Below, piece after piece: positions 1 to 64,000 of a stretch of DNA of 64,000 bases. The stretch spans positions 322,948 through 386,947 of IMG/VR virus record IMGVR_UViG_3300021979_000001; one strand, 5' to 3'. This DNA comes from a virus. Taxonomy: Duplodnaviria > Heunggongvirae > Uroviricota > Caudoviricetes. How positions within the stretch are numbered: the first letter of the stretch is position 1; the number at the start of each line of letters is the position of its first letter. The translations under genes were made by a program, and so were the position numbers. The notes below the pieces were generated by a model. That model was not told the DNA's origin. It worked only from the letters and a program-made list of their open reading frames with translations, and did not search any database.

Positions 1-8
1 CGATTAAA

Positions 9-452
9 TTGAATACGCCAATTACCATCATTGATCAAAATATTCACGTGGAAACACAACATTATGAAACAATATTGAATTTCATTAACACTATTTGGAT
101 TGAATTAAAATCCTTGGAACAATATAATATCCATACTTTTGCAGTCACATTATCATATGAGGGATATATCGATCTTTCAGAAGAAATAGTTAAAATAAAT
201 GCAGATGCGGACATTAGTTGTGTTCAGATGACCAATATTATACAAATGAGTAGTGAGTATAACAATAATAGTAATATTAACCGTGATATACTACATCGTG
301 TTAATAAACATTATATTGATTCTAAGCTGGTAAATGACACTGATTTTTTAATAATATATGGAACAGTGTATTCAGACGCGGTTCACAAACGTGTTTACTT
401 TTTTTCTAAAAGTGAAGAAGTTATTACATTACTTAAATTGAGGGTATTATGA
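9..452 (+). CDS. Hypothetical protein, paralog family A (probably 5'-truncated by window edge)
   Basis: C-terminus RVYFFSKSEEVITLLKLRVL matches the family A terminal motif. Confidence 0.6.
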   Translation: MNTPITIIDQNIHVETQHYETILNFINTIWIELKSLEQYNIHTFAVTLSYEGYIDLSEEIVKINADADISCVQMTNIIQMSSEYNNNSNINRDILHRVNKHYIDSKLVNDTDFLIIYGTVYSDAVHKRVYFFSKSEEVITLLKLRVL

Positions 453-1519
453 AACGAACGTTTACATTTATCGTAGATCACAAAAAGTTTATGGTATGTG
501 TATGTTTTAATACTGATACTCTTATTTTAAATTCGGTAATGATAACTAATCCAGATGATCAGTTTAAAATCGAAATTGACAATGATTGTGATTATAATTT
601 AGTTACCAATAATAAAATCACACCATATAATATATTATACCGGGAAACAACTTATAATTATCTGCCAGATTTCCCGGTTGAAATACATGATACTATTAAT
701 ACTATATACGAACTTTCTGAATTAAATGTATGTTGTATATCAATTTGGTCGTATTTACATTATTATCTTGAAACGGATAAAGTGAAATCGATTGAGATAT
801 ACCAAAATGTAAATGGCACAAACATCCCAATTAATAAAAAACCAGTTTCATATATAACATATGAAAACAAAAATGATTATGGGTTCTATAATATCAATCC
901 TACCGACAGCGTTGAGGCAATTAAACTCTGTGGCATGTTTCCATCTAATTTACGCATTTTAGATATAATTATGTATATAGACATGGAAATTGAACATGTC
1001 GCGAATGGTAATGATTCAACCGCGTTTCCCACATGGTTCCTTGCCGAAAATTATACCCATGCATTCACCAAGATTTTAGATGATTTTGCCAAGGAAAATA
1101 ACACATTCATTGTGATGCTGTGTGATGCGAAATTATATTGTGATATAAATTTATTTACGGATATTACCCAACTGTTTTTGGATAATTTTAGTGAGCCAGA
1201 AGATATTGCATCTGATTACAATAAATCAAAGAAAAAATCAGATAAAATACTATATCAATTGACATTAGAAAAATCTTATACAAACACTGATGACGTGATT
1301 AATAAACTGGCAGAACTTGGATACCAGTATGAATCCCGTTATATAGAAGATTTTGATATATATCACGCGGGAATATTACCAGCCTTAAAAACAGTTGATG
1401 TTTATGTGATTTCCTTATTAACGCCTACATTATCATCGTCATTACCAGTAGTGCGAAATATCACAATGTTAACGCACGATAGTGAGTTATACACGATGCT
1501 AAAATTAATATATGGGTGA
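449..1519 (+). CDS. Hypothetical protein, family A
   Basis: 356 aa ORF, ATGA overlap with previous gene, ends HDSELYTMLKLIYG. Confidence 0.75.
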   Translation: MKRTFTFIVDHKKFMVCVCFNTDTLILNSVMITNPDDQFKIEIDNDCDYNLVTNNKITPYNILYRETTYNYLPDFPVEIHDTINTIYELSELNVCCISIWSYLHYYLETDKVKSIEIYQNVNGTNIPINKKPVSYITYENKNDYGFYNINPTDSVEAIKLCGMFPSNLRILDIIMYIDMEIEHVANGNDSTAFPTWFLAENYTHAFTKILDDFAKENNTFIVMLCDAKLYCDINLFTDITQLFLDNFSEPEDIASDYNKSKKKSDKILYQLTLEKSYTNTDDVINKLAELGYQYESRYIEDFDIYHAGILPALKTVDVYVISLLTPTLSSSLPVVRNITMLTHDSELYTMLKLIYG

Positions 1520-1576
1520 TATTGCTGCTGAAATATGCCGATGAAATCCCAGGATCACCATTAAAGGGGCGCAATC

Positions 1577-2569
1577 ATGCCGAAATATCAGTTTTCATTT
1601 AAAAGTGACAACGATGAAATCAAAATAAAGTTATGGTCTAAACAAAATATAGCTAATTACAACAACGATGTGACTAATAAAATATTACCTATAATTAATG
1701 ACATAGAAAACCAATTTGGTATTAGAGTATACTCGTCAAATAATATGATCTATAGTGGGGTAATATCATGTAATGTTATGACGTCGGAAATCACATCAGG
1801 TGTATTACGAATTATAGAATATTATTTTGGGAATGATTTCTGGCCGAAGAAATTAAAAGATAATCCTAATATTTCACATACCCTCACTTTTTATCAAAGC
1901 GTCGAACTTCTTTTTGGTATTATTAACAAATATACTAATGATTATTATAAATTTAAAATACTCAATAAAAAAGAAATTTTAACCGAAAAATATAACTCAA
2001 GTTTTTTACAATCATATCCTACTATTACAATAGAAAATAATAACTTAATACATTATTATTCTGGTCTGCATTTTACTAATCCAGTGCCGTGTTTGAAAAA
2101 TTATACCTTGGTTAATATCCATAGAATATTCACAAACACGTCAAATATATTATTGAGACAAGTGTCACAACAATATAAACAATACTTCTATGATAATGTA
2201 TTAAACTTTGCTAATGATAAAAATACTGAAATATATTGGTTCTGTGATCATATTTTTGTGAAAAATGAATTTGTTGATGATTTTTTGAACATGATTAATA
2301 CCTATTGGGTAACCGAGATTCCTGAACCATGGGTATTTAGTTTTTCAATCACGGGGGAGTCTGCTATTGAAATTAATGAGTATTGCCAAATTATAGAGGA
2401 CTCTGAATTGAAATGCGAAATGATATATAGCTACCTTAGAAGCAATTATTATTATATAGGTAATATACCATCGGATGCAGATGTTCTAATATACAAATGC
2501 ACAAACAGCGTTTATTTTTTTGTAAAAGATGCAGCTACCTGGACATATCTTAAATTGATGGAACGCTGA
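1577..2569 (+). CDS. Hypothetical protein, family A
   Basis: 330 aa, AAGGGG RBS, IIEYYFG motif shared with 3007/4152/11487, ends FFVKDAATWTYLKL. Confidence 0.8.
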   Translation: MPKYQFSFKSDNDEIKIKLWSKQNIANYNNDVTNKILPIINDIENQFGIRVYSSNNMIYSGVISCNVMTSEITSGVLRIIEYYFGNDFWPKKLKDNPNISHTLTFYQSVELLFGIINKYTNDYYKFKILNKKEILTEKYNSSFLQSYPTITIENNNLIHYYSGLHFTNPVPCLKNYTLVNIHRIFTNTSNILLRQVSQQYKQYFYDNVLNFANDKNTEIYWFCDHIFVKNEFVDDFLNMINTYWVTEIPEPWVFSFSITGESAIEINEYCQIIEDSELKCEMIYSYLRSNYYYIGNIPSDADVLIYKCTNSVYFFVKDAATWTYLKLMER

Positions 2570-2653
2570 ATTTAAATCAACGATAAAAATTATGGTTGAC
2601 TGTTTTATGTAATAGTGTATTATTAATCATAACCTTTTACATGGATATGTCAC

Positions 2654-2998
2654 ATGTCAAAATTTACATATGATTACATCGTTGATGAAGCAACCGATAC
2701 GTCTGGGTTGAATAATTCTGAAATCGTTCGGTTTCATATGTTTAATCCGAATGGAATTTTTGAAAAATCCAGTAACCAGCAAGAACAGTTACTTGGTATG
2801 CTTGACCGCAATCAGGTCATGGGCGGGTTCATCGTTGCTAGCGATGATGAATTTTATCGCAAAAGTTTGCGGGATTTGTTAGCAAAGAAACGGGTTAACA
2901 CAATTGAGTTGTCTACAATCATCGAATTATGGGAAAAACATTTGGTTCGGGTTGCCGAAAACATTGCCAAAATTGAAAATCAAAAAAACGACATTTAG
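2654..2998 (+). CDS. Hypothetical protein
   Basis: 114 aa ORF behind TTGACT..TATTAT promoter-like element. Confidence 0.7.
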   Translation: MSKFTYDYIVDEATDTSGLNNSEIVRFHMFNPNGIFEKSSNQQEQLLGMLDRNQVMGGFIVASDDEFYRKSLRDLLAKKRVNTIELSTIIELWEKHLVRVAENIAKIENQKNDI

Positions 2999-3006
2999 GT
3001 TAAAAA

Positions 3007-4125
3007 ATGACACGCGGTATAATTCGGTATGGCAGTTATAATATAGTAATGTCGGTGAGGTTTACACCGGATCGTTCGGCAGAACCAATAATTGATACCG
3101 AACAATACCTTATCAAACTTTTTTATAATGCCAGTGTCGAGTATTCCCGAAAATCGGGAATTGACTTTTTGTGCAGTAGCATTAATGCTGGGCAGTCAAC
3201 TGTTGCCCAAAACATGCATTTTTCAACCCGATTATGGTCGCCCACACGTTTTAGGATACTCGAATATTTTTTTGGGGTGAATGTAATTCCGCAGCATGTG
3301 CGAGAAATATCATTTAACTGCGTGCATCTGTGCATGGAAGATCAATTCACTATCTTCGTGAATGTTTTCAACGCGATGACCAATCATGTCTATAATGTCA
3401 TTCCGAACTTCCATAAATACCAATATGGATCACATGAATCACACACAACATCAATGTTCGAACATCAGATCGATAATAAGCCAGGTCTGGTTAGGTGTGT
3501 TGAACTTTCAAAACAGTTTCCGCATATAAAAACGTTATTGGGAATGGCATCAATCAATATTATTGACACATCCACATATGGTTGCATGCCATTACAAACA
3601 ACATTCATAGCATATGATTTTAAATCAAAAAATGTCGTTAATAAATGCAACGATTTAAATTCACGGCATTTACACTCGCGTGATTATGGAATGATTGATG
3701 TTGACAAACAACATGATTTCTATGCTGTTTTGGACAAATATGCAAAATCCCGACAAACACAAATTTTTCTTATTGATTACAATTTGTTTGTTGACCCTGC
3801 TTATGTTGATGAAATAAATGAAATTATCTCAAAACATTGGGGAAAATTGTTTGTGGATAATGATCAATGGGTGTCATTTTGTTGGAAATCACCATCAGAC
3901 GACGATCTGACTAAACTTTGTAATACGCTTGCCGATAATGGAAATAATATTTATGTGATTCTATCAATGCTGCATAAAAAAGGTTATCGGGATAATCAAT
4001 TAAATCTCGATAAGTATGATTTCGTTGTTGTAATTGAATCTAGTGTATCGAATAGTGTAAATACAGATGCGATAATTTATGCCAAAGACGAAATAAATTT
4101 GAGCCTCGCTAAATTATGTTGTTAA
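3007..4125 (+). CDS. Hypothetical protein, family A
   Basis: SGIDF..WSP..ILEYFFG; ends YAKDEINLSLAKL. Confidence 0.8.
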   Translation: MTRGIIRYGSYNIVMSVRFTPDRSAEPIIDTEQYLIKLFYNASVEYSRKSGIDFLCSSINAGQSTVAQNMHFSTRLWSPTRFRILEYFFGVNVIPQHVREISFNCVHLCMEDQFTIFVNVFNAMTNHVYNVIPNFHKYQYGSHESHTTSMFEHQIDNKPGLVRCVELSKQFPHIKTLLGMASINIIDTSTYGCMPLQTTFIAYDFKSKNVVNKCNDLNSRHLHSRDYGMIDVDKQHDFYAVLDKYAKSRQTQIFLIDYNLFVDPAYVDEINEIISKHWGKLFVDNDQWVSFCWKSPSDDDLTKLCNTLADNGNNIYVILSMLHKKGYRDNQLNLDKYDFVVVIESSVSNSVNTDAIIYAKDEINLSLAKLCC

Positions 4126-4151
4126 TAACGGACCGGTGAGGACGTGTTATT

Positions 4152-5270
4152 ATGCCGATAGCTTATGATACTGCAAAAATAACGTTTTGGCGCGACAATA
4201 CTATACGAATTTCGCTACAATATGATAATAATCACGATACAAAATCGGCACAAGACCTCCTAAATGAAGTTGGTCATAAATTGAGCAAAGACACCGGTAT
4301 TGGCTGGTTTAATACACTGCATACTGACAATTCTGTTTATCAGTTTTATGGCAACAATGTCGCCTGGACACCGTTTATGTTCAGCTTGGTTGAATACTTC
4401 TTTGGTAATAATGTGTTGCCATACCATCTGCATGAATTAAAAAATTCATACGTGGACCTTACTCGATATGATCTATTACAGATCGTGTTAAATATTTTCA
4501 ACATATCAACTAACTTTGTATATAACATGCGCCTTGCTGATCCCATCCTGTTTGATATATCGCGTAAACCGCAGGTATCTCGGGTAGGCCATAATACTAA
4601 TACCCATCAAAACTGGTTGTATGGGATGCGAGAAATAACATCATGGGACATATTAAACCTATCATTATCTTGTGGTATATATCCATCATTATCTGACATG
4701 TTTCGGATTGATATTCGGGAGGTAATGACGAGTAGTTATGCTTGGAGTTTATCGACTAACAACTCCCTTGAGCCACAGGGGTTTCATATTTATCGTAATA
4801 TGGGGGAAAATACCACTAAAAGACATTCACTTGGTCTGGTTAATTTCAATTTGGTTAACCCATACAAAACTAATCAAGTGAAGGTTTTAAATGATTATTG
4901 TATGAATAATGAAACCGCAATGGTTATTGCATATGGTAGTTTGTTTGTTGAAAAGGAACACTATGCACAAGTAAACACGCTGATTGATAGTATTTGGCAA
5001 GAAATGGTCCCTCGTGATATATTCCCGTTCAGCATGAAAAATGTTGGTATCAATATTTTTGGCGCAGACCAAATTAGTGCCTTATTGGGTGATGCTGGGA
5101 TAAAGGTTGCAATCGTAACATATCAACATGGCAAAAAAGTATTACGAAATAATTGGGTTGATTTATCGTCGTTTGACTTGGTGATTAGTATTAACAAATG
5201 TGAAAATAATATTATACATTTTTACACAAAAGATGAAACTGTTCTTACCCTGGCAAAACTTTATACTTGA
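4152..5270 (+). CDS. Hypothetical protein, family A
   Basis: TGIGWF..WTPFMFSLVEYFFG; ends YTKDETVLTLAKL. Confidence 0.8.
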   Translation: MPIAYDTAKITFWRDNTIRISLQYDNNHDTKSAQDLLNEVGHKLSKDTGIGWFNTLHTDNSVYQFYGNNVAWTPFMFSLVEYFFGNNVLPYHLHELKNSYVDLTRYDLLQIVLNIFNISTNFVYNMRLADPILFDISRKPQVSRVGHNTNTHQNWLYGMREITSWDILNLSLSCGIYPSLSDMFRIDIREVMTSSYAWSLSTNNSLEPQGFHIYRNMGENTTKRHSLGLVNFNLVNPYKTNQVKVLNDYCMNNETAMVIAYGSLFVEKEHYAQVNTLIDSIWQEMVPRDIFPFSMKNVGINIFGADQISALLGDAGIKVAIVTYQHGKKVLRNNWVDLSSFDLVISINKCENNIIHFYTKDETVLTLAKLYT

Positions 5271-5283
5271 CATCAGAAAGAAC

Positions 5284-5318
5284 AAAATAGCCCCAATATT
5301 TAAATTGGGGCTATTTTG
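5284..5318. terminator. Bidirectional intrinsic terminator
   Basis: caaaatagccccaat/attggggctattttg inverted repeat between convergent genes. Confidence 0.8.
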
Positions 5319-5332
5319 TATATAGACCGATA

Positions 5333-6445
5333 TTAATAATCGTCTTCGTCTTCTTCGTCTTCTTCGTATTCTTCATCTTCATCGTCATCGTCGTATGGTG
5401 TATACATTCCCGTCGGATCGTAAACACTATACGTTTCATCAACGTCGTCAATATATTCGGTTAGTTCGGCATTATTTCGAACTATGTCAAACTCATTATC
5501 ACCCATGGAGAATGCGGTTTTAAATGTATAGTCACCATCATCAATAACATCTCTACCTATTAGAATGCGCTCAATGTATGATGCCGGGATTCGTCCTTTG
5601 TATGAAAAGATGCCTGTTTCTCTTGTAAAATTAGTTTTTGGGTTATACTTGTTTACTGTTTGTGCTGTAATATCCGAGTATGTTTCAAATCCAAGGGCAT
5701 CATCATTATATCCGTTCGCAGTGGTTTCTGGATGTTCATTGCCATAAAACATTCGAGAAACATCGTAATCTACAGAAATTTTTGATTTATCCGGTATCTT
5801 TAAAACCACGATTGCAGCAATATTATCCAAAAAATGTCTACCATTTTTTAAATTACTATTTGCATGCATTTTGGCTACGTCCATTGATGCAGATAGAAAA
5901 ACTCGGTCCGTAAATTTAATCTTCCAGTTCCCATTTGTCGTTGGTTGTAACCCTTTTTTTATAATATCGATCACCCAACGCAACGTGGTCCCATGAAATG
6001 CAATATCCGGTAGATCGCCGTTAAAATCAGACGCCATAGCAAATTCGCCTGGTTGATCCATCTCACGTGCATCGAAAGTGTTTGGGTAATGTATATATTT
6101 AATAAATGATATAGCTTTAACCACTTTCTTGATCAATAAACTCGACCTGGGGTTATATGCAAATGCTGCGGATTGTGATCTAATTGTTGCAGTATCATTA
6201 TTATATTCCATTACCAAAATATCGGGTCTATCTTCGTTGATATTGTAAATCATATCATACATATCATTAATTTTGCCATCTTCATTAGAAATATTTAATG
6301 TAGAAATAATATCGTTCAATACATCATCAGTAATTTCGTCGCTGTTAATGACCCATAAATTTGCACCATTAGCTATAATATAACCGTTATTGGTGTTTGA
6401 GTTATGTCTGATAAACATTTCATTGATAATATCTGATGCTCTCAT
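5333..6445 (-). CDS. ADP-ribosyltransferase (ART)-fold protein with acidic tail, probable late/virion-packaged
   Basis: AFHGTT..IIKKGL..RVFLS ART-like motifs; MRASDIINE N-terminus; ATAAATA upstream; D/E-rich C-terminus. Confidence 0.6.
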   Translation of the reverse strand: MRASDIINEMFIRHNSNTNNGYIIANGANLWVINSDEITDDVLNDIISTLNISNEDGKINDMYDMIYNINEDRPDILVMEYNNDTATIRSQSAAFAYNPRSSLLIKKVVKAISFIKYIHYPNTFDAREMDQPGEFAMASDFNGDLPDIAFHGTTLRWVIDIIKKGLQPTTNGNWKIKFTDRVFLSASMDVAKMHANSNLKNGRHFLDNIAAIVVLKIPDKSKISVDYDVSRMFYGNEHPETTANGYNDDALGFETYSDITAQTVNKYNPKTNFTRETGIFSYKGRIPASYIERILIGRDVIDDGDYTFKTAFSMGDNEFDIVRNNAELTEYIDDVDETYSVYDPTGMYTPYDDDDEDEEYEEDEEDEDDY

Positions 6446-6561
6446 AAAAAATCCATAAGTAAAAATATAGATATATTTATCATAATCCAGTATTTTTTTT
6501 CATTTACAAAACAATGGTATATGATATTATATGCTTATGTATTTTCTGAAATCGCAATTTT

Positions 6562-7692
6562 TTGGATGAAACCATAATGTCGTATAAAGCACGTTTCATT
6601 TATGCCCCAGGGACGAACAAACAAATATTTGGAGGACGGGTTGATCTGTCCCGTATGGGTGGTTCCAGTTTTCTGTTGGAATGCAGGGTTAATAAATCAC
6701 CGCATGAAATATATGCGGCAATCCGGGAAACCCAAACAAAAACAATGGTTTCTATCATGGATGTCGAAGACCGGGATGTTCACAACCTCATACTGAAACC
6801 GTTCGTTGATCGGAGGATCAGCATATCTGCTTACGTGTTGTTGGATCGTTCAACAAATATTCGGGAAACCAAGTTCTGGCATTATGATGGTCGCGAAAAT
6901 GTTAGTATTGGTGCAACTGATTATTGTGAATTTGTGATGTGGTTTGCGTCACAGTCAATGCCAGATTTGGTCTGGGGGGAAATCAAATTACTTAATAAAA
7001 CTGACCAGGTGCAGGAAAATGGTATAACCTTTAACTGGGTGATTACACATTATAAACAAAAAGCAAACAATCGTGCGATGATTTTAGAATCCAATTTTAT
7101 GTCTAATAAAGTGTCAGTAATCAGTGGTGAAATTAATTATCACTGGGACGATGCCACTCATTTTATCAATTATATGTATCGCAATGTGAAAGATGATGAT
7201 ACCGGAGCGGTCAACCTATACGACTATCCATTCGTTTTTGATATGTCACCGTATATTAAATATAATATGTTTGACAATACATCGGATGTCGATAGTTCGA
7301 ATTTTGGTAAAATTATTAATTCAATTCAAAATACGATTGGTCGTGAATATGTGTTGGTCCAAGTAGGGGCATTGATGTTTTTCAAAACTGAAAAACAAAA
7401 AGATTTCTTCAACCGTGAAATCTTACAATACATCCGTCCATTTTATGAAATATTGATTAATTACCATGCTGTAATTAAGTTGAATAACTCCGATATTCAA
7501 AAAATCAAGACGACTTTAATATCACCAAAGGAATTGACAACGCGATCATATACCAAATACCAAACAATCACGGGAAAATTCAACCAGGCATCTACCCAGT
7601 TTCGGAAATATTGTTTGGTTGAATACGAAAAATATTGCCGTTTGTATTGTCAAGACCAAAACGATGCTGTTATGATCAAATTGCGGATGTGA
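6562..7692 (+). CDS. Hypothetical protein, family A
   Basis: TNIRETKFW..FVMW..Q..PDL.W shared with 7701/26516/27799; ends DQNDAVMIKL. Confidence 0.8.
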   Translation: MDETIMSYKARFIYAPGTNKQIFGGRVDLSRMGGSSFLLECRVNKSPHEIYAAIRETQTKTMVSIMDVEDRDVHNLILKPFVDRRISISAYVLLDRSTNIRETKFWHYDGRENVSIGATDYCEFVMWFASQSMPDLVWGEIKLLNKTDQVQENGITFNWVITHYKQKANNRAMILESNFMSNKVSVISGEINYHWDDATHFINYMYRNVKDDDTGAVNLYDYPFVFDMSPYIKYNMFDNTSDVDSSNFGKIINSIQNTIGREYVLVQVGALMFFKTEKQKDFFNREILQYIRPFYEILINYHAVIKLNNSDIQKIKTTLISPKELTTRSYTKYQTITGKFNQASTQFRKYCLVEYEKYCRLYCQDQNDAVMIKLRM

Positions 7693-7700
7693 AGATTGTC

Positions 7701-8738
7701 ATGTATAATGAATATTGCCCTAACGCCAATAGCAATAATACATCCCAATTAATGTTATTTTTTGGGTTGGCGGATAAACCAGTCTATACAATGACGAATT
7801 ATCCGGCAAAGGTCATTAAAACAATATTGCGGGCCGCGCTGTCAAACGGCGAATTTGCGGTGAATGTTAATAGTGGGACTCAATTTTCATATGAGTTTAG
7901 TTTCACACATGCCGCAGTATTAACTCATAAAACCAATATCAAAGAAACCCTATTTTGGAAAGGATCGGTAAGCTATATCTTTACCGATTATGAATATGTT
8001 AATTTCGTGATGTGGATAATTTCACAAACCATACCAGATTTATTATGGACCAAATTTGCAGTATTAGATGACCCAATTGCGAAGAACCGGAAAAAGAAAT
8101 TTGGTTTTCGTATAGAAAATAACATAGATGCTAATGCCACATTATTTACCGATTTTGGTAAACCATCTAATAATATGATTATACAACATAATTATCCGAC
8201 GTTCAAACCAGGGTTGGTTTATGCCGGATATAACATGGACATTGGTCATTTGCTTATGACCAACAAAATACTCGTTCCACAAACGAAAAACATAATGAAT
8301 ATATCATATTATCACTCGAATTTCTGGTATGCAAACGAGTCACCTGGTCATAAAAATAAAAACAAGACATTGAACGAAATTACCGCATATGCACATGATA
8401 AAAAAATAAGTATTCCGGTTGTGCATGGGAATATGTATGTCGAAACTGAACAACAAAAAACCGATATTATGAAAATTATCGACAAATATTGGTATACTGT
8501 TCATGATGTAATGAAAACGTATCGGTTTGTCATAGATAGTGATAATCGAACGCAAAATCGAGCAATAAGCCAGCAGATTGATATGAAAATGGTAGAATTG
8601 GCAGACATTTTATATCAAGATATGGTTCCAAAAGTGTGTTTGGACGATATTGAATGCATCAAAGTAATAAATTTTAAATCAGTGAAATTTTACTTCAAAA
8701 ATATTGAAGAAACTGTTATGTTTCGTTTGATTAGTTAA
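7701..8738 (+). CDS. Hypothetical protein, family A
   Basis: TNIKETLFW..FVMWIISQTIPDLLW; ends FYFKNIEETVMFRL; start moved to ATG after previous stop. Confidence 0.75.
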   Translation: MYNEYCPNANSNNTSQLMLFFGLADKPVYTMTNYPAKVIKTILRAALSNGEFAVNVNSGTQFSYEFSFTHAAVLTHKTNIKETLFWKGSVSYIFTDYEYVNFVMWIISQTIPDLLWTKFAVLDDPIAKNRKKKFGFRIENNIDANATLFTDFGKPSNNMIIQHNYPTFKPGLVYAGYNMDIGHLLMTNKILVPQTKNIMNISYYHSNFWYANESPGHKNKNKTLNEITAYAHDKKISIPVVHGNMYVETEQQKTDIMKIIDKYWYTVHDVMKTYRFVIDSDNRTQNRAISQQIDMKMVELADILYQDMVPKVCLDDIECIKVINFKSVKFYFKNIEETVMFRLIS

Positions 8739-8761
8739 GCTGATGATGACAGTGGGTTAAC

Positions 8762-9781
8762 ATGGCGATTGCAAATAAGATGTCCAATGCAAATAAAAGT
8801 AAGATGATGCGGCGGAAAAAAACGTTTGAGCCACACATCCGTGAACTTGAGTTTTCGGCTGACATCACACATGATGAAATCAAAACGAAAATTAAACGAT
8901 TTGATAATACCTTTACCGGTATGACATTCCCGTTCACATTGCAGTTTGATGATGCAACAATTCGTGAAGTCAGTAGCCTATATCAAACATCTAATATGTA
9001 TTTAAACAATGCAAAAATTTCGAAAATTCAGTTACAAATTCTCAAAAAAACTGAATATTATGAAACGTTTCCAAACATTTTAAAAAACAACGAAGTCAAT
9101 GGGGAAATTAAATTCACCAAGGCTCGGCGGATGGCATTTTGGAAATGGGCATTGCATTATGTCAATCCAGAAATTGAAATTCATGATATTCAGGAACCAG
9201 GCACGAACGAACTGTTTTATGCACTAGAAAGTGATAAACCCGGTCAGTTCCACACACACATACATTATCTTCGGCCTGGAAATGACATCAATGATTTGGA
9301 TAAGTTAGATGATTATCAAATAACAACACTCAATGTATCCGCAATTAGTTATGCATTATGCGATTATCTTTTAAAGAAAAAGATTGATATATATAACTAT
9401 GGCTGGACACAACTGTGCCTTATGCCAAAGAAATTCATACCAGAAATTTCAAATATATTTTATGATATATTTTATGATATTCCGAAAATCCATGTGGAAT
9501 TTCCGTATAGTGCTAGCATTAGTGCAGAACGCTATGAAAACATTGCGTTCTGGAATACAAACAACGATATGGTAATTTCACTTGGTGATTATAATTTGAA
9601 GATAGCCGAACTACCTGCATTAAAACTGGTTACCACAAAAGAAGCAAAAAAGGTTGATGCATATATCACCAATATATATGAGGAAAATATCAACAATAAT
9701 CAGAATGACCGAGTTTATGAAATTCGGTTTAAAAACGATGTCGATAAAGTAATGTTTCTTCTATTGTATGGCAATGGGTAA
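8762..9781 (+). CDS. Hypothetical protein, family A
   Basis: 339 aa; AKISKIQLQ.LKKTE..AFWKWALHYVNPEIE; ends FKNDVDKVMFLL. Confidence 0.8.
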   Translation: MAIANKMSNANKSKMMRRKKTFEPHIRELEFSADITHDEIKTKIKRFDNTFTGMTFPFTLQFDDATIREVSSLYQTSNMYLNNAKISKIQLQILKKTEYYETFPNILKNNEVNGEIKFTKARRMAFWKWALHYVNPEIEIHDIQEPGTNELFYALESDKPGQFHTHIHYLRPGNDINDLDKLDDYQITTLNVSAISYALCDYLLKKKIDIYNYGWTQLCLMPKKFIPEISNIFYDIFYDIPKIHVEFPYSASISAERYENIAFWNTNNDMVISLGDYNLKIAELPALKLVTTKEAKKVDAYITNIYEENINNNQNDRVYEIRFKNDVDKVMFLLLYGNG

Positions 9782-9939
9782 ATCAAAATGTGATTAATAC
9801 TGTTCAAATCATCGACACATATCCTTTAATCATAATGGTTTATGAAATTTATTATTTTCAACGAAAATAGTATTGACATAGCCATTATTTCAAGCTATAA
9901 ACTAAGCATACACCGAGATCGAAACGTTTTCTACCGACA

Positions 9940-10479
9940 TTGATGCCAGCAAAGGAAGAAAGTATTATGAAAAAATCAATCGCTAATATCAAACATCCGC
10001 TGCGTGACATTCCTCTCTCCGTCCAGAAATTTTCGGATCAATATGCTATCAATTTTTCATCGAATTTTTTCCGTGCTGAAATCGTCAAATGTATCCGCGA
10101 CGCCGATCTTGGCTTGTTTCCATTTGTATTGGTCTTTGGATATTCTGACCATACCGACGAAATGAGTCGTGACCGCACCGCTCATGTTTTCGCCAATAGC
10201 GCGAAAATCTCCAAAATTCAGTTACAAGTTCTCAAAAAAACTGAATTTTATGAAACTTTCCCAGACGTTCTAAAACAGAACGAGGTTGATGGTGAAATCG
10301 TTTTCACCAAAACGCTCCGCCTGGCATTTTGGAAATGGGCATTGCACTATGTCAATCCAGAAATTGAACTTCGTGATATTCGGGAACCACATGCCGATCA
10401 TTTGTTTCATCCCATCGAAACCCCGGAACCGATGGAAAACAACGGCATAATCACCTTGATGCCAGGGAACGCGCTTTGA
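9940..10479 (+). CDS. N-terminal half of split family A paralog of 8762..9781
   Basis: Near-identical AKISKIQLQVLKKTE..AFWKWALHYVNPEIE block; stops early. Confidence 0.7.
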   Translation: MMPAKEESIMKKSIANIKHPLRDIPLSVQKFSDQYAINFSSNFFRAEIVKCIRDADLGLFPFVLVFGYSDHTDEMSRDRTAHVFANSAKISKIQLQVLKKTEFYETFPDVLKQNEVDGEIVFTKTLRLAFWKWALHYVNPEIELRDIREPHADHLFHPIETPEPMENNGIITLMPGNAL

Positions 10480-10937
10480 GCGATTTTGACGATTATATTC
10501 CGATAATCTTGCACTTGGCATTTGCTCATGCAGAATTGAGTGAGTATGTGCAGAAAAATAACACGGCCATATATGTATATGGCCGTGGATCATCTATTTG
10601 CTTCGTCCATAAGTCACATTTTTCTGCCATCAAAGAAATTTATAATCATAAAGTGTATGATAATGAATTGTTGGTCAAAAAATTTCCGTTTGTTCTTGAA
10701 GTTAGTGGTAAAATAATCAAATCGGTGCCCACCGATAAAATGAACATCATTTCCGTTTCACCCAAGGAATTAGTGCGGGCCAGCGATGCCAATGCATGTG
10801 ATGCTGTCATTATTTATGACGAGGATAACAACATCACAACAAAATATAGCTTTACAACGAATGCGAACATAAGATATTCGGTTCGGTTCAAATCAGAACC
10901 GGATAGAGTCATGTTTGCACTCACGTATGGCATCTAA
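10476..10937 (+). CDS. C-terminal half of split family A paralog
   Basis: Continues the alignment to 8762..9781 (DDY) in the -1 frame; ends FKSEPDRVMFAL. Confidence 0.7.
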   Translation: MSDFDDYIPIILHLAFAHAELSEYVQKNNTAIYVYGRGSSICFVHKSHFSAIKEIYNHKVYDNELLVKKFPFVLEVSGKIIKSVPTDKMNIISVSPKELVRASDANACDAVIIYDEDNNITTKYSFTTNANIRYSVRFKSEPDRVMFALTYGI

Positions 10938-11079
10938 AATCAGCGCGTGTAGACCCTTCTGGTTGATCCTTCGTAACCCAACCTAATATGGGTTACATGC
11001 GCTGTGTGCCCTAAAAATATGCCCTGGCGTTGATGTTATTATAATAAATAAGAATACAGTAACATTGAACGCGATAAAC

Positions 11080-11421
11080 ATGAAAATAAATGAAATTTTT
11101 TCTCACCCAATTAATATTGTTGGGTATCATGGCACGGATGCTGATATATCCGCCTTCAAACTGAAATCACCAAAACGTGGTATTTATTTTACCAGTGACC
11201 AGGAATACGCTTCCGACTATGGTGATACTATCTACCGGTGCCACATAACGTTGAATAACCCCGTGATATATTCTGAATCAGAAAGCCATGGTGATATGGA
11301 GATTGATCGCGATGTGCTGATTTCAAAAGGATATGATGGTCGTGTTATCGTATATGATGATGGTCAGAAGGATATTATTGCATTTTATCCAAACCAGGTT
11401 CGTATATTGAACAAGATATAA
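11080..11421 (+). CDS. Small ART-fold (ART-PolyVal-like) protein
   Basis: GYHGT..F..GIYFTSD..A..YG..L.NP..GYDG; MKINEIF start; ATAAATA at 11044. Confidence 0.65.
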   Translation: MKINEIFSHPINIVGYHGTDADISAFKLKSPKRGIYFTSDQEYASDYGDTIYRCHITLNNPVIYSESESHGDMEIDRDVLISKGYDGRVIVYDDGQKDIIAFYPNQVRILNKI

Positions 11422-11486
11422 CAAAATACACCTTGACTTAAATTTTGATTAGTATAATATATCAAATATTGTTTAGGAGATTTGTT

Positions 11487-12557
11487 ATGCCAGTATCATA
11501 TGTTACGTTGAAATTATGGTTGAACCAGAAATATGAGGTTCCTATTACCATTGATTGCACCAAGTCCTTTCAAACAGATACGTTTCAATGTTTATTTCAT
11601 AAAACAACACTTGATTTGATAAATTCCACGGGAATCAACTGGTTCACGCAGTATTCTCCGTATAATTCCGCTTATTTGTTATATGGATATAGGGAAGTTT
11701 GGTCACCTGTGATGTTTTCACTTGTTGAACATTTTTTTGGAGATAGTGTTTTTCCAGAAAACGTAAAAAAACTCAAAACTTTTTTTGCAGAATTAACATT
11801 ACGTGATCGTGCCCAAATCATGATTAATATTTTTAATTCTGCAACTAATTTTGAATATAATGTGACAATGGCATCAACTAACCAATTTGTTGAAAGGTTT
11901 GATGAATCTCAATGTTCTCCATACTCGGCACAAGATTATAATGTTACTCACCTGACGAATGGGTTTTTTGGTATTGAATCTTACAAAAATTTGGATGAAT
12001 ATTTACCTAACATTACGGGAACAAGTCGAATTGATATTCGTTCTATATCAGGTAAGGTAACGTCATTATCATATATTATTGTCGATAATAAAAACATTTC
12101 AAAACGCATTTCAAAATCAATGAATATTGTTGATTTTGGGTATATAAACAAATTATCTACCCCCGCAGTTAAATTATTTAGCAATTATGCAAAAGAACAT
12201 AATATTGTAATATCGGGAGTTTGTGGGCATTTATTTGTGCCTAAAGAACATGAAAATGCAATCGTTAAATTAATTGATACATATTGGGATTCATTAATTC
12301 CAGAAGAATGTTTTGGTTATACAATGTATTTACCAAACGTTAACATTCTGGATTTTTGGTTGTTTGATTCGTTGTGTGAAAATGATTTATCCGTATGCGA
12401 AATCATGTTTGATTTTAACAAAAAAAAATTTCATGCAACCCATATTGATGCTGAACAATATGATGTTATTATCGCCATTGATTGTGAAACAAGTAGCAAA
12501 GTTAAAATTTATGCAAAAGAAGAAAAGTATCTTACGTTAGTAAAAATGTATATCTAA
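11487..12557 (+). CDS. Hypothetical protein, family A
   Basis: AGGAGA RBS; TGINWF..WSPVMFSLVEHFFG; TTGACT..TATAAT promoter upstream. Confidence 0.8.
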   Translation: MPVSYVTLKLWLNQKYEVPITIDCTKSFQTDTFQCLFHKTTLDLINSTGINWFTQYSPYNSAYLLYGYREVWSPVMFSLVEHFFGDSVFPENVKKLKTFFAELTLRDRAQIMINIFNSATNFEYNVTMASTNQFVERFDESQCSPYSAQDYNVTHLTNGFFGIESYKNLDEYLPNITGTSRIDIRSISGKVTSLSYIIVDNKNISKRISKSMNIVDFGYINKLSTPAVKLFSNYAKEHNIVISGVCGHLFVPKEHENAIVKLIDTYWDSLIPEECFGYTMYLPNVNILDFWLFDSLCENDLSVCEIMFDFNKKKFHATHIDAEQYDVIIAIDCETSSKVKIYAKEEKYLTLVKMYI

Positions 12558-12608
12558 GGTGCCACGATATAAAAAATGTCGCGGAATTTGTTAGTTAGGA
12601 GATTTGTT

Positions 12609-13685
12609 ATGCCAGTATCAAATATTGAAGTTAAATTATCATTGGGATATTCATACATGATACCAGTTCAGTTTGACAGTGGTATCACAATTGACTCTAA
12701 ACAGTTTAAGAAATTATTTCATTTAACATGTCTTGATTTGATTGACAAAACTGGCATCAATTGGTTTACATCGTATTCGGCACAAGGAAATGCATATTTT
12801 CTCCATGGTGACAATGACATGTGGACACCATTGATGTTTTCATTGGTTGAAATGTTCTTTGGTGATGCCGTTATCCCAGATCATGTAAAAAAGTTAAAAA
12901 CTGGATTTGCGGTATTAACATTATATGATCGTGCCCAGATCATGTTTAACATATTCAATGTCGCAACAGATTTCAAATACAACGTGTCGATGACTTCACG
13001 CGAACAGTTTAGCAATGATGAATTGCTTAATCAATCGTGTGCATCAAATCACCGTCTTCGCAATTCACCCATCCAGTCGGGGATTGTTGGTATCCGAAAC
13101 AATAAACGGATGGATGGTTACATCCCGGATATTCGTGGGATGAAACGAATTGATATTCGTCATATTTCATCATCACAACATCGGCCATATCACACGATTT
13201 CCACAAAAAAACAAACGCAAAATTGCACTATTGATGATACCCATTCAATGCGGATACTTGACTTTTCCTTTTTAAATGATCAGGTTGGCCCGGAATGGGA
13301 AATATTTAATGAATATGCCGTTAAACACGATATTATTATTACGGCAACGTGTGGTATGTTGTTTGTTCCCGAGGAACATGAACAGGCCATTCGGAAATTG
13401 ATTGAAACAAATTGGCAACCAGTAATTGATGAAAATCTTTTCAAATATCAACTGGATATGTCAAATGTTAATATTATTGATTTCGATCTGTTCAATAAGA
13501 TTAAGGACAGTGGCTTGTTAATTTGTGAAATCACATATCCATTTCTTAAAAATGTATTTCGTGATAAATCAATTGATGTCATGTCGTCTGATCTTATCAT
13601 TGCACTTGATTCTGAATCAAACAAGTCGGTGAAAATTTTTGCAAAAGACATGCAGTCTCTTGTTTTTACAAAAATGTATGTCTGA
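12609..13685 (+). CDS. Hypothetical protein, family A (close paralog of 11487)
   Basis: Same ttaggagatttgttatgccagtatca start context; TGINWF..WTPLMFSLVEMFFG. Confidence 0.8.
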   Translation: MPVSNIEVKLSLGYSYMIPVQFDSGITIDSKQFKKLFHLTCLDLIDKTGINWFTSYSAQGNAYFLHGDNDMWTPLMFSLVEMFFGDAVIPDHVKKLKTGFAVLTLYDRAQIMFNIFNVATDFKYNVSMTSREQFSNDELLNQSCASNHRLRNSPIQSGIVGIRNNKRMDGYIPDIRGMKRIDIRHISSSQHRPYHTISTKKQTQNCTIDDTHSMRILDFSFLNDQVGPEWEIFNEYAVKHDIIITATCGMLFVPEEHEQAIRKLIETNWQPVIDENLFKYQLDMSNVNIIDFDLFNKIKDSGLLICEITYPFLKNVFRDKSIDVMSSDLIIALDSESNKSVKIFAKDMQSLVFTKMYV

Positions 13686-13763
13686 CCAAACCCTGCATAA
13701 TAGCATCCCTGGCTAGGCCGCAATCGGTGCCAGGGGTGTTATTGCTCTATACATTAAAGAAAA

Positions 13764-14282
13764 TTACTTTCTGAAAAATTTGGAATTGTCAAAGGTGGTG
13801 TTTGACCCATCGGCAATCTTGATGTTTTTTTCATCCCACACATATCCAGTCGTATTTTCATTATCTGGTAAAATAACACCATCATACCCAGCAGTGATCA
13901 ATTGATCAGCAAAATATTGATCCTGTTCGTCCCACCCCGCCGGGTTTGTGATTCGAACATATAACGGTAAAACGATATTGGTTCCACTTGCACCAGATTC
14001 TTGATTGGTAATATAGTTGCGATCAAACGCAAACCACGTGACTTTATCATATGTTACATAATGATCAAAATAGTCAAAATCAACATCGGTGCCATGATAG
14101 CACACTAAAGGCCGACCTTCGCCGTCTACCATTTTTGAATCGCCAAACCAATTCCAAAAATTGCGAATGCCTTCTTCGGTTGGGGCAATTGGCTCCCCTA
14201 ACGAATTTGTGATAGGTTTGGCGATACCGTTAACCGTAATGGATTCAAACGATTCCATTATTTTGATAAATTTTCGCATCAT
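13764..14282 (-). CDS. ART-PolyVal-like protein
   Basis: FWNWFGDSKMVDGEGRPLVCYHGT..F..F..P.YVRI.NP..GYDG signature; TAAATA upstream. Confidence 0.7.
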   Translation of the reverse strand: MMRKFIKIMESFESITVNGIAKPITNSLGEPIAPTEEGIRNFWNWFGDSKMVDGEGRPLVCYHGTDVDFDYFDHYVTYDKVTWFAFDRNYITNQESGASGTNIVLPLYVRITNPAGWDEQDQYFADQLITAGYDGVILPDNENTTGYVWDEKNIKIADGSNTTFDNSKFFRK

Positions 14283-14385
14283 TCTTGTAACTCATTAACC
14301 AGTGACGGATTATTTATTCGAAAAATAAAAAAACGGAACGCCATCAATTGCGCTCCGTTTCGAATTTGTTGTATTACTAAAATAA

Positions 14386-14462
14386 TGGTGCCGGAGACAG
14401 GACTCGAACCCGCAACCCCCTGATTACAAATCAGACGCTCTACCAATTGAAGCTACTCCGGC
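14386..14462 (-). tRNA. tRNA-Thr(UGU)
   Basis: Cloverleaf, loop TT-TGT-AA, TTCGAGT T-loop, encoded CCA. Confidence 0.95.
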
Positions 14463-14540
14463 GTTGCTGTATTATTATTTATCATTGTTGGATTAATAAT
14501 GCAATAATTATCTTACATAAAACAAAAAATGTCATCTTTT

Positions 14541-15239
14541 TTACGCGGGCAATTGCTGACCAATCAGGTGAGCATAAGACGGGATATTTTGGTGGTCAAT
14601 GTGTTCGCTTTTCGCAACCACCGCAATATCCAGGATCGTAATCGGGGCCTGATCAATAACAGTGATTTCTCTTTCATCATCACCTACGTTCATTTTGATG
14701 TTTGCCGTGATGGTAGATTCCCAATTAATATTTTCTAGTTGAACCTTTCCTGATATGAGAACCGTTAACACATCCCCAGAATTGTGTCCCCAATGCGCAT
14801 CTGCGGCATTTTTGTCCCAGGACCAGTATTCACCAAGTGGTCGGTTTTCCGGGTTCCAATTCAACGGAACAGTAATCATTCGCCAAATGTTGATTGATCC
14901 TGCATTAAAACGGTTCGATATGGTTTCACAAACCTTATGTGCAAGATCATACAAATAATTATACACGAAAACTCTAAAATTATGGTGTGTTTCCAATAAT
15001 TCCGAGGGTTCGCTATTGTTTATTTGATCAAGTTCCATGGCGTCTTTTTCATCATCTTGATCTAACGTTTTAGTATCAATTAAATATTCAATAAACATTT
15101 CTTGAATAGAATAAAAATCTTCATTGTATCTACTAATATTATTCATATAAGAATAAATCACATCTTCTATTATTTCGTCAATATTATTGATATTAAAATT
15201 TTCTGTGACAATATTCATAAAAAAACGAATGTCAGTCAT
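14541..15239 (-). CDS. Hypothetical late protein, possibly ART-like C-terminal domain
   Basis: MTDIRFFMNIVTE start; IWR..LGEYWSW..ERE pattern; TATAAATA upstream. Confidence 0.6.
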   Translation of the reverse strand: MTDIRFFMNIVTENFNINNIDEIIEDVIYSYMNNISRYNEDFYSIQEMFIEYLIDTKTLDQDDEKDAMELDQINNSEPSELLETHHNFRVFVYNYLYDLAHKVCETISNRFNAGSINIWRMITVPLNWNPENRPLGEYWSWDKNAADAHWGHNSGDVLTVLISGKVQLENINWESTITANIKMNVGDDEREITVIDQAPITILDIAVVAKSEHIDHQNIPSYAHLIGQQLPA

Positions 15240-15324
15240 TGGTAAATTTCTCCAAAGCATTGATTATTTATACCAATTTAGTGAATAAATACAAAAATAA
15301 CGTTGTTATTTGAGAGCGAGAACC

Positions 15325-17031
15325 ATGAAGTTTGACCAAATACAAATTAAACCATTATCGGCTGATAAAATGATTACTCTTTTATCTCATAAAATAAAGC
15401 ATGATAAAAAAATTGCTAAAGAAAACGATGACTTAATCACCGTGACGACCGATGATAGCTTCGCAAATGAAATCATGCGTAATCATGAATGGTTAACACA
15501 AGCGGGATGGGTTATTGCTGATCTCTATCAACATGACCATTATCCAGAAGATTTGCGTCATTATTCTACGTTACGTCTAGAACCATTTATTTCGTCAACT
15601 GTTAATGTTCCAAAATTTCTCTATCATATTTCACCAATAAAAAATATCCAATCCATTATGACATATGGATTGATACCACAACGTGGTGATAGAACCGGTC
15701 AGGTTTTTTCAATTCCAGATCGGGTATTCATGGCATCATCATATAACGCTGCCATCCGAATAGCGCAACTTTTCAATGAAGAATTATACAACCCGCTAGA
15801 ATTTGCGGTGTTCAAAATTGATACCGAAAAATTACCAGGCAGGATATTTCATATCGATCCGCAATTCAATAATGGCGTCTATACTACCGATGTGATCCCA
15901 CCATCTGCAATCACCGTAATTGGAAATTATCCCAATGTTAAATCATCAGTTTCGGAATCAATCACAAATATTCCATTGGACTTAAAAAAATGGGCCATGG
16001 CACGAAGCAAACAAATCGGACTAATTGTTGATATTTTAAAGAAGGCTAACGATGTTATTATGTCAACAAGCTATGATGTAACAGATGATCTTAATGCAAT
16101 TGCACAGAATATTGATTCTGCTATTATGTTCGATGACATGGGTCGTTATATCAATAAAATGGTTGATAGCGGATATGACTTGCCCATTCTTAAAGAAACT
16201 CTAAAAAATTTTGCACTCCATGGTGATACATTTTCTAAATATTTGCTGTCAAATATTGAAGCAAATAATGACTATGAGTTCAATGAAAATATCAACATTA
16301 TCCTGGATAAAATTGACAAGATTAAAGAAAACATACCGGGCAAGGTGCATGATGAAAATCTTACCCAAGCGTTAAATTTGATTGAAGTATATGAATTATT
16401 GAAAAAAGTTCGGGTTAATCTTCGAAATTTGATTAAAGACATTAAGATTAAAATAAGTCTTGTGACAGACATTTCCCACACCGGATTACATTCATATCGT
16501 CCTGAACACACCGAGGAAGAAAAGATGTATCATGTCAGTGCATTTGCTTCTGAAATATCTAAAAATGGATTTGGTGCTGAACCACCAGTTGATCGAACAG
16601 GGGTTGGCAATTATGGGAGAATTAAAGAAATATCAATGACTCATAACTATACAATTGCACAAGGAATATTGCGAACATTTAATGAACTATGGAAAATTGT
16701 TCATGATGTGTTGTCTTTGGACACAATAAAACTGTGGTTTGTTGCAGAAGATATTCCATTCCCATCGTCAACTGATGTGGAAATGTCACAAGATCATATC
16801 AAATATAATATTGATGTATATCAGTTTTATCTATCTAATAGCAAAAAACGCTATAACCCAATGATCGTTAATATTGATAAACTTGCCGAAATATTAAAAT
16901 ATCGCAAACTATCAGATATAGGTATTTTACAATGTCAAGTAAATATGACAGGAAAAGAAGAATATTTATGGTCTGAACAAGAATTTCGCATTCTTCCAAA
17001 CCAGGTTAATGCCGTTAAACGGATAATATAA
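15325..17031 (+). CDS. Multi-domain protein with two ART/Tpt1-like domains
   Basis: LYHIS..SIMTYGL.P..RVFMA..F..DP...GVYT..IPP and a second MYHVS..ISMT..EQEFR module; ATAAATA at 15285. Confidence 0.6.
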   Translation: MKFDQIQIKPLSADKMITLLSHKIKHDKKIAKENDDLITVTTDDSFANEIMRNHEWLTQAGWVIADLYQHDHYPEDLRHYSTLRLEPFISSTVNVPKFLYHISPIKNIQSIMTYGLIPQRGDRTGQVFSIPDRVFMASSYNAAIRIAQLFNEELYNPLEFAVFKIDTEKLPGRIFHIDPQFNNGVYTTDVIPPSAITVIGNYPNVKSSVSESITNIPLDLKKWAMARSKQIGLIVDILKKANDVIMSTSYDVTDDLNAIAQNIDSAIMFDDMGRYINKMVDSGYDLPILKETLKNFALHGDTFSKYLLSNIEANNDYEFNENINIILDKIDKIKENIPGKVHDENLTQALNLIEVYELLKKVRVNLRNLIKDIKIKISLVTDISHTGLHSYRPEHTEEEKMYHVSAFASEISKNGFGAEPPVDRTGVGNYGRIKEISMTHNYTIAQGILRTFNELWKIVHDVLSLDTIKLWFVAEDIPFPSSTDVEMSQDHIKYNIDVYQFYLSNSKKRYNPMIVNIDKLAEILKYRKLSDIGILQCQVNMTGKEEYLWSEQEFRILPNQVNAVKRII

Positions 17032-17032
17032 A

Positions 17033-17330
17033 ATGAGATATTCATAAATTATTAATGAAAATGATGCCATAGCCTTACCTAAATTGTTATATCATGAAAC
17101 CACAATTCATAACTGAAACAAAATACAGAAACCGGGGTTTTATTTTTGACTAAAAACAAAAAAAAGACGCAATTAATTATGTAGAAGATATACTTCCAAC
17201 ATGTTAGATGATGGTTGGGAAGAAGATGGTGACTATACTGATCCTGATAATTACGAAATTTTAATGAAATTTAATTTGGATGAATTGCAGAAATCCTCGG
17301 AGATTCAACTTAGCGCCAGTCGATAGCACC
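17033..17330 (+). pseudogene. Degenerate ART-family gene remnant
   Basis: Fragments read MR..FIN / INENDAIALPKLLYHETTIHN* / VLFLTK across frameshifts and stops. Confidence 0.5.
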
Positions 17331-17443
17331 GTGAAATAGATGGGGCAAATTGTTTCGGTCACATGAACCAATGATAATTCTGGTTGACAATATTGTGTTA
17401 ATTAGTATGGTGGGATAATAAGTTCAACCATAAGGATTCGATC

Positions 17444-18178
17444 ATGAAACGACGTAAGTTGTGGGACATTTCGGAATTTAATAAAATTAATCTCCCCGAA
17501 GTGGTCGGGAAGATTTCCGAAAAACGAGAGTTTTCTGCCAAGAACAACATTCGTGTGTTGGATATGCCCATCTTCATGCCAGGGCAGGGTTGGAAAATTC
17601 CACGCGGTTTGCACCAGTTTTCTGAAATTGTCAAAATGGTAATTGACCATGAAAGCAATTATGGTCAATTTGAAGACGATCATTATGTCTATATTACGGT
17701 TGACCAAAAAATGGTCAAACATGGACAAACTGGTCGGCGGGCTGGTGCCCATTCCGACGCATACGTAGAAGAAAACAACCAGCAAATTGACATCACGACC
17801 AAAAACAGCGCCATGGTCGGGAAACAAAAGGGACCAGTTTCGCACACCTATATTGTCGCAGATTGTATTCCAACACAATTTTTCAAGGAAAAGTTCCCCT
17901 TGGATAAAACAGATTGTGAAAGCAGTCTTAAAACCTTTGACGAAATCGCGGCTACTGCGCCGGTAGTAACGTATCCTGAATATACCGTTTTAAAACTGGA
18001 CCCTTACGTGGTCCATCGGTGCGGAACGCATTTCGAAGACGTTTACCGGACATTTGTCAAAGTATCGGTATCCAGGAAAAAATATGCTCGGGAAGGTAAT
18101 ACCCGGAATATTATGTTCCGGTATGATTGGGAATTGACTGCCCGGTCTCCCGATAAACGAAATCATCCTTGGACATAA
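17444..18178 (+). CDS. Hypothetical protein, possible 2OG-Fe(II) oxygenase-like fold
   Basis: AAGGA RBS; RRAGAHSD (HxD), distal VVHR and RTFVKV; own promoter and terminator. Confidence 0.55.
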   Translation: MKRRKLWDISEFNKINLPEVVGKISEKREFSAKNNIRVLDMPIFMPGQGWKIPRGLHQFSEIVKMVIDHESNYGQFEDDHYVYITVDQKMVKHGQTGRRAGAHSDAYVEENNQQIDITTKNSAMVGKQKGPVSHTYIVADCIPTQFFKEKFPLDKTDCESSLKTFDEIAATAPVVTYPEYTVLKLDPYVVHRCGTHFEDVYRTFVKVSVSRKKYAREGNTRNIMFRYDWELTARSPDKRNHPWT

Positions 18179-18182
18179 AATA

Positions 18183-18220
18183 AAAAACCCTACCTGGATC
18201 ATCCGGTAGGGTTTTTATTT
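18183..18220. terminator. Bidirectional intrinsic terminator
   Basis: aaaaaccctacc/ggtagggttttt. Confidence 0.85.
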
Positions 18221-18246
18221 TGTTGCATGGCGGCGTGATATAATTA

Positions 18247-19350
18247 TTAATCAATTATTGATTTGATTGCATAGCCATGGCTATTGCCACCAGAAGCCGC
18301 AGACCAGTCAGTATCCGTTCCGATTTGGGTCCAGGATGATCTGTTACTATTACCATAACTACCTATTTGACCATCACCACCATAACCAATACCCCAAATG
18401 GTCCCATCCGACTTAATTGCATAGCCATGATTGCCGCCACTTGCAACAGATACCCAATTAGTATTTGTCCCGATTTTTGTCCACGATGACTTATTTCCAG
18501 AACCACCTATTTGACCATAAATATTATAACCAATCCCCCAAATGGTCCCATCCGACTTTATTGCATAGCCATGATATGTTCCACCAGAAGCCAATACCCA
18601 ATCTGTATCGGTTCCGATCTGTGTCCACGATGACTTATTCCCAGAACCACCTATTTGACCAAAATTATTGTAACCAATCCCCCAAATAGTGCCATCAGAC
18701 CTAATTGCATAACCATGAATGTTACCACTCGAAACAGATACCCAATTAGTATTCGTCCCGATTTTCGTCCAAAATGACTTATCACCCGAACCACCTATCT
18801 GCCCAACATTATTAGAACCAATTCCCCAAATAGTGCCATCAGACCTAATTGCATAACCATGACTATAACCACCCGAAACTGATGCCCAATTCTTATTCGT
18901 GCCAATTCGGGACCAGTATGATCTTCTACCAGTAAATCCAAGCTGACCAGAACCGCTATCACCAATACCCCAAATGGTCCCATCCGACCTAATTGCATAC
19001 CCATGATTGCCACCGGCAGAAACCGATGTCCAATCATTATCGGTTTCAATTTGTGTCCACGATGACTTATTCCCAGAACCGCCTATTTGACCATAATTAT
19101 TGTAACCAATGCCCCAAATAGTGCCATCCGGTTTAATTGCATAACCATTATTATTAGAACCACCGGAAATAGATGACCAATCATTATCAGTTCCTATTTG
19201 AGACCACAGTGTCTTATTCCCAGTCCCACCGATTTGACCATAATCATTAGAACCAATACCAAATACCGGGTGTTTTATTGTTTCAAAATTATTTTTTCCA
19301 ATGGTAATATTTAAAAAATGTTTCAGATTGTTTTTTACAACTACGCCCAT
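18247..19350 (-). CDS. RCC1-repeat beta-propeller protein
   Basis: Seven ~49-aa repeats W.SVS.G..HGYAIKSDGTIWGIG.N..GQIG. Confidence 0.9.
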   Translation of the reverse strand: MGVVVKNNLKHFLNITIGKNNFETIKHPVFGIGSNDYGQIGGTGNKTLWSQIGTDNDWSSISGGSNNNGYAIKPDGTIWGIGYNNYGQIGGSGNKSSWTQIETDNDWTSVSAGGNHGYAIRSDGTIWGIGDSGSGQLGFTGRRSYWSRIGTNKNWASVSGGYSHGYAIRSDGTIWGIGSNNVGQIGGSGDKSFWTKIGTNTNWVSVSSGNIHGYAIRSDGTIWGIGYNNFGQIGGSGNKSSWTQIGTDTDWVLASGGTYHGYAIKSDGTIWGIGYNIYGQIGGSGNKSSWTKIGTNTNWVSVASGGNHGYAIKSDGTIWGIGYGGDGQIGSYGNSNRSSWTQIGTDTDWSAASGGNSHGYAIKSIID

Positions 19351-19382
19351 AATAGTTCTATACCCAATACAAATGTTTGGTT

Positions 19383-20486
19383 CTATTTATCACTTATTAT
19401 TTTTCTAATCCCATAGCCATAATTATTGCCACCGGAAACATATAACCAATCATTATCGGTTCCGATTTGCGTCCAGACTGATTTATTTCCAGTTCCACCT
19501 ATTTGATTATAGTAATTATTACCAATGCCCCAAACGGTTCCCTCGGATTTAATTGCATACCCATGATTACTACCACTCGAAACCGATAACCAATCATTGT
19601 TGGCTCCGATTTGCGTCCAGACTGATTTATTTCCAGTTCCACCTATTTGTTTAGCAGCATTATACCCAATACCCCAAATAGTCCCATCAGATTTAATTGC
19701 ATAACCATGATTGTAACCACTTGATACCGACACCCAATCTGTATCGGTTCCGATTTTTGTCCAGGATGATTTATCCCCAGTCCCACCTAGTTGACCATAA
19801 TTATTGTAACCAATTCCCCAAATGGTTCCGTCTGACTTAACTGCATAGCCGTGCATATACCCGCTTGAAACAGATACCCAGGTATCAACTGTTCCAATTT
19901 CTGTCCATGACGATTTATTGCCGGAACTACCTATCTGACCATAATAATTGTAACCTATGCCCCATATTGTCCCATTGGTTTTGATTGCATAACCATGAGC
20001 ATAACCACCCGAAACCGATACCCAATCGGCATCTGTCCCGATTTTTGTCCAGGATGATTTGTCACCAGAACCGCCTATCTGACCAAAAGTATTGTAACCA
20101 ATTCCCCAAATAGTGCCATCAGACTTAATTGCATACCCATGATTGCCACCGGCAGAAACCGATGTCCAATCATTATCGGTTCCAATTTTGGTCCAGGATG
20201 ATTTGTCACCAGAACCGCCCATTTGCCCATATCTATCAGAACCAACACCCCATATGGTCCCATCGGACTTGATTGCATAGCCATAGTTGCTACCGGCAGA
20301 AACTATTAACCAATCATTATCTGATCCAATTCGGGTCCAGGATGAAACATTATAATCGGCATAACCGATCTGACCGGAATCATTAAAACCAATGCCGTAT
20401 ATAGGATACCGTATCGTTTCAAAATTACTTTTTCTAATGGTAAGATTTAAAAAATGTTTCAGATTGTTTTTTATAACTGCGCCCAT
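19383..20486 (-). CDS. RCC1-repeat beta-propeller protein (tandem duplicate)
   Basis: Same repeats and length (367 aa); near-identical 5' flank. Confidence 0.9.
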   Translation of the reverse strand: MGAVIKNNLKHFLNLTIRKSNFETIRYPIYGIGFNDSGQIGYADYNVSSWTRIGSDNDWLIVSAGSNYGYAIKSDGTIWGVGSDRYGQMGGSGDKSSWTKIGTDNDWTSVSAGGNHGYAIKSDGTIWGIGYNTFGQIGGSGDKSSWTKIGTDADWVSVSGGYAHGYAIKTNGTIWGIGYNYYGQIGSSGNKSSWTEIGTVDTWVSVSSGYMHGYAVKSDGTIWGIGYNNYGQLGGTGDKSSWTKIGTDTDWVSVSSGYNHGYAIKSDGTIWGIGYNAAKQIGGTGNKSVWTQIGANNDWLSVSSGSNHGYAIKSEGTVWGIGNNYYNQIGGTGNKSVWTQIGTDNDWLYVSGGNNYGYGIRKIISDK

Positions 20487-20549
20487 AATAGTTCTATACC
20501 CAATACAAGTGTTTGGTCCTATTTATTCACTCATTTATGAATAATTAAG

Positions 20550-21071
20550 TTATCTATCTTCTTGTTGAGGATAGTAATAGGAAGGTGTAACTGAAAATGG
20601 AATAATAATTTCGATCCTGGGAAAAATCAGTCCAATGACATCATAATATGATTCCATTTCAGTGTGGTGTGCAAACCAGATAGCCGCTGATTTAACCATG
20701 CCGTCATGACCAACAGTTGGGTCCATCCATTTCTTCTTATCGACGACATCAAATACACATTTCTCAATTTCATCATCCGTCAAATGAAAATAATAGGTGA
20801 ACCCCATATATTCATCTTTGTCAAACATCATTCCTTTATACGATGCATACAAAAAACTTATTTCATCAGAGGTTCCCAATAAATCATGGTAAATTTGTTC
20901 GGTTTTCTTTCGATCAGAAACATAATCAGGATCGATTGATAATTCTTCTTTTCTCGTTTTTTCCAACATGTCGTAAGATAATGGGCGCAATACTTTTAAA
21001 TTTTTGGGACTTTGATGTTGAAACCATCCGCCTGATGGCGCGTGGTCAATTTTTATTGGGGGCCTGGACAT
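20550..21071 (-). CDS. Hypothetical protein
   Basis: 173 aa ORF, TAAATA upstream. Confidence 0.65.
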   Translation of the reverse strand: MSRPPIKIDHAPSGGWFQHQSPKNLKVLRPLSYDMLEKTRKEELSIDPDYVSDRKKTEQIYHDLLGTSDEISFLYASYKGMMFDKDEYMGFTYYFHLTDDEIEKCVFDVVDKKKWMDPTVGHDGMVKSAAIWFAHHTEMESYYDVIGLIFPRIEIIIPFSVTPSYYYPQQEDR

Positions 21072-21233
21072 GATAAATACCTACATAATCATCGATTGAA
21101 TATTTATGTTTAAACAAAAAAAAATACCCGCACCATAATTAAATGATGCGGGTTAGTTATTATTAAAGGATAGATAACTAAGTTAATGGTTTTTGATTTA
21201 AATGTCAATGATAATTATTGGAGACAGTCCGTT

Positions 21234-21605
21234 TTATGACAATATTCGATAAATCATAATATTATTTTTATTTCTATTATCTTTATAAACATCCCATGAA
21301 AAATGACCTGCTTTATTCCGTTCTATGGTATAACCATCATTGTTCAACTGGACTTCCACCATAACGTCTTCATCCACCGGACATTTACCACCGCCCCAAA
21401 CAATCCATTTCGGATTTAACGCGGCGTGGGTCTGGACTTCCCGACTAATAATACAACTTAGTTCTGCAATCATTGTAGAACTGACGATAATATTTTCATC
21501 GTTTTGTCTGATAGACAAAACACCGTCATGATTAATTGCAAGAACCACACTGCGGTTGCTGTTAGTGTTATCCACAATTTCGTATGTGGTCGTTATTTTA
21601 ATCAT
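21234..21605 (-). CDS. Hypothetical phage protein
   Basis: GAGG RBS; WIVWGGGKCPV..VEVQL..W..I..YR module common in phage proteins. Confidence 0.7.
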   Translation of the reverse strand: MIKITTTYEIVDNTNSNRSVVLAINHDGVLSIRQNDENIIVSSTMIAELSCIISREVQTHAALNPKWIVWGGGKCPVDEDVMVEVQLNNDGYTIERNKAGHFSWDVYKDNRNKNNIMIYRILS

Positions 21606-21633
21606 GTATACCTCATAAATGGATCGGGTGTTG

Positions 21634-22623
21634 TTATATCATCCCAATCAGTTGTTTTACATCAGCCAATGTTTTATTGGCGATAGTTGCGGCCCGCTCC
21701 GAACCATGGGCTAAAATCTGGGAAACCCATTCCTGATCATTATCCAGACGTTTTTTATTAGCCTGGATTGGGGCAAGATGTTCAACTAATGAATCGGTTA
21801 GGTCTTTTTTAAAAGTGGAGAACATTTTCCCACTGTATTCGACTAACACGGTTTCCATATTGGTGCCGGTGATAGCAGCATACATTGCAACCAGATTTTT
21901 CGCTTCTGGGCGTCCTTCCAGGCCATCCAGGTGACTTGGTATCGGGTGCGCGTCGGTCTTCGCCTTGCGGATTTTAACAGCAATAGTATCGGCATCGTCA
22001 AACAGGTTAATACGAGACCGGTCATTAGGTGCAGATTTTGACATTTTCTTGGTGCCATCGATTAATGATTTCACCGAGGTCATATTTCCTAATACCGGGT
22101 TTGGTAATTTGAAATAGGATGTCTGGTATTCATTATTGAACCGAGACACAATATCTCGGGTCAATTCGATGTGCTGGGTCTGGTCGCTACCAACCGGAAC
22201 GTGTGTTGCATTGTAAAGTAAAATATCCGCTGCCATCAAACTAGGATAAGCATAAAGGCCAAGCGATGCATTTTCACGATGTTTACCCGATTTGTCTTTG
22301 AATTGCGTCATACGGTTCAACCAACCGATACGGGCAACACAGTTAAATATCCACGCCAGTTCGGCATGAGCGGAAACCTGGCTTTGGTTAAACAGAATGT
22401 GTTTTACCGGATCAATGCCCGACGCAATCAGGGTGGTTGCAAGTTCCCGAATATTTGTGCGCAATTCGGATGGTTTCTGCGATATGGTAATAGCATGCAT
22501 ATCCACTACGCAGAAGATACACTCGTTATTACTTTGTAAGTCAATCCAGTTACGGATTGCACCAAGATAATTACCAAGATGAATATTGCCGGTAGGCTGA
22601 ATACCGGAAAAAATACGGTTCAT
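21634..22623 (-). CDS. trpS: Tryptophanyl-tRNA synthetase
   Basis: SGIQPTG..HLGN (HIGH), YP.LMAADIL, VPVG.DQ.QH.EL.RD, KMSKS. Confidence 0.97.
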
Positions 22624-22654
22624 GATCTTTTCTTTTCAATCAGACAACGTGCAA

Positions 22655-23152
22655 TTAAATGCGACCCAAGATTTGGTTAATAACGTCAATATTTGTTTGA
22701 CGTTTGTATTTCCAGCATACTGCGGCAAAATCGCGAACTGCCGATGGGTTGTCAATGTTTCCATCAAAAACACACCCATCAGGAATAAACCGGTTCAGAT
22801 TTTTAACAATATCTGATCGATAAAAACTGACCATGTAGTGATTTGGGTTGGTGGTTTTCCATACCGCACCATTCATTTTGGTGCATTTTGCATCGTTCTG
22901 TAGAATATCCAACGAAGTTTGGTAAAACCACCGGGCCTGTTCATGTAGAAATGTGGGGGCATGGGGCCAATCGTCTGACCAAACAAGCCCATTACCAACA
23001 TTGAAATCGTGTTGCGGATATGTTTTCCAGTCAAACTTTGGAAAATGTGTGTCTGGTAACATACCCGCATCATCGATTGCGTCTTCTAAAGAATAAAATG
23101 TCAAAATATGTTCCAGTTCCGAGAAGAATTTTCCAAACGAAATTTTTGACAT
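22655..23152 (-). CDS. Hypothetical protein
   Basis: ORF; start trimmed to MSKISF to avoid the tRNA-His gene. Confidence 0.65.
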   Translation of the reverse strand: MSKISFGKFFSELEHILTFYSLEDAIDDAGMLPDTHFPKFDWKTYPQHDFNVGNGLVWSDDWPHAPTFLHEQARWFYQTSLDILQNDAKCTKMNGAVWKTTNPNHYMVSFYRSDIVKNLNRFIPDGCVFDGNIDNPSAVRDFAAVCWKYKRQTNIDVINQILGRI

Positions 23153-23169
23153 GATATTCCCAACAAAAA

Positions 23170-23246
23170 TGGGGTGAATAATCGGTATCGACCCGATCAC
23201 ATCCTGACTCACAATCAGGCGGGTTCACCTGCTCCCTCTATTCACC
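23170..23246 (-). tRNA. tRNA-His(GUG)
   Basis: Loop TT-GTG-AG; G-1:C73; atypical T-loop GTCGATA. Confidence 0.85.
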
Positions 23247-23250
23247 ATAA

Positions 23251-23326
23251 TGGTGGCCCCAACAGGACTCGAACCTGTAACCAGACCGTTATGAGCGGTC
23301 GGCTCTACCAATTGAGCTATAAGGCC
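23251..23326 (-). tRNA. tRNA-Ile2(CAU) (lysidine type) or Met
   Basis: GGCCTTA acceptor and GACCG-CTCATAA-CGGTC anticodon arm typical of Ile2. Confidence 0.9.
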
Positions 23327-23342
23327 ATATTTAACAACGTCA

Positions 23343-23371
23343 ATAATAGTATGTCATGCGTTGATCGTCAA
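23343..23371 (-). promoter_or_regulatory. Sigma70-type promoter for Ile2/His tRNAs
   Basis: TTGACG-17 nt-TATTAT on minus strand. Confidence 0.7.
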
Positions 23372-23484
23372 TAATATTTATGACATTTTTAAAATTTATT
23401 TCATAACAGTAATATTGGTTTTATTATACCAAATACTATATTACGGTCACATTATATACAACAAAACGATTGCGGCAAATTAAG

Positions 23485-23646
23485 TGGTGCGGGTAGGTGA
23501 CCTCTGCGGCAATAGTCTAGATATAACGTGCGAACCGCAATACACCATTCTGTGGCAGCGTCGATCATCTTAAAACGTTACACCTACGTTATTGCCCAAG
23601 GCGTTTGGCGTTTGCGCATCAACACCAACTTTCGCCTACCGCACCA
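23485..23646. ncRNA. Putative ~160-nt structured RNA (Y-RNA-like or 6S-like)
   Basis: Ends pair over ~15 bp (TGGTGCGGGTAGGTGA / TCGCCTACCGCACCA); GC-richer than flanks; no ORF. Confidence 0.5.
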
Positions 23647-23768
23647 ATCAATACCCAGCTAGATACTGATTGCTACGGTAAGTTTAGGATGAAACAAGTT
23701 TTAACATCATTTCATCCTAATAACAGATCACAGTTTGTAAAAATGCTGACATCTATATCAACAAATAT

Positions 23769-24074
23769 TCATCCAGTCATGACTGAAAGATCATCCGGTT
23801 TGACAATAATATACAATAAATTATCCAGAATATCGTTCCCTGTTTCATTGACCAGGCGAACTAATACTGTATTTTTATCGCCATCATATGCGACAACCCG
23901 AACCGGGGTTCCTTTCTGTAATAACTCACCTTCATAATCATGATTTCTGGCAATCATGAATTTAGTGTTTTTTGGAAAGCGGCGTTTTAGCTTTTCGGCA
24001 CGTCTATATGCTTTAATCGCTTTAATCGCGTTCATTAACATAATAATAATATTCCTTAAATAAATTAGGAACAA
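23769..24074 (-). CDS. Hypothetical protein
   Basis: ORF; true start probably near 24042 after AAGGA. Confidence 0.6.
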   Translation of the reverse strand: MFLIYLRNIIIMLMNAIKAIKAYRRAEKLKRRFPKNTKFMIARNHDYEGELLQKGTPVRVVAYDGDKNTVLVRLVNETGNDILDNLLYIIVKPDDLSVMTG

Positions 24075-24158
24075 AATACCACAATTAATAAAATAATGTC
24101 AACTATAATATTATGAAATGGCATCGGGTTTTATCTCACCATCACACGATATTACGCC

Positions 24159-24644
24159 TTATTTTTCGGTAATTCCAAATGAGTTAAACGCATATTCGAT
24201 TTTATTTGCACCTGGGCGGTTGATGTTCAACAGAACCGTTTCGCCCAAACAATACATACCATCATGTAGCGTGAACCGCATCGGATAAATCATACCATCG
24301 ACGACGATTGGCCCAAAATTAATTTCATGTTCAGCCGGAACGATGACGGTTGACTGAATTAATTTGGTGCGGGTCTGTTTTCGTTTTTTGATGTAACTGG
24401 TTGATGGAAGTGAAAAAGTTAAACCGCTTTTTATCTGGCGTTTATTCCAAGTCTCAACGGCATCACGATCCGGGGAGTGTGAACCCAACGACGTAGTTCC
24501 ACCCCGTGTCCAATGGAACAGCATAAAACCCATACCTTCGCACCCGCATTCGCATGCAACGCGATAATGTGATATATTATTTTCTGCCCGAAAGGTGAGT
24601 GCTGGTTCGCCACCACACATCGGGCAAGAATTTAAACTTACCAT
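24159..24644 (-). CDS. Lar (restriction alleviation)-like zinc-finger protein
   Basis: LNSCPMCGG..VACECG..AVETWNKR. Confidence 0.65.
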   Translation of the reverse strand: MVSLNSCPMCGGEPALTFRAENNISHYRVACECGCEGMGFMLFHWTRGGTTSLGSHSPDRDAVETWNKRQIKSGLTFSLPSTSYIKKRKQTRTKLIQSTVIVPAEHEINFGPIVVDGMIYPMRFTLHDGMYCLGETVLLNINRPGANKIEYAFNSFGITEK

Positions 24645-24693
24645 TAATCGGACCCCCCAATTAAATAATCACATTTTGTAAACTTGAAATCAG

Positions 24694-24969
24694 TTATCCT
24701 TGATAGGACATCTGTAACGAACCACCGCATTTTGTGGATTTGCACACCGTCATTTTGGATTTACGCACTATCGTTTTCCCGGTGTAATCGTCGCGATCCC
24801 GGTGGATGATCGTCTTTTCTTCGAACCCATGTTCCGGGTCGGTATCCCCACAATATCGGCATTTAGGTTGTAACATTGCATGTTTACCGTTATTAAAAAT
24901 GATAAAACAAAGAAAGAGAATATGATTTCTCATAAAGGGATGCATAATCAAAACAAATGCAATCAACAA
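24694..24969 (-). CDS. Small Cys-rich (zinc-ribbon) protein
   Basis: CRYC...CKSTKC; start likely at MLQPK. Confidence 0.5.
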   Translation of the reverse strand: MLIAFVLIMHPFMRNHILFLCFIIFNNGKHAMLQPKCRYCGDTDPEHGFEEKTIIHRDRDDYTGKTIVRKSKMTVCKSTKCGGSLQMSYQG

Positions 24970-25148
24970 CTAATACATACGACAATGAACAGTTTTCGCC
25001 GCTCTTTCCCGGAACAAATACAAATCAAAACCGGGATACATGTGCATGTCAATGACTGACTGAATATGTTGCAGCATCACATTATAATAATTTCATATCC
25101 TCTTTCTCGAATGGATGTTAAAAACACCCAATGTCGTGACAATACGCA

Positions 25149-25733
25149 TTATCGTAACTGTTGTCTACTGTTTTTTTTCAGCCCTGGCTTAATCCAATGC
25201 AGTTCTGGATGTTCACCGGTAAAGTTTTTATCCCATACTATCCACACATAGGTGGTTGTCCCACCACCTTTAACTTGACTACCGGCTGGATACAAAGACA
25301 ACCGTTCAGAAAACAGATAAACTCGCGATGGTGGTATTACTGAATAAACAGTATTATACCGCGTGATGCTTTCCAAAAATGATGCCCTAACCAAAATACA
25401 AACTTTTTGAGTAGCCAATTGAATCGCATGTGTCAAAATATCATTTGCAATGTTATATGGCGGATTTGTTATAATATTATCGTATGGTGCATTTATGTCG
25501 AAAAAATCGACAACATCACCGTAACCCCAATCATTTATATCCGATGATATTACTTTACAATTAGTTTCTTTCAAAACTTTGGACATATCGCCCGTTCCGC
25601 AACACGGTTCGAGGATAGTTCCGGTAAAATTTTCGTTTTGAAGTAATGCCAATGTTCCCCATCTTGGGGTGGGATAAAAATCTGGCCCGGACGCATCAAC
25701 CAGGCGTTTGTTCGTTATCATACAAATACTCAT
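25149..25733 (-). CDS. Amino-methylating (N6A-type) DNA methyltransferase
   Basis: DFYPTP, ILEPCCGTG (motif I), IITNPPY (motif IV). Confidence 0.85.
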   Translation of the reverse strand: MSICMITNKRLVDASGPDFYPTPRWGTLALLQNENFTGTILEPCCGTGDMSKVLKETNCKVISSDINDWGYGDVVDFFDINAPYDNIITNPPYNIANDILTHAIQLATQKVCILVRASFLESITRYNTVYSVIPPSRVYLFSERLSLYPAGSQVKGGGTTTYVWIVWDKNFTGEHPELHWIKPGLKKNSRQQLR

Positions 25734-25801
25734 AAAAAAAGACGCAACTATTTATGTTGCATCTTTTTTAATATTTAAATACGGAGTATTTGATTGGTGA
25801 T

Positions 25802-26407
25802 TTACATAACACCCATATTACGTAATACCAGTTCTTGGTCGTCGGATATTTCGATATGCTGGGTGATGTTCAATTCGCTCAACTGTTCATTGAGTGTTCG
25901 ACGCTTTGCTTTGAACCCGGCAATCTGCTCGTCTAATGCGTCCTGTTCCTCGGGCGTCATCAGATTGATCGTCACATATGAGGTGTGACTGTTACCAGCT
26001 TTCATCATCTGATTTGCTGCGGTAACATCATCAATCAAATACTGAATGCTATTGTTTTTGTTTTCCAACCAGTTATCGAAATTGTAATTTATTGTATTCC
26101 CTGACAAAAGTTCGATGCAGCGCGACAGTTCCGCCATGTCTGTCATGATGGTATTGATACCAGATGTATGATTGGCATGACCGATCTGCTTGCGAATATT
26201 ATACATCAGTTGAACAATATTCACCAAATCTTCGGTTTTATCGTGCATGGTATTGACAGCATCGTCCAGTCGTCGAGTCAAATTTTCTTCGATTTTACTG
26301 TCCTCACCACCAAGTGTATATCGGATTGTGCGGTCAATCGTCATTTTGTTGATGATTTCTTGCAGGTCCACGACAAGCATGGATGCGCGTTTGATTGAAA
26401 CTTTCAT
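25802..26407 (-). CDS. Coiled-coil hypothetical protein
   Basis: 201 aa, AGGA RBS. Confidence 0.7.
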   Translation of the reverse strand: MKVSIKRASMLVVDLQEIINKMTIDRTIRYTLGGEDSKIEENLTRRLDDAVNTMHDKTEDLVNIVQLMYNIRKQIGHANHTSGINTIMTDMAELSRCIELLSGNTINYNFDNWLENKNNSIQYLIDDVTAANQMMKAGNSHTSYVTINLMTPEEQDALDEQIAGFKAKRRTLNEQLSELNITQHIEISDDQELVLRNMGVM

Positions 26408-26515
26408 GATTTTCCTAATATTTGATAAAGTATGGCCCGTGCCCGTTAATGCACGATGCCAAAAAACATTCAGCGGAACTGGTATGTTAATTAATATGCC
26501 AGTGATATGTCAATA

Positions 26516-27661
26516 TTAATTATTTGCCAACTTTAATTTTGCAAGAACCATTTGCGCATGGTCACGAAAAAGCAGAACTACCTTTTGTATATTATGATTA
26601 TTATGTTTAATGGATGAACATAGTATAATCATATCTACTTTTTTTAATTCATATGGAAAGGTTGGTTTTCGACAAAACGTCGTATATTGTCGAGCATAAA
26701 TACCAAATTTCGATGAAATTATTTTAAAATCAAAATCGAACAGGTCTGTTATATAGTCGCGAGTTTTATCGGCAAGGATTGGTGTGATCATTATTGGAAC
26801 ATTAATGTTATGTCCTATGCTATTGCCAAATCGTTCATAATTAATAAATGGCGACATATCTACATCGTAACCAAAATCGGTGTCGCACCGGTATGGAAAA
26901 TCATTATTAACTTCATCCAACGATGCTATGGGCAGCAATTCACGCTTTAATATATCGTATACATGCTGATGCTGACAAAAAAGTTTGCCTTCTGTAAATA
27001 CCACACGTTCATTCTGTATTCCATATTCTTGCATAATTGCACGAATATGGGCCTTCCCGGTGATCATGCTGTATCGGGCATCAAAAACAGGAATATTTAA
27101 GAAACCATAAAAATCCGATAAATCGGAAACGCGCATAAATTCAGGGTTATGGCGATCAATACAAATAAGCCCAGGTGTGTTTTTCAAATCCTTAACATCA
27201 TTGTCCCGAGGGAAACAATCATAGTTTAAGAACTTGGTGTTATAAACCTTGATGCCAGACGGAATAACGTTTGGATCATTAATAAAAGCCCATTGAACGT
27301 TGTCATCTGACTGGGAACAATACCACATCAGAAATGAAATAATAGAATTGTTACTATCATTAAATGGTATATTATAAAATTCGGTATCTTTAATGTTGGT
27401 ATGCATAGATAGCATATCAACTATAAAGGAAACATTTCTTGTCGAATATTTAGATTGAATTTCAATTTTGGTTTTTTCCCGCGTTTTGACATACAGATCG
27501 TTAATATCAGGATGATTACAAGCAATATGGATTACACCACATAAAGTTGGGTCCATCTGCCCATGATCGGAAAAATGATAAATGAATGGCAACTGACTAC
27601 GAACAGTATCGTAAGCATGATATTTGACTGGGTAAGGATGTTTTCGATTGTTGAACATCAA
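26516..27661 (-). CDS. Hypothetical protein, family A
   Basis: TNIKDT.F..FLMWYCSQ; ends FRDHAQMVLAKL. Confidence 0.8.
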   Translation of the reverse strand: MMFNNRKHPYPVKYHAYDTVRSQLPFIYHFSDHGQMDPTLCGVIHIACNHPDINDLYVKTREKTKIEIQSKYSTRNVSFIVDMLSMHTNIKDTEFYNIPFNDSNNSIISFLMWYCSQSDDNVQWAFINDPNVIPSGIKVYNTKFLNYDCFPRDNDVKDLKNTPGLICIDRHNPEFMRVSDLSDFYGFLNIPVFDARYSMITGKAHIRAIMQEYGIQNERVVFTEGKLFCQHQHVYDILKRELLPIASLDEVNNDFPYRCDTDFGYDVDMSPFINYERFGNSIGHNINVPIMITPILADKTRDYITDLFDFDFKIISSKFGIYARQYTTFCRKPTFPYELKKVDMIILCSSIKHNNHNIQKVVLLFRDHAQMVLAKLKLANN

Positions 27662-27798
27662 TTCATATCCACGATATTTATATGCTGTTTAAAGGCCATT
27701 TAACGCATCATAGAGGCGGTCTAAGTTAACAGGCAGCGTTACCCCAAATTATTATTAACGGCTAATACCTGGCCGCAAAACACCCCCTACGCTGAACA

Positions 27799-28935
27799 TT
27801 AATCTGAATTAAAATCAACATGTAGTTTAGCAAGGACCAGTTGAGATTCATCTTTAAACAATAAATAACGCATCCCTGCCTTAATTAAATACATTTCGAT
27901 CATGTCCACCGATTGTAATTGGTGTAAAAACACCGGTTTTTTATAAAATACGGTTAGACCTCGTGATATTGGATCATCAATAGGAATAAATAGTGTGTTC
28001 AACCCAAGATTATTTTGCAAAAGCGAGTGATATTTAATGTCTCCCGATTCAAGCAAATATGGACTGGGTGCCAACTTCCCAAACGTTGCAAACGTTTCAC
28101 TTTGTGAAATCGCAATGATTTCTGGATAGTCATACTGATTATAGTTAGTCCGATATTTGATATGATATGGAAATAGTGCCGATACATCGTCTACTGAACT
28201 TATCGGTGTTAGTGTTTTCTTGAAAAAATCATAAACATGCTTTTTTTCACAGTATAATTCTAATCCTGTAAATACAAGACGTTCGTTGATCATATCATTG
28301 TCACGCAGAAATTTTGCAATCATGTGTGCCGCAGTTGACAGATTGTCTTCGGCATCAATCCAGGGCAGGGAAATGCTATTATAAAATTCCGACAAATCCG
28401 ACACCCGCTTGCGAGGGTTATGTTTTGGATCAATAACGACGAACCCAGGAGTATCGGCATAATCTTGAATGTCATTATTATGCTTATATTCGGAATCGGA
28501 ATAAAATAAAAAATAAGATATGTCAATCTTACCAGTGATATTATCGTCAATATTATCCGGGTATTTGTTACATATATACCACTGTAGGTTATCAAATGAT
28601 TGTGCGCATAGCCACATCATAAATGGAATACAATTGTCAGTTGCGATACCATTTAATGAATCACCGTGAAATACGGTCTGTTTTATATTCGTCGTTAGTG
28701 ATAATACATCTTTGTTAAACATATGGAAATGGAACGATGTTGATTGGATTTCAACCTTTGTTTTTATCTTTGACTGCACATACAGGTTATGTAGGTTATG
28801 GTGATTGCACACTATATACACGGTTTCGATCATAGAATTACCGTAAACTTTGTATATATACTTGGATAATGCGGAATCATCATACGGGCTGTAAATAGCC
28901 GGGTATGGCGTTGTCTTGTTATTATATTTGATCAT
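27799..28935 (-). CDS. Hypothetical protein, family A (paralog of 26516)
   Basis: TNIKQT.F..FMMWLCAQ, RVSDLS.FY; ends FKDESQLVLAKL. Confidence 0.8.
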   Translation of the reverse strand: MIKYNNKTTPYPAIYSPYDDSALSKYIYKVYGNSMIETVYIVCNHHNLHNLYVQSKIKTKVEIQSTSFHFHMFNKDVLSLTTNIKQTVFHGDSLNGIATDNCIPFMMWLCAQSFDNLQWYICNKYPDNIDDNITGKIDISYFLFYSDSEYKHNNDIQDYADTPGFVVIDPKHNPRKRVSDLSEFYNSISLPWIDAEDNLSTAAHMIAKFLRDNDMINERLVFTGLELYCEKKHVYDFFKKTLTPISSVDDVSALFPYHIKYRTNYNQYDYPEIIAISQSETFATFGKLAPSPYLLESGDIKYHSLLQNNLGLNTLFIPIDDPISRGLTVFYKKPVFLHQLQSVDMIEMYLIKAGMRYLLFKDESQLVLAKLHVDFNSD

Positions 28936-29501
28936 TACTGCAACCCTGACATTATCAATTTAAACATTACTCGTGTTTCGTCCGTTTTAAAATAGAACGT
29001 GTTTGTCATCGTGTGGGTTGGATATTTCAAAACACAATCGATATTACCGATCATTTTTTTTGGTATAAAAAATCGTTCATTGTTGGTAAACGGCAATATC
29101 GATATGTTGTTCAACGCTTTAAGAGCCTTAAACAAAAAATTATCCACTGGTTTGGTAGTGGTGTATAATAAATTGTAAGGATTATCCTTTGGTAAAACCC
29201 AATCGTCCTGGATAATTTCGTTAACCAAATGGGCATATTTCTTATCAACAAAACCATGTGCCCCGTCGGCATATATCTTAATGCGGTGTTCACGTGCTAA
29301 CTTGTTGAGTTTTGCTGTTGTGATATTTATGTTAGCCGAAAAATCCAGAAACAGTTTATCAAACATCCGGTTATACGATTTAAGCATATATGGAAACGAA
29401 ATATATTGCATATCCTGTTTTATTGCATCGTCGTTAAAGTGTTGATCATTATTAGCATATTGCATACTACTGCCAAATAATTTCAGTTCGCCCGATTGCA
29501 T
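28935..29501 (-). CDS. Hypothetical protein, family A (C-terminal half only)
   Basis: Ends FYFKTDETRVMFKL. Confidence 0.65.
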   Translation of the reverse strand: MQSGELKLFGSSMQYANNDQHFNDDAIKQDMQYISFPYMLKSYNRMFDKLFLDFSANINITTAKLNKLAREHRIKIYADGAHGFVDKKYAHLVNEIIQDDWVLPKDNPYNLLYTTTKPVDNFLFKALKALNNISILPFTNNERFFIPKKMIGNIDCVLKYPTHTMTNTFYFKTDETRVMFKLIMSGLQ

Positions 29502-29663
29502 AAAACCACCCTGTGCATATCTGTTTGGATTTGATTAGTTAATCATAAAATGGTCCGTGATGGAAATGTTTTTTTCAAAATCAATTTGGTAACGCGGGAT
29601 CATAACAACAAAAGCCATAATAACAGAATGATTATGTTTCACTCTGTCATTATGGCTTTTTAA

Positions 29664-29738
29664 TGGCTCCGGCAGTAGGATTCGAACCTACGGCCCCCTG
29701 ATTAACAGTCAGGTGTTCTACCGCTGAACTATACCGGA
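29664..29738 (-). tRNA. tRNA-Asn(GUU)
   Basis: Loop CT-GTT-AA, cloverleaf, CCA. Confidence 0.95.
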
Positions 29739-29744
29739 ATATAA

Positions 29745-29821
29745 TGGTGGCGGGAGTAGGATTTGAACCTACGATCTCCGGGATATGAACCCGACGAGTT
29801 ACCAAACTTCTCCATCCCGCA
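29745..29821 (-). tRNA. Initiator tRNA-fMet(CAU)
   Basis: CAT anticodon, GGG:CCC anticodon stem, 1:72 mismatch. Confidence 0.9.
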
Positions 29822-29831
29822 TCAATAAGAA

Positions 29832-30705
29832 ACCCGTGAGATTACCGGGGTTTATAATGGGCCTTTCCGAACATTACCGATAACTTGCGATTATCGTTCT
29901 TTCGTTATCCATGCCACGTGATTGCAGCATATCCCATTAGTGTCGCCTTTTTTAGTGAGTGGCAGTTCTCACATCATTGAATTGTCCTCGACCGATTATC
30001 CCATACCGACACTTATAAATGCCGTTCGCGTTGCTACACGCTATACCAGATTACTGATCAATAGTCCTTAGATTTGCGATCTTTAGACTACCCATTTTCT
30101 CATAGAGAATGGGATTAGACACCTTTCCAATTCAACTGGGACAGTCTTTTGCGTTTTTTGCGGAATCGAACCGCCGAAGCAGATTAGAAGTCTGTTGCCA
30201 ACCATTGGCTATTGAAAAAATCACTGTCATGCGCTGTCCCAAGTTGCTTCATCACCGCTTTACAGTGACAAAATACAACGCATCACGTTCCGTTCGTCTT
30301 GCTAGACTACTAAGACTATATTTTGGATATTGTCAGTTCCCCACCAAAATCCTCATATATGCAAACCGCTCTTAGGTGCAACCCTTCGAACTTATTTTGC
30401 TATCCATTATGTTTCATGATGAACGATTTAGCGTTGTATAGATGATCTGCTACAATCATTTAGCAATCAGCATACGCCATCTTGCCTATCTTTTCAGCCA
30501 TACATTCGTTTTCTCACTAGACACCACGTTAATGATGTCACCTTGTGGGCAACACTGGACCTGCATAGATGTGCCAAAATAAATTGGTGAAAGTGCGTGA
30601 CTACTCTCTTTCAGTCTATTACTAGACTATATACTAATGACGCTATGCCGCCATAGAGAACCACACACAAGGAATGTCATAGACAAACCATACATGGTGG
30701 CTCAA
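29832..30705 (-). ncRNA. Giant structured RNA, GOLLD-like
   Basis: ~870 nt with no credible ORF, many hairpins with GNRA-type loops on the minus strand, internal tRNA-like domain, directly upstream of tRNAs; 3' part resembles GOLLD from memory. Confidence 0.7.
30152..30222 (-). ncRNA. tRNA-Arg(UCU)-like domain embedded in the giant RNA
   Basis: GCCA-ATGGT-TGGC D-like arm, CAGA-CTTCTAA-TCTG anticodon arm, GCGG-TTCGATT-CCGC T-arm, weak A/T acceptor, no CCA. Confidence 0.6.
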
Positions 30706-30724
30706 AACTTTTTAGTCTGAATGC

Positions 30725-30804
30725 TTCAAAAGGCACAGTTGCTATACCAGGGGGGACATTGGCGATTACGGGGGGAGTAAATCGCCGCAACTGTGCCCAT
30801 TGAA
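30725..30804 (-). ncRNA. Small stem-loop RNA with two C-rich single-stranded segments
   Basis: GGCACAGTTGC/GCAACTGTGCC stem enclosing GGCGATT-TACTCCCCCCGT-AATCGCC and TGTCCCCCCTGG. Confidence 0.55.
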
Positions 30805-30820
30805 ACACTCAAACAGTTCA

Positions 30821-30840
30821 TATTCAATTGTCAAAGAACT
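30821..30840 (-). promoter_or_regulatory. boxA-like antitermination element
   Basis: GTTCTTTGACAATTGAATA resembles rRNA leader boxA (TGCTCTTTAACA). Confidence 0.65.
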
Positions 30841-30891
30841 TAACAAGAATTTCAGTTTTGTTCGAAACCGTCTTCCTTGTCGTTGAAGATA

Positions 30892-30960
30892 GTTATAGCC
30901 TGCTACGAAACTACTGTCAACATCTTATTTCAATCTTTTTTTGATTTTTTTGATTTTTTT
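30892..30960 (-). promoter_or_regulatory. Strong sigma70 promoter with UP-like A-tracts
   Basis: TTGACA-17 nt-TATAAC preceded by AAAAAAATC repeats. Confidence 0.8.
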
Positions 30961-31516
30961 ATTCAAGAACACTGATCACCGGCACCGCATCATATGCTAG
31001 CTGTAACAAACAAATGTCAGTCATCCGTTCACACGATAGATAAAAATGATTGCGTTTGTGCCCATAAAAAACATATCGGCCAAGCAACTGCTCATTCAAC
31101 ACACTGATAACCATCTTGTGTTTTTTTGGGGCAACGATAGGTTTGGGTAAATTGCTATTATCCATGATATTAGTATATTTTATACTCACGTTATATAATT
31201 TGCCATTCTCATTTTTATCCCAACCTGGGAAATTTTGATTGACAAGGGCGGTATATATGTAACTTGTCGGGTATATGGTTTGCTCAAATACATTTGGTAA
31301 CCACAATTGATTATCATCCGCTACCGTAGGTGATGTATTATCAATCACGGTTTGTGATTTAGTGCTATAAATAAACGTCGTGTCAAATGGCAACCATAGC
31401 TGATCTGGATCGTATACGTTATCTAATATAATAATACCGCCTACAGAGGTAATATCATAAATGCGACGGGATTTTCCGTCCAATTTGATCAATGAAATTG
31501 TGGTTTTCATTGCCAT
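30959..31516 (-). CDS. Family B protein (paired QLxLxF-like motifs)
   Basis: YDPDQLWLPF, NQLWLPN, FPGWDKNENG. Confidence 0.8.
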   Translation of the reverse strand: MAMKTTISLIKLDGKSRRIYDITSVGGIIILDNVYDPDQLWLPFDTTFIYSTKSQTVIDNTSPTVADDNQLWLPNVFEQTIYPTSYIYTALVNQNFPGWDKNENGKLYNVSIKYTNIMDNSNLPKPIVAPKKHKMVISVLNEQLLGRYVFYGHKRNHFYLSCERMTDICLLQLAYDAVPVISVLE

Positions 31517-32061
31517 TCATCCAAGTTTTTTTCCAAATCGCCGTTGCTGTCTATTAACGTAACCATCACATATGCATCATAATGCGAGAATACCGCAACA
31601 GTGACGCAACTGTTTGTGGTATGATTTAATAGCATATATCGCCCAGGGGCGTTATCAGAAAACCATTTTCTAAAAAGGTCAACATACATGGCAGAAAGAT
31701 GTATCTCTGCCTGATATAGTATTCCGTTACTATCGCGATCCCAACACGGATAATTATGTTGTGTTAAATCAAATTGCTCACATCCGATAACTTGGCAAAA
31801 CTCTGAAAAAGGTAATTGATACTGTTGTGCATTATCACAATAATTATACATTTGTTTAGTTAGTGGTTTGATACGATGCTCCCTATTTTTTCGGCTCATA
31901 CGACCCTCCCTATTTTTTCGGCTCACATGCCGCTCATATTCACCGTCGTTATTATAGGTATCCGTCTCAACTACCAACTTATTAACATAAATAAATGTTG
32001 TTTCAAATGGTAACCATAGCTGACCTGGATCATATACGTGATCCAATAGTAACACAACCAT
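31507..32061 (-). CDS. Family B protein
   Basis: YDPGQLWLPF, QYQLPF, YPCWDRDSNG; internal 27-bp tandem duplication. Confidence 0.8.
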   Translation of the reverse strand: MVVLLLDHVYDPGQLWLPFETTFIYVNKLVVETDTYNNDGEYERHVSRKNREGRMSRKNREHRIKPLTKQMYNYCDNAQQYQLPFSEFCQVIGCEQFDLTQHNYPCWDRDSNGILYQAEIHLSAMYVDLFRKWFSDNAPGRYMLLNHTTNSCVTVAVFSHYDAYVMVTLIDSNGDLEKNLDEWQ

Positions 32062-32111
32062 TCGACGATACCTTCGTTATATTGGGTCTGATGTTATTGA
32101 TGTTATTGATG

Positions 32112-32708
32112 TTAATCAATTTCTGTTGTAGTGCAATACTCACTTAATACTTTCTTCAATACACCACTGCGTTCCAACAGTTGAACCATCATATACGTTT
32201 CTCTACGCGAGAACATGATTATGACATCATTTTGTTTGGTCTTGTTATGCGTGTTAATATAATATCGCCCTGATGCATTCACGACAAACCAGTATTTAAA
32301 CAACATGTAATCAGCACCAATGTTTATGGTCATCTGATATATATTGTCATCATCGTCCCGATCCCAACACGGATAATCACACCGCTTCAAATCGTAGTAT
32401 TCGGTATCGGAAATTTGACAAAATTCATCAAACCGCAATTGATATTGCTGGTTATTAGAATAAGAATACATAATATAAGTTAATGGTCTAATACGGGCGG
32501 TCGTCTGCGAAGGGCGTATATTATCCCGATAATATGATCTCAAATAAGACTTTTTGATCGGATAAAAAATAGTATGACCAAAATCTAACCACAATTGATT
32601 GTGGTCATACTCGTGCTGCAATGTAATCGATTTTGGTGCATATGCCATATATTCGTATTCAATCGAGATATATTCATTAATGTCCAATGCAGATTTCATA
32701 ACACTCAC
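32112..32708 (-). CDS. Family B protein
   Basis: YDHNQLWLDF, QYQLRF, YPCWDRD. Confidence 0.8.
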   Translation of the reverse strand: MSVMKSALDINEYISIEYEYMAYAPKSITLQHEYDHNQLWLDFGHTIFYPIKKSYLRSYYRDNIRPSQTTARIRPLTYIMYSYSNNQQYQLRFDEFCQISDTEYYDLKRCDYPCWDRDDDDNIYQMTINIGADYMLFKYWFVVNASGRYYINTHNKTKQNDVIIMFSRRETYMMVQLLERSGVLKKVLSEYCTTTEID

Positions 32709-32733
32709 TTCACCATTTTACCAAATGACATTG

Positions 32734-33372
32734 TTATTGGTCGTTACCGTATTCCGTAATGATTTCAATTATTTCCCCACCCCGAGATAACATATCTACC
32801 AAAACGAACGCGGCTTGATGTGAAAAATAACATATGTGTTTATCATTGTATTTAGTCAAATAAAACCTGCCTGGCGCATGATCAATAACCCATTTCTTAA
32901 ATTGGGTTAAATGCCGGTTGTCATTAAACGGCATTGTTATATTAAATATGTCGCCATTATTATCCCGATCCCATACGGGATAGTCATTTTTAGCAAGGAG
33001 CATGAACTCATAAAATTCCAACTCGCGAAATTCGTCAAATGGCAACAGATATTGTGGTTCAGTAGAATAACAATACATTCCCTTGTTTGTTGGGGTTATC
33101 AGATTATCATTTTGCTTCGGTTTAATATTCGAATTATGATACCGGTAAAACCGCTTTTTATATGAGTCGTCCAGTCGGTAGATTACGGCTACACCAAAGT
33201 CTAACCATAATTGATTATGATCATACCGATTATGCAATGTAATTGATTGTGGGATGAAAGCAACATGTTCGTCTTCAATCTCATAATCTCTAGGTTCGTT
33301 ATGACATATAATATCATCAAAAACCATGTCAGTTATATTGACGTATTCATGTATATCCAAAGCAGGTTTCAT
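32734..33372 (-). CDS. Family B protein
   Basis: YDHNQLWLDF, QYLLPF, YPVWDRDNNG. Confidence 0.8.
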   Translation of the reverse strand: MKPALDIHEYVNITDMVFDDIICHNEPRDYEIEDEHVAFIPQSITLHNRYDHNQLWLDFGVAVIYRLDDSYKKRFYRYHNSNIKPKQNDNLITPTNKGMYCYSTEPQYLLPFDEFRELEFYEFMLLAKNDYPVWDRDNNGDIFNITMPFNDNRHLTQFKKWVIDHAPGRFYLTKYNDKHICYFSHQAAFVLVDMLSRGGEIIEIITEYGNDQ

Positions 33373-33950
33373 AATGCAATCTTTACCATAATCATATCAC
33401 TGTATTTTTCGAACACGACGGTTTTTTGGGATTTCAGACTCCCATATTTACCATAACATACCCGGTCACATATAGAAAACAACCGGCTTGCGCCGCCATC
33501 AACCGATTTAAACGAAATGCCATAATAGTTACCATTTTCATCCTTTTCAAACAACGGAAAACCCACGATTGACATATTTGTTATGACCTTCGTGGATAGT
33601 CGCCGCCCGGTATCGAACGGTAGCAAATATTGATTTTGGTCTAATCCAATATTCGGATATAAACTATGGTGTTCTGGTGACAATTTTATTTTTTTATTGA
33701 TTTTGGTTTTCATTGATGCCAGTTTATTGTTTGCATTCCTGGCTTCGGATTTGGCTTTATTTATTTCTGCCCGCTTTTCTTTTGCGGTTAATGCTTTAGT
33801 GGAGGTAGATGCCTCAAAAATAGTCACATGACCAAAATCAAACCACATCTGGTTAATGTCATATGTATGGTTCAACCGAACGATTTTATTCGAACCGCAA
33901 GCAGTTGCAATATCGCGACTTATCATAATCGGATATTTATGCATCAGCAT
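33369..33950 (-). CDS. Family B protein
   Basis: YDINQMWFDF, QYLLPF, FPLFEKDENG. Confidence 0.8.
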   Translation of the reverse strand: MLMHKYPIMISRDIATACGSNKIVRLNHTYDINQMWFDFGHVTIFEASTSTKALTAKEKRAEINKAKSEARNANNKLASMKTKINKKIKLSPEHHSLYPNIGLDQNQYLLPFDTGRRLSTKVITNMSIVGFPLFEKDENGNYYGISFKSVDGGASRLFSICDRVCYGKYGSLKSQKTVVFEKYSDMIMVKIAL

Positions 33951-34476
33951 TAGTATCTCCCATCATTGATTTTATCTTCAACCAATCATTTTTGCACTTA
34001 AAGATAATTGTTGTCAACGATTTAAGTTTCATATTGCGCAAACTTAGTTTTTTATATTTGTTCGGTTTTTTACCAGGGTAATGTGAAAAATTATGTCGGC
34101 AATGTTCATGCGCTAATTTTTCAGTTACATTATTATTAGGTAACCAATAAAGTTCCCCTTGCGCACGATGGTCCCAACCTGGGAAACCTTTTGCCGAAAT
34201 GTCCCGCAATACTGTTTTATGACAAATCCGATATTCATAAAATGGCAATACGCCTTGATCATCAACCTGATATTTTTTGATATTTAAGGTTGGCGGCGGA
34301 CCATTGTGTTTGGGTGTTGTTGTTGTGTCATCGGTGGTCGTGTCATTAAGCAAGAAAAGAAAAACATGACCAAAATCAAACCATAACTGTTCTTTGGGAA
34401 AATAGCTGTCAAAATAAACGACATTCCCTGTCACATAATAATTGTTTTTGTCGCTGTTTAAATCTAATATCATCAC
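33937..34476 (-). CDS. Family B protein
   Basis: EQLWFDF, QGVLPF, FPGWDH. Confidence 0.8.
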   Translation of the reverse strand: MMILDLNSDKNNYYVTGNVVYFDSYFPKEQLWFDFGHVFLFLLNDTTTDDTTTTPKHNGPPPTLNIKKYQVDDQGVLPFYEYRICHKTVLRDISAKGFPGWDHRAQGELYWLPNNNVTEKLAHEHCRHNFSHYPGKKPNKYKKLSLRNMKLKSLTTIIFKCKNDWLKIKSMMGDTNADA

Positions 34477-34727
34477 AGACCAACCTATGGAACAATATTA
34501 TTTTTATAAGATGAAATGTTGATGCTGTCAACGAATTATAGTTGACAAAAAACATTTTACCTATAAATATTGTTGTATTGTTTAACTAAGGGGGTTTCGA
34601 TTTCTGATGCGACGCTCGATGCAGCAATGGCCGAATTATATTCCGTGCTAAAAGGATAACCAACACAACGAATAAGGCGGGTAAAATACACCGCCTTGTT
34701 TTTTAATTCATCGTTTGATAAAGAAAT

Positions 34728-34774
34728 TGATCGGAATGGAGGGGTTCGAACCCCCGGCCATTTGGTCCCAAAAC
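34728..34774 (-). pseudogene. 3'-half copy of tRNA-Pro (att-like remnant)
   Basis: Close match to 35189..35235 up to the anticodon loop, then diverges. Confidence 0.8.
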
Positions 34775-34786
34775 GGTAGTTTCATT

Positions 34787-35113
34787 ATGAACAAGTTTTC
34801 GATTGTCGATATTTGTGACTTCCACCGCGTGGAAAATCACCCAAAAACAAAATCATGGTATTGCGACCAACCAAAGATTGAACACATCAATCGGGTTCAG
34901 ACCATGACTGACACGAGCATAGAAAAACTTGTTTCGGTGTTTGGTGCGCCTGACCGTGCGCATCGAGCCAATTTTTGGTTTTTTGAAATTGATGATGTTG
35001 GCTTCATGATCAAATTGGATGCCACCGGGATGACTGTATCTATCAACAACCTTAGCATCGATGACAACAAATTGTTTTCGGTAATGGACGAACTGTATTC
35101 CCGGCTAAAATAG
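34787..35113 (+). CDS. Hypothetical protein between tRNA-Pro and its partial copy
   Basis: ORF opposite to local orientation; start trimmed to avoid the tRNA remnant. Confidence 0.55.
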   Translation: MNKFSIVDICDFHRVENHPKTKSWYCDQPKIEHINRVQTMTDTSIEKLVSVFGAPDRAHRANFWFFEIDDVGFMIKLDATGMTVSINNLSIDDNKLFSVMDELYSRLK

Positions 35114-35189
35114 ATGGTTCTTAAACACAAAAAAACAAGGCTGGTGAAAATTACCAGCCTTGTTTTTGTTTCATCATTTGATGAATGAT

Positions 35190-35266
<77 letters not shown>

Positions 35267-35309
35267 TTTGTTGCTCTCTTATATCGAATGGTGAAACTAT
35301 TGTCAACAT

Positions 35310-35690
35310 TTAGTTTTCGTGAATCGAAAAATATTCTGGTCCCAATGCTGAAATCAACACTACTTTTCCAGGTAACCCATGTGGATTGTTAAGTTCATCG
35401 ATAACCGAACTCCCTATTCCATCTTCTGGATCAACTCGTAGAAGATCAGTTGGGACATTTTTAACCTGGACTACGGTATTACATCCTTTTTCTTCGGCGA
35501 ACCATAATGCGTCGTCGCTGTCAGATGACAAATACAGATACCTGCTTTGGCCCATATTTGCCCCTTGCGCCCATGAACGCGGAGTCCACCCATTTTTAAT
35601 TAAATTTTCTGCACTATGAGAACATGTTCCATGATATAACACCGGGATAATCATGGTATTTTCTGATACTATATTGATAAAATCTCGCAT
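35310..35690 (-). CDS. Small ART-fold protein
   Basis: VLYHGT..NLIKNG..YLYLSS..A.WFA; MRDFINIVSE start; TAAATA upstream. Confidence 0.65.
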   Translation of the reverse strand: MRDFINIVSENTMIIPVLYHGTCSHSAENLIKNGWTPRSWAQGANMGQSRYLYLSSDSDDALWFAEEKGCNTVVQVKNVPTDLLRVDPEDGIGSSVIDELNNPHGLPGKVVLISALGPEYFSIHEN

Positions 35691-35754
35691 TATTATCCTA
35701 CGTTAACATGATGCGATTATTTATCTAATATTTCAGGTCAAAACAAAAAACGAA

Positions 35755-35830
35755 TGGTGCCGGGGAACGGATTTGAACCGCTGACACCCGCCGCTTCAAG
35801 ACGGTGTTCTACCAACTGAACTACCCCGGC
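35755..35830 (-). tRNA. tRNA-Phe(GAA)
   Basis: CCGTC-TTGAAGC-GGCGG anticodon arm. Confidence 0.9.
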
Positions 35831-35841
35831 ACAAAAAAAGA

Positions 35842-35916
35842 TGGTGTCCCCAACGGGATTTGAACCCGTGCTTTCACCTTGAAAGGGTGATGGCCTAACC
35901 ACTAGCCGATGGGGAC
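35842..35916 (-). tRNA. tRNA-Glu(UUC)
   Basis: Loop CT-TTC-AA, GTCCCC acceptor. Confidence 0.95.
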
Positions 35917-36242
35917 TATTCTGTTTTGATATATTTACGAATCTTTTTCCGCAAATCAAAAGTAAATGGTCGCTCGTTTTTCTCCAACAAATCTGTTACC
36001 AACGTAGAACATGTAATTCCGCATGAACGCAATGAAACGTCTTCACTTTTTGGTTTCCCAGTAGTAAAAACTCCGGTAATTTCTTCATTGTCAATATCAA
36101 CCACAAAAAAATCGCGATTTTTTACATCGTTGATGTTACGGCAAACAGAAGCGAACCCATGATTTCCAAATTTTTTCGGATTAAATTCAATAACAACATA
36201 TTCAGTCATACACACATTCCTTTGATTTGTTAATTTATACAT
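35916..36242 (-). CDS. Hypothetical protein
   Basis: ORF; AAGGA before MTEYVV. Confidence 0.6.
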   Translation of the reverse strand: MYKLTNQRNVCMTEYVVIEFNPKKFGNHGFASVCRNINDVKNRDFFVVDIDNEEITGVFTTGKPKSEDVSLRSCGITCSTLVTDLLEKNERPFTFDLRKKIRKYIKTE

Positions 36243-36273
36243 TATATATATAGTTAAACTGAATATATGTCAA

Positions 36274-36519
36274 TCAGAAAAAACGGTTTTTCTTTTCAAT
36301 AAAGTATTCCGTATCAGTATTGTAGGTCCAGGACAATATCAAATATTTGGTTCGACTTGCCTTTTTGATGCGATAGTGGATAAAGGTGTCGTCATTAAAC
36401 ACAGAAATTATTTGAAACCCGATCATTCGCAATACAGGATTACATATTACTTTCAGCAACGACCGATGATTTATGATCGATCCATCTTTTTGTTTACGAA
36501 TGATACCTAATTTTAGCAA
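36274..36519 (-). CDS. Hypothetical basic protein
   Basis: 81 aa, AGGA RBS before TTG. Confidence 0.55.
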   Translation of the reverse strand: MLKLGIIRKQKDGSIINHRSLLKVICNPVLRMIGFQIISVFNDDTFIHYRIKKASRTKYLILSWTYNTDTEYFIEKKNRFF

Positions 36520-36553
36520 TGATTTATCCTAAATAATGTAAAATGGATTTATC

Positions 36554-37018
36554 ATGAAATTACAAGACTTATTTGAAGCAGTAAGATATGGCCCGAAAGG
36601 TTGGTTTAATACCAATGATAAGACCTGGATTGAAATATCCGGTTACTGGCACCATTCATCGTTTGTTTGGAATCATCCAGACTTGTTTTCATGGAATGAT
36701 ATATTCGGATATTCACCCGAAGATTATTTAGAGCAATTTAACCTGGCTAATATGTTACCACCCGATTATGATGAAACGATTATCGAACCATTAATAGATC
36801 ATGGTTGGGTTCGAATGACTTCAACCATGCATTCCGATAACAATCTTAATGTTTATTTAGATGCCAAGTCTGACCAACCGGCACGAACCGCTATCCGTTA
36901 TATCATCCAGAAAATCATTTCATTTCGGGATATACACGATATTACCATTCAACTAAGTGATGGCCCCGCGCTTAAGTTTGACCAGAAAACCGTTATGGCT
37001 TATCTGCGCGGGAAATGA
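36554..37018 (+). CDS. Hypothetical late protein
   Basis: MKLQDLFEA start, TAAATA at 36530, H..GWVR motif. Confidence 0.7.
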   Translation: MKLQDLFEAVRYGPKGWFNTNDKTWIEISGYWHHSSFVWNHPDLFSWNDIFGYSPEDYLEQFNLANMLPPDYDETIIEPLIDHGWVRMTSTMHSDNNLNVYLDAKSDQPARTAIRYIIQKIISFRDIHDITIQLSDGPALKFDQKTVMAYLRGK

Positions 37019-37019
37019 A

Positions 37020-37095
37020 TGGAGAACCATGTCGGACTCGAACCGACGACACACAGATTAAGAGCCTGTTGTTCTAGCCGCTGAACTAATGGTTC
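37020..37095 (-). tRNA. tRNA-Lys(CUU)
   Basis: Loop CT-CTT-AA. Confidence 0.92.
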
Positions 37096-37109
37096 AATAT
37101 CAAAAAAGA

Positions 37110-37183
37110 TGGTAGCGGGTCCGGGCGACGACCCCGGCTAATCAACGTTATGAGCATTGATCCTTTCCCAGCGAAGCCCCGCC
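37110..37183 (-). tRNA. Atypical tRNA-Met(CAU)
   Basis: TCAATG-CTCATAA-CGTTGA arm, T-loop GTCGTCG, irregular D-arm, CCA. Confidence 0.65.
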
Positions 37184-37204
37184 AAAAACACACTCGTTGG
37201 TAAA

Positions 37205-37281
37205 TGGTGATCCTGGAAGGATTCAAACCTACAACCTTCGGTTTCGTAGACCGACGTTCTATTCAGTTGAACTACAGGATC
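37205..37281 (-). tRNA. tRNA-Arg(ACG)
   Basis: Loop CT-ACG-AA. Confidence 0.92.
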
Positions 37282-37288
37282 ATAAAGA

Positions 37289-37373
37289 TGGTAGTCGTAG
37301 GGAGACTCGAACTCCCATGGGAAACCCCACCGGAACCTAAATCCGGCGCGTATACCAATTCCGCCATACGACC
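37289..37373 (-). tRNA. tRNA-Leu(UAG)
   Basis: Loop TT-TAG-GT, long variable arm. Confidence 0.93.
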
Positions 37374-37384
37374 ATTACTTAATA

Positions 37385-37632
37385 GTCGATCTATACAGAT
37401 CGAAAAGGGGGTTGCGGACGCGTTGTATCGGGGACTTGCACCCAAGACTCCAATCAATTCATAAGACCGACTTAACTTATGAATAACGTGGATTCGAACC
37501 ACATTCTCTCTACCGGCATGCCATAAATGGTGGTAGGCAACTTACATACAACACTTACCCTCACGTTATATCAATTCTTGATTATGACTTAAACGTTATC
37601 ATCATAATCCATCCTATCAACTTCGATCAGGT
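37385..37632 (-). ncRNA. Putative multibranch RNA with two T-loop hairpins inside the tRNA array
   Basis: GTGTTGTAT/ATACAACGC closing stem; TGTGG-TTCGAAT-CCACG and GGG-TGCAAGT-CCC; ATTCATAAG/CTTATGAAT hairpin. Confidence 0.55.
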
Positions 37633-37653
37633 CAACTTATATTCTAATTTTAT

Positions 37654-37728
37654 TGGTGGAGCCAGTCGGATTTGAACCGACGACCCTTTGCTTGCAAAGC
37701 AAATGTTCTCCCGCTGAACTATGGCCCC
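37654..37728 (-). tRNA. tRNA-Ala(UGC)
   Basis: Loop TT-TGC-AA, G3:U70. Confidence 0.95.
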
Positions 37729-37754
37729 TATTTTCGTGTTTATTTAATCAAAAG

Positions 37755-37828
37755 TGGATGCCCCTGCTGGATTCGAACCCGCGCTAATGACGCCAAAAGC
37801 CATTGTTCTACCACTAAACTAAGGGGCA
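37755..37828 (-). tRNA. tRNA-Gln(UUG)
   Basis: ATGGC-TTTTGGC-GTCAT arm. Confidence 0.88.
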
Positions 37829-37880
37829 TTAATAATTACGTTATACTACATGATGTTAATTATTGTCAACATCTTTTTTA

Positions 37881-37954
37881 TGGCACGGGTGGAAGGATTC
37901 AAACCCTCACTAACAGTTTTGGAGACCGTTGTGCTATCATTACACCACACCCAT
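37881..37954 (-). tRNA. tRNA-Trp(CCA)
   Basis: Loop CT-CCA-AA, G73. Confidence 0.92.
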
Positions 37955-37968
37955 ATATCCATAATGAA

Positions 37969-38055
37969 TGGAGATAGTGACAGGATTCGAACCTGTGCGC
38001 GATAAAATCGTCCGGGGTTGCAATCCGGTGCAATCGACCACTCTGCCACACTATC
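37969..38055 (-). tRNA. tRNA-Cys(GCA) with long variable arm
   Basis: Loop TT-GCA-AC, U73, variable arm CGAT-TTT-ATCG, 87 nt. Confidence 0.85.
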
Positions 38056-38068
38056 ACCAGTAAAAAAT

Positions 38069-38155
38069 TGGAGGACCGGGTGAGATTCGAACTCACGCTG
38101 CGCTTTCGCGAACGGATTAAAAGCCCGCTGCCATCGACCGCTCGGCCACCGGTCC
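38069..38155 (-). tRNA. tRNA with Lys(UUU) anticodon and long variable arm
   Basis: GCGGG-CTTTTAA-TCCGT arm, variable arm CGC-GAAA-GCG, 87 nt. Confidence 0.85.
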
Positions 38156-38165
38156 TCAATAAAAA

Positions 38166-38250
38166 TGGTGGGAAGCCGTAGAATCGAACTACTCCCCTTT
38201 CGGGAACGGATTTACAGTCCGCGTGCTAAAACCATTAACTTTGACTTCCC
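38166..38250 (-). tRNA. tRNA-Tyr(GUA)
   Basis: Loop CT-GTA-AA, variable arm CCC-GAAA-GGG, irregular D-arm. Confidence 0.85.
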
Positions 38251-38488
38251 ATATAAAACAGAATTGGTTCCTTCAATTCATCAACAAAATTTATTTCAAG
38301 ATTAGTAACTTGGTTACAAATACCATATATGTAACTATAGCGGCATTTATGTTGGAACATGCCACTACCAGGCTTCACAACCCAGTTGCACCTTTTTTCC
38401 GCAATCATTGCATCCATCCAGTAACCCGCCCGTTCGAGAATGTTTTAGGTGTTTTCTCGCGACCTCGTTTCGCATACCACCAAGACAT

Positions 38489-38520
38489 AAAAAAACCCGG
38501 CGAAGTTTCCTTCTACCGGG
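38489..38520 (-). terminator. Intrinsic terminator/attenuator upstream of tRNA array
   Basis: CCCGGTAGAAG-GAAA-CTTCGCCGGG-TTTTTTT. Confidence 0.85.
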
Positions 38521-38554
38521 GAGTAAGATTATCAATTATGTGAAATTAGTCACA

Positions 38555-38704
38555 TCATTTGACAATAATCTCCCCATGGGCCAGATATTGCTCTTTCCAA
38601 TTGCGAGGCATAAAATACGCGCAAAGGTTTGCAGCAATACGCTGATTGCGTTTTGCTTCAAATTTTGCGTTATGTTTTATGCAATTCGACATTTGAAAGT
38701 TCAT
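38555..38704 (-). CDS. Putative leader peptide (45-49 aa)
   Basis: Short ORF after AAGGA whose last codons (GGGGAGATTAT) are complementary to the terminator 5' flank. Confidence 0.55.
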   Translation of the reverse strand: MNFQMSNCIKHNAKFEAKRNQRIAANLCAYFMPRNWKEQYLAHGEIIVK

Positions 38705-38936
38705 TCCTTGTTCAGATTTGTCTATGTAAGACACGTCATTGCGTCTCACACAAATATATTTATCAAAGTAATTTCTAAAATTCAACATATTTTTTCAATT
38801 TTATGCAAAAAAATTCAAAACCCTATGATTTCTGCGGGTTATAGAACGAAAAAAATGTCAACGACCGTTATTTTATAAACATTGTGCCCCACTGAAGAAC
38901 CTGGTGGAAATACCATCACTTGTTTTTATCATCATA

Positions 38937-39125
38937 TCACGGAGCAACGAAATCATCCCAATGACTAAACGCGTTTTCGGGCCAAGTATTAGTTTTAGTT
39001 CCGTCCAGCCATGGAGTAATTGGCCTAAAATCAGGGCGATATTCAATTGTTACGGGACAATTCCATATAACATGCCATGCAACAATTTTACGATTTCGCG
39101 GAACGGTATCAAATGGTTTCCACAC
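38937..39125 (-). CDS. Small DUF551-like phage protein
   Basis: WKPFDTVP..SHW; AAGGA RBS. Confidence 0.6.
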   Translation of the reverse strand: MWKPFDTVPRNRKIVAWHVIWNCPVTIEYRPDFRPITPWLDGTKTNTWPENAFSHWDDFVAP

Positions 39126-39148
39126 TACCGTGAATCCTTATTGTTTAG

Positions 39149-39706
39149 TTAAGAATACAAATCAACTGGATTTTTGATCATCGTTACTGGTATATTATAT
39201 TGTTTTATGACCGACATCGCAACATTCAAATTATCATTTGCTTTCTTTAATGCCTTCTGTTTATCAACATCAGACATATCCGATAGCTGCCGTTCAAATA
39301 GTCCTGGGTTTTCAACCAAAAATACGCGGGTAATATATTTTCTAATATCACCAATCGGACCACGAACTATTTCTTCGGCTTCATACCGCCCATGTCGCAT
39401 ACCGCGAGATAAAAAAGAAGAATCGTCATATGGTCGCAAATAGGTTGCCGGATTGTCCGGTTCTTTCGTCATTTCTGCATACGGCATAATCGAGTAATTG
39501 TGTGTCAATTTAGTTCGATCAACAACCAAAACAGAATGATAAAGTCCACCCCATGAATATAGGCGAGCAAAACGAAAATCACGGGTAAAGGAATTTGATG
39601 TTCCATTACCCGATGACATCCGATTGCTTTCCAAAATTTGAACCAAATTCGTCAAACTTGTTGCATGATACAAATGGTCTGGACGAACAATTTCAAATAT
39701 TTTCAT
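39149..39706 (-). CDS. ART-fold protein
   Basis: LYHATS..ILESN..SFTRD..EAEE; MKIFEIV start. Confidence 0.6.
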   Translation of the reverse strand: MKIFEIVRPDHLYHATSLTNLVQILESNRMSSGNGTSNSFTRDFRFARLYSWGGLYHSVLVVDRTKLTHNYSIMPYAEMTKEPDNPATYLRPYDDSSFLSRGMRHGRYEAEEIVRGPIGDIRKYITRVFLVENPGLFERQLSDMSDVDKQKALKKANDNLNVAMSVIKQYNIPVTMIKNPVDLYS

Positions 39707-39720
39707 GGTTGGTGCGTTGC

Positions 39721-40191
39721 TTAGTCTTGATAAATCAAATCATCATCATTGACAAACAAACTAACTTCACCCATGTTTTGGGCCAATTTTGTTAACTGTT
39801 TACCATATTCGGCAATGTCTCTATCCCATGCTCCGGCACCATGATGATTCCGATCAAGCGCAAAATCGTGGCCTGCTTGTGAATAACTATAAACATATTT
39901 GTCTCGTGCCGCGTTAATTATTGGAGCGGCAGATTTCAAATACTCGATACAGTCCTCTTTAAACTCATTTTCTGTTTCAGGCGCAAGATCATATTCAGAA
40001 TCATTAAGATATTCTTCTTCATTTTCTGGATCATCTTCTGCTCGCGGATTTGATGATGACCACAATAATGCGGTGACATAAGCCGACATAAATTCATTAA
40101 ATTCGGCATCAGTATAATTTTGATTATTTTGGGTTTCCGCAACACTTTCCATCAGGGTAACTTTATTCATTAAATCGCGCATACTTGACAT
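39721..40191 (-). CDS. Hypothetical acidic late protein
   Basis: MSSMRDLMNKVTLMES start; AGHDF.L.RNHHGAG.WDR; TAAATA upstream. Confidence 0.7.
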   Translation of the reverse strand: MSSMRDLMNKVTLMESVAETQNNQNYTDAEFNEFMSAYVTALLWSSSNPRAEDDPENEEEYLNDSEYDLAPETENEFKEDCIEYLKSAAPIINAARDKYVYSYSQAGHDFALDRNHHGAGAWDRDIAEYGKQLTKLAQNMGEVSLFVNDDDLIYQD

Positions 40192-40286
40192 ATTAGTTTC
40201 ATCCTATGTTGAATAATATTATGTTATTATTTATGTTAATAATCAAACACACAAAAAATAAAGCCCCATCTTGGGGGCTTTATTTT

Positions 40287-40511
40287 TTATGCTGTCAAGG
40301 TTTTGTTCCAGAAATTTAGTTTATCCAGAACAGGCAACCACCGTTCGTCGCCTTGCTGATTTTGATGACACCGCGCCGCCGCCACCATTTTTTGTTTAAC
40401 GATTGCGGCCATTTCTGATTTGTGTTCATCAACAGTTTTTGGAATATAGTTCATATTACCCCCAATGTATTGATATTTAACCATAATAAATTCACAAACT
40501 TTTGTCAACAA
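40287..40511 (-). CDS. Small hypothetical protein
   Basis: GGGG RBS before MNYIPK; followed by terminator at 40257..40288. Confidence 0.5.
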   Translation of the reverse strand: MLTKVCEFIMVKYQYIGGNMNYIPKTVDEHKSEMAAIVKQKMVAAARCHQNQQGDERWLPVLDKLNFWNKTLTA

Positions 40512-40576
40512 TATTTTTATTAAACAAAGAAAAAAGCACGACCATTTGACCGGATCGTGCTTTTTATTCGATTTTT

Positions 40577-42307
40577 TTACATGCTGTTCAAATGGATTTG
40601 AAAAAGCATGTTATAGATAAACCCGGCAGTGATAAGATCGCGTTCAATTTTATCCTGTTTTCCATAAATGGTGAAACAATTCGCCGCATCATCGATGGCT
40701 TTCGCATTGGGTATCACGGATTTCAACAGTGGTTCGATACCCGCATCCTGGTCATATAATTCGGCGTTATCCCGAAAATGGTCAACCGGACAGAAATAAA
40801 CGTTTAATTCATTTTTGCGGCGACCAGGAGAAATACCAAATACAAACTCATTGGGGCGCATTTTTGCCAGTTCAGCATCTTGCTCGTCGGTGGACAGGGC
40901 ATAAAAGTCTGCCGACCGATCTGACCACGGACGAAGTAATGCCGTTTCTTTATTGTTGTTGATCGTGGTTGTATCAACAACCAAGTTGGTGCCGGTATCA
41001 ACCAGCGTTTCACCAAAACGATTTACCAATACCACCGTAGTGGCGATGGCATCGAGAATCAGCCCGTTTGCAAGTGCCGTGGCCGTTTCTTTATTGGAAA
41101 ACGCATACCAGCAACCATCTGACCGCTGTTTTTTATATGCCATGGGGCTAGCCATGCCCCGCTTAGTCAGCAACGCATCAATTTCGGCCAAATTGCCATC
41201 CGGTATTTCAACCCGGAAAAACTTCTTTATGACCGTGTTTTTATCAATCGTATAGTCATCATCAATCGTATGTGCCATTACGGCACTTGGGTTCATCGTT
41301 TGGTCGTCAGATTGGGACATGACAATTGGTAGATAATTTGTGTGATCATTGAATTGTTCGGCAAGGGCCTGGTCCACGCCACCGTTCAGTTCGACATCGC
41401 CGGTAATTTCAAAATTTTGATCTGACAACATACAATATATATGAGGGACATCACGTCCCAGCATTTCGTTTGATACTTCTGATGCCTGATCGCTATTACA
41501 GCGAATTACCATCCACATCCCCGCATCGGGATTGGTGCCATGACCGATAACAGTTTTGGCCCGCATAATCGGGCGGCTAATGTTCGGAAAACCAGCATGT
41601 AACAAAATGTCATCGATCATGGATGACCCAATGCCAGCGCATTCAAAAAACCAAAAAGAACGTTGTGGCACCGTTTCCATCGGCCACATTGCAGTCACAT
41701 CGGTAAAATCAATGTCGCGGGTATCAGCATCGATGGTGTTACCAGTTCGCGTGTGTGTCAACGCCTTCGTGTATGATATATTCCCATTGGAATCGGTTGA
41801 AAGAACGGATTCATCATCTTCATCAATGGTAAAGTTTTCAATGGTGAGATTACCGTCCTGTGCCGCCTTATATGCTTCATATTGGGCACGACGAACATCT
41901 TCTTCCGTTTCAACGGCGGGCGTTTCCCACGGATCAAACTGTTTCAAATCATTGATTTCTTGTTCAATCTCGCGGTGTTTTTGATAGGTGTTAAAAGGAT
42001 CATTCTGATCTTTGAGCATTTCATTGTTCAAGTCCCGCAAGATTTCCAAATGCGGGATTTCGTCAATTCCATACTTTTTGAAAAATTTTTTCTGTTGCGC
42101 ATCGTCCGCGTGTTCTACCATCAATGGCGGGCGCGTGAAATTTTTCACACGATCATCCTGCAATGATTGTATAATATCCGGGAAATCCGCAGAAACATAG
42201 TTGCGCCCTGATTTCCCGATCAGGGTTTTCACAAATTGTTCAAAATCCAGAATAGTTTCACAGGCACCAATAATGGTGGTAAGATCGCATTTTACCGCAT
42301 AAATCAT
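40577..42307 (-). CDS. Large hypothetical protein
   Basis: 576 aa ORF, GAGG RBS, downstream hairpin terminator. Confidence 0.8.
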   Translation of the reverse strand: MIYAVKCDLTTIIGACETILDFEQFVKTLIGKSGRNYVSADFPDIIQSLQDDRVKNFTRPPLMVEHADDAQQKKFFKKYGIDEIPHLEILRDLNNEMLKDQNDPFNTYQKHREIEQEINDLKQFDPWETPAVETEEDVRRAQYEAYKAAQDGNLTIENFTIDEDDESVLSTDSNGNISYTKALTHTRTGNTIDADTRDIDFTDVTAMWPMETVPQRSFWFFECAGIGSSMIDDILLHAGFPNISRPIMRAKTVIGHGTNPDAGMWMVIRCNSDQASEVSNEMLGRDVPHIYCMLSDQNFEITGDVELNGGVDQALAEQFNDHTNYLPIVMSQSDDQTMNPSAVMAHTIDDDYTIDKNTVIKKFFRVEIPDGNLAEIDALLTKRGMASPMAYKKQRSDGCWYAFSNKETATALANGLILDAIATTVVLVNRFGETLVDTGTNLVVDTTTINNNKETALLRPWSDRSADFYALSTDEQDAELAKMRPNEFVFGISPGRRKNELNVYFCPVDHFRDNAELYDQDAGIEPLLKSVIPNAKAIDDAANCFTIYGKQDKIERDLITAGFIYNMLFQIHLNSM

Positions 42308-42350
42308 ATCAAACCCTCTTTTACCAAATACTTACATGCATACTAATACT

Positions 42351-42749
42351 TTATAAATATGGTGTCAATGAACAAGTGAACACATTTTTCTGGTTGACTA
42401 AATTTAACATGTTTATGTAAAAAACCCCCGGTGATACCGGGATATTATTTGGCAACGTTACAATTACGTTTTTGTCGTGAATAATCACACGTTCGTTCGG
42501 AATTCTATTGGGATGCCAATAGGTTACTGTAATTGGAGAAAAAGCAATCGTGGTTCCACCCGGCTTTTCACTCACCCAGGTTCGTATCGAGTGATCTGGG
42601 TTTACATATGTTGGTGCTGCATGAACTGCGGTAATGACTGTTGCATCATTTTCTCCCACAACCAATGGGAATGAAACAAGACAACCCGGATCAATAGTAT
42701 ATACTTGATCCGGGTCTAAATCTTCAATAATCGTTAATGGATATAACAT
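42351..42749 (-). CDS. Hypothetical late protein
   Basis: 132 aa, beta-rich, TAAATA upstream. Confidence 0.65.
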   Translation of the reverse strand: MLYPLTIIEDLDPDQVYTIDPGCLVSFPLVVGENDATVITAVHAAPTYVNPDHSIRTWVSEKPGGTTIAFSPITVTYWHPNRIPNERVIIHDKNVIVTLPNNIPVSPGVFYINMLNLVNQKNVFTCSLTPYL

Positions 42750-42776
42750 GGCTCAACCTATTATGGATGAACTTAT

Positions 42777-43250
42777 TTATCCATTCGAGCCATCAACAAC
42801 CTGATCAAACTCATTTTTCTGTGGTGGTTGAAATGACCGAATCATAGAGTCAACAACATCGGGCGGAATAAATTTACCGGTGTTGTTATACCGATCTTCC
42901 AACCGATGATCTAACACTTCGCGGTCAATGTTGTTAAACATCACCGCAATGTGTTCGTATCCTGTGCTATTTTGCAACCAGAATTGCCGGGATTTTACCG
43001 ACATGTTTGTCCGGTCAACAATAATATCATCACCGGCTTGAACTGCCTGCAAAAAAAGTTCATGCATGAATTTGGTTGCGTCTCCCATCACGCCCATATT
43101 GAAGGCATCAGAATACGAACACCCGTTATCACGAGCGAACTGTTCAATCCAATCATCCGTCGAAATGACAACGGTTGATGGGGTTGTGTTTTTTGCACGC
43201 CAGGTAGATTTTCCTGATCCCGGTGGACCAATCAACATGTATAGCTTCAT
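42777..43250 (-). CDS. Polynucleotide kinase-like P-loop kinase (AAA_33)
   Basis: GPPGSGKST, IS.D, IIVDRTN..SR, R..R lid, IP..V. Confidence 0.85.
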   Translation of the reverse strand: MKLYMLIGPPGSGKSTWRAKNTTPSTVVISTDDWIEQFARDNGCSYSDAFNMGVMGDATKFMHELFLQAVQAGDDIIVDRTNMSVKSRQFWLQNSTGYEHIAVMFNNIDREVLDHRLEDRYNNTGKFIPPDVVDSMIRSFQPPQKNEFDQVVDGSNG

Positions 43251-43263
43251 TCTGTTTTCCTGT

Positions 43264-43476
43264 TTAGTCACTGTCCCATGTAGCTTTCCATGGGGCAATT
43301 ATAGTTGCGAGGTCGGTGACAGTTATTCGTATTATTAGCATAATCGGCCAAAACAGAAAAAACATGAGTGACCAGAATAACGCGGAGATCGTCGAATGCC
43401 GGACATACAACCGCCATGATAATTCAAATATGGCGATCAGTGCCGACAAAGTAGTCCAACATATAATGAAAATCAT
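43264..43476 (-). CDS. Small two-TM membrane protein
   Basis: Two hydrophobic segments, ..FLFWPI. Confidence 0.6.
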   Translation of the reverse strand: MIFIICWTTLSALIAIFELSWRLYVRHSTISALFWSLMFFLFWPIMLIIRITVTDLATIIAPWKATWDSD

Positions 43477-44195
43477 TGTAATTCCTTCAATTTAACGATT
43501 GTCAGAACATCATATGTTGTTTCCTGGTTGAGCGGGTTTCGAAAAAGGGACTGGACATATTCCAGCTTGATTTTTTGTCCACTTTTTAAAACCTGTTTCG
43601 CACACTCAAACATGGTTTCATCGGTGATTGACATATCGATGAACTGGTTCCCGGCATTACCAATTTGCATGGTAATTTCAAAAGTCGTGTTGATGCCCCC
43701 TTGATCGGCCACTTTTACCAGTCGCCCAACCCGCGTTCCGGTTGACTTGGAACCAGTCGCATTGGCATTCACACACCCGTTTTCGGGAAATACCGATGGA
43801 TCAACTTTGATGAACTGTTCCACAACATTGCTGGTGTCCCCAGAAAACCCGGAATGAACCAATTTTTCCCGATATGGAACGACGACATATTCACCAATCA
43901 TATTTTGATTGGCGTTAAAAACTTCTGTAGATGTTGAAAACATCCACGGATTTTTGATTTCTGATGTTGTTTTGCCATCGCTGTCAACTTTTTCAACAAC
44001 CAACGGGGTTGATTCCGCCCCTAACAGGATTTCTCCTTCTCCGGTTTTGTTGATCCAGCCTTTGGTTGAATACTTCGAAAGCTGACCCATGCGGTAGCCT
44101 TCCGCATAGGTATTCATATCTGCCTTTGCGGAACAGGTGGCACAAATAACGCCAATGAACGCACTAATCAAAACAATATACACGATGCTACGCAT
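43473..44195 (-). CDS. Exported protein with two repeated beta domains
   Basis: Signal peptide; YAEGYRMGQLSK..KG..KT.EG repeated as STGTRVGRLVK..G..TTFE. Confidence 0.75.
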   Translation of the reverse strand: MRSIVYIVLISAFIGVICATCSAKADMNTYAEGYRMGQLSKYSTKGWINKTGEGEILLGAESTPLVVEKVDSDGKTTSEIKNPWMFSTSTEVFNANQNMIGEYVVVPYREKLVHSGFSGDTSNVVEQFIKVDPSVFPENGCVNANATGSKSTGTRVGRLVKVADQGGINTTFEITMQIGNAGNQFIDMSITDETMFECAKQVLKSGQKIKLEYVQSLFRNPLNQETTYDVLTIVKLKELQ

Positions 44196-44347
44196 TGAAA
44201 CTTCCTTTAACTTTGGACTTTTAATACCATATCAGTGCATATGTGTTTAGTAAACAATTATTTTTTTAAAATACTGTGGTAAAATTAATGTTGTGGTTTT
44301 TTATATTATGCAGTATAACTTAGTTTATAGATTGAAAGGATAATGTT

Positions 44348-45490
44348 ATGAAATTGGACCTGTCTGTATTACCAAAAGGGGCAAAAAAACTTCAATGTGC
44401 ATTTTCGGCGCATGGATTTCCGTTATATCTGGTTGGCGGGGCAGTTCGTGATGTTGTTCGCGGCGAACCTGCCAAAGATTTTGATCTGGCAAGCGCCGCA
44501 ACGCCGGATGAAATGGTTGCAATATGCAATGAATTTGATTTTCATTACATACCAACCGGGCTGAAACACGGCACCCTTACCGTCATGGTCAATTCGGTTG
44601 GTTATGAGATAACAACCTTTCGGACGGAAACGGACCATGACGGTCGTCATGCAACGGTATCCTACACGCGGGAACTGTCCGAAGATTTGGCCCGTCGTGA
44701 TTTCACCGCTAACGCAATGGCCGTGAGCCTTGAAACGAATGAACTGGTTGATTTGTTCGGTGGTTACGATGATGCAAAAAATGGTGTTGTTCGCTTTGTT
44801 GGTGATGCCAATGCCCGCATAACCGAGGATTTTCTTCGGATATTCCGGTTTTTTCGGTTCAATGCCCGGTTTGGACATCGCGCAAGCAAAACCATGTTGC
44901 AAGTGATGAACCAAAACAAGCATGGTGTCGCATCCCTTTCCGGGGAACGGATATGGAGCGAAATGTCCCGTATACTGTCTTATGACACTTTTGCCGGGAC
45001 CATGGCTGATCTTCGCATGTGCGGGGTTCTTGATGTTGTTGGGATGATGTTACCGGTGGATGTCTCAATGCCATTACCAGCCAAAAAAGCAACCCCTGCT
45101 GCAATGATGGGGTTCATGATGCAGGATATGTCTGCCACCACATTTGACAAACTGGTGCGGCGGTTAAAATTCAGCGTGAATGAAATGAAATTGGCACATT
45201 TCGTTCATACTAATGCAGGTCTGGTATCGGAATCAGAATTGAAGTGGATGGTGTTGAATGGAACCCCGAAAACTTGGGTTGTTGATTTGCTGACCGTGAC
45301 AAGTTCAATGCTGCTTGATGATTTTATGACATGGGACGTTCCAAATTTCCCAGTTCGTGGATCGGATTTGCTGGAAGCAGGAATGGTGCCAGGCAAAGAA
45401 CTTGGTAATACATTACATGCATTGAAACGGCACTGGTTTGACAATGGCTGTGTTAAAACCAAAGATGACCTTATGGCAATGGTTGTCTAA
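44348..45490 (+). CDS. cca: CCA tRNA nucleotidyltransferase
   Basis: YLVGGAVRD, DFDLA, TG.KHGT, EITTFR, DLARRDFT.NA, ED.LR..R..RF, SGERI..E. Confidence 0.93.
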   Translation: MKLDLSVLPKGAKKLQCAFSAHGFPLYLVGGAVRDVVRGEPAKDFDLASAATPDEMVAICNEFDFHYIPTGLKHGTLTVMVNSVGYEITTFRTETDHDGRHATVSYTRELSEDLARRDFTANAMAVSLETNELVDLFGGYDDAKNGVVRFVGDANARITEDFLRIFRFFRFNARFGHRASKTMLQVMNQNKHGVASLSGERIWSEMSRILSYDTFAGTMADLRMCGVLDVVGMMLPVDVSMPLPAKKATPAAMMGFMMQDMSATTFDKLVRRLKFSVNEMKLAHFVHTNAGLVSESELKWMVLNGTPKTWVVDLLTVTSSMLLDDFMTWDVPNFPVRGSDLLEAGMVPGKELGNTLHALKRHWFDNGCVKTKDDLMAMVV

Positions 45491-46637
45491 CACATTGCTG
45501 TAAAATGGTCTCAACCTTCGTAAATACCGAACTCAACATGTCAGGGTCATTTGCGGGTATCACAGTATATCCCAAATGATCCTGATAATGTTTTGACACC
45601 TCATTATTATATCCATCATCAATCATGACAATTACGTCTAGTGTTGTCATTTCATCCAGCCATTGGCAATCGCGGGTATTTGCCGGATAATCCTGCATGA
45701 CAAACCCGCCGAGTGCATCCCGCATAACCAATCGCGATCTAATAAGTTCAGCCTTGACATTATGTAATGCCGGTTGCTGCGCCTGATATGCAGCAACAAT
45801 TGGATCATCCGCACCCAATGTATCAACTATTTCATCTGGTGTGATATGGGGAACTTCGTATGTTGATGCTAACTGATTTCCCAATTCGTTACTTGCATTT
45901 ATCAGCAAAATTTTTGGGCGAACAATCCCACTTGGATCAACATCAATCCCAATATATTCTAAAAATACCGGTAGTTCACTGTAACATACTGGGCCACGAA
46001 TAACCGGGATATTGACTGCATTTTCCAATACAGAATCATCACCCATTGTTTTCCCTGGAATCAGGATGGCATCGGCACCGGTAACATCCCCGATTTCTTC
46101 TGCGATTTTGTCAGTGGTCAGCCAGGCAGCAATTGCTATATCAAGTGCCCTGATTTCATATGTAAAATCAATCTCGCCCAATGCATCAACGACACGTTGT
46201 AAACCTGTTTTTGCAAGCTGACCCGTCACCATGATGATATGTTGATCAGGTTCCGGGCGATACTCTAAAATGGTGTGCGTTTCGATGATTTCTGGTCTTG
46301 GGGCTGAACAATTTGCATCAATCTGACCGATTATTTCAACCGCATTTTGATCAAAAACGATTATTTCCGATCCATCGCCTATCACACATCCATCAAACGA
46401 ACGATCATGTGTAAATGATACCATCGTTTCAATAAATTCATCGCGACTTACGGCGTAATATGCATTTCTCAAACTAATTCGACATTCATAAACATCGGGA
46501 CCAGCATCAACCGCCTGGTTGAAATCAGAAAACAATGCACCAGACACCGGATCAATATCAATTGAACCAGATGTTCCATAAAATTTGATGCCATTATATG
46601 GCCGGTATATGTTGAGTTGATTAATAATATCACGCAT
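45471..46637 (-). CDS. Fusion: ART-PolyVal-like + DUF6513-like + degenerate adenylate-kinase-like domains
   Basis: FYGTS..FS..L.NA..FDG; HIIMVTGQLA..IAA.LT..ILIPG..RGP; LASTY..PHI..GFVMQDYP. Confidence 0.55.
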   Translation of the reverse strand: MRDIINQLNIYRPYNGIKFYGTSGSIDIDPVSGALFSDFNQAVDAGPDVYECRISLRNAYYAVSRDEFIETMVSFTHDRSFDGCVIGDGSEIIVFDQNAVEIIGQIDANCSAPRPEIIETHTILEYRPEPDQHIIMVTGQLAKTGLQRVVDALGEIDFTYEIRALDIAIAAWLTTDKIAEEIGDVTGADAILIPGKTMGDDSVLENAVNIPVIRGPVCYSELPVFLEYIGIDVDPSGIVRPKILLINASNELGNQLASTYEVPHITPDEIVDTLGADDPIVAAYQAQQPALHNVKAELIRSRLVMRDALGGFVMQDYPANTRDCQWLDEMTTLDVIVMIDDGYNNEVSKHYQDHLGYTVIPANDPDMLSSVFTKVETILQQCVRQPLP

Positions 46638-46782
46638 AATTTTATTTATTAAAAACAGCCAGTATCGATATATGCTCTATATACACGTTAAAAAGCCACC
46701 AGACGCAATTAAAGCATTTGGTGGCTGTTCGATGCAGTATTCGGTTACATGCGTTGTATGGCGATATTTTCCCTCGTAGTGA

Positions 46783-46965
46783 TCACCATAGATTAAACCA
46801 AATACCGATGCCGTGAACGATTGCAATTGGAAACGCCATGGCTCCGGCAATCAAAAATCCCCAGTTCTCGGTAATGAAACAGGTGTATACGTGTTGTAAC
46901 CACGCACCTACACAAACCAAAAAAATAAATACGAATGACAAAACACAACCAAAACGTCCCTGCAT
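46783..46965 (-). CDS. Small membrane protein
   Basis: AGGAGAG RBS, hydrophobic, FPIAIVHGIGIWF. Confidence 0.7.
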   Translation of the reverse strand: MQGRFGCVLSFVFIFLVCVGAWLQHVYTCFITENWGFLIAGAMAFPIAIVHGIGIWFNLW

Positions 46966-47037
46966 GACAATCTCTCCTATTTAAAAATACATACCCCCCG
47001 ACATTTTTCACTGATGCCAGGGGGTATTGTTGGTTGA

Positions 47038-47976
47038 TTATTGGGTTGGGTTGGTGCGGTTCCAAATGGTCGGAGACGCATCTTCGATTGCGATGACCAA
47101 CCGGCTTGACACGCTGTTCGACATTTTGAAATCCTTTCGAGCGATTAAAAGGGCATCAACCGTCGGAACTTCAACCGAATCTTCGCCCCAACCGTCGTCA
47201 ATCAAATTATTGTAGACGCCCGGTTTTTGGCCGGGATCACGGCGAATGATTTTTTCAAAGTGATACATCGGGGCACCATCGCTCCCTTTGATTTCCTTGA
47301 AATCGCTGTCATCAACATCAATCAGGCGCAATGCCGGTTCGCGGTCGCGGGTATTGACGGACATCAGGTTTGCCGCTTGCATGTCCGGCGAGTTCAACCC
47401 AGACACCCAAAGCATACAGGTATCATTGCTGTCCTTAACCTTGCGGGCGGCTTCGATGCCAACAGAATCGGGTATGCGTTCGCTTTTATCATACGCGGTA
47501 TTCGCTGTTCGCAATGCCCGCCATGTCTCGGCAGAACCACCGCCATCCGGGCCAACAATCAATTTTCCGTTATTATTACCAACGTCCGAGATTGAATCCC
47601 AGTCGGAGTTGACCGGGCAGAGAACATGAACATATTCGGTATACAAATTGGCAAACTTGTCCAATTCGCCAAGGGCTTTCGGATTTTCCATCCGAAAGAG
47701 ATCATTCACGTCGGACTGGACGATGCCCATGTCACAATCGCCAGCCATCAGGCGGCGCAGGTTGTCGAGCGACCCGCCAGTTTCAATGATTTCGACATCG
47801 GTAAATACGCCGTTTAGCCGTTTCGAGATTTCATTGGCAGCAAAAGTGTAGTTCCCCGTGGGCGACCCGGCGCAAACGCGCAAAACCTGGTCGGCAGCAG
47901 AAGCCGGATTTTTGAATACAAGCATGGCAATCATCATGATCGGAATGGCATAACATGCCGTTTTAAAAAATTTCAT
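47038..47976 (-). CDS. TAXI-family TRAP solute-binding-like exported protein
   Basis: Signal peptide; G...GNY, TGGS.DNL, D.GIVQSD, LY.EYVH, G..GGGS..T. Confidence 0.8.
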   Translation of the reverse strand: MKFFKTACYAIPIMMIAMLVFKNPASAADQVLRVCAGSPTGNYTFAANEISKRLNGVFTDVEIIETGGSLDNLRRLMAGDCDMGIVQSDVNDLFRMENPKALGELDKFANLYTEYVHVLCPVNSDWDSISDVGNNNGKLIVGPDGGGSAETWRALRTANTAYDKSERIPDSVGIEAARKVKDSNDTCMLWVSGLNSPDMQAANLMSVNTRDREPALRLIDVDDSDFKEIKGSDGAPMYHFEKIIRRDPGQKPGVYNNLIDDGWGEDSVEVPTVDALLIARKDFKMSNSVSSRLVIAIEDASPTIWNRTNPTQ

Positions 47977-48151
47977 TTTGTCACCCTGTCGTTGACCCTG
48001 TTGTGATCCTTGATTGGAACAAGAATTAACATACACCAAATTTTAAAAAAGTAAACTGTTTTTTTTAATATTGGTGATGATTAATATTTCATGATTACAC
48101 GTTCATTATTTGGTTAACCCCCATGATATATGGATCATGATTTCACTTGTC

Positions 48152-49048
48152 TTAACGTATTTCCTCGCCATGCCGAATAATTTCGTTCCGCCATTTTTTC
48201 CAGAATTGTTTGGCGTCGGCCAGGTATTCTTTTTTGCGTTCGGTTGAACAATAATTACCTAATTGTCCAACAATAATTTTTGCAACTTTTTTCGCTCGCA
48301 TATTTTTCAACTTATCATATGAGACCTGGGTCTCCTTGATGCGTATATGTGTGTTTGATTCAAACACAAACAAATAGTTGATGACATCGTTGGAATGATG
48401 AAAAATCGCATCATCCGGTATATAATGTTTTACAAATATCAAACGATTAATTTTATTTCCAACAACCCCAACCGGAATAGCCTGATATTTTAAGTCGGCA
48501 CTAACTATCAATTCCGACGAAACCATATCCGGTGCAAAGATAATATCAGTTTCGCCCAACGATATATCAACTTGGTATGTGGACAAATTGCTAGGCAATT
48601 TGTCCATTTTGGTATTTAAAATTTTAAGTGTCATTGTTGACAAATTATCGGGCAGCGTAAATGGAACCTTATTGCTATCAACAACAACAAAGTCGAAAAT
48701 CTTTTCATGCCCATCATCACGTAAAACAACTTTTTCTGGGATATTAATGATTTTGGTGTCAGTGAGACAAATACCATTACCAACAACCAGGGTATCAGGT
48801 AGTTGAGTAATATTTGTCCCAATGATAGATAATTCGCGATGAACGACAAGCCCATCCGGTAGCCGGTTGATTTTATTTCCTGTAATACACGCACTACCCA
48901 AAATGGTAAGATCATCAGGCAACTTATCGATGTCGTGTTTACTCAAATCAAGATTGTGTCGAACAATCTGATTTGATTTTGTCATAAAATCATCCACCGG
49001 TATATCGACGCCGTTGATTTGAATAGTTTTGTTTGATGAATTGGTCAT
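48152..49048 (-). CDS. LRR-like repeat protein, family C
   Basis: LPDDLT.., LPDGLVV, LPDTLVV repeats; ends FWKKWRNEIIRHGE. Confidence 0.75.
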   Translation of the reverse strand: MTNSSNKTIQINGVDIPVDDFMTKSNQIVRHNLDLSKHDIDKLPDDLTILGSACITGNKINRLPDGLVVHRELSIIGTNITQLPDTLVVGNGICLTDTKIINIPEKVVLRDDGHEKIFDFVVVDSNKVPFTLPDNLSTMTLKILNTKMDKLPSNLSTYQVDISLGETDIIFAPDMVSSELIVSADLKYQAIPVGVVGNKINRLIFVKHYIPDDAIFHHSNDVINYLFVFESNTHIRIKETQVSYDKLKNMRAKKVAKIIVGQLGNYCSTERKKEYLADAKQFWKKWRNEIIRHGEEIR

Positions 49049-49081
49049 GCTATATCACCCAAAAATAGGTTTTTTTGTTAC

Positions 49082-49954
49082 TTACGCATTTTCTGCAATT
49101 GTTTCGCCATGACGGATAATTTCATCCCGCCATTTTTCCCAGAATGTTTTTGCATTATATTTGTAATTGTTCAACCAATCCAACGGATCATGCCGCCCGG
49201 TCTCACCAAGCAATAACGCGCCAGCATCATCCGATGTCATCTCTTTCAGATCATCATACGAAACCGATGTGCCGTTGATAACCAAGGTATCCGATGATTT
49301 AAAAACGAGGTCATATGTAATGATGACTACCAAGCCATCATTATGATAATCAACAAACTTGATTGTTTTTACATTGCGCGGGATAGGTTGTGCCTCTAAT
49401 GATGAACAAATATGCAAGCACAAAACGTTTAAATCATTAGGCAAGCACAACGTATTATTGACCAAAGCATGACCGATGGACCCCGTTGGAATTATCGACA
49501 ACCGTGATGCAAAAAGTCCCAAAGGCAATTCGTTAACTTTGGTATCTACTAAATAGACACTATCACACATCATATTGTCTGCCAATTTGACCGGAACTGT
49601 ATTTTCCATACAAGTAATACCCACTCGGCTTTTTTGTGCAGGAATATAATTAATTTTTGTTCTAGCCAGCATTAAATGTTTGGCAATCGCCATCGTTTCG
49701 GGCAAACGCGTGATGTTTGTTCCAATAATCGCAAGTGATCCGTCTACTACCAGATTTTCTGGTAGATAATTAATATGGTTTGTGTTGATTTCCAACAAGC
49801 CATTTACCTGTAAATTAGTAGGTAATTGGTAAATTTCATACTTTTCGTCAATTTCCAAATTATGATTGACCACCAAATGGTCCGAATTCATAAAATCATC
49901 CACAGGCATATCGACGCCATTGATTTCAATCGTTTCGCGTGATGAATTGGTCAT
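49082..49954 (-). CDS. LRR-like repeat protein, family C
   Basis: LPTNLQV.G.L, LPENLVV.GSL; GGAG RBS before MTNSS. Confidence 0.75.
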   Translation of the reverse strand: MTNSSRETIEINGVDMPVDDFMNSDHLVVNHNLEIDEKYEIYQLPTNLQVNGLLEINTNHINYLPENLVVDGSLAIIGTNITRLPETMAIAKHLMLARTKINYIPAQKSRVGITCMENTVPVKLADNMMCDSVYLVDTKVNELPLGLFASRLSIIPTGSIGHALVNNTLCLPNDLNVLCLHICSSLEAQPIPRNVKTIKFVDYHNDGLVVIITYDLVFKSSDTLVINGTSVSYDDLKEMTSDDAGALLLGETGRHDPLDWLNNYKYNAKTFWEKWRDEIIRHGETIAENA

Positions 49955-50052
49955 GATATTATCTCCAAAATAATGCGGTTGGTTATTGAAGTAATATACC
50001 CCACAATTAAAAAACGTCAATCATTATATAAATAATTGACGCTTTTTGTTAC

Positions 50053-50931
50053 TTACGCATTTTCTGCAATTGTTTCGCCATGACGGATAATTTCATCCCG
50101 CCATTTTTTCCAAAATGTTTCGGTTTGATATTTGTATTTTTTCTGCCAATTCAACATATGGTTCTTCCCGGTTTCACCAAGCAATAACGTGATAACATCA
50201 TCCATTGTCATCTTTTTCAGGTTATCATACGAAACCGGGGTGCCGTTGATAACCAAGGTATCCGATGATTCGAAACCGAAAGTATAGTTAATTTTGACAA
50301 ATGGATCATGATACAAATCATCCCGATAATGAATATCGGTAAACTCGATCTTTTTTATCTTGCGCGGGATAGGTTGTGCCTCTAATGATGAACAAACACT
50401 TAACCGGTTCACACTTAAGTCGTTCGGCAAGCACAACATATCGGTGAATGGGTAACCGTTTGCTGCTTCGAGCGTCAACGATAAAGCTGATAACCCTGAT
50501 GGCAATTCTTCTACTTTAGTGTTTATAAAAATAACAATGCCACACGTCATATTGTCTGCCAATTTGACCGGAACCGTATTTTCCAAACACATAATATACA
50601 CCCGGTCTTTTTGTGCAGGAATATAATCAATTTTTGTTTTGCACAGCGATATTATACCAGAAACGACCATCGTTTCGGGAAAACGCGTGATGTTTGTCGC
50701 AACAATCATAAGTGATCCGTTTACTACCAGGTTTTCTGGTAGATAACTAATATTGTCGGAATTGATATGCAATTGACCATTCACCTGCAAGTTATCAGGT
50801 AACCGATAAATTTCACTACCAACCATAATATTCAAATCATGATTGACCACCAAATGGTCCGAATACATAAAATCATCCACCGGCATATCGATGCCATTGA
50901 TTTCAATCGTTTCGCGTGATGTATTGGTCAT
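50053..50931 (-). CDS. LRR-like repeat protein, family C (recent duplicate)
   Basis: Near-identical termini and flanks to 49082 copy. Confidence 0.75.
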   Translation of the reverse strand: MTNTSRETIEINGIDMPVDDFMYSDHLVVNHDLNIMVGSEIYRLPDNLQVNGQLHINSDNISYLPENLVVNGSLMIVATNITRFPETMVVSGIISLCKTKIDYIPAQKDRVYIMCLENTVPVKLADNMTCGIVIFINTKVEELPSGLSALSLTLEAANGYPFTDMLCLPNDLSVNRLSVCSSLEAQPIPRKIKKIEFTDIHYRDDLYHDPFVKINYTFGFESSDTLVINGTPVSYDNLKKMTMDDVITLLLGETGKNHMLNWQKKYKYQTETFWKKWRDEIIRHGETIAENA

Positions 50932-51107
50932 GATATTATCTCCAAAATAATGCGTTTGATTATTGAAGTAATATACACCACAATTAAAAAAACGTCAAAC
51001 ATTTTTTAAAATATATTTGTATATTTTATATCATTACCAACGACTGTATAAAACCGACAAGGTTACATCCAAACTAATTCGGTATGTTTTGTTTAATTTA
51101 TTAGTGT

Positions 51108-51383
51108 TTAAAAATCATCGGAAAAATCAATATTTCCCACTTCGACGATGCCGCTTTCAACAAGCTGGGTATATCCACCAATTCGATCACCATCTACGAA
51201 AATTTGTGGCACGGTTCGGTATGATCCTTCCAATCCAAGTTTATCATATAACGCATTTCGGTCATCTGGATTATCAATTACAATTTCGGTAAAGTCCAGA
51301 TTACGTTCACCCAGGTATTGTTTTGCTTTCGTGCAAAACGGACAATTATACTTTGAATATATTTCAATTTTCATTCGTTTCAA
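51108..51383 (-). CDS. Glutaredoxin
   Basis: CPFC, TVPQIF.DG..IGG. Confidence 0.93.
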   Translation of the reverse strand: MKRMKIEIYSKYNCPFCTKAKQYLGERNLDFTEIVIDNPDDRNALYDKLGLEGSYRTVPQIFVDGDRIGGYTQLVESGIVEVGNIDFSDDF

Positions 51384-51444
51384 TCCTTAATTTATAATTA
51401 ACCAATCTATCGGACGACATCATTTCATTCATTATCTATGATAT

Positions 51445-51888
51445 TTACCACCAACTATATGCTTTTGACGCCCGATATTTGTTACGGCGATATTTGGATG
51501 TTGGCAATTGAATGTTATTTACAATAATCTCATTATACAGATCATATAAATGACTGATATTTTTTCTGTTCCAACGGTTCATAACGTTTCCATAACCTTT
51601 ATACCGATAATGATACCGCCAATTCCACGCACTTGCCAAATCATTATATCTTTTTTTTGTCTCGATATACATACCGTATTCGTATGTTAATTCATCCGTT
51701 ATAACCATATCAATAGAATGATATTTTGTTAGCTTAATATTTCTGTATCTATATGCATAGCAATGTTCATAATACCCGAAGTGATCGTGACATTCTCCGT
51801 CATTCCTACGTATTATTTTTACTGCTCGTTTCAGTTTCTTTTCATTATTTGCCCGTTTTTTTAAATTTTTCCAACTACTATCTCGCAT
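51445..51888 (-). CDS. Basic hypothetical protein
   Basis: 147 aa ORF in operon. Confidence 0.6.
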   Translation of the reverse strand: MRDSSWKNLKKRANNEKKLKRAVKIIRRNDGECHDHFGYYEHCYAYRYRNIKLTKYHSIDMVITDELTYEYGMYIETKKRYNDLASAWNWRYHYRYKGYGNVMNRWNRKNISHLYDLYNEIIVNNIQLPTSKYRRNKYRASKAYSWW

Positions 51889-51895
51889 AAAATCA

Positions 51896-52597
51896 CTATC
51901 CTAACAATACTTTTTCATAAGCATAAACTGTTTTGAAAAACAGCCGCATGTTATTACTATTAACATTAGCATATTTGTTATCAATCAGCATCCAGTCGGA
52001 TGTGCTATCTGATATTACATCAGGGCCGAGAATGTTATAGATATATTGATGCATCGTTTTGAATGATGATATATCACCAACACATTCAATAGGATGTAGA
52101 TCAGTGGCGTCAAATATCGATATATAATCAGGCCATTCTATTTCAAACCAGTTTGACATCACTGACTGATCACTGATTATTATTTCACCCTTTCGAATGA
52201 ACACCAAACACATATTTGTTCGATTAGATCGAAACCAATTATGTCCACCGTCACAAAACGTCGTTCGGTCATTACTATATTTAAAATCATGTTGAAATTG
52301 ACTGAATATTACTTGTCCTTCATTGCTAATTGCACCATAAAACATTGTAGTTGCAATTTGGTTTGCTGTTTGTTTAATACCACCCTTATCTACATAGAAA
52401 TATTCCATATCATCATGTAATGATGCGATAGAATCATAAAAGATAGGTTCGGGTCCGCACCATTCATTACCAAAACCATAATCACGCATCACATTATATT
52501 GCCCCATATAATGGTATCTCGACTCATACTTATATGGGGCGGGCAAAAACATTGGTTTTAGTTTAGTAATTGATGCTGGATCAAAAAACAGCGACAC
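51896..52597 (-). CDS. Hypothetical protein
   Basis: S...HDF..DGG..R motif; coupled to upstream gene. Confidence 0.65.
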   Translation of the reverse strand: MSLFFDPASITKLKPMFLPAPYKYESRYHYMGQYNVMRDYGFGNEWCGPEPIFYDSIASLHDDMEYFYVDKGGIKQTANQIATTMFYGAISNEGQVIFSQFQHDFKYSNDRTTFCDGGHNWFRSNRTNMCLVFIRKGEIIISDQSVMSNWFEIEWPDYISIFDATDLHPIECVGDISSFKTMHQYIYNILGPDVISDSTSDWMLIDNKYANVNSNNMRLFFKTVYAYEKVLLG

Positions 52598-52800
52598 TAA
52601 AATGATCCACCACTAATGGAAGCCATATCCTGGGTTGTTTTTTGTTCCTTTTCGATTATTTGTGCCATAAGATGCGCCAATATTGCTGTAATATCAACTG
52701 CTTCGTCGATTGGCATGCGGATTTCTCGTGATCCTTTGGCTGTTGCCAGACGAACCCGTTTGGTGAAATCGGAAACGACGGTTGAATCTATGGTATTCAT
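52597..52800 (-). CDS. Small conserved protein downstream of RNase H
   Basis: F...V......SREIRMP..EA, ends GGSF. Confidence 0.65.
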   Translation of the reverse strand: MNTIDSTVVSDFTKRVRLATAKGSREIRMPIDEAVDITAILAHLMAQIIEKEQKTTQDMASISGGSF

Positions 52801-53918
52801 TTATAACCTTTATTCAAATATGCGGCATGATAGGTTGATTCTTTACTGATCGCGGGTAAATCGTGCTTGCCACAAAACTGCATGAAGTTCAATCCCACCA
52901 TAGCCACAGGTTCTTTTTGAACGGCATCAATTATCACCTGATCCATTTTCACTTTGATGTCATCTGGTTGCATAGACAGATCGATCAGTTTGCGATTTAT
53001 TTCATATTCATTCAGAACCTTTACCTCCTTGGTAATCGGGTTCCCGTCGGCATCATGTCCAACCAGTTTTTGCCAACGTTGCAACATGAAGTTATTCCAT
53101 TTGAACCCTTTCCCGCCCCTGTCTTCCCATGCTTCATTAATCCCGATTTTATTTTTTGATCCTTTTGTTCGGGCACCAGGACAGGCCGAAAAGATACCAT
53201 CCCCAGAATCACCACGAATGCATTTAAAAAATAGAGCCTTTTCCCACCAGTTAGGTTCAATCGTGAACGAAAATGGTTTAATTTCGTATTCAGGGTTTTT
53301 CTTTTTCTTTTCTTTTTCAGCTTTATCGTGCTTTTTTTTGACATCCGCAATGGTCCCGGAAACTTTTACTTTTCCGCTACTACCATCAACGGTAAAAACC
53401 AATTCGTTACCATTGGTATCAAAAACACCATTATGTTTAATATGACGTTCACCAACGCCATCATATATACTTACTTTTTCGGAAATCAATTGAACGAAAT
53501 CAGAATCCCCGGACAAAATGATATGTTCATCATCCGGGTGCAATTGGCACCATCTGGCAATAAAATCATCACCTTCCACACCATCACATTGTAGGACAGT
53601 GCAACGTGTTTTTTCAGAAACGAATGCGATAAAATCGTCCAGAATTTCAAAGAAGAAATCATCTTCTTCTTTTTCTTTCAACGATTTTGCCATTTTGGCA
53701 ACCCGTCGTGCTGCTTTATACTCTGGGTAAACTGCATTCCGCCAGGACTTACCTTCACATGCGAACACAATGTGGTCAGCATTAAAATCTTTATACAGTC
53801 GGTTAAGACTGCGAAACATGATGGTAAGAGACATCCCAGCACGACTGTAAATGTCACCACTGGTTACATGTCTGGCACGATTGAACAAATTCGCAATATC
53901 GACAATGGCATAACGCAT
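52797..53918 (-). CDS. rnh: RNase H / 5'-3' exonuclease (T4 Rnh/FEN family)
   Basis: IVD..NLF.RA, SWR..YP.YK..R, EGDD, SGDSDF.QL, RGD.GD.I. Confidence 0.9.
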   Translation of the reverse strand: MRYAIVDIANLFNRARHVTSGDIYSRAGMSLTIMFRSLNRLYKDFNADHIVFACEGKSWRNAVYPEYKAARRVAKMAKSLKEKEEDDFFFEILDDFIAFVSEKTRCTVLQCDGVEGDDFIARWCQLHPDDEHIILSGDSDFVQLISEKVSIYDGVGERHIKHNGVFDTNGNELVFTVDGSSGKVKVSGTIADVKKKHDKAEKEKKKKNPEYEIKPFSFTIEPNWWEKALFFKCIRGDSGDGIFSACPGARTKGSKNKIGINEAWEDRGGKGFKWNNFMLQRWQKLVGHDADGNPITKEVKVLNEYEINRKLIDLSMQPDDIKVKMDQVIIDAVQKEPVAMVGLNFMQFCGKHDLPAISKESTYHAAYLNKGYK

Positions 53919-54064
53919 TTTTTTGACCGCATTTTATTTTTGAAACAGCGGTAATTTTAAGTTATGAGCGGCGCGAAAGTCAATATTATTGTGTGATCAA
54001 AATATCCTACAGGCGGTAAGAAACGTTACCCTTACCGCCTGTTTATTCGGGATGTGACACGGTT

Positions 54065-54316
54065 TTATGCCACCGGCTCGTTTGTGGTGACATCCACCGT
54101 TGTAACGACATGACGACGCATTAGGTTATCATACAGAATAACCGGGTTCTCCCCCTTTGCGATCATGTTGTCGTAGTGAACAACTGGCGTTTCCCCAGCC
54201 CCACCAAGAACGTCATCAATTTGACGCATGATGTCAACATCAACAACGATAAAACGTGATTCTTCGACCATTTTTTTGTATCCTTTTGTTAAATGCTCCG
54301 CAACATAGCGAAACAT
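54065..54316 (-). CDS. Small hypothetical protein
   Basis: AAGGA before MVEESR. Confidence 0.55.
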   Translation of the reverse strand: MFRYVAEHLTKGYKKMVEESRFIVVDVDIMRQIDDVLGGAGETPVVHYDNMIAKGENPVILYDNLMRRHVVTTVDVTTNEPVA

Positions 54317-54416
54317 GGTCAGTTTTCATGGACCGTTAATTACCCAGAAATAAAAAAAAGGTCAAGCACATTTTTTATGCTGACCCTTTTTCAAAAACTA
54401 TTGTTTGACTTTGTGG

Positions 54417-55217
54417 TTATGAAAATTCCGACCCACCGTATCGAGTGCTACCTCGAAGATTAAACGGTATGTTATCAGGGTATGCATCTATGGGAACATC
54501 CATGTTAACACTATTGCAAACATCAGTAAACCACATATCCATTACATCCTGATCAGAACTTGCTTCGTAACCACTAGCCCGAAGGGTTTCAATCCATTGT
54601 GCATTCCAGTCCATTTCGAACTGAAAGCCGTTTATGCCTTTTGATTTGTCAAAGCCAGAATGAACAACATCAACCCATGGTTCATTTTTTAATGTTGCTA
54701 TTCCCTTTTCCATTTCGGTATCTGTAATTTCGCCGAAGGAATTGCGAATTTTGAGATAGGAAATGTCTTTTTCGACCGAAGACGCATTAGACAATTCAAC
54801 TTGTTTCATCAAATAGTCTTTTTCGCTAATATCACCGAACTTGTGCATAATATCAAGTTTGGCGATTTCTCGATCTTCTGCCCGGTGTGTGTAATCAACA
54901 AGTTTTAATTGATGTGTTTTATCATCAATAATACCAAATTCATGATCAAGATTAAGCTGATTATATTCATCATTATTCAATGAATTAATCTCACTTAGTC
55001 CGACATATTTTGAACACACCCCATGTTTGATTTTCGCAGTAATGAGTTTGATCTGCTTTTCAACACACTCATTGTCATCGAATTCTATATCAATAAGGGC
55101 CTTGTCTAAATCATATCCAGTAAAATAATATGCTGCTTCTGCCTCTCTCCGAACTTTTCCGTGCAACCCCCAGGATGCAGGCAACCATGAGAACGGAATA
55201 TAACGTTTTACTCGCAT
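54417..55217 (-). CDS. Conserved large-phage hypothetical protein
   Basis: AT..EPWV.V..FE.DWN..I..L...GY..D.WF C-terminal domain. Confidence 0.7.
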   Translation of the reverse strand: MRVKRYIPFSWLPASWGLHGKVRREAEAAYYFTGYDLDKALIDIEFDDNECVEKQIKLITAKIKHGVCSKYVGLSEINSLNNDEYNQLNLDHEFGIIDDKTHQLKLVDYTHRAEDREIAKLDIMHKFGDISEKDYLMKQVELSNASSVEKDISYLKIRNSFGEITDTEMEKGIATLKNEPWVDVVHSGFDKSKGINGFQFEMDWNAQWIETLRASGYEASSDQDVMDMWFTDVCNSVNMDVPIDAYPDNIPFNLRGSTRYGGSEFS

Positions 55218-55263
55218 ATCAATTAATACCTTACAGTTAAAATCATAGTTATTTATCTTTAAT

Positions 55264-55800
55264 TTATACTAAATGAACAATTTTTATTAAATCAGTGAAT
55301 GATTTACCATGTTTTTCTTTATCGAGCATGACCACACCAATGAAATCATTATGATCAGTAAACGTTACTGCCTGGCTGTTACCAATGACAATAAAATCTT
55401 TTGCAATCATTTGTGACGTTGCAATCACTAAATTTTTGTTACAAATAATTGATGCTTTTTGATAATTGGTCCAGTGTCTAACGGTTTCTGGTTTATTATG
55501 GTTCATTGGAATAAGATCAGATTGTGCCGGGTTCATCAATATAAACGCATTTCCAAACATTCGTGATGGAATATGGTTACACAATAAATTATGCAAATAA
55601 GTATGTAGATCAGTCATGGTTTCATCCCGATACTGGGATTTCACATCACATTGCGAAAATATTTCAAATAAAACTTTATCCTCTGCGTCGTATGTATTAT
55701 GAAAATATGTTGGCATAGATACCACATCAGGATTGTATTCAACCGTTACTGATCCATCAAAATGATTAGCTTTTGTCGTCGAAAAGAATAGATGTTTCAT
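55264..55800 (-). CDS. Hypothetical protein
   Basis: 178 aa ORF. Confidence 0.65.
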   Translation of the reverse strand: MKHLFFSTTKANHFDGSVTVEYNPDVVSMPTYFHNTYDAEDKVLFEIFSQCDVKSQYRDETMTDLHTYLHNLLCNHIPSRMFGNAFILMNPAQSDLIPMNHNKPETVRHWTNYQKASIICNKNLVIATSQMIAKDFIVIGNSQAVTFTDHNDFIGVVMLDKEKHGKSFTDLIKIVHLV

Positions 55801-55839
55801 TTACTTTCTCACGAAATAATAAATACAGCATACATAACG

Positions 55840-56571
55840 TTAATTATTAATTGCACGCAAATAATAAGCATACGTAGCATAATCTGTTGTGATTTCGACC
55901 GACATAATGCCAACTCTGCTAATTTTCAATTCAACCGGGTGTGCATTAAACAGTTTTGTCATCGTTAAAAACAAATCGATTGACCATGTATGTGATACCG
56001 ATATATTTCCTTCGACATTATCAACGAATACCATACTGGCTTTTTGAGTTGATGCATTATCTTCACCAAGATTAAACACGAGGCGTCCGTCAACAATTTG
56101 GGTTGAGAAATTAGGATCAACACCCGAAAATAGACTAGCCAAGCGGCTAAAATCGGCCAAACTTTTCTTTTCCGGTGTTACGACAATATCCCATGGGATA
56201 TTTCCGATAGTAACCGGTTCGGTTACATCTGGACCCCCAAGGCGAAAATCAGCACCGATATTTTTTGAAACTCTAAATTCAAACGCTTCGGGCCGTTCAG
56301 TTCCACCCATAACACGGCGGCGCACGGAAAACGTTGATTCATCACAATTGTAGGCGGGAAATGCTAATAGCCCGGTCAGAACCTTGATATTGCGCATACC
56401 GCACTCACCGATCAAATCATTTTCCGGTTTGATAAGTTTGGCGTTAACGAACATCATTCGTTCAATATTGCCACTGAATACCGTTTCTGATGCGGTTCCC
56501 ACAATACGAACATTTTCAAGTTTACCACCAATATCGATATATTTGGTCAAATCACGCAACATATCACGCAT
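55840..56571 (-). CDS. Probable sliding clamp (gp45-like)
   Basis: 243 aa immediately downstream of DNA polymerase; clamp-like beta/alpha pattern ending ..Y.YYL.A. Confidence 0.6.
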   Translation of the reverse strand: MRDMLRDLTKYIDIGGKLENVRIVGTASETVFSGNIERMMFVNAKLIKPENDLIGECGMRNIKVLTGLLAFPAYNCDESTFSVRRRVMGGTERPEAFEFRVSKNIGADFRLGGPDVTEPVTIGNIPWDIVVTPEKKSLADFSRLASLFSGVDPNFSTQIVDGRLVFNLGEDNASTQKASMVFVDNVEGNISVSHTWSIDLFLTMTKLFNAHPVELKISRVGIMSVEITTDYATYAYYLRAINN

Positions 56572-56638
56572 AACGAATTTCCTATAGTTAGTAGATCATA
56601 ATATTACTGTATACCCAGACGAAATCTCAATATTTTTG

Positions 56639-59602
56639 TCATCCAAAAACAAAGTATTCATCACCCGCATAATTTCTGGTTTTGCTCAAATCCCATTCAG
56701 GCAAAACACCGACTAAGTTATCGAGCTTTTTATCAATAATTGTATCTTCCATCAATGCATGATCAAATGGTAGTTCTTTGAACCATTTTGGAATATGTGG
56801 TTCATCAATCGGATACGCTATTGATTTGATACCCATAACATTCGGTTTCAACTTACATACGATAGTTTTGAATCCATCCGAAATACGCATAGAATACCGA
56901 TCCGCGTTGGATTCACATAAATTATTCCAATTCATTGCGGCCCGAACATGTCCTGGCATATTAATTTTTCCCTTTTCTTGACCTTTTTTACGAGGTCCAT
57001 ACAACCCATAATTAATAGCTTCGTTATGACGTTCCGTATAATCGTCCAATGCTTTAACAGCTTTGGGTGACCCTTTTTCCCATCCTGGACGGGCCTTAAA
57101 ATCAATGCGGAATTGGCGAACCCACTTATACATTTCTTCTTGATTTACTTCCGTCAACAATCCCAAAAGGATACGTTCAAGAAATTTCTGCATAAATTTT
57201 GGTGTATCTGCCCGTTTAAGATCAAGCCCCATTGCTTTCAATTTTCCGGGTTTACCATCCACATCTACCCGTTTCCCTTCATCGTCATAAACCAAACATG
57301 CATATTTCTTTTTCTTAATAAACAATCCCATCGATGCGACAATTTCACGACCTGCCGCGATGATTGCACCGCGTTCCAATCCAGTATTGAAATTATCATC
57401 CATAAATTTGGGGAATGTTTTATTAACTTCTTCCCCAATATTGTCATAGAGATCAATAATATTTTCACGAGACCATTCAAACTTAACGAACCGTGGATCA
57501 TCTTTCAGCACGTGATATGCAGAAAAGTAAATAGAGTCAGTATCGCCATAAATAATTGCGTCACCGGCGTTGTCGTATTTTCCCGTAATCGTTTCGTTGA
57601 TAGATGATCCCATATGTTTAGTGATGCAACGACCAGTCAGGGTAACCGACTGACCCAACCGTTTATCATAAAAACGTAATCCTTCGTTAAGCAATGCACC
57701 ATAAAGACTGTTAAGCAAAATTTTTCTAGCTTGCTGGCGTTGATCCCAATAATGGAACAATTCCGAAATTACTTTGGCCCTGGCATTATCATATGCCTTG
57801 ACAAGACCATCACGCATTTCAAGACCAAATTCACGAATATACGCAACAATACCTGAAATATCGCAGTTTTTTACCATATCCCCCAAGGATATAGCTGGGT
57901 TTACTTCATCAACATCACCCGAAAATTCTGCAACTTGTTTGATAATGTCTTCTGATACCTTTACGCCAAACATAATTGACTTAAAAGTATCTTTTTTCCG
58001 CTGCATTTCTTTACGTTGGGAATACCATTTCGCCAACAGCGCGGGAATCATTCCCTCAATATCGGTTCTGAATATGGTTCCGTTCGCACTTATACAAACG
58101 TGGTTTGCGGGATTGAAAATGTAATCCCACAGTTCCTCCCCGGAAAATGTCGCAGTAGTGCCATCATCGAAATCAACGATCAATTCCTTATCGTTGCGTT
58201 CCATCATATACTTATATTCGAGCGTTCCGAATAAGCCATCCCAGGCTTCTGCACCGGACATGCCTTTTTTCTTGCCAACCGGCATCATTCTTTCAGCCAG
58301 ATACGCATCAGTATATGTCGGACGGATTTGGCCGATGATTGTTTCTGGCGATAGGTTTAATGCCCGGATCGTGGATGGATACAGGGAGTTAAGGTCAACT
58401 GCGCCAATTTCTTTATGTAGGCCAACTTTTGGTTTGATAACATAAGCACCCGCGACCGATTTTCGTTCTGCATCATCATCTCCGGCATCAAGTGTCGGAT
58501 CGTATGCGTCACGTTTCGGGCGATTGGGCACAACAACGCCCACTTCATGCATTTCGTTAATGATTGCCTGTTCAACCAGGGCAACTGATCCCATGGTTGT
58601 TTTAAGCAATACACAATTGGCATGTGCAACCTGATTTGACAGTTCAATGTATTTTAATTTCTGATCAATCTTGACCAGCAGGTCAACGTCCTGTCTGTTA
58701 TATGCAATAAATTTCTCAAAATCTTTTTTATAAAGATCGTCTAATGTCCCTTCATACGGAATCTTATTTTCGTTAACTTCAATTTCACCAACATAATCGA
58801 GTCGATATGAGTGCAACTGTTGTGTTACATGTTTTTGATATAACAACAAATAATCAAGATGAATACGTCCAACCAAGTCATAGGTTACGTGTTCGCGGTT
58901 GAATTTTATGTATTCACGACGTAGTGGCTGTTTTCCCCACAAACAGAAATTAGATAAGATTTCTTCGCCCATGATTCGGCGCATACGATTGACCAGATAT
59001 GGAATATCGTATCCTTCCGAGTTCCAACCGGAAAGAACATCAATATCTTCAATCAAGTCCAGGAATACCGTTAATAAATCGGCTTCATCAGTAAACAGAA
59101 TAGTATTGTCGAATTTATCAACGATTTTCTGCGCATCATGGACTGAATATGTCGGCGGGCATAATACAAGGGTGGTTAATTTTTGCCATTTACTGTGCCA
59201 CAATGTAATTGCAGTAACAGCATTAAATGGGTCATCAGTTGGGGCAAACCCAAATTCAGGCGAAAAATCCACCTCAATATCGAAAAGACCGATATTAAGT
59301 TCCGGGGCTTCTACCCCATGATAATTTTCTGATAATGATCGGAAAACAGGATTAATGTCGCTTTCAAAAATGGTGCGACCTTCTGCCTCAAATTTATGTA
59401 ATGCGTTTTTGAATTTGTATGCTGTTTGTGTAACAAACTTTTTGCAAGGATCATTGAAAATTGATCGATGACTACCTGATGGATGCGAATAATATAACAC
59501 ATGATTAACTGGGAACGTGCGGTATATTCGTTCTCCATTAACCCGCTCAACAACCGAAATAGTGTCTTCACGGCGATCATAAAATGCATCAATATAACTC
59601 AA
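56639..59602 (-). CDS. Family B DNA polymerase with 3'-5' exonuclease
   Basis: FDIE, WNSEGYDIPY, YNRQD; DLNSLYPS, KILLNSLYG, YGDTDS, KKKY. Confidence 0.97.
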   Translation of the reverse strand: MSYIDAFYDRREDTISVVERVNGERIYRTFPVNHVLYYSHPSGSHRSIFNDPCKKFVTQTAYKFKNALHKFEAEGRTIFESDINPVFRSLSENYHGVEAPELNIGLFDIEVDFSPEFGFAPTDDPFNAVTAITLWHSKWQKLTTLVLCPPTYSVHDAQKIVDKFDNTILFTDEADLLTVFLDLIEDIDVLSGWNSEGYDIPYLVNRMRRIMGEEILSNFCLWGKQPLRREYIKFNREHVTYDLVGRIHLDYLLLYQKHVTQQLHSYRLDYVGEIEVNENKIPYEGTLDDLYKKDFEKFIAYNRQDVDLLVKIDQKLKYIELSNQVAHANCVLLKTTMGSVALVEQAIINEMHEVGVVVPNRPKRDAYDPTLDAGDDDAERKSVAGAYVIKPKVGLHKEIGAVDLNSLYPSTIRALNLSPETIIGQIRPTYTDAYLAERMMPVGKKKGMSGAEAWDGLFGTLEYKYMMERNDKELIVDFDDGTTATFSGEELWDYIFNPANHVCISANGTIFRTDIEGMIPALLAKWYSQRKEMQRKKDTFKSIMFGVKVSEDIIKQVAEFSGDVDEVNPAISLGDMVKNCDISGIVAYIREFGLEMRDGLVKAYDNARAKVISELFHYWDQRQQARKILLNSLYGALLNEGLRFYDKRLGQSVTLTGRCITKHMGSSINETITGKYDNAGDAIIYGDTDSIYFSAYHVLKDDPRFVKFEWSRENIIDLYDNIGEEVNKTFPKFMDDNFNTGLERGAIIAAGREIVASMGLFIKKKKYACLVYDDEGKRVDVDGKPGKLKAMGLDLKRADTPKFMQKFLERILLGLLTEVNQEEMYKWVRQFRIDFKARPGWEKGSPKAVKALDDYTERHNEAINYGLYGPRKKGQEKGKINMPGHVRAAMNWNNLCESNADRYSMRISDGFKTIVCKLKPNVMGIKSIAYPIDEPHIPKWFKELPFDHALMEDTIIDKKLDNLVGVLPEWDLSKTRNYAGDEYFVFG

Positions 59603-59635
59603 AAAAATCTCCCTTGCATTAAAACAGCAAGTTAT

Positions 59636-59944
59636 TTAGATATTATTATTTTCGTAATTATCAAAACATAGTTGGAACATAACCAGGTCTTCGTAGTTTT
59701 CAAATCCAAATTCTACGTAAAATGTGTTATTTAAACATTCGATAGTTTCCTCAAACATAATATACAACCCGGTTGGGTTATAAATATCTTCAATACCAAT
59801 CAACATTTGGTATCCATCATACAAACTACATGTTTTCTTGATTTTTATGCGATTACGCAAAATATTTTCACGCATTGGGTATGATAGGAGATCAAATTGT
59901 TTTCTTGATAATGCTTTATAATGAATTAATTTTGTTTCATTCAT
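59636..59944 (-). CDS. Small protein with family A-like C-terminal motif
   Basis: Ends FGFENYEDLVMFQL. Confidence 0.6.
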   Translation of the reverse strand: MNETKLIHYKALSRKQFDLLSYPMRENILRNRIKIKKTCSLYDGYQMLIGIEDIYNPTGLYIMFEETIECLNNTFYVEFGFENYEDLVMFQLCFDNYENNNI

Positions 59945-60010
59945 ATTTTTGATCCGAAAAAATATGGAGGCGGACCTAATTACCCGCCTCCTATCTAAAT
60001 ATTAGATTGA

Positions 60011-60265
60011 TTAGCTGCGTCCGGCCAATTCTAAAATTTCGTCAATTTCGTCATTGATTACTCGCACTTCATCACGAAGTGCTTTAAATTCAATACGGAC
60101 CGCATTGTTCAGAACCGAAGGCTTGGTCCCAATTTCTTCTGCCATCGATTTCGTTGATTCTTTCAGACCTTCTTGCAAATCAGCGATGTCCTGGCGGATA
60201 CGTAACGCGGCTTCCATGTAGGTCTTAAGTCGGGAACGGGTATCGGCATTAATGGTATCAAACAT
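60011..60265 (-). CDS. DsbA/GapR-like dsDNA-binding protein
   Basis: Helical I.DL.E.LK....AEE.G.KP..LN.A.R..K; AAGGA RBS before MFDT. Confidence 0.6.
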   Translation of the reverse strand: MFDTINADTRSRLKTYMEAALRIRQDIADLQEGLKESTKSMAEEIGTKPSVLNNAVRIEFKALRDEVRVINDEIDEILELAGRS

Positions 60266-60508
60266 GAGGGAATATCCTTGTAATGTGAACTTTTTACATG
60301 CAGCTTCGTTGCTGTGAAAGAACAATACGGGAACTCGATATGCTGCGTCAATATTTTCGTTCACCATAAATATTGTTTTTTTTCAATACCTTAAATAAGC
60401 ATATGAACAATAATTTTAAATATAATGTTTATCATAGTAGAAATAATGGTTTACAAATATTATTCACCCGGTAATATATATTAATAACCCCAACTGAAAG
60501 GACGAAAA

Positions 60509-61012
60509 ATGACCAACAAACATGTAGCTAAGGCCATTGTTCTCCTTAACGAAATCATCAAGGGCACCCATACCGAATCGCAGACGATTATCGATGCCAT
60601 CCGGTTTGCATCGGTGGCTCATGGGGACCAACAATATGGTGGTCTTCCGTATATTGTTCACCCAGTGGCAGTAATGTTGGCCCTGCCGAACGATGCCACC
60701 ACCGACATGAAAATTGCTGCCATCCTTCACGACGTATTGGAAGATACTGACGTAAGCGAAACAGAAATTGAAACCCGGTTCAACGCATCGGTTCTTCGCA
60801 TGGTTAAACAACTCACCCGTGACAAGGATGCCGGAACCTATCAAGACTGGATTCTGGAAATGGCGAAAATTCGCGATATTGATGCAATCAAAGTCAAGAT
60901 CGCAGACATTACCGTAAACATTACCGACTGTAAGGAAACCCTCACCCATCGTTACGAACATGCGATGGACGTTCTGACCAAGGTGGTTAGCGGGGAATGG
61001 AAGGTCGCATAA
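60509..61012 (+). CDS. HD-domain hydrolase, SpoT/MESH1-like (small alarmone hydrolase)
   Basis: FA..AH..Q..G.PYIVHP, AILHDVLED, V..LT, KVKIAD...N. Confidence 0.8.
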   Translation: MTNKHVAKAIVLLNEIIKGTHTESQTIIDAIRFASVAHGDQQYGGLPYIVHPVAVMLALPNDATTDMKIAAILHDVLEDTDVSETEIETRFNASVLRMVKQLTRDKDAGTYQDWILEMAKIRDIDAIKVKIADITVNITDCKETLTHRYEHAMDVLTKVVSGEWKVA

Positions 61013-61035
61013 ATCATGGATGCCGAAAGCGAAAA

Positions 61036-61070
61036 GTAAAAGGGCGGGAAATTTAATCCCGCCCTTTTTA
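61036..61070 (+). terminator. Intrinsic terminator
   Basis: aaaagggcggga/tcccgcccttttt. Confidence 0.85.
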
Positions 61071-61415
61071 TTATTCAATATTGTATGAATTAACGACCGT
61101 CATGCTCGCATATGTCGAACACATAAGTAGCACAAATACAAAACTAATAACCAACACCAATGCCCGCACTAATAAAACCTTTCCTGTATCAAATATTACC
61201 AACGACTTTTATACCTACCCCAAGATAAATAAGTCAATAATATTTTTAATTTTTGTTGCCATAACACCATTGCCATAAACCACGTTTAACCGGCTTTACA
61301 GCGCGTCTACGTATTTAATGACACACCATAGCTGTTTTTTGTTAAACCATATCAGGCGGGCGAAAAAAAGGGCACTGTGTTTATTTTATAATACCTACTA
61401 TACGGAACATTAAAA

Positions 61416-62603
61416 ATGCAAAATGACGATACGATACAAGATGAACTTTATGACATTGAAACAAAAGACGATATTGCCAACATACTACAGCAATACGGAG
61501 CGACAAAATTAAGTTTACCCGGATATAAGGGCGATGATATTTTCATCACTGATAATTTTGTGATTGAATGGTCTGGTGATGATCTTTATGTCACGTGTGA
61601 ACCAAAATCAGCCTGGTTATATGATGCCGACCTAACTTCGTTATTTCCAGATTCCGAAATCGAAGCGTCAAATGCGTTTTGGAATGCACCAGAAATTTTA
61701 TACCATGCTACATCCGAAAAAAATGCCAAAAATATAATGATAACCGGATTACAACAAATTCAAAAAACCCGTCGTGCAATTAATCAATTCGTTGATGGCA
61801 TATTTACCAGCACCGAGCCGGAAAGCATTTATATGTATGGATCAGTTATCATTGAAATAGATACCGTTGCAATGAAAAATGCTGGATATACTCCACCAGT
61901 TAGCATGGAACCCGACGTATTTGAACAGAAGTTACGATACGATCTGGCACATTTAATCCAATATAACGAGTATTATGGCGATAATATTGAATCTGATCAA
62001 TATACCATCATCGTTCATGGTGATATTCCTGCAAAATTTCTATCAACTGAAACTGATTTAATGGAAAGAACCGAGGTTAACTCTGATATTACATTATATT
62101 GCGGTGTATCTAATTTTAATGCTGGATTAATGAAAATATCTCCCCGTTCAATAGACCTGGCAATGTTTTCCCGCCAGGAAGATGCCTTGTCAACCGCTAA
62201 GAAGGCAACGAAGATCACACAGGTATCGTTTGGTCCAAAAGTCAGGGCCAAAAAATTGATGAATTTAAAAGGTTTTATGGATACCCTTAACCGGGTGAAT
62301 AAACTAATTGACGAACACCCCGGAAAAGATATGTCTATGTTAATTAAACAACGAGAGTATTATCTCGAACAGTTGGGTGAATACAAAAATTACACACAGG
62401 ACGAATTGGATTATATTTTTTCATTTGATGAAACGCTTCGTCCAGTTGTCCTGGAAGTCCATATACCAGCAGCAGAAACCGACCAACTCGAACCGACATA
62501 CGATTATATGCGTAATAACAAAAATCATGATTGGAAAGATAGTTTGGATCAAACCGGCATCGTGATATTTCGGGGAACCATTCAACCAAACTGGATACAA
62601 TAA
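61416..62603 (+). CDS. ART-fold multi-domain protein
   Basis: LYHATS..I...GL..GIFTS..YG..I.G.IP; second degenerate copy LYCG..F.GTI.P. Confidence 0.55.
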   Translation: MQNDDTIQDELYDIETKDDIANILQQYGATKLSLPGYKGDDIFITDNFVIEWSGDDLYVTCEPKSAWLYDADLTSLFPDSEIEASNAFWNAPEILYHATSEKNAKNIMITGLQQIQKTRRAINQFVDGIFTSTEPESIYMYGSVIIEIDTVAMKNAGYTPPVSMEPDVFEQKLRYDLAHLIQYNEYYGDNIESDQYTIIVHGDIPAKFLSTETDLMERTEVNSDITLYCGVSNFNAGLMKISPRSIDLAMFSRQEDALSTAKKATKITQVSFGPKVRAKKLMNLKGFMDTLNRVNKLIDEHPGKDMSMLIKQREYYLEQLGEYKNYTQDELDYIFSFDETLRPVVLEVHIPAAETDQLEPTYDYMRNNKNHDWKDSLDQTGIVIFRGTIQPNWIQ

Positions 62604-62633
62604 GAAACGCCCGGTAAAATCCGGGCTTTTCCT

Positions 62634-63053
62634 TTATCCTAAACAAATAGTTCCTATCACAATATAACAAATGGTGTGTAGGAGTTGGTCAAGTCCTGTC
62701 AAATACCAAAATTCAGGGTGGGTGTTACATTTCCATCCTTTATATTGTGAAATATTCATCTTTGCGTAATCAATGATATAATGAGAAACAAACTCAAAAC
62801 AAGAAACCCAAAAAATTGTTAATAATTCAATACGAGCCTCGGGATATGACCAGGTAACTAGTGTGTCCCAAAATAATAGAATAACACACGTTACATAGGC
62901 ATGTTTGAGTGAATGACGAATTCCGCCCCAGTGAAAAAGTGTTCCCTTGTTTCTCCATTCAAATTCTGGTTGCCACATGAAATCAACAAGAAAGTGCTTG
63001 ATCGATAAAATCAAAAATAAAACTGGAAATAAGATCATAGGTAACTGCCTCAA
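62634..63053 (-). CDS. DUF3307-family membrane protein
   Basis: KHFLVDF..Q, H...H, HY.ID..K, G.DQLLH. Confidence 0.8.
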   Translation of the reverse strand: MRQLPMILFPVLFLILSIKHFLVDFMWQPEFEWRNKGTLFHWGGIRHSLKHAYVTCVILLFWDTLVTWSYPEARIELLTIFWVSCFEFVSHYIIDYAKMNISQYKGWKCNTHPEFWYLTGLDQLLHTICYIVIGTICLG

Positions 63054-63081
63054 TATTAAAAAAGTTCAACAAACTAGTGTG

Positions 63082-63414
63082 TTATACGATACAAGACAAC
63101 GTGGTTCCATCAGTATTACCACTAGTCAATACACTACCTTCCCCCCAATATAAGTCCAAATCGTTGATTTGATCAAACGTAATACTAATAATATCATCGA
63201 CGTTTACGTTTGTGTCATATACAATGGCACAGGGCAATGAGTTCGAGGTTTCACCATACCATGGGACAGTTATTGTTATACCGGTTTCATCACCAAAGTT
63301 TCCAAAAACAATTACTTTCTTTGGAATATGGGCATCCCGATATATTATGCCATCAATCGACATTCCACCAATATCATCTGATATTTTACTATATTTACAG
63401 GCTATTGTTGTCAT
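63082..63414 (-). CDS. Hypothetical protein
   Basis: 110 aa ORF. Confidence 0.55.
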   Translation of the reverse strand: MTTIACKYSKISDDIGGMSIDGIIYRDAHIPKKVIVFGNFGDETGITITVPWYGETSNSLPCAIVYDTNVNVDDIISITFDQINDLDLYWGEGSVLTSGNTDGTTLSCIV

Positions 63415-63423
63415 AATATGTTA

Positions 63424-63750
63424 TCAGTTCGCCCCAAGTCCTTCACCGGAACTACTGCCATCATCTTCTCCCTTACAAACATCGCCACAACCGCGAACCA
63501 AAATATGATCGTAAAATATAATACGCTTTTGTTCACTTGTTATTACTATAATATTACGATGTTCTATATGTGGAATTGTAACTGTTTCGCCCGATAAGTC
63601 TCCGATGTTGCCGTAATTAATTTTAGTCCACCCATCACAATCGAACCAACTCGGTAATATATTTGTAGAACTATCACCAATTACGGCATGATTTGCAGAA
63701 TAAATATCTGCTATTGATCGCAACGATGGTTTCCAATCTTTTTCATTCAT
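63424..63750 (-). CDS. Hypothetical protein
   Basis: Start trimmed to MNEKDW. Confidence 0.5.
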   Translation of the reverse strand: MNEKDWKPSLRSIADIYSANHAVIGDSSTNILPSWFDCDGWTKINYGNIGDLSGETVTIPHIEHRNIIVITSEQKRIIFYDHILVRGCGDVCKGEDDGSSSGEGLGAN

Positions 63751-63779
63751 ATCAATACCAGCGTCAAAAGGTTTTGTCG

Positions 63780-64000
63780 TTATTCTGCCCACCTGGTATC
63801 CGAAACAAAATTGAGCGTGAATCCGGTTGGAGGTAAATATTTGACTAACCATACGCCGTTTTCACTAATATACCAATCAATTTTTTTATATTGTTTGGTA
63901 TCGATTGTTATGATCACCAAATTACCACCGTGTCGCGTGCCAACGGCGCGTGCTGTATCAATATCAGCCGACAAATGAACATAGTTACGTGTCATTCGTT
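63780..64000 (-). CDS. kptA: RNA 2'-phosphotransferase Tpt1/KptA (3' part; runs off window)
   Basis: R.YVHLS.....A..VG.RHG..I.ID..S.NGVWL...PP. Confidence 0.85.
   Translation of the reverse strand, partial: RMTRNYVHLSADIDTARAVGTRHGGNLVIITIDTKQYKKIDWYISENGVWLVKYLPPTGFTLNFVSDTRWAE

What the first reader, a model, noticed from the sequence alone, without database searches (positions are those of the whole stretch)
29832..30705. Giant GOLLD-like RNA heading a tRNA transcript
Seen: ~870 nt without a credible ORF in a gene-dense genome. Hairpins give purine-rich or GNRA loops on the minus strand (AGTCTA-GTAA-TAGACT, AGAT-CGCAA-ATCT, GATAA-TCGCAAG-TTATC, GTCT-AGCA-AGAC). The RNA ends ..GGAAAGGCCC..GTAATCTCACGGG about 10 nt before tRNA-fMet and tRNA-Asn. 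Known: GOLLD RNAs are ~800-nt phage-associated RNAs near tRNAs, sometimes contain tRNAs, form multimeric cages and have no known function. The family assignment is from recollection; if it fails, this is a new large RNA class.
Basis: partly seen in the sequence, partly recalled or inferred. Interest (0 to 1): 0.85.

Follow-up and report, generated by a model that had tools for sequence, protein, structure and literature searches.

The report
GOLLD phage RNA with tRNA mimic
This gene-free stretch of a jumbo phage encodes a member of GOLLD, a known family of giant RNAs that build RNA-only cages of unknown function; it carries a built-in tRNA look-alike that probably cannot be charged, and in related phages that look-alike's anticodon loop changes much faster than the rest of the RNA.

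Summary
Confirmed: a full-length GOLLD RNA, window 30652-29833 (minus strand, 820 nt), in a 457-kb T4-like jumbo phage, host probably alphaproteobacterial. Rfam GOLLD scores 177.9 bits (cut-off 150); the 5' half keeps the helices of related GOLLDs through compensatory changes. It is a divergent new member, not a new class. (1) A tRNA-Arg(UCU)-shaped module in the linker, with no proper acceptor stem or CCA; its anticodon arm equals that of the phage's own tRNA-Arg. (2) An rRNA-operon-type leader: sigma70 promoter, hairpin, boxA matching a rhizobial 16S leader at 18/19. (3) A long leader stem with two six-C loops, unexplained. Linker tRNAs are published, and this scan has already noted GOLLDs with pseudo-tRNAs and with boxA leaders on other DNA. 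New here, but from relatives: in five of six close GOLLD pairs the differences cluster in the module's anticodon loop (phiCbK versus CcrKarma: 5 of 10), suggesting conflict with host anticodon-reading proteins. Cultured phages (phiCbK group, Phosso, MD18) carry this GOLLD type, so this is testable. Expression was not testable.

The parts
30892..30920 (-). sigma70-type promoter (TTGACA, 17 nt, TATAAC); start site inferred near 30885
   Evidence: Read from sequence; one of 3 strict matches in the genome, 2 of them before stable-RNA genes. The consensus scanner did not list it.
30842..30881 (-). boxB-like hairpin directly 5' of boxA
   Evidence: Fold z -2.4, 6 of 200 shuffles as good; same position as the small hairpin of rrn leaders (PMC13753749).
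30821..30839 (-). boxA-like antitermination signal
   Evidence: 18/19 identical to the boxA-like word in the 16S leader of Phyllobacterium, core shared with Sphingobium; the 12-nt core occurs once in 457 kb.
30715..30814 (-). long leader stem with two six-C loops (30775-30770, 30755-30750); function unknown
   Evidence: Core folds at z -6.7; no credible Rfam match; a run of 4 or more C, mostly in a loop, in 15 of 22 leaders of another GOLLD group against 6% in shuffles.
   Evidence: z -4.6; lies 5' of the family start motif.
29833..30652 (-). GOLLD RNA, 820 nt
   Evidence: Rfam 177.9 bits for 30286-29833; start motif shared with about 100 GOLLD loci; relatives 798-856 nt.
30287..30652 (-). GOLLD 5' domain
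   Evidence: Sole hit in the genome of a profile built without it, E 3.3e-5; 63 of 98 consensus pairs kept on direct projection, null 34.6 +/- 4.3, 28 by two-sided change.
30138..30240 (-). 7-bp long-range helix (30240-30234 with 30144-30138) that brackets the linker
   Evidence: Paired in 18 of 18 sequences, 4 of 7 pairs change on both sides.
30151..30222 (-). tRNA-Arg(UCU)-shaped module in the linker; anticodon arm 30198-30180; no CCA
   Evidence: ARAGORN only at lowered threshold; acceptor 3/7 pairs in register, T stem 4/5, AAA in place of CCA; 19-nt identity with the phage's own tRNA-Arg.
29833..30150 (-). GOLLD conserved 3' domain
   Evidence: Rfam alignment; 85 consensus pairs, 59 with two-sided change in 15 sequences including this one; 57-60% identity to nearest group.
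29745..29821 (-). tRNA-Met(CAT), initiator type, with CCA
29664..29738 (-). tRNA-Asn(GTT)
29607..29658 (-). long hairpin with U tail, probable terminator of the unit
   Evidence: Terminator scan; z -9.6.

Best explanation
SHOWN (0.97): this is a GOLLD RNA with both domains intact and a tRNA-shaped module in its linker. INFERRED (0.7): host RNA polymerase transcribes one ~1.3-kb stable-RNA unit (leader, GOLLD, tRNA-fMet, tRNA-Asn); boxA loads the host NusB/S10-type rRNA complex, which protects the untranslated transcript from termination and aids folding; the 5' cut of tRNA-fMet frees the GOLLD 3' end. INFERRED from solved relatives (0.8): the RNA assembles into a 12-14-chain cage with the linker inside. 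COMMITTED MECHANISM for the module (0.45): it is an unchargeable tRNA mimic whose shape (D and T arms) is needed, while its anticodon loop is in conflict with host anticodon-reading proteins, most likely defence anticodon nucleases. The loop is swapped either to escape cutting (0.25) or to act as bait that spares real tRNAs (0.2). The net purpose would be to keep translation running during infection.
For: Rfam over cut-off. 5' profile hit and pair projection. Covariation in both domains. D and T stems 100% paired with two-sided changes across 18 modules, yet CCA at or near its place in only 2 of 18 relatives. Anticodon identity varies: Lys, Leu, Arg, odd loops. Differences cluster in the anticodon loop in 5 of 6 close pairs: phiCbK/Karma 5 of 10, L358/L366 3 of 5, L255/L267 6 of 49. 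Here the arm equals the phage's own tRNA-Arg arm. boxA-like word in 22/26 and 5/15 leader clusters (one of the 5 lies in a promoter spacer) against 2.7% background; 18/19 match to a rhizobial rrn leader; no phage NusB or NusG. Cage, interior linker and ribosome pull-down are from 10.1101/2024.12.08.627333; phage tRNAs escaping anticodon nucleases from PMC11455837.
Against: No function is known for any GOLLD. A closed cage would hide the linker from proteins. One close pair (L347/L354) has no loop change, the pairs are not all independent, and a loop swap may be one recombination event, so the binomial p values overstate the case. In four relatives the module shares at most 11 nt with the cognate tRNA, so the 19-nt match is special to this phage. 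Some GOLLDs have no module at all (L245, L265, L350, the whole L001-type group). boxA is absent from most of the nearest group and from Phosso, so it is not required by GOLLD.
Confidence: 0.85

Rival explanations
1. The cage stores a real tRNA that is cut out and used later (the published 'inhibited storage' idea).
For: Proposed for Mycolicibacterium tRNA-Phe in PMC12990946; L361 and L337 keep 6-7 acceptor pairs and a CCA.
Against: Here only 3/7 acceptor pairs, a 5-nt D loop lacking the A20 that arginyl-tRNA synthetase reads (established knowledge), no CCA, and a complete tRNA-Arg(UCU) elsewhere in the genome. The mycobacterial pseudo-tRNA was not detected as a separate RNA (PMC6582537).
Confidence: 0.07
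2. The module is a processing or docking handle: its elbow recruits RNase P or binds the ribosome like an uncharged tRNA, and the loop sequence is simply free to drift.
For: D-loop GG and T loop kept in all modules; ribosomes bound GOLLD in pull-downs (cited in 10.1101/2024.12.08.627333); degenerate loops exist (6- and 8-nt loops, G33).
Against: Free drift does not explain 5 of 10 or 3 of 5 differences in one 8-nt window when no other window has more than 1; many loops are perfect 7-nt Lys, Arg or Leu loops.
Confidence: 0.25
3. The module is a decaying passenger: a tRNA gene that fell into the tolerant linker and is refreshed by recombination with nearby tRNA genes, with no function.
For: GOLLDs without it exist; this copy is the most eroded; recombination with tRNA genes would also give clustered loop changes and the 19-nt match.
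Against: Compensatory changes in D, anticodon and T stems and a conserved short A/U-rich pseudo-acceptor across distant phages; present in 18 of 20 relatives and in Phosso, MD18 and the phiCbK group.
Confidence: 0.2
4. A new class of large RNA unrelated to GOLLD, or a protein-coding region.
For: No BLAST match of the 3' domain in 50,697 phage records; long branch in the tree.
Against: Full-length Rfam match over cut-off; 5' homology; stops in all frames.
Confidence: 0.01

Closest known systems
GOLLD RNA (Rfam RF02032); solved cages env-38 (833 nt, 14-mer, PDB 9MEE) and Streptococcus agalactiae (700 nt, 12-mer, 9L0R), per PMC12990946
   Same: Conserved 3' domain over cut-off, variable 5' domain, variable linker, ~820 nt, phage-borne, next to tRNA genes; tRNAs or pseudo-tRNAs in the linker are already reported (10.1101/2024.12.08.627333, PMC6582537).
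   Different: Divergent (57-60% identity to nearest group); module is more eroded than in relatives yet has an anticodon arm identical to the phage's own tRNA-Arg; unusually long (about 230 nt) structured leader.
GOLLD of cultured alphaproteobacterial phages: Sinorhizobium phage Phosso, Phaeobacter phage MD18, Caulobacter phiCbK group
   Same: All over Rfam cut-off (165-187 bits) with a tRNA-like module at the same place; Phosso, the nearest cultured phage (capsid 74%), also has an Arg(UCU) loop.
   Different: Phosso has no boxA, starts about 60 nt after its promoter and has its own terminator; anticodon stems differ.
Bacterial rrn leader (boxB-boxA; NusA/B/E/G, SuhB, S4 complex) and the T7 early boxA
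   Same: Promoter, hairpin, boxA order; 18/19 match to a rhizobial 16S leader; phage use of host boxA is known for T7 (PMC3709561).
   Different: Cargo is GOLLD plus tRNAs, not rRNA; no boxC identified; function not tested.
6C RNA and cuckoo RNAs (C-rich-loop small RNAs; from memory)
   Same: Leader stem shows two six-C loops.
   Different: No Rfam match even at E 10; loops sit on one branched stem inside a leader. A lead only.

Membership tests
GOLLD (RF02032) | Conserved 3' domain scoring above the Rfam gathering threshold | tested here: met
   177.9 bits against 150, model 1-416
GOLLD (RF02032) | Ornate 5' domain homologous to other GOLLDs | tested here: met
   Profile hit E 3.3e-5; 63/98 pairs, 28 two-sided. 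The relatives were partly picked by a shared 19-nt start motif. Compared with relatives, not with the env-38 sequence itself.
GOLLD (RF02032) | Length about 700-850 nt with a variable linker that may hold a tRNA | tested here: met
   820 nt; module at 30222-30151
GOLLD (RF02032) | Structure supported by covariation | tested here: met
GOLLD (RF02032) | Phage context near tRNA genes | tested here: met
   Virus record with gp23 capsid, tRNA cluster
GOLLD (RF02032) | Expressed as an abundant RNA during infection | not testable with these tools
GOLLD (RF02032) | Self-assembly into a 10-14-chain cage | not testable with these tools
   Inferred from solved members; individual bridges were not mapped onto this sequence
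ROOL (RF03087) | Match to the ROOL model | tested here: not met
   No match in the genome (no positive control rang) and none in the window scan
functional tRNA-Arg | 7-bp acceptor stem and CCA end | tested here: not met
   3/7 pairs in register; AAA at 74-76
functional tRNA-Arg | Anticodon arm with 7-nt UCU loop, D arm and T loop | tested here: met
   D loop is short and lacks A20
rrn-type antitermination leader | boxA matching the host group's rrn boxA, behind a promoter and hairpin | tested here: met
   host group itself inferred
rrn-type antitermination leader | NusB/S10 binding and termination-resistant transcription | not testable with these tools
   bench test needed

The most novel reading that the evidence does not exclude
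The GOLLD linker module is an anticodon-display cassette: a fixed tRNA-shaped scaffold whose anticodon loop is swapped under selection from host tRNA-cutting defences, making the GOLLD cage a multivalent counter-defence device (bait for, or escape from, anticodon nucleases) that is produced in bulk like rRNA.
Probability: 0.25. Interest if true: 0.75.

Novelty: new member of a known kind. Interest (0 to 1): 0.36.

Why it matters
As a sequence it adds one divergent GOLLD to a family with hundreds of members, which is ordinary. The follow-up matters more than the locus: the function of GOLLD has been open since 2009, and the comparison gives a specific handle (an anticodon loop that changes faster than the rest of the RNA) together with cultured phage-host pairs, including two natural alleles in the phiCbK group of Caulobacter phages, in which it can be tested. 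If the loop is selected by host anticodon nucleases, GOLLD would be a phage counter-defence RNA. It also suggests that several GenBank tRNA annotations in these phages are parts of GOLLD, not working tRNAs.

Tried and rejected
BLAST of the region or its 3' domain against phages and plasmids found only tRNAs or nothing. Flanking ORFs have no Pfam match and one weak PHROG hit; the upstream ORF has no relative in IMG/VR. Pattern scans were mis-set or too loose and gave chance hits. Weinberg 2009 and Morgado 2020 were not readable (the first id was from memory), and the Nature/NSMB papers by other groups and the Chen thesis were not checked, so prior mention of boxA or loop variation there cannot be excluded. 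One search used a mistyped structure; one search replaces it. My early idea that boxA is universal for GOLLD was rejected (absent in 10-11 of 15 clusters of the nearest group; L286 and L337 hits lie in a promoter spacer). My early note that no module has CCA was wrong (L361, L337, L022 do). The idea that the module always copies the phage's own tRNA was rejected (true only here). Pairing of the leader C runs with a G run in the 5' domain was considered but shows no covariation. A profile from the L001-type 5' domains did not find this RNA. No covariance model of the 5' domain was built (alignment over the column limit).

Full report
Observation. The stretch has no credible ORF, and 30653-29833 folds better than all 20 dinucleotide shuffles (z -3.3). 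It ends 11 nt before an initiator-type tRNA-Met, followed after 6 nt by tRNA-Asn and a long terminator hairpin.

Genome. The window lies in a 457,165-bp virus record with a gp23-type capsid closest to Sinorhizobium phage Phosso (74%) and Agrobacterium phage Atu_ph07 (64.5%). Its SmpB has named best hits in Novosphingobium, Maricaulis and Caulobacterales, and its tmRNA reads as the permuted type (my reading). An alphaproteobacterial host is therefore inferred.

Identity. Rfam GOLLD matches 30286-29833 over the whole model at 177.9 bits, cut-off 150; it is the single copy. The Rfam model begins at the last hairpin before the linker, so I tested the 5' half separately. Pattern scans gave about 100 GOLLD loci with a shared start motif that in the window lies at 30652. 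They fall into two groups. One group (798-856 nt; 7 of 7 full loci scored 192-198 bits) resembles the window. A profile of its 5' domains, built without the window, finds one place in the genome, this one (E 3.3e-5). That group's 5' consensus has 98 pairs, 73 with two-sided changes. Projected on the window, 63 pair (shuffle 34.6 +/- 4.3, maximum 51), 28 of them by change on both sides, and most of the rest are recovered with shifts of up to 3 nt. The 3' domain has 85 pairs, 59 with two-sided changes. The window is a long branch, 57-60% identical to this group.

The linker module. Between the two strands of a 7-bp helix that pairs in 18 of 18 sequences with 4 covarying pairs sits a tRNA-shaped element, 30222-30151, found only at a lowered ARAGORN threshold. 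It has D, anticodon (UCU) and T arms, but only 3 of 7 acceptor pairs in register, a short D loop and no CCA. The phage has a complete tRNA-Arg(UCU) elsewhere, and 19 nt covering the whole anticodon arm are identical between the two, while the D stem differs on both sides. None of 8 other Arg(UCU) arms in my loci has this sequence, though a few unrelated phage tRNA-Arg genes do. Such a module is present in 18 of 20 relatives, with D and T stems fully paired, a short A/U-rich pseudo-acceptor, and CCA in only two. Linker tRNAs and pseudo-tRNAs are published (10.1101/2024.12.08.627333; PMC6582537; PMC12990946), and the linker lies inside the cage.

What the relatives add. The anticodon varies (Lys, Leu, Arg, Gly, and loops of 6 or 8 nt). 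In close pairs the differences concentrate in that loop: phiCbK against CcrKarma 5 of 10 over 851 nt, L358 against L366 3 of 5, with no other 8-nt window above 1 in either pair; L255/L267 6 of 49, L360/L366 4 of 50, L339/L342 5 of 114; L347/L354 0 of 38. The pairs are few, not all independent, and each swap may be one event. Still, a fixed scaffold with a changing loop is what conflict with an anticodon-reading protein would give; phage tRNAs are known to escape host anticodon nucleases by loop changes (PMC11455837). Recombination with neighbouring tRNA genes is the plain alternative. I found no paper or earlier scan note on this pattern. Phosso, MD18 and the phiCbK group carry GOLLD over cut-off with the module; in the phiCbK group 5 named phages have the Lys loop and 8 the Gly loop.

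The leader. A near-consensus sigma70 promoter at 30920-30892 is followed by a hairpin and a boxA-like word. That word matches the 16S leader of Phyllobacterium at 18 of 19 positions and shares its core with Sphingobium, agrees with published boxA consensus sequences (PMC13753749), and its core occurs once in the genome. Other stable-RNA promoters of this phage have none, and the phage has no NusB or NusG. A boxA-like word precedes 22 of 26 leader clusters of the other GOLLD group and 5 of 15 of the nearer group (one by chance in a spacer), against 2.7% of background windows; Phosso lacks it. The host complex loaded at boxA blocks termination and chaperones folding (PMC8632103), and T7 uses a boxA (PMC3709561). 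No held paper links boxA to GOLLD, but earlier notes of this scan did so for Bacteroidota phages. Between boxA and GOLLD lies a 100-nt stem with two six-C loops (z -6.7), without Rfam match; 15 of 22 leaders of the other group have a similar C run. It is unexplained.

Mechanism. Shown: family membership, anatomy, covariation. Inferred: one 1.3-kb transcript made by host polymerase in rRNA mode, processed at the tRNAs, folding into two domains that assemble into a cage as in solved members. My committed reading of the module is an unchargeable tRNA mimic whose shape is required and whose loop is shaped by host anticodon-reading defences (0.45, split between escape and bait), ahead of a processing or ribosome handle (0.25), a passenger (0.2) and tRNA storage (0.07). 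The main objection is that a closed cage hides the linker.

Verdict. Interest 0.36: low for the locus itself, raised by the loop pattern and by cultured systems in which the open question of GOLLD function can be tested.

Noticed in passing
window 37110-37183, 37478-37562, 38166-38250 (minus): Three more tRNA-like genes missed by default ARAGORN and Rfam: a CAT tRNA with odd D and T loops, a degenerate His-like element, and a plausible tRNA-Tyr(GTA) with CCA.
   Followed up: partly
window about 34773-34728 (minus): A second copy of the 3' half of tRNA-Pro(TGG), about 420 nt downstream of the gene, like an integration-site duplication.
   Followed up: no
   Followed up: no
G000 C1 160209-160554 and 200103-200501: The phage encodes a tmRNA that reads as permuted, with its own sigma70-type promoter, and an SmpB.
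   Followed up: partly
L390 and L391 418-736 (minus), L389 1900-2315: In phiCbK and CcrKarma GOLLD is back to back with a permuted tmRNA; in MD18 one follows it.
   Followed up: no
L389 1285-1358, L390 and L391 1310-1381: GenBank annotates tRNA-Arg, tRNA-Gly and tRNA-Lys that are in fact the CCA-less modules inside GOLLD; GOLLD itself is not annotated.
   Followed up: yes
L022 1-844: Chimeric contig joining a eukaryotic 5.8S rRNA fragment to a GOLLD with a pseudo-tRNA (6-nt loop); may come from an RNA assembly.
   Followed up: partly
L001, L009, L037 upstream of tRNA-Met: In these phages a boxA-like word also precedes the tRNA-Met upstream of GOLLD, so the signal serves stable-RNA units in general.
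   Followed up: no
L291 leader, also L026, L227, L243, L303: The leader loop reads like the anti-Shine-Dalgarno end of 16S rRNA rather than a plain C run.
   Followed up: no
window 25802-34476: Ten flanking ORFs of 179-381 aa have no Pfam match; only 32061-31507 has a weak RusA-like PHROG hit, E 0.003.
   Followed up: partly

Follow-up and report, generated by a model that had tools for sequence, protein, structure and literature searches.

A putative codon-matched leader-peptide attenuator ahead of a tRNA array in a T4-like jumbo phage

Introduction

Why phages carry tRNA genes is a long-standing question, in which codon bias, depletion of host tRNAs and anticodon nucleases all figure. The locus described here raises a narrower one: what is a short ORF, closed by an intrinsic terminator, doing directly ahead of a phage tRNA array? 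An original prediction, made from the DNA letters alone, took it for a ribosome-sensing attenuator that switches on the array whenever almost any tRNA fails. We consider it highly probable that the element is a ribosome-mediated transcription attenuator with a codon-matched leader peptide, whose regulated genes are tRNAs. This judgement rests on sequence and on folding models, with no RNA, Term-seq or ribosome data behind it.

Results

Source genome and relatives

The window, by which we mean the whole 64,000-nt stretch that was analysed, spans C1:322948-386947 of a 457,165-bp single virus record (IMGVR_UViG_3300021979_000001). The source genome is a T4-like jumbo phage of ~457 kb, with a T4 gp23-like major capsid protein that is 74% identical to that of Sinorhizobium phage Phosso and 64.5% identical to that of Agrobacterium phage Atu_ph07. 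It encodes a permuted two-piece tmRNA of alphaproteobacterial type with a 13-residue tag (G000 C1:160209-160554), from which we infer an alphaproteobacterial host. The whole genome holds ~23 credible tRNA genes, and none was found in it for Asp, Val or Ile(GAU). Searching at the DNA level for close relatives returned only tRNA matches. Because no close relative was found, a base-level covariation test was impossible, and relatives were chosen instead by capsid identity (65-81%); they have no leader sequence in common. Two candidate relatives, L001 and L002, were rejected as the same genome (100% identical), and L003 as unrelated. A CCA-adding tRNA nucleotidyltransferase (45490-44348, plus strand) and an AAA_33 kinase-like gene (43298-42777, minus strand) lie 4-6 kb upstream of the tRNA array, a neighbourhood consistent with tRNA maturation or repair.

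A short ORF between a promoter motif and a terminator

On the minus strand, a promoter motif (38764), a 45-49-codon ORF, an antiterminator, a terminator and the tRNA array follow one another in that order (Table 1). When checked against the sequence, the predicted ORF, the 34-nt gap from its stop codon to the terminator stem, the terminator with its T7 tract and the helix strands all proved correctly placed; the promoter motif had been overlooked. Its octamer, GATAAATA, is the top enriched octamer upstream of the phage's genes (30 seen versus 1.5 expected), and most related leaders are headed by TTGAC + ATAAATA hybrid promoter words. We infer that the motif acts as a promoter and that transcription starts near 38750. 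The leaders of G007, G013 and G001a have 5' hairpins of a similar kind to the one found here.

Table 1. Features of the putative attenuator locus and of the tRNA array downstream, in window coordinates
Feature	Coordinates	Strand	Details
Promoter motif (function inferred)	38757..38785	-	degenerate -35 TTGAAT (38785-38780), 15 nt, late-type octamer GATAAATA (38764-38757)
5' hairpin	38723..38752	-	-16.2 kcal/mol; just past predicted transcription start
Shine-Dalgarno-like AAGGA	38705..38709	-	12 nt 5' of ATG 38692; 0 nt 5' of ATG 38704
Leader ORF, orphan peptide	38555..38704	-	49 aa from 38704 or 45 aa from 38692
Sensor roster, codons 27-39	38588..38626	-	LCAYFMPRNWKEQ; all 12 array amino acids plus one Asn
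Antiterminator hairpin	38518..38575	-	5' strand in codons 43-47; -22.6 kcal/mol
Intrinsic terminator	38489..38520	-	stem 38520-38496, GAAA loop, -15 kcal/mol, T7 at 38495-38489
Spacer	38251..38488	-	238 nt; no promoter consensus, two one-mismatch late-like words only
tRNA-Tyr(GUA), Lys(UUU), Cys(GCA), Trp(CCA)	37881..38250	-	no promoter motif of their own
tRNA-Gln, Ala, Leu(UAG), Arg(ACG), degenerate Met(CAU), Lys(CUU)	37020..37869	-	internal TTGACA motif 37869
Distal array	35131..36273	-	motif 36273, 108-aa ORF, tRNA-Glu, Phe, 126-aa ORF, motif 35306, tRNA-Pro
First strong terminator after the attenuator	35167-35131	-	past tRNA-Pro

Translation of the ORF is likewise inferred. It begins 53-65 nt past the promoter octamer, a short ORF in a promoter-proximal leader. 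The position of AAGGA makes the 45-codon start (38692) the likelier one, although its 12-nt spacing is at the long end. Gene calls vary, one assembly giving the 45-aa form and others a 77-aa form from 38788. The coding sequence itself (38688-38600, minus strand) folds as a long hairpin of -29 kcal/mol, possibly a pause or initiation-tuning element; similar hairpins occur in the G007 and G013 leaders.

The peptide matched only itself among 5.8 billion proteins and 1.84 billion representatives, and it has no Pfam match; two apparent peptide hits (P0010 and P0011) were repeat-derived and spurious. A conserved small protein gene was rejected for want of any protein-level homologue or known domain. 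A check for arrest peptides of the ermCL, msrDL and tnaC type found an orphan peptide and no visible motif common to the related leaders; ligand-dependent arrest lay outside its scope. At the RNA level, 38250-38800 matched no Rfam family, T-box or riboswitch, even at an E value of 5.

The last codons are predicted to compete for the base of the terminator

The terminator, which was assigned by sequence only, lies 246 nt 5' of tRNA-Tyr. Within the last codons, GGGGAG (38575-38570) and ATTAT (38569-38565) can pair with CTCCCC (38523-38518) and ATAAT (38532-38528), respectively, and the 121-nt region folds better than 200 of 200 shuffles (z -3.84). The two helices had been called mutually exclusive. 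They do compete, on narrow ground: the antiterminator 3' strand and the terminator 5' arm share 3 nt (three C, 38520-38518), so that only three basal G-C pairs are at stake. On folding, an upstream GGCCC (~38582-38578) is able to pair with the freed terminator 3' arm and tips the balance to read-through.

We masked a ribosome footprint codon by codon and calculated how probable the four basal pairs of the terminator were, using equilibrium folding that is neither kinetic nor co-transcriptional. In this model, a ribosome on any of codons 10-40 leaves the terminator probability at 0-0.37 (mostly <0.1), and one anywhere from codon 41 to the stop raises it to 0.97-0.99. Varying the temperature (20-37 C) and the footprint (+9 or +15 nt) left the switch point at codons 40-42; at codons 28-30, the probability reached 0.3-0.5, and up to 0.52, under some of these settings. 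None of 45 terminators of ordinary genes fell below 0.5 under the same masking, and the modelled switch was lost when the last 12 codons were recoded synonymously (median 0.96; 7 of 300 recodings as low as wild type). With these controls, the equilibrium model yields an antiterminator that a ribosome masks, as in an attenuator. The prediction that a ribosome at the ORF end frees the terminator while a stalled one allows read-through thus found support in the folding models and in the layout of nine related genomes.

Counting the window's own, 15 of the 17 leaders have their stop codon 26-34 nt ahead of the terminator. This spacing is consistent with an attenuator but was discarded as discriminating evidence, since ordinary genes also fall at 15-40 nt. 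The window's copy has no 1:2 helix, the device of super-attenuation by which an untranslated leader terminates, so blocked initiation should also open the switch.

The putative sensor codons list the tRNAs of the array

Taken as starting with tRNA-Tyr (38250) and closing at the first strong terminator past tRNA-Pro (35167), the array serves 12 amino acids (Tyr, Lys, Cys, Trp, Gln, Ala, Leu, Arg, Met, Glu, Phe and Pro). Every one of them is present in the sensor roster, and the end of the roster coincides with the modelled switch point. An equally compact roster occurs in 0 of 32,040 48-residue windows of the phage's proteins and in 18 of 100,000 leader shuffles. Among the 12, Glu, Phe and Pro have promoters closer to them, and Met rests on a degenerate tRNA; when only the nine proximal amino acids are counted, the match is weaker (5 of 32,040 windows; 1.4% of shuffles). 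Across codons 2-40, array amino acids fill 29 of 39 positions (p=0.002), and 16 amino acids are represented, with Asp, Gly, Thr and Val absent (p ~1e-5). Codons cognate to the downstream genes thus stand ahead of the antiterminator strand, where control codons of an attenuator belong. The Arg codons (CGC and CGT) and Leu codons (CTT and CTG) fall in the boxes of the in-array Arg(ACG) and Leu(UAG) rather than those of Arg(UCU) and Leu(UAA), which are encoded elsewhere in the genome; on five codons, this lends the match only weak support. The leader also has six Asn codons (38704-38588, minus strand); the array has no tRNA-Asn, which lies at 29738, outside it and beyond a terminator.

Two points of the original prediction need revision here. 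The leader does use 18 of 20 amino acids, a count that carries no signal, being reached by 31% of 45-aa and 40% of 49-aa windows of phage proteins. Nor would it simply be a sensor of almost any tRNA: given the four absent amino acids and the enrichment for the array's own, we infer that the sensor reads mainly its own tRNA set. Sensing of general translation failure holds as a side property, through blocked initiation.

What read-through would reach

Isolated tRNA genes elsewhere in the genome have a promoter motif just upstream, unlike Tyr-Lys-Cys-Trp. From the placement of motifs, we predict that these four depend on read-through, with the attenuator as their only visible entry. Internal sigma70-like TTGACA motifs at 37869, 36273 and 35306 stand ahead of Gln-Ala onward, Glu-Phe and Pro. 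A promoter downstream of the terminator had been named as a refutation; none is seen in the spacer for the first four genes, and only the later ones have such motifs. The claim that the element switches on the array accordingly fits Tyr-Lys-Cys-Trp; for the rest, "boosts" is probably the better word. As the simplest reading, we infer that internal promoters give a basal level of expression, to which inducible read-through adds over the whole block. The phage genome yielded no second leader attenuator. As a conserved RNA, the spacer was rejected, being no more structured than chance (z -0.55) and not conserved; a 60-aa ORF within it is not called as a gene in the collection.

Several tRNA genes are unusual in their own right. 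tRNA-Tyr (38250-38166) was missed by default ARAGORN and found at a relaxed threshold. tRNA-Lys(UUU) (38155-38069) and tRNA-Cys(GCA) (38055-37969), both on the minus strand, are 87 nt long, carry U73 and have a long variable arm. Lys, Cys, Trp, Asn, Gln and Gly tRNAs with such arms are also present among G001, G005, G006, G007, G013, Phosso and BF. tRNA-Met(CAU) (37183-37110, minus strand), detected at the relaxed threshold only, has a poor D arm, a non-standard T loop and a mismatched acceptor stem, and is possibly a pseudo-tRNA though Met is in the roster. tRNA-Phe(GAA) (35830-35755, minus strand) has G37-C38 in its anticodon loop in place of the usual A37-A38, which may alter modification or nuclease recognition. 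tRNA-His (23245-23170, minus strand), missed at the default threshold, directly follows tRNA-Met(CAU) at 23326. A 76% identical duplication (35234-35083 and 34772-34626) of the tRNA-Pro 3' half and trailer flanks an oppositely oriented ORF. ORF-free stretches lie inside or before tRNA blocks at 37632-37385, which has no Rfam match, and at 30705-29832 (minus strand), which contains a tRNA-Arg-like piece at 30222.

Related phages carry the layout with different codons

Counting the window's own, we identified 17 leaders, spread over 10 of 13 related genomes, cultured Phosso and Atu_ph07 among them. G001 has seven, G005 two, and G002, G004, G006, G007, G013, Phosso and Atu_ph07 one each, so the layout, whose conservation had been named as a check on the original prediction, recurs in nine related genomes. 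Promoter, short ORF, terminator and tRNA block recur, hairpins like the window's terminator stand at the head of related arrays, and the sequences differ between relatives. The detector picked up no leader in PA5oct, in Vibrio phage 2.275.O or in Serratia phage BF; absence is not proven, because it at first missed G002 and G005 (weak U tract, inserted ORF). The cultured copies are annotated as hypothetical proteins (AUZ95228.1 in Atu_ph07 and XYS97753.1 in Phosso).

Each of 12 leaders tested for it can form a duplex between its last codons and 4-8 nt of the terminator 5' arm. The sequence is different each time, and the duplex is worth -10.6 to -22.8 kcal/mol versus a control median of -6.5. 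In the comparison of codons with arrays, 8 of 12 leaders ranked their own array first. When arrays were swapped among those leaders, the observed match of 34.1 was never attained in 200,000 permutations (3.1 +/- 5.1); 5 of the 12 leaders come from one genome. Where tRNA blocks are small, the leaders are specific: Thr/Val/Ile runs precede an Ile-Thr-Thr-Thr-Val block, Leu/Gln runs precede Gln/Leu tRNAs, Asn runs precede two Asn tRNAs, and a Ser/Tyr/Trp/Arg leader heads a Trp-Ser4-Tyr-Arg block. The Atu_ph07 leader holds the nine amino acids of its proximal block within eleven codons. Three leaders, two from G005 and one from G001, were found after the codon-match rule was fixed. The first G005 leader has 40 of 40 sensor codons within its own array's 12 amino acids (p 1e-9), the second favours the complementary amino acids (Leu, His, Ser, Gln, Pro and Tyr), and the G001 leader has a Ser run ahead of four tRNA-Ser genes. 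The folding model gave little or no switch for G005a, G001e and G001d.

Some relatives depart in detail. In G005 (L113/L112, ~C1:105500-106500), an ORF that looks endonuclease-like, by eye only, sits between the attenuator terminator and the first tRNA, with its own late-promoter-like word upstream. Three G001 leaders (L122, L123 and L115) start ~1 nt past the assumed transcription start, as leaderless mRNAs would; two G001 blocks have tandem duplicate terminators; and in the G001 Asp/Glu leader (L124) the stop lies ~67 nt ahead of the terminator.

Other readings of the same parts

Could the same switch chiefly gauge translation in general, responding to a block of initiation, to antibiotics or to host shut-off, with less weight on which codons are read, as the original prediction emphasized? 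With no ribosome, the model gives a terminator probability of 0.01, so an untranslated leader is predicted to read through; the permissive zone is ~30 codons long and, as noted above, broad in content; and the leaders of G002, G006, G007, G013 and Phosso use 19-20 amino acids. These broad leaders head near-complete tRNA sets, however, in relatives where a single array serves nearly every amino acid, and the four that failed to rank their own array first (G006, G007, G013 and Phosso) precede long arrays in genomes with such sets. Elsewhere, composition tracks the array, as in the Ser-rich and Thr/Ile/Val leaders and the complementary G005 pair. Moreover, several relatives' leaders terminate when untranslated (modelled probability 0.98-1.0), the feature of super-attenuation being present in G001a/b/d/e, G004 and Phosso. 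We give a mainly general gauge little credence.

An ordinary small late gene, or a structured small RNA, with its own terminator would leave the tRNAs to leak or to an unseen promoter. Gene callers do list the ORF, 38800-38250 folds well (z -4.5), the stop-to-terminator distance is that of ordinary genes, and in Phosso promoter-like words follow the terminator in an alignment. This account is very unlikely: it leaves the codon-array match across 10 genomes unexplained, the antiterminator pairing is absent from the 45 control terminators, and neither the peptide nor the RNA has a counterpart in the databases searched. Scarcely tenable is an antitermination leader or timing device controlled by protein or RNA (a phage late factor, T-box-style tRNA binding) with an incidental ORF, for which competing helices would serve as in any termination switch and the promoter looks hybrid early/late, but which meets no T-box or riboswitch match and no common sequence for a factor, in leaders that do have frame, stop position and codon content in common.

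Discussion

What we report for the codon-matched attenuator is a set of parts and their geometry, a match between leader codons and array, a layout conserved in relatives and a switch in an equilibrium model. In the mechanism that we propose, RNA polymerase would start near 38750 and a ribosome would translate the leader. When decoding is fast, the ribosome would pass codon 40-41 and cover the GGGGAG strand, the full terminator would fold, and the transcript would end at 38489. Were a roster tRNA missing, uncharged or cut, the ribosome would linger on codons 10-40, the antiterminator would hold the terminator base, and polymerase would enter Tyr-Lys-Cys-Trp. Read-through would probably extend to the terminator past tRNA-Pro, adding to basal expression from internal promoters and closing a negative-feedback loop, since the phage would then provide the very tRNAs that are short in decoding. 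Coupling of transcription to translation, the size of the effect, the natural trigger and stall-driven read-through in vivo all remain inferences.

What would such a loop be for? The tRNA-Lys of T5 rescues the phage from PARIS, a tRNA-cutting defence (PMC11464382), and phage tRNA-Tyr and tRNA-Lys rescue against retron-Eco7 and PrrC, respectively (PMC11555353); how well they rescue varies with their expression level, and the strength of the promoter counts (PMC11555353, PMC11464382). In the array described here, Tyr and Lys(UUU), species cut by retron-Eco7, PrrC and PARIS, likewise come first after the terminator, which makes counter-defence attractive; for those rescue tRNAs, a strong promoter is described and no sensor. 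Anti-defence as the main purpose is plausible and without a supporting test, and we hold it only tentatively. Amino-acid starvation or a late-infection shortage of tRNAs would trip the same switch and is not separable from defence here. A broader idea, equally speculative, is that jumbo phages keep a programmable surveillance of the host tRNA pool, in which each block's leader is written in the block's own codons and re-spelled as blocks change, so that tRNA-cutting defences are detected and nuclease-resistant tRNAs released. This surveillance reading points to the genes that lead the array, among them Tyr, which is unusual, and Lys and Cys with their long arms.

A sensor wired to tRNA genes would mean on-demand tRNA supply, with codons that list which tRNAs the phage monitors, and it would extend attenuation to non-coding RNA genes as direct product feedback. 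Because two cultured phages (Atu_ph07 and Phosso) carry the element, it is testable now, and such leaders could serve as compact reporters of tRNA shortage.

Leader-peptide attenuators are familiar from amino-acid operons, as in trpL, hisL and leuL and the multivalent thrL and ilvGMEDA leaders. The phage element is like them in its short ORF with control codons, its antiterminator overlapping an intrinsic terminator, and its predicted read-through on stalling. It is unlike them in being viral, in regulating tRNAs rather than biosynthesis or synthetase proteins, in having one codon for each of 12 amino acids instead of tandem runs and, in the window's copy, in lacking the 1:2 helix, with the read-through that this predicts for an untranslated leader. 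With tRNA genes downstream instead of enzymes, we class it as a variant, not a member, of the attenuator class. The pheST (pheM) attenuator, which controls phenylalanyl-tRNA synthetase, is likewise a sensor of charged tRNA that governs a component of the translation machinery; there, a single amino acid is read and the product is the synthetase, whereas here the products are the tRNAs themselves. The trpL of S. meliloti is a leader-peptide transcription attenuator (PMC6614838). T-box riboswitches bind uncharged tRNA directly and need no ribosome (PMC4052509); there, too, tRNA status sets the choice between terminator and antiterminator, but the phage element has no Rfam T-box match, that is, none to stem I, specifier loop or T-box bulge. 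We found no published account of attenuation of phage tRNA genes in a search mostly outside subscription journals, and the word "attenuation" appears in neither the Atu_ph07 and AP-J-162 papers nor the jumbo-phage overview. It is absent, too, from a paper (PMC8421152) on the trn operon of Anabaena PCC 7120, a tRNA array induced under translational stress as this one may be, there through the repressor TrcR (PMC8421152, PMC10272220). Leader-peptide attenuation is thus known for amino-acid genes, with no publication found for tRNA genes, which are the genes that this leader appears to govern.
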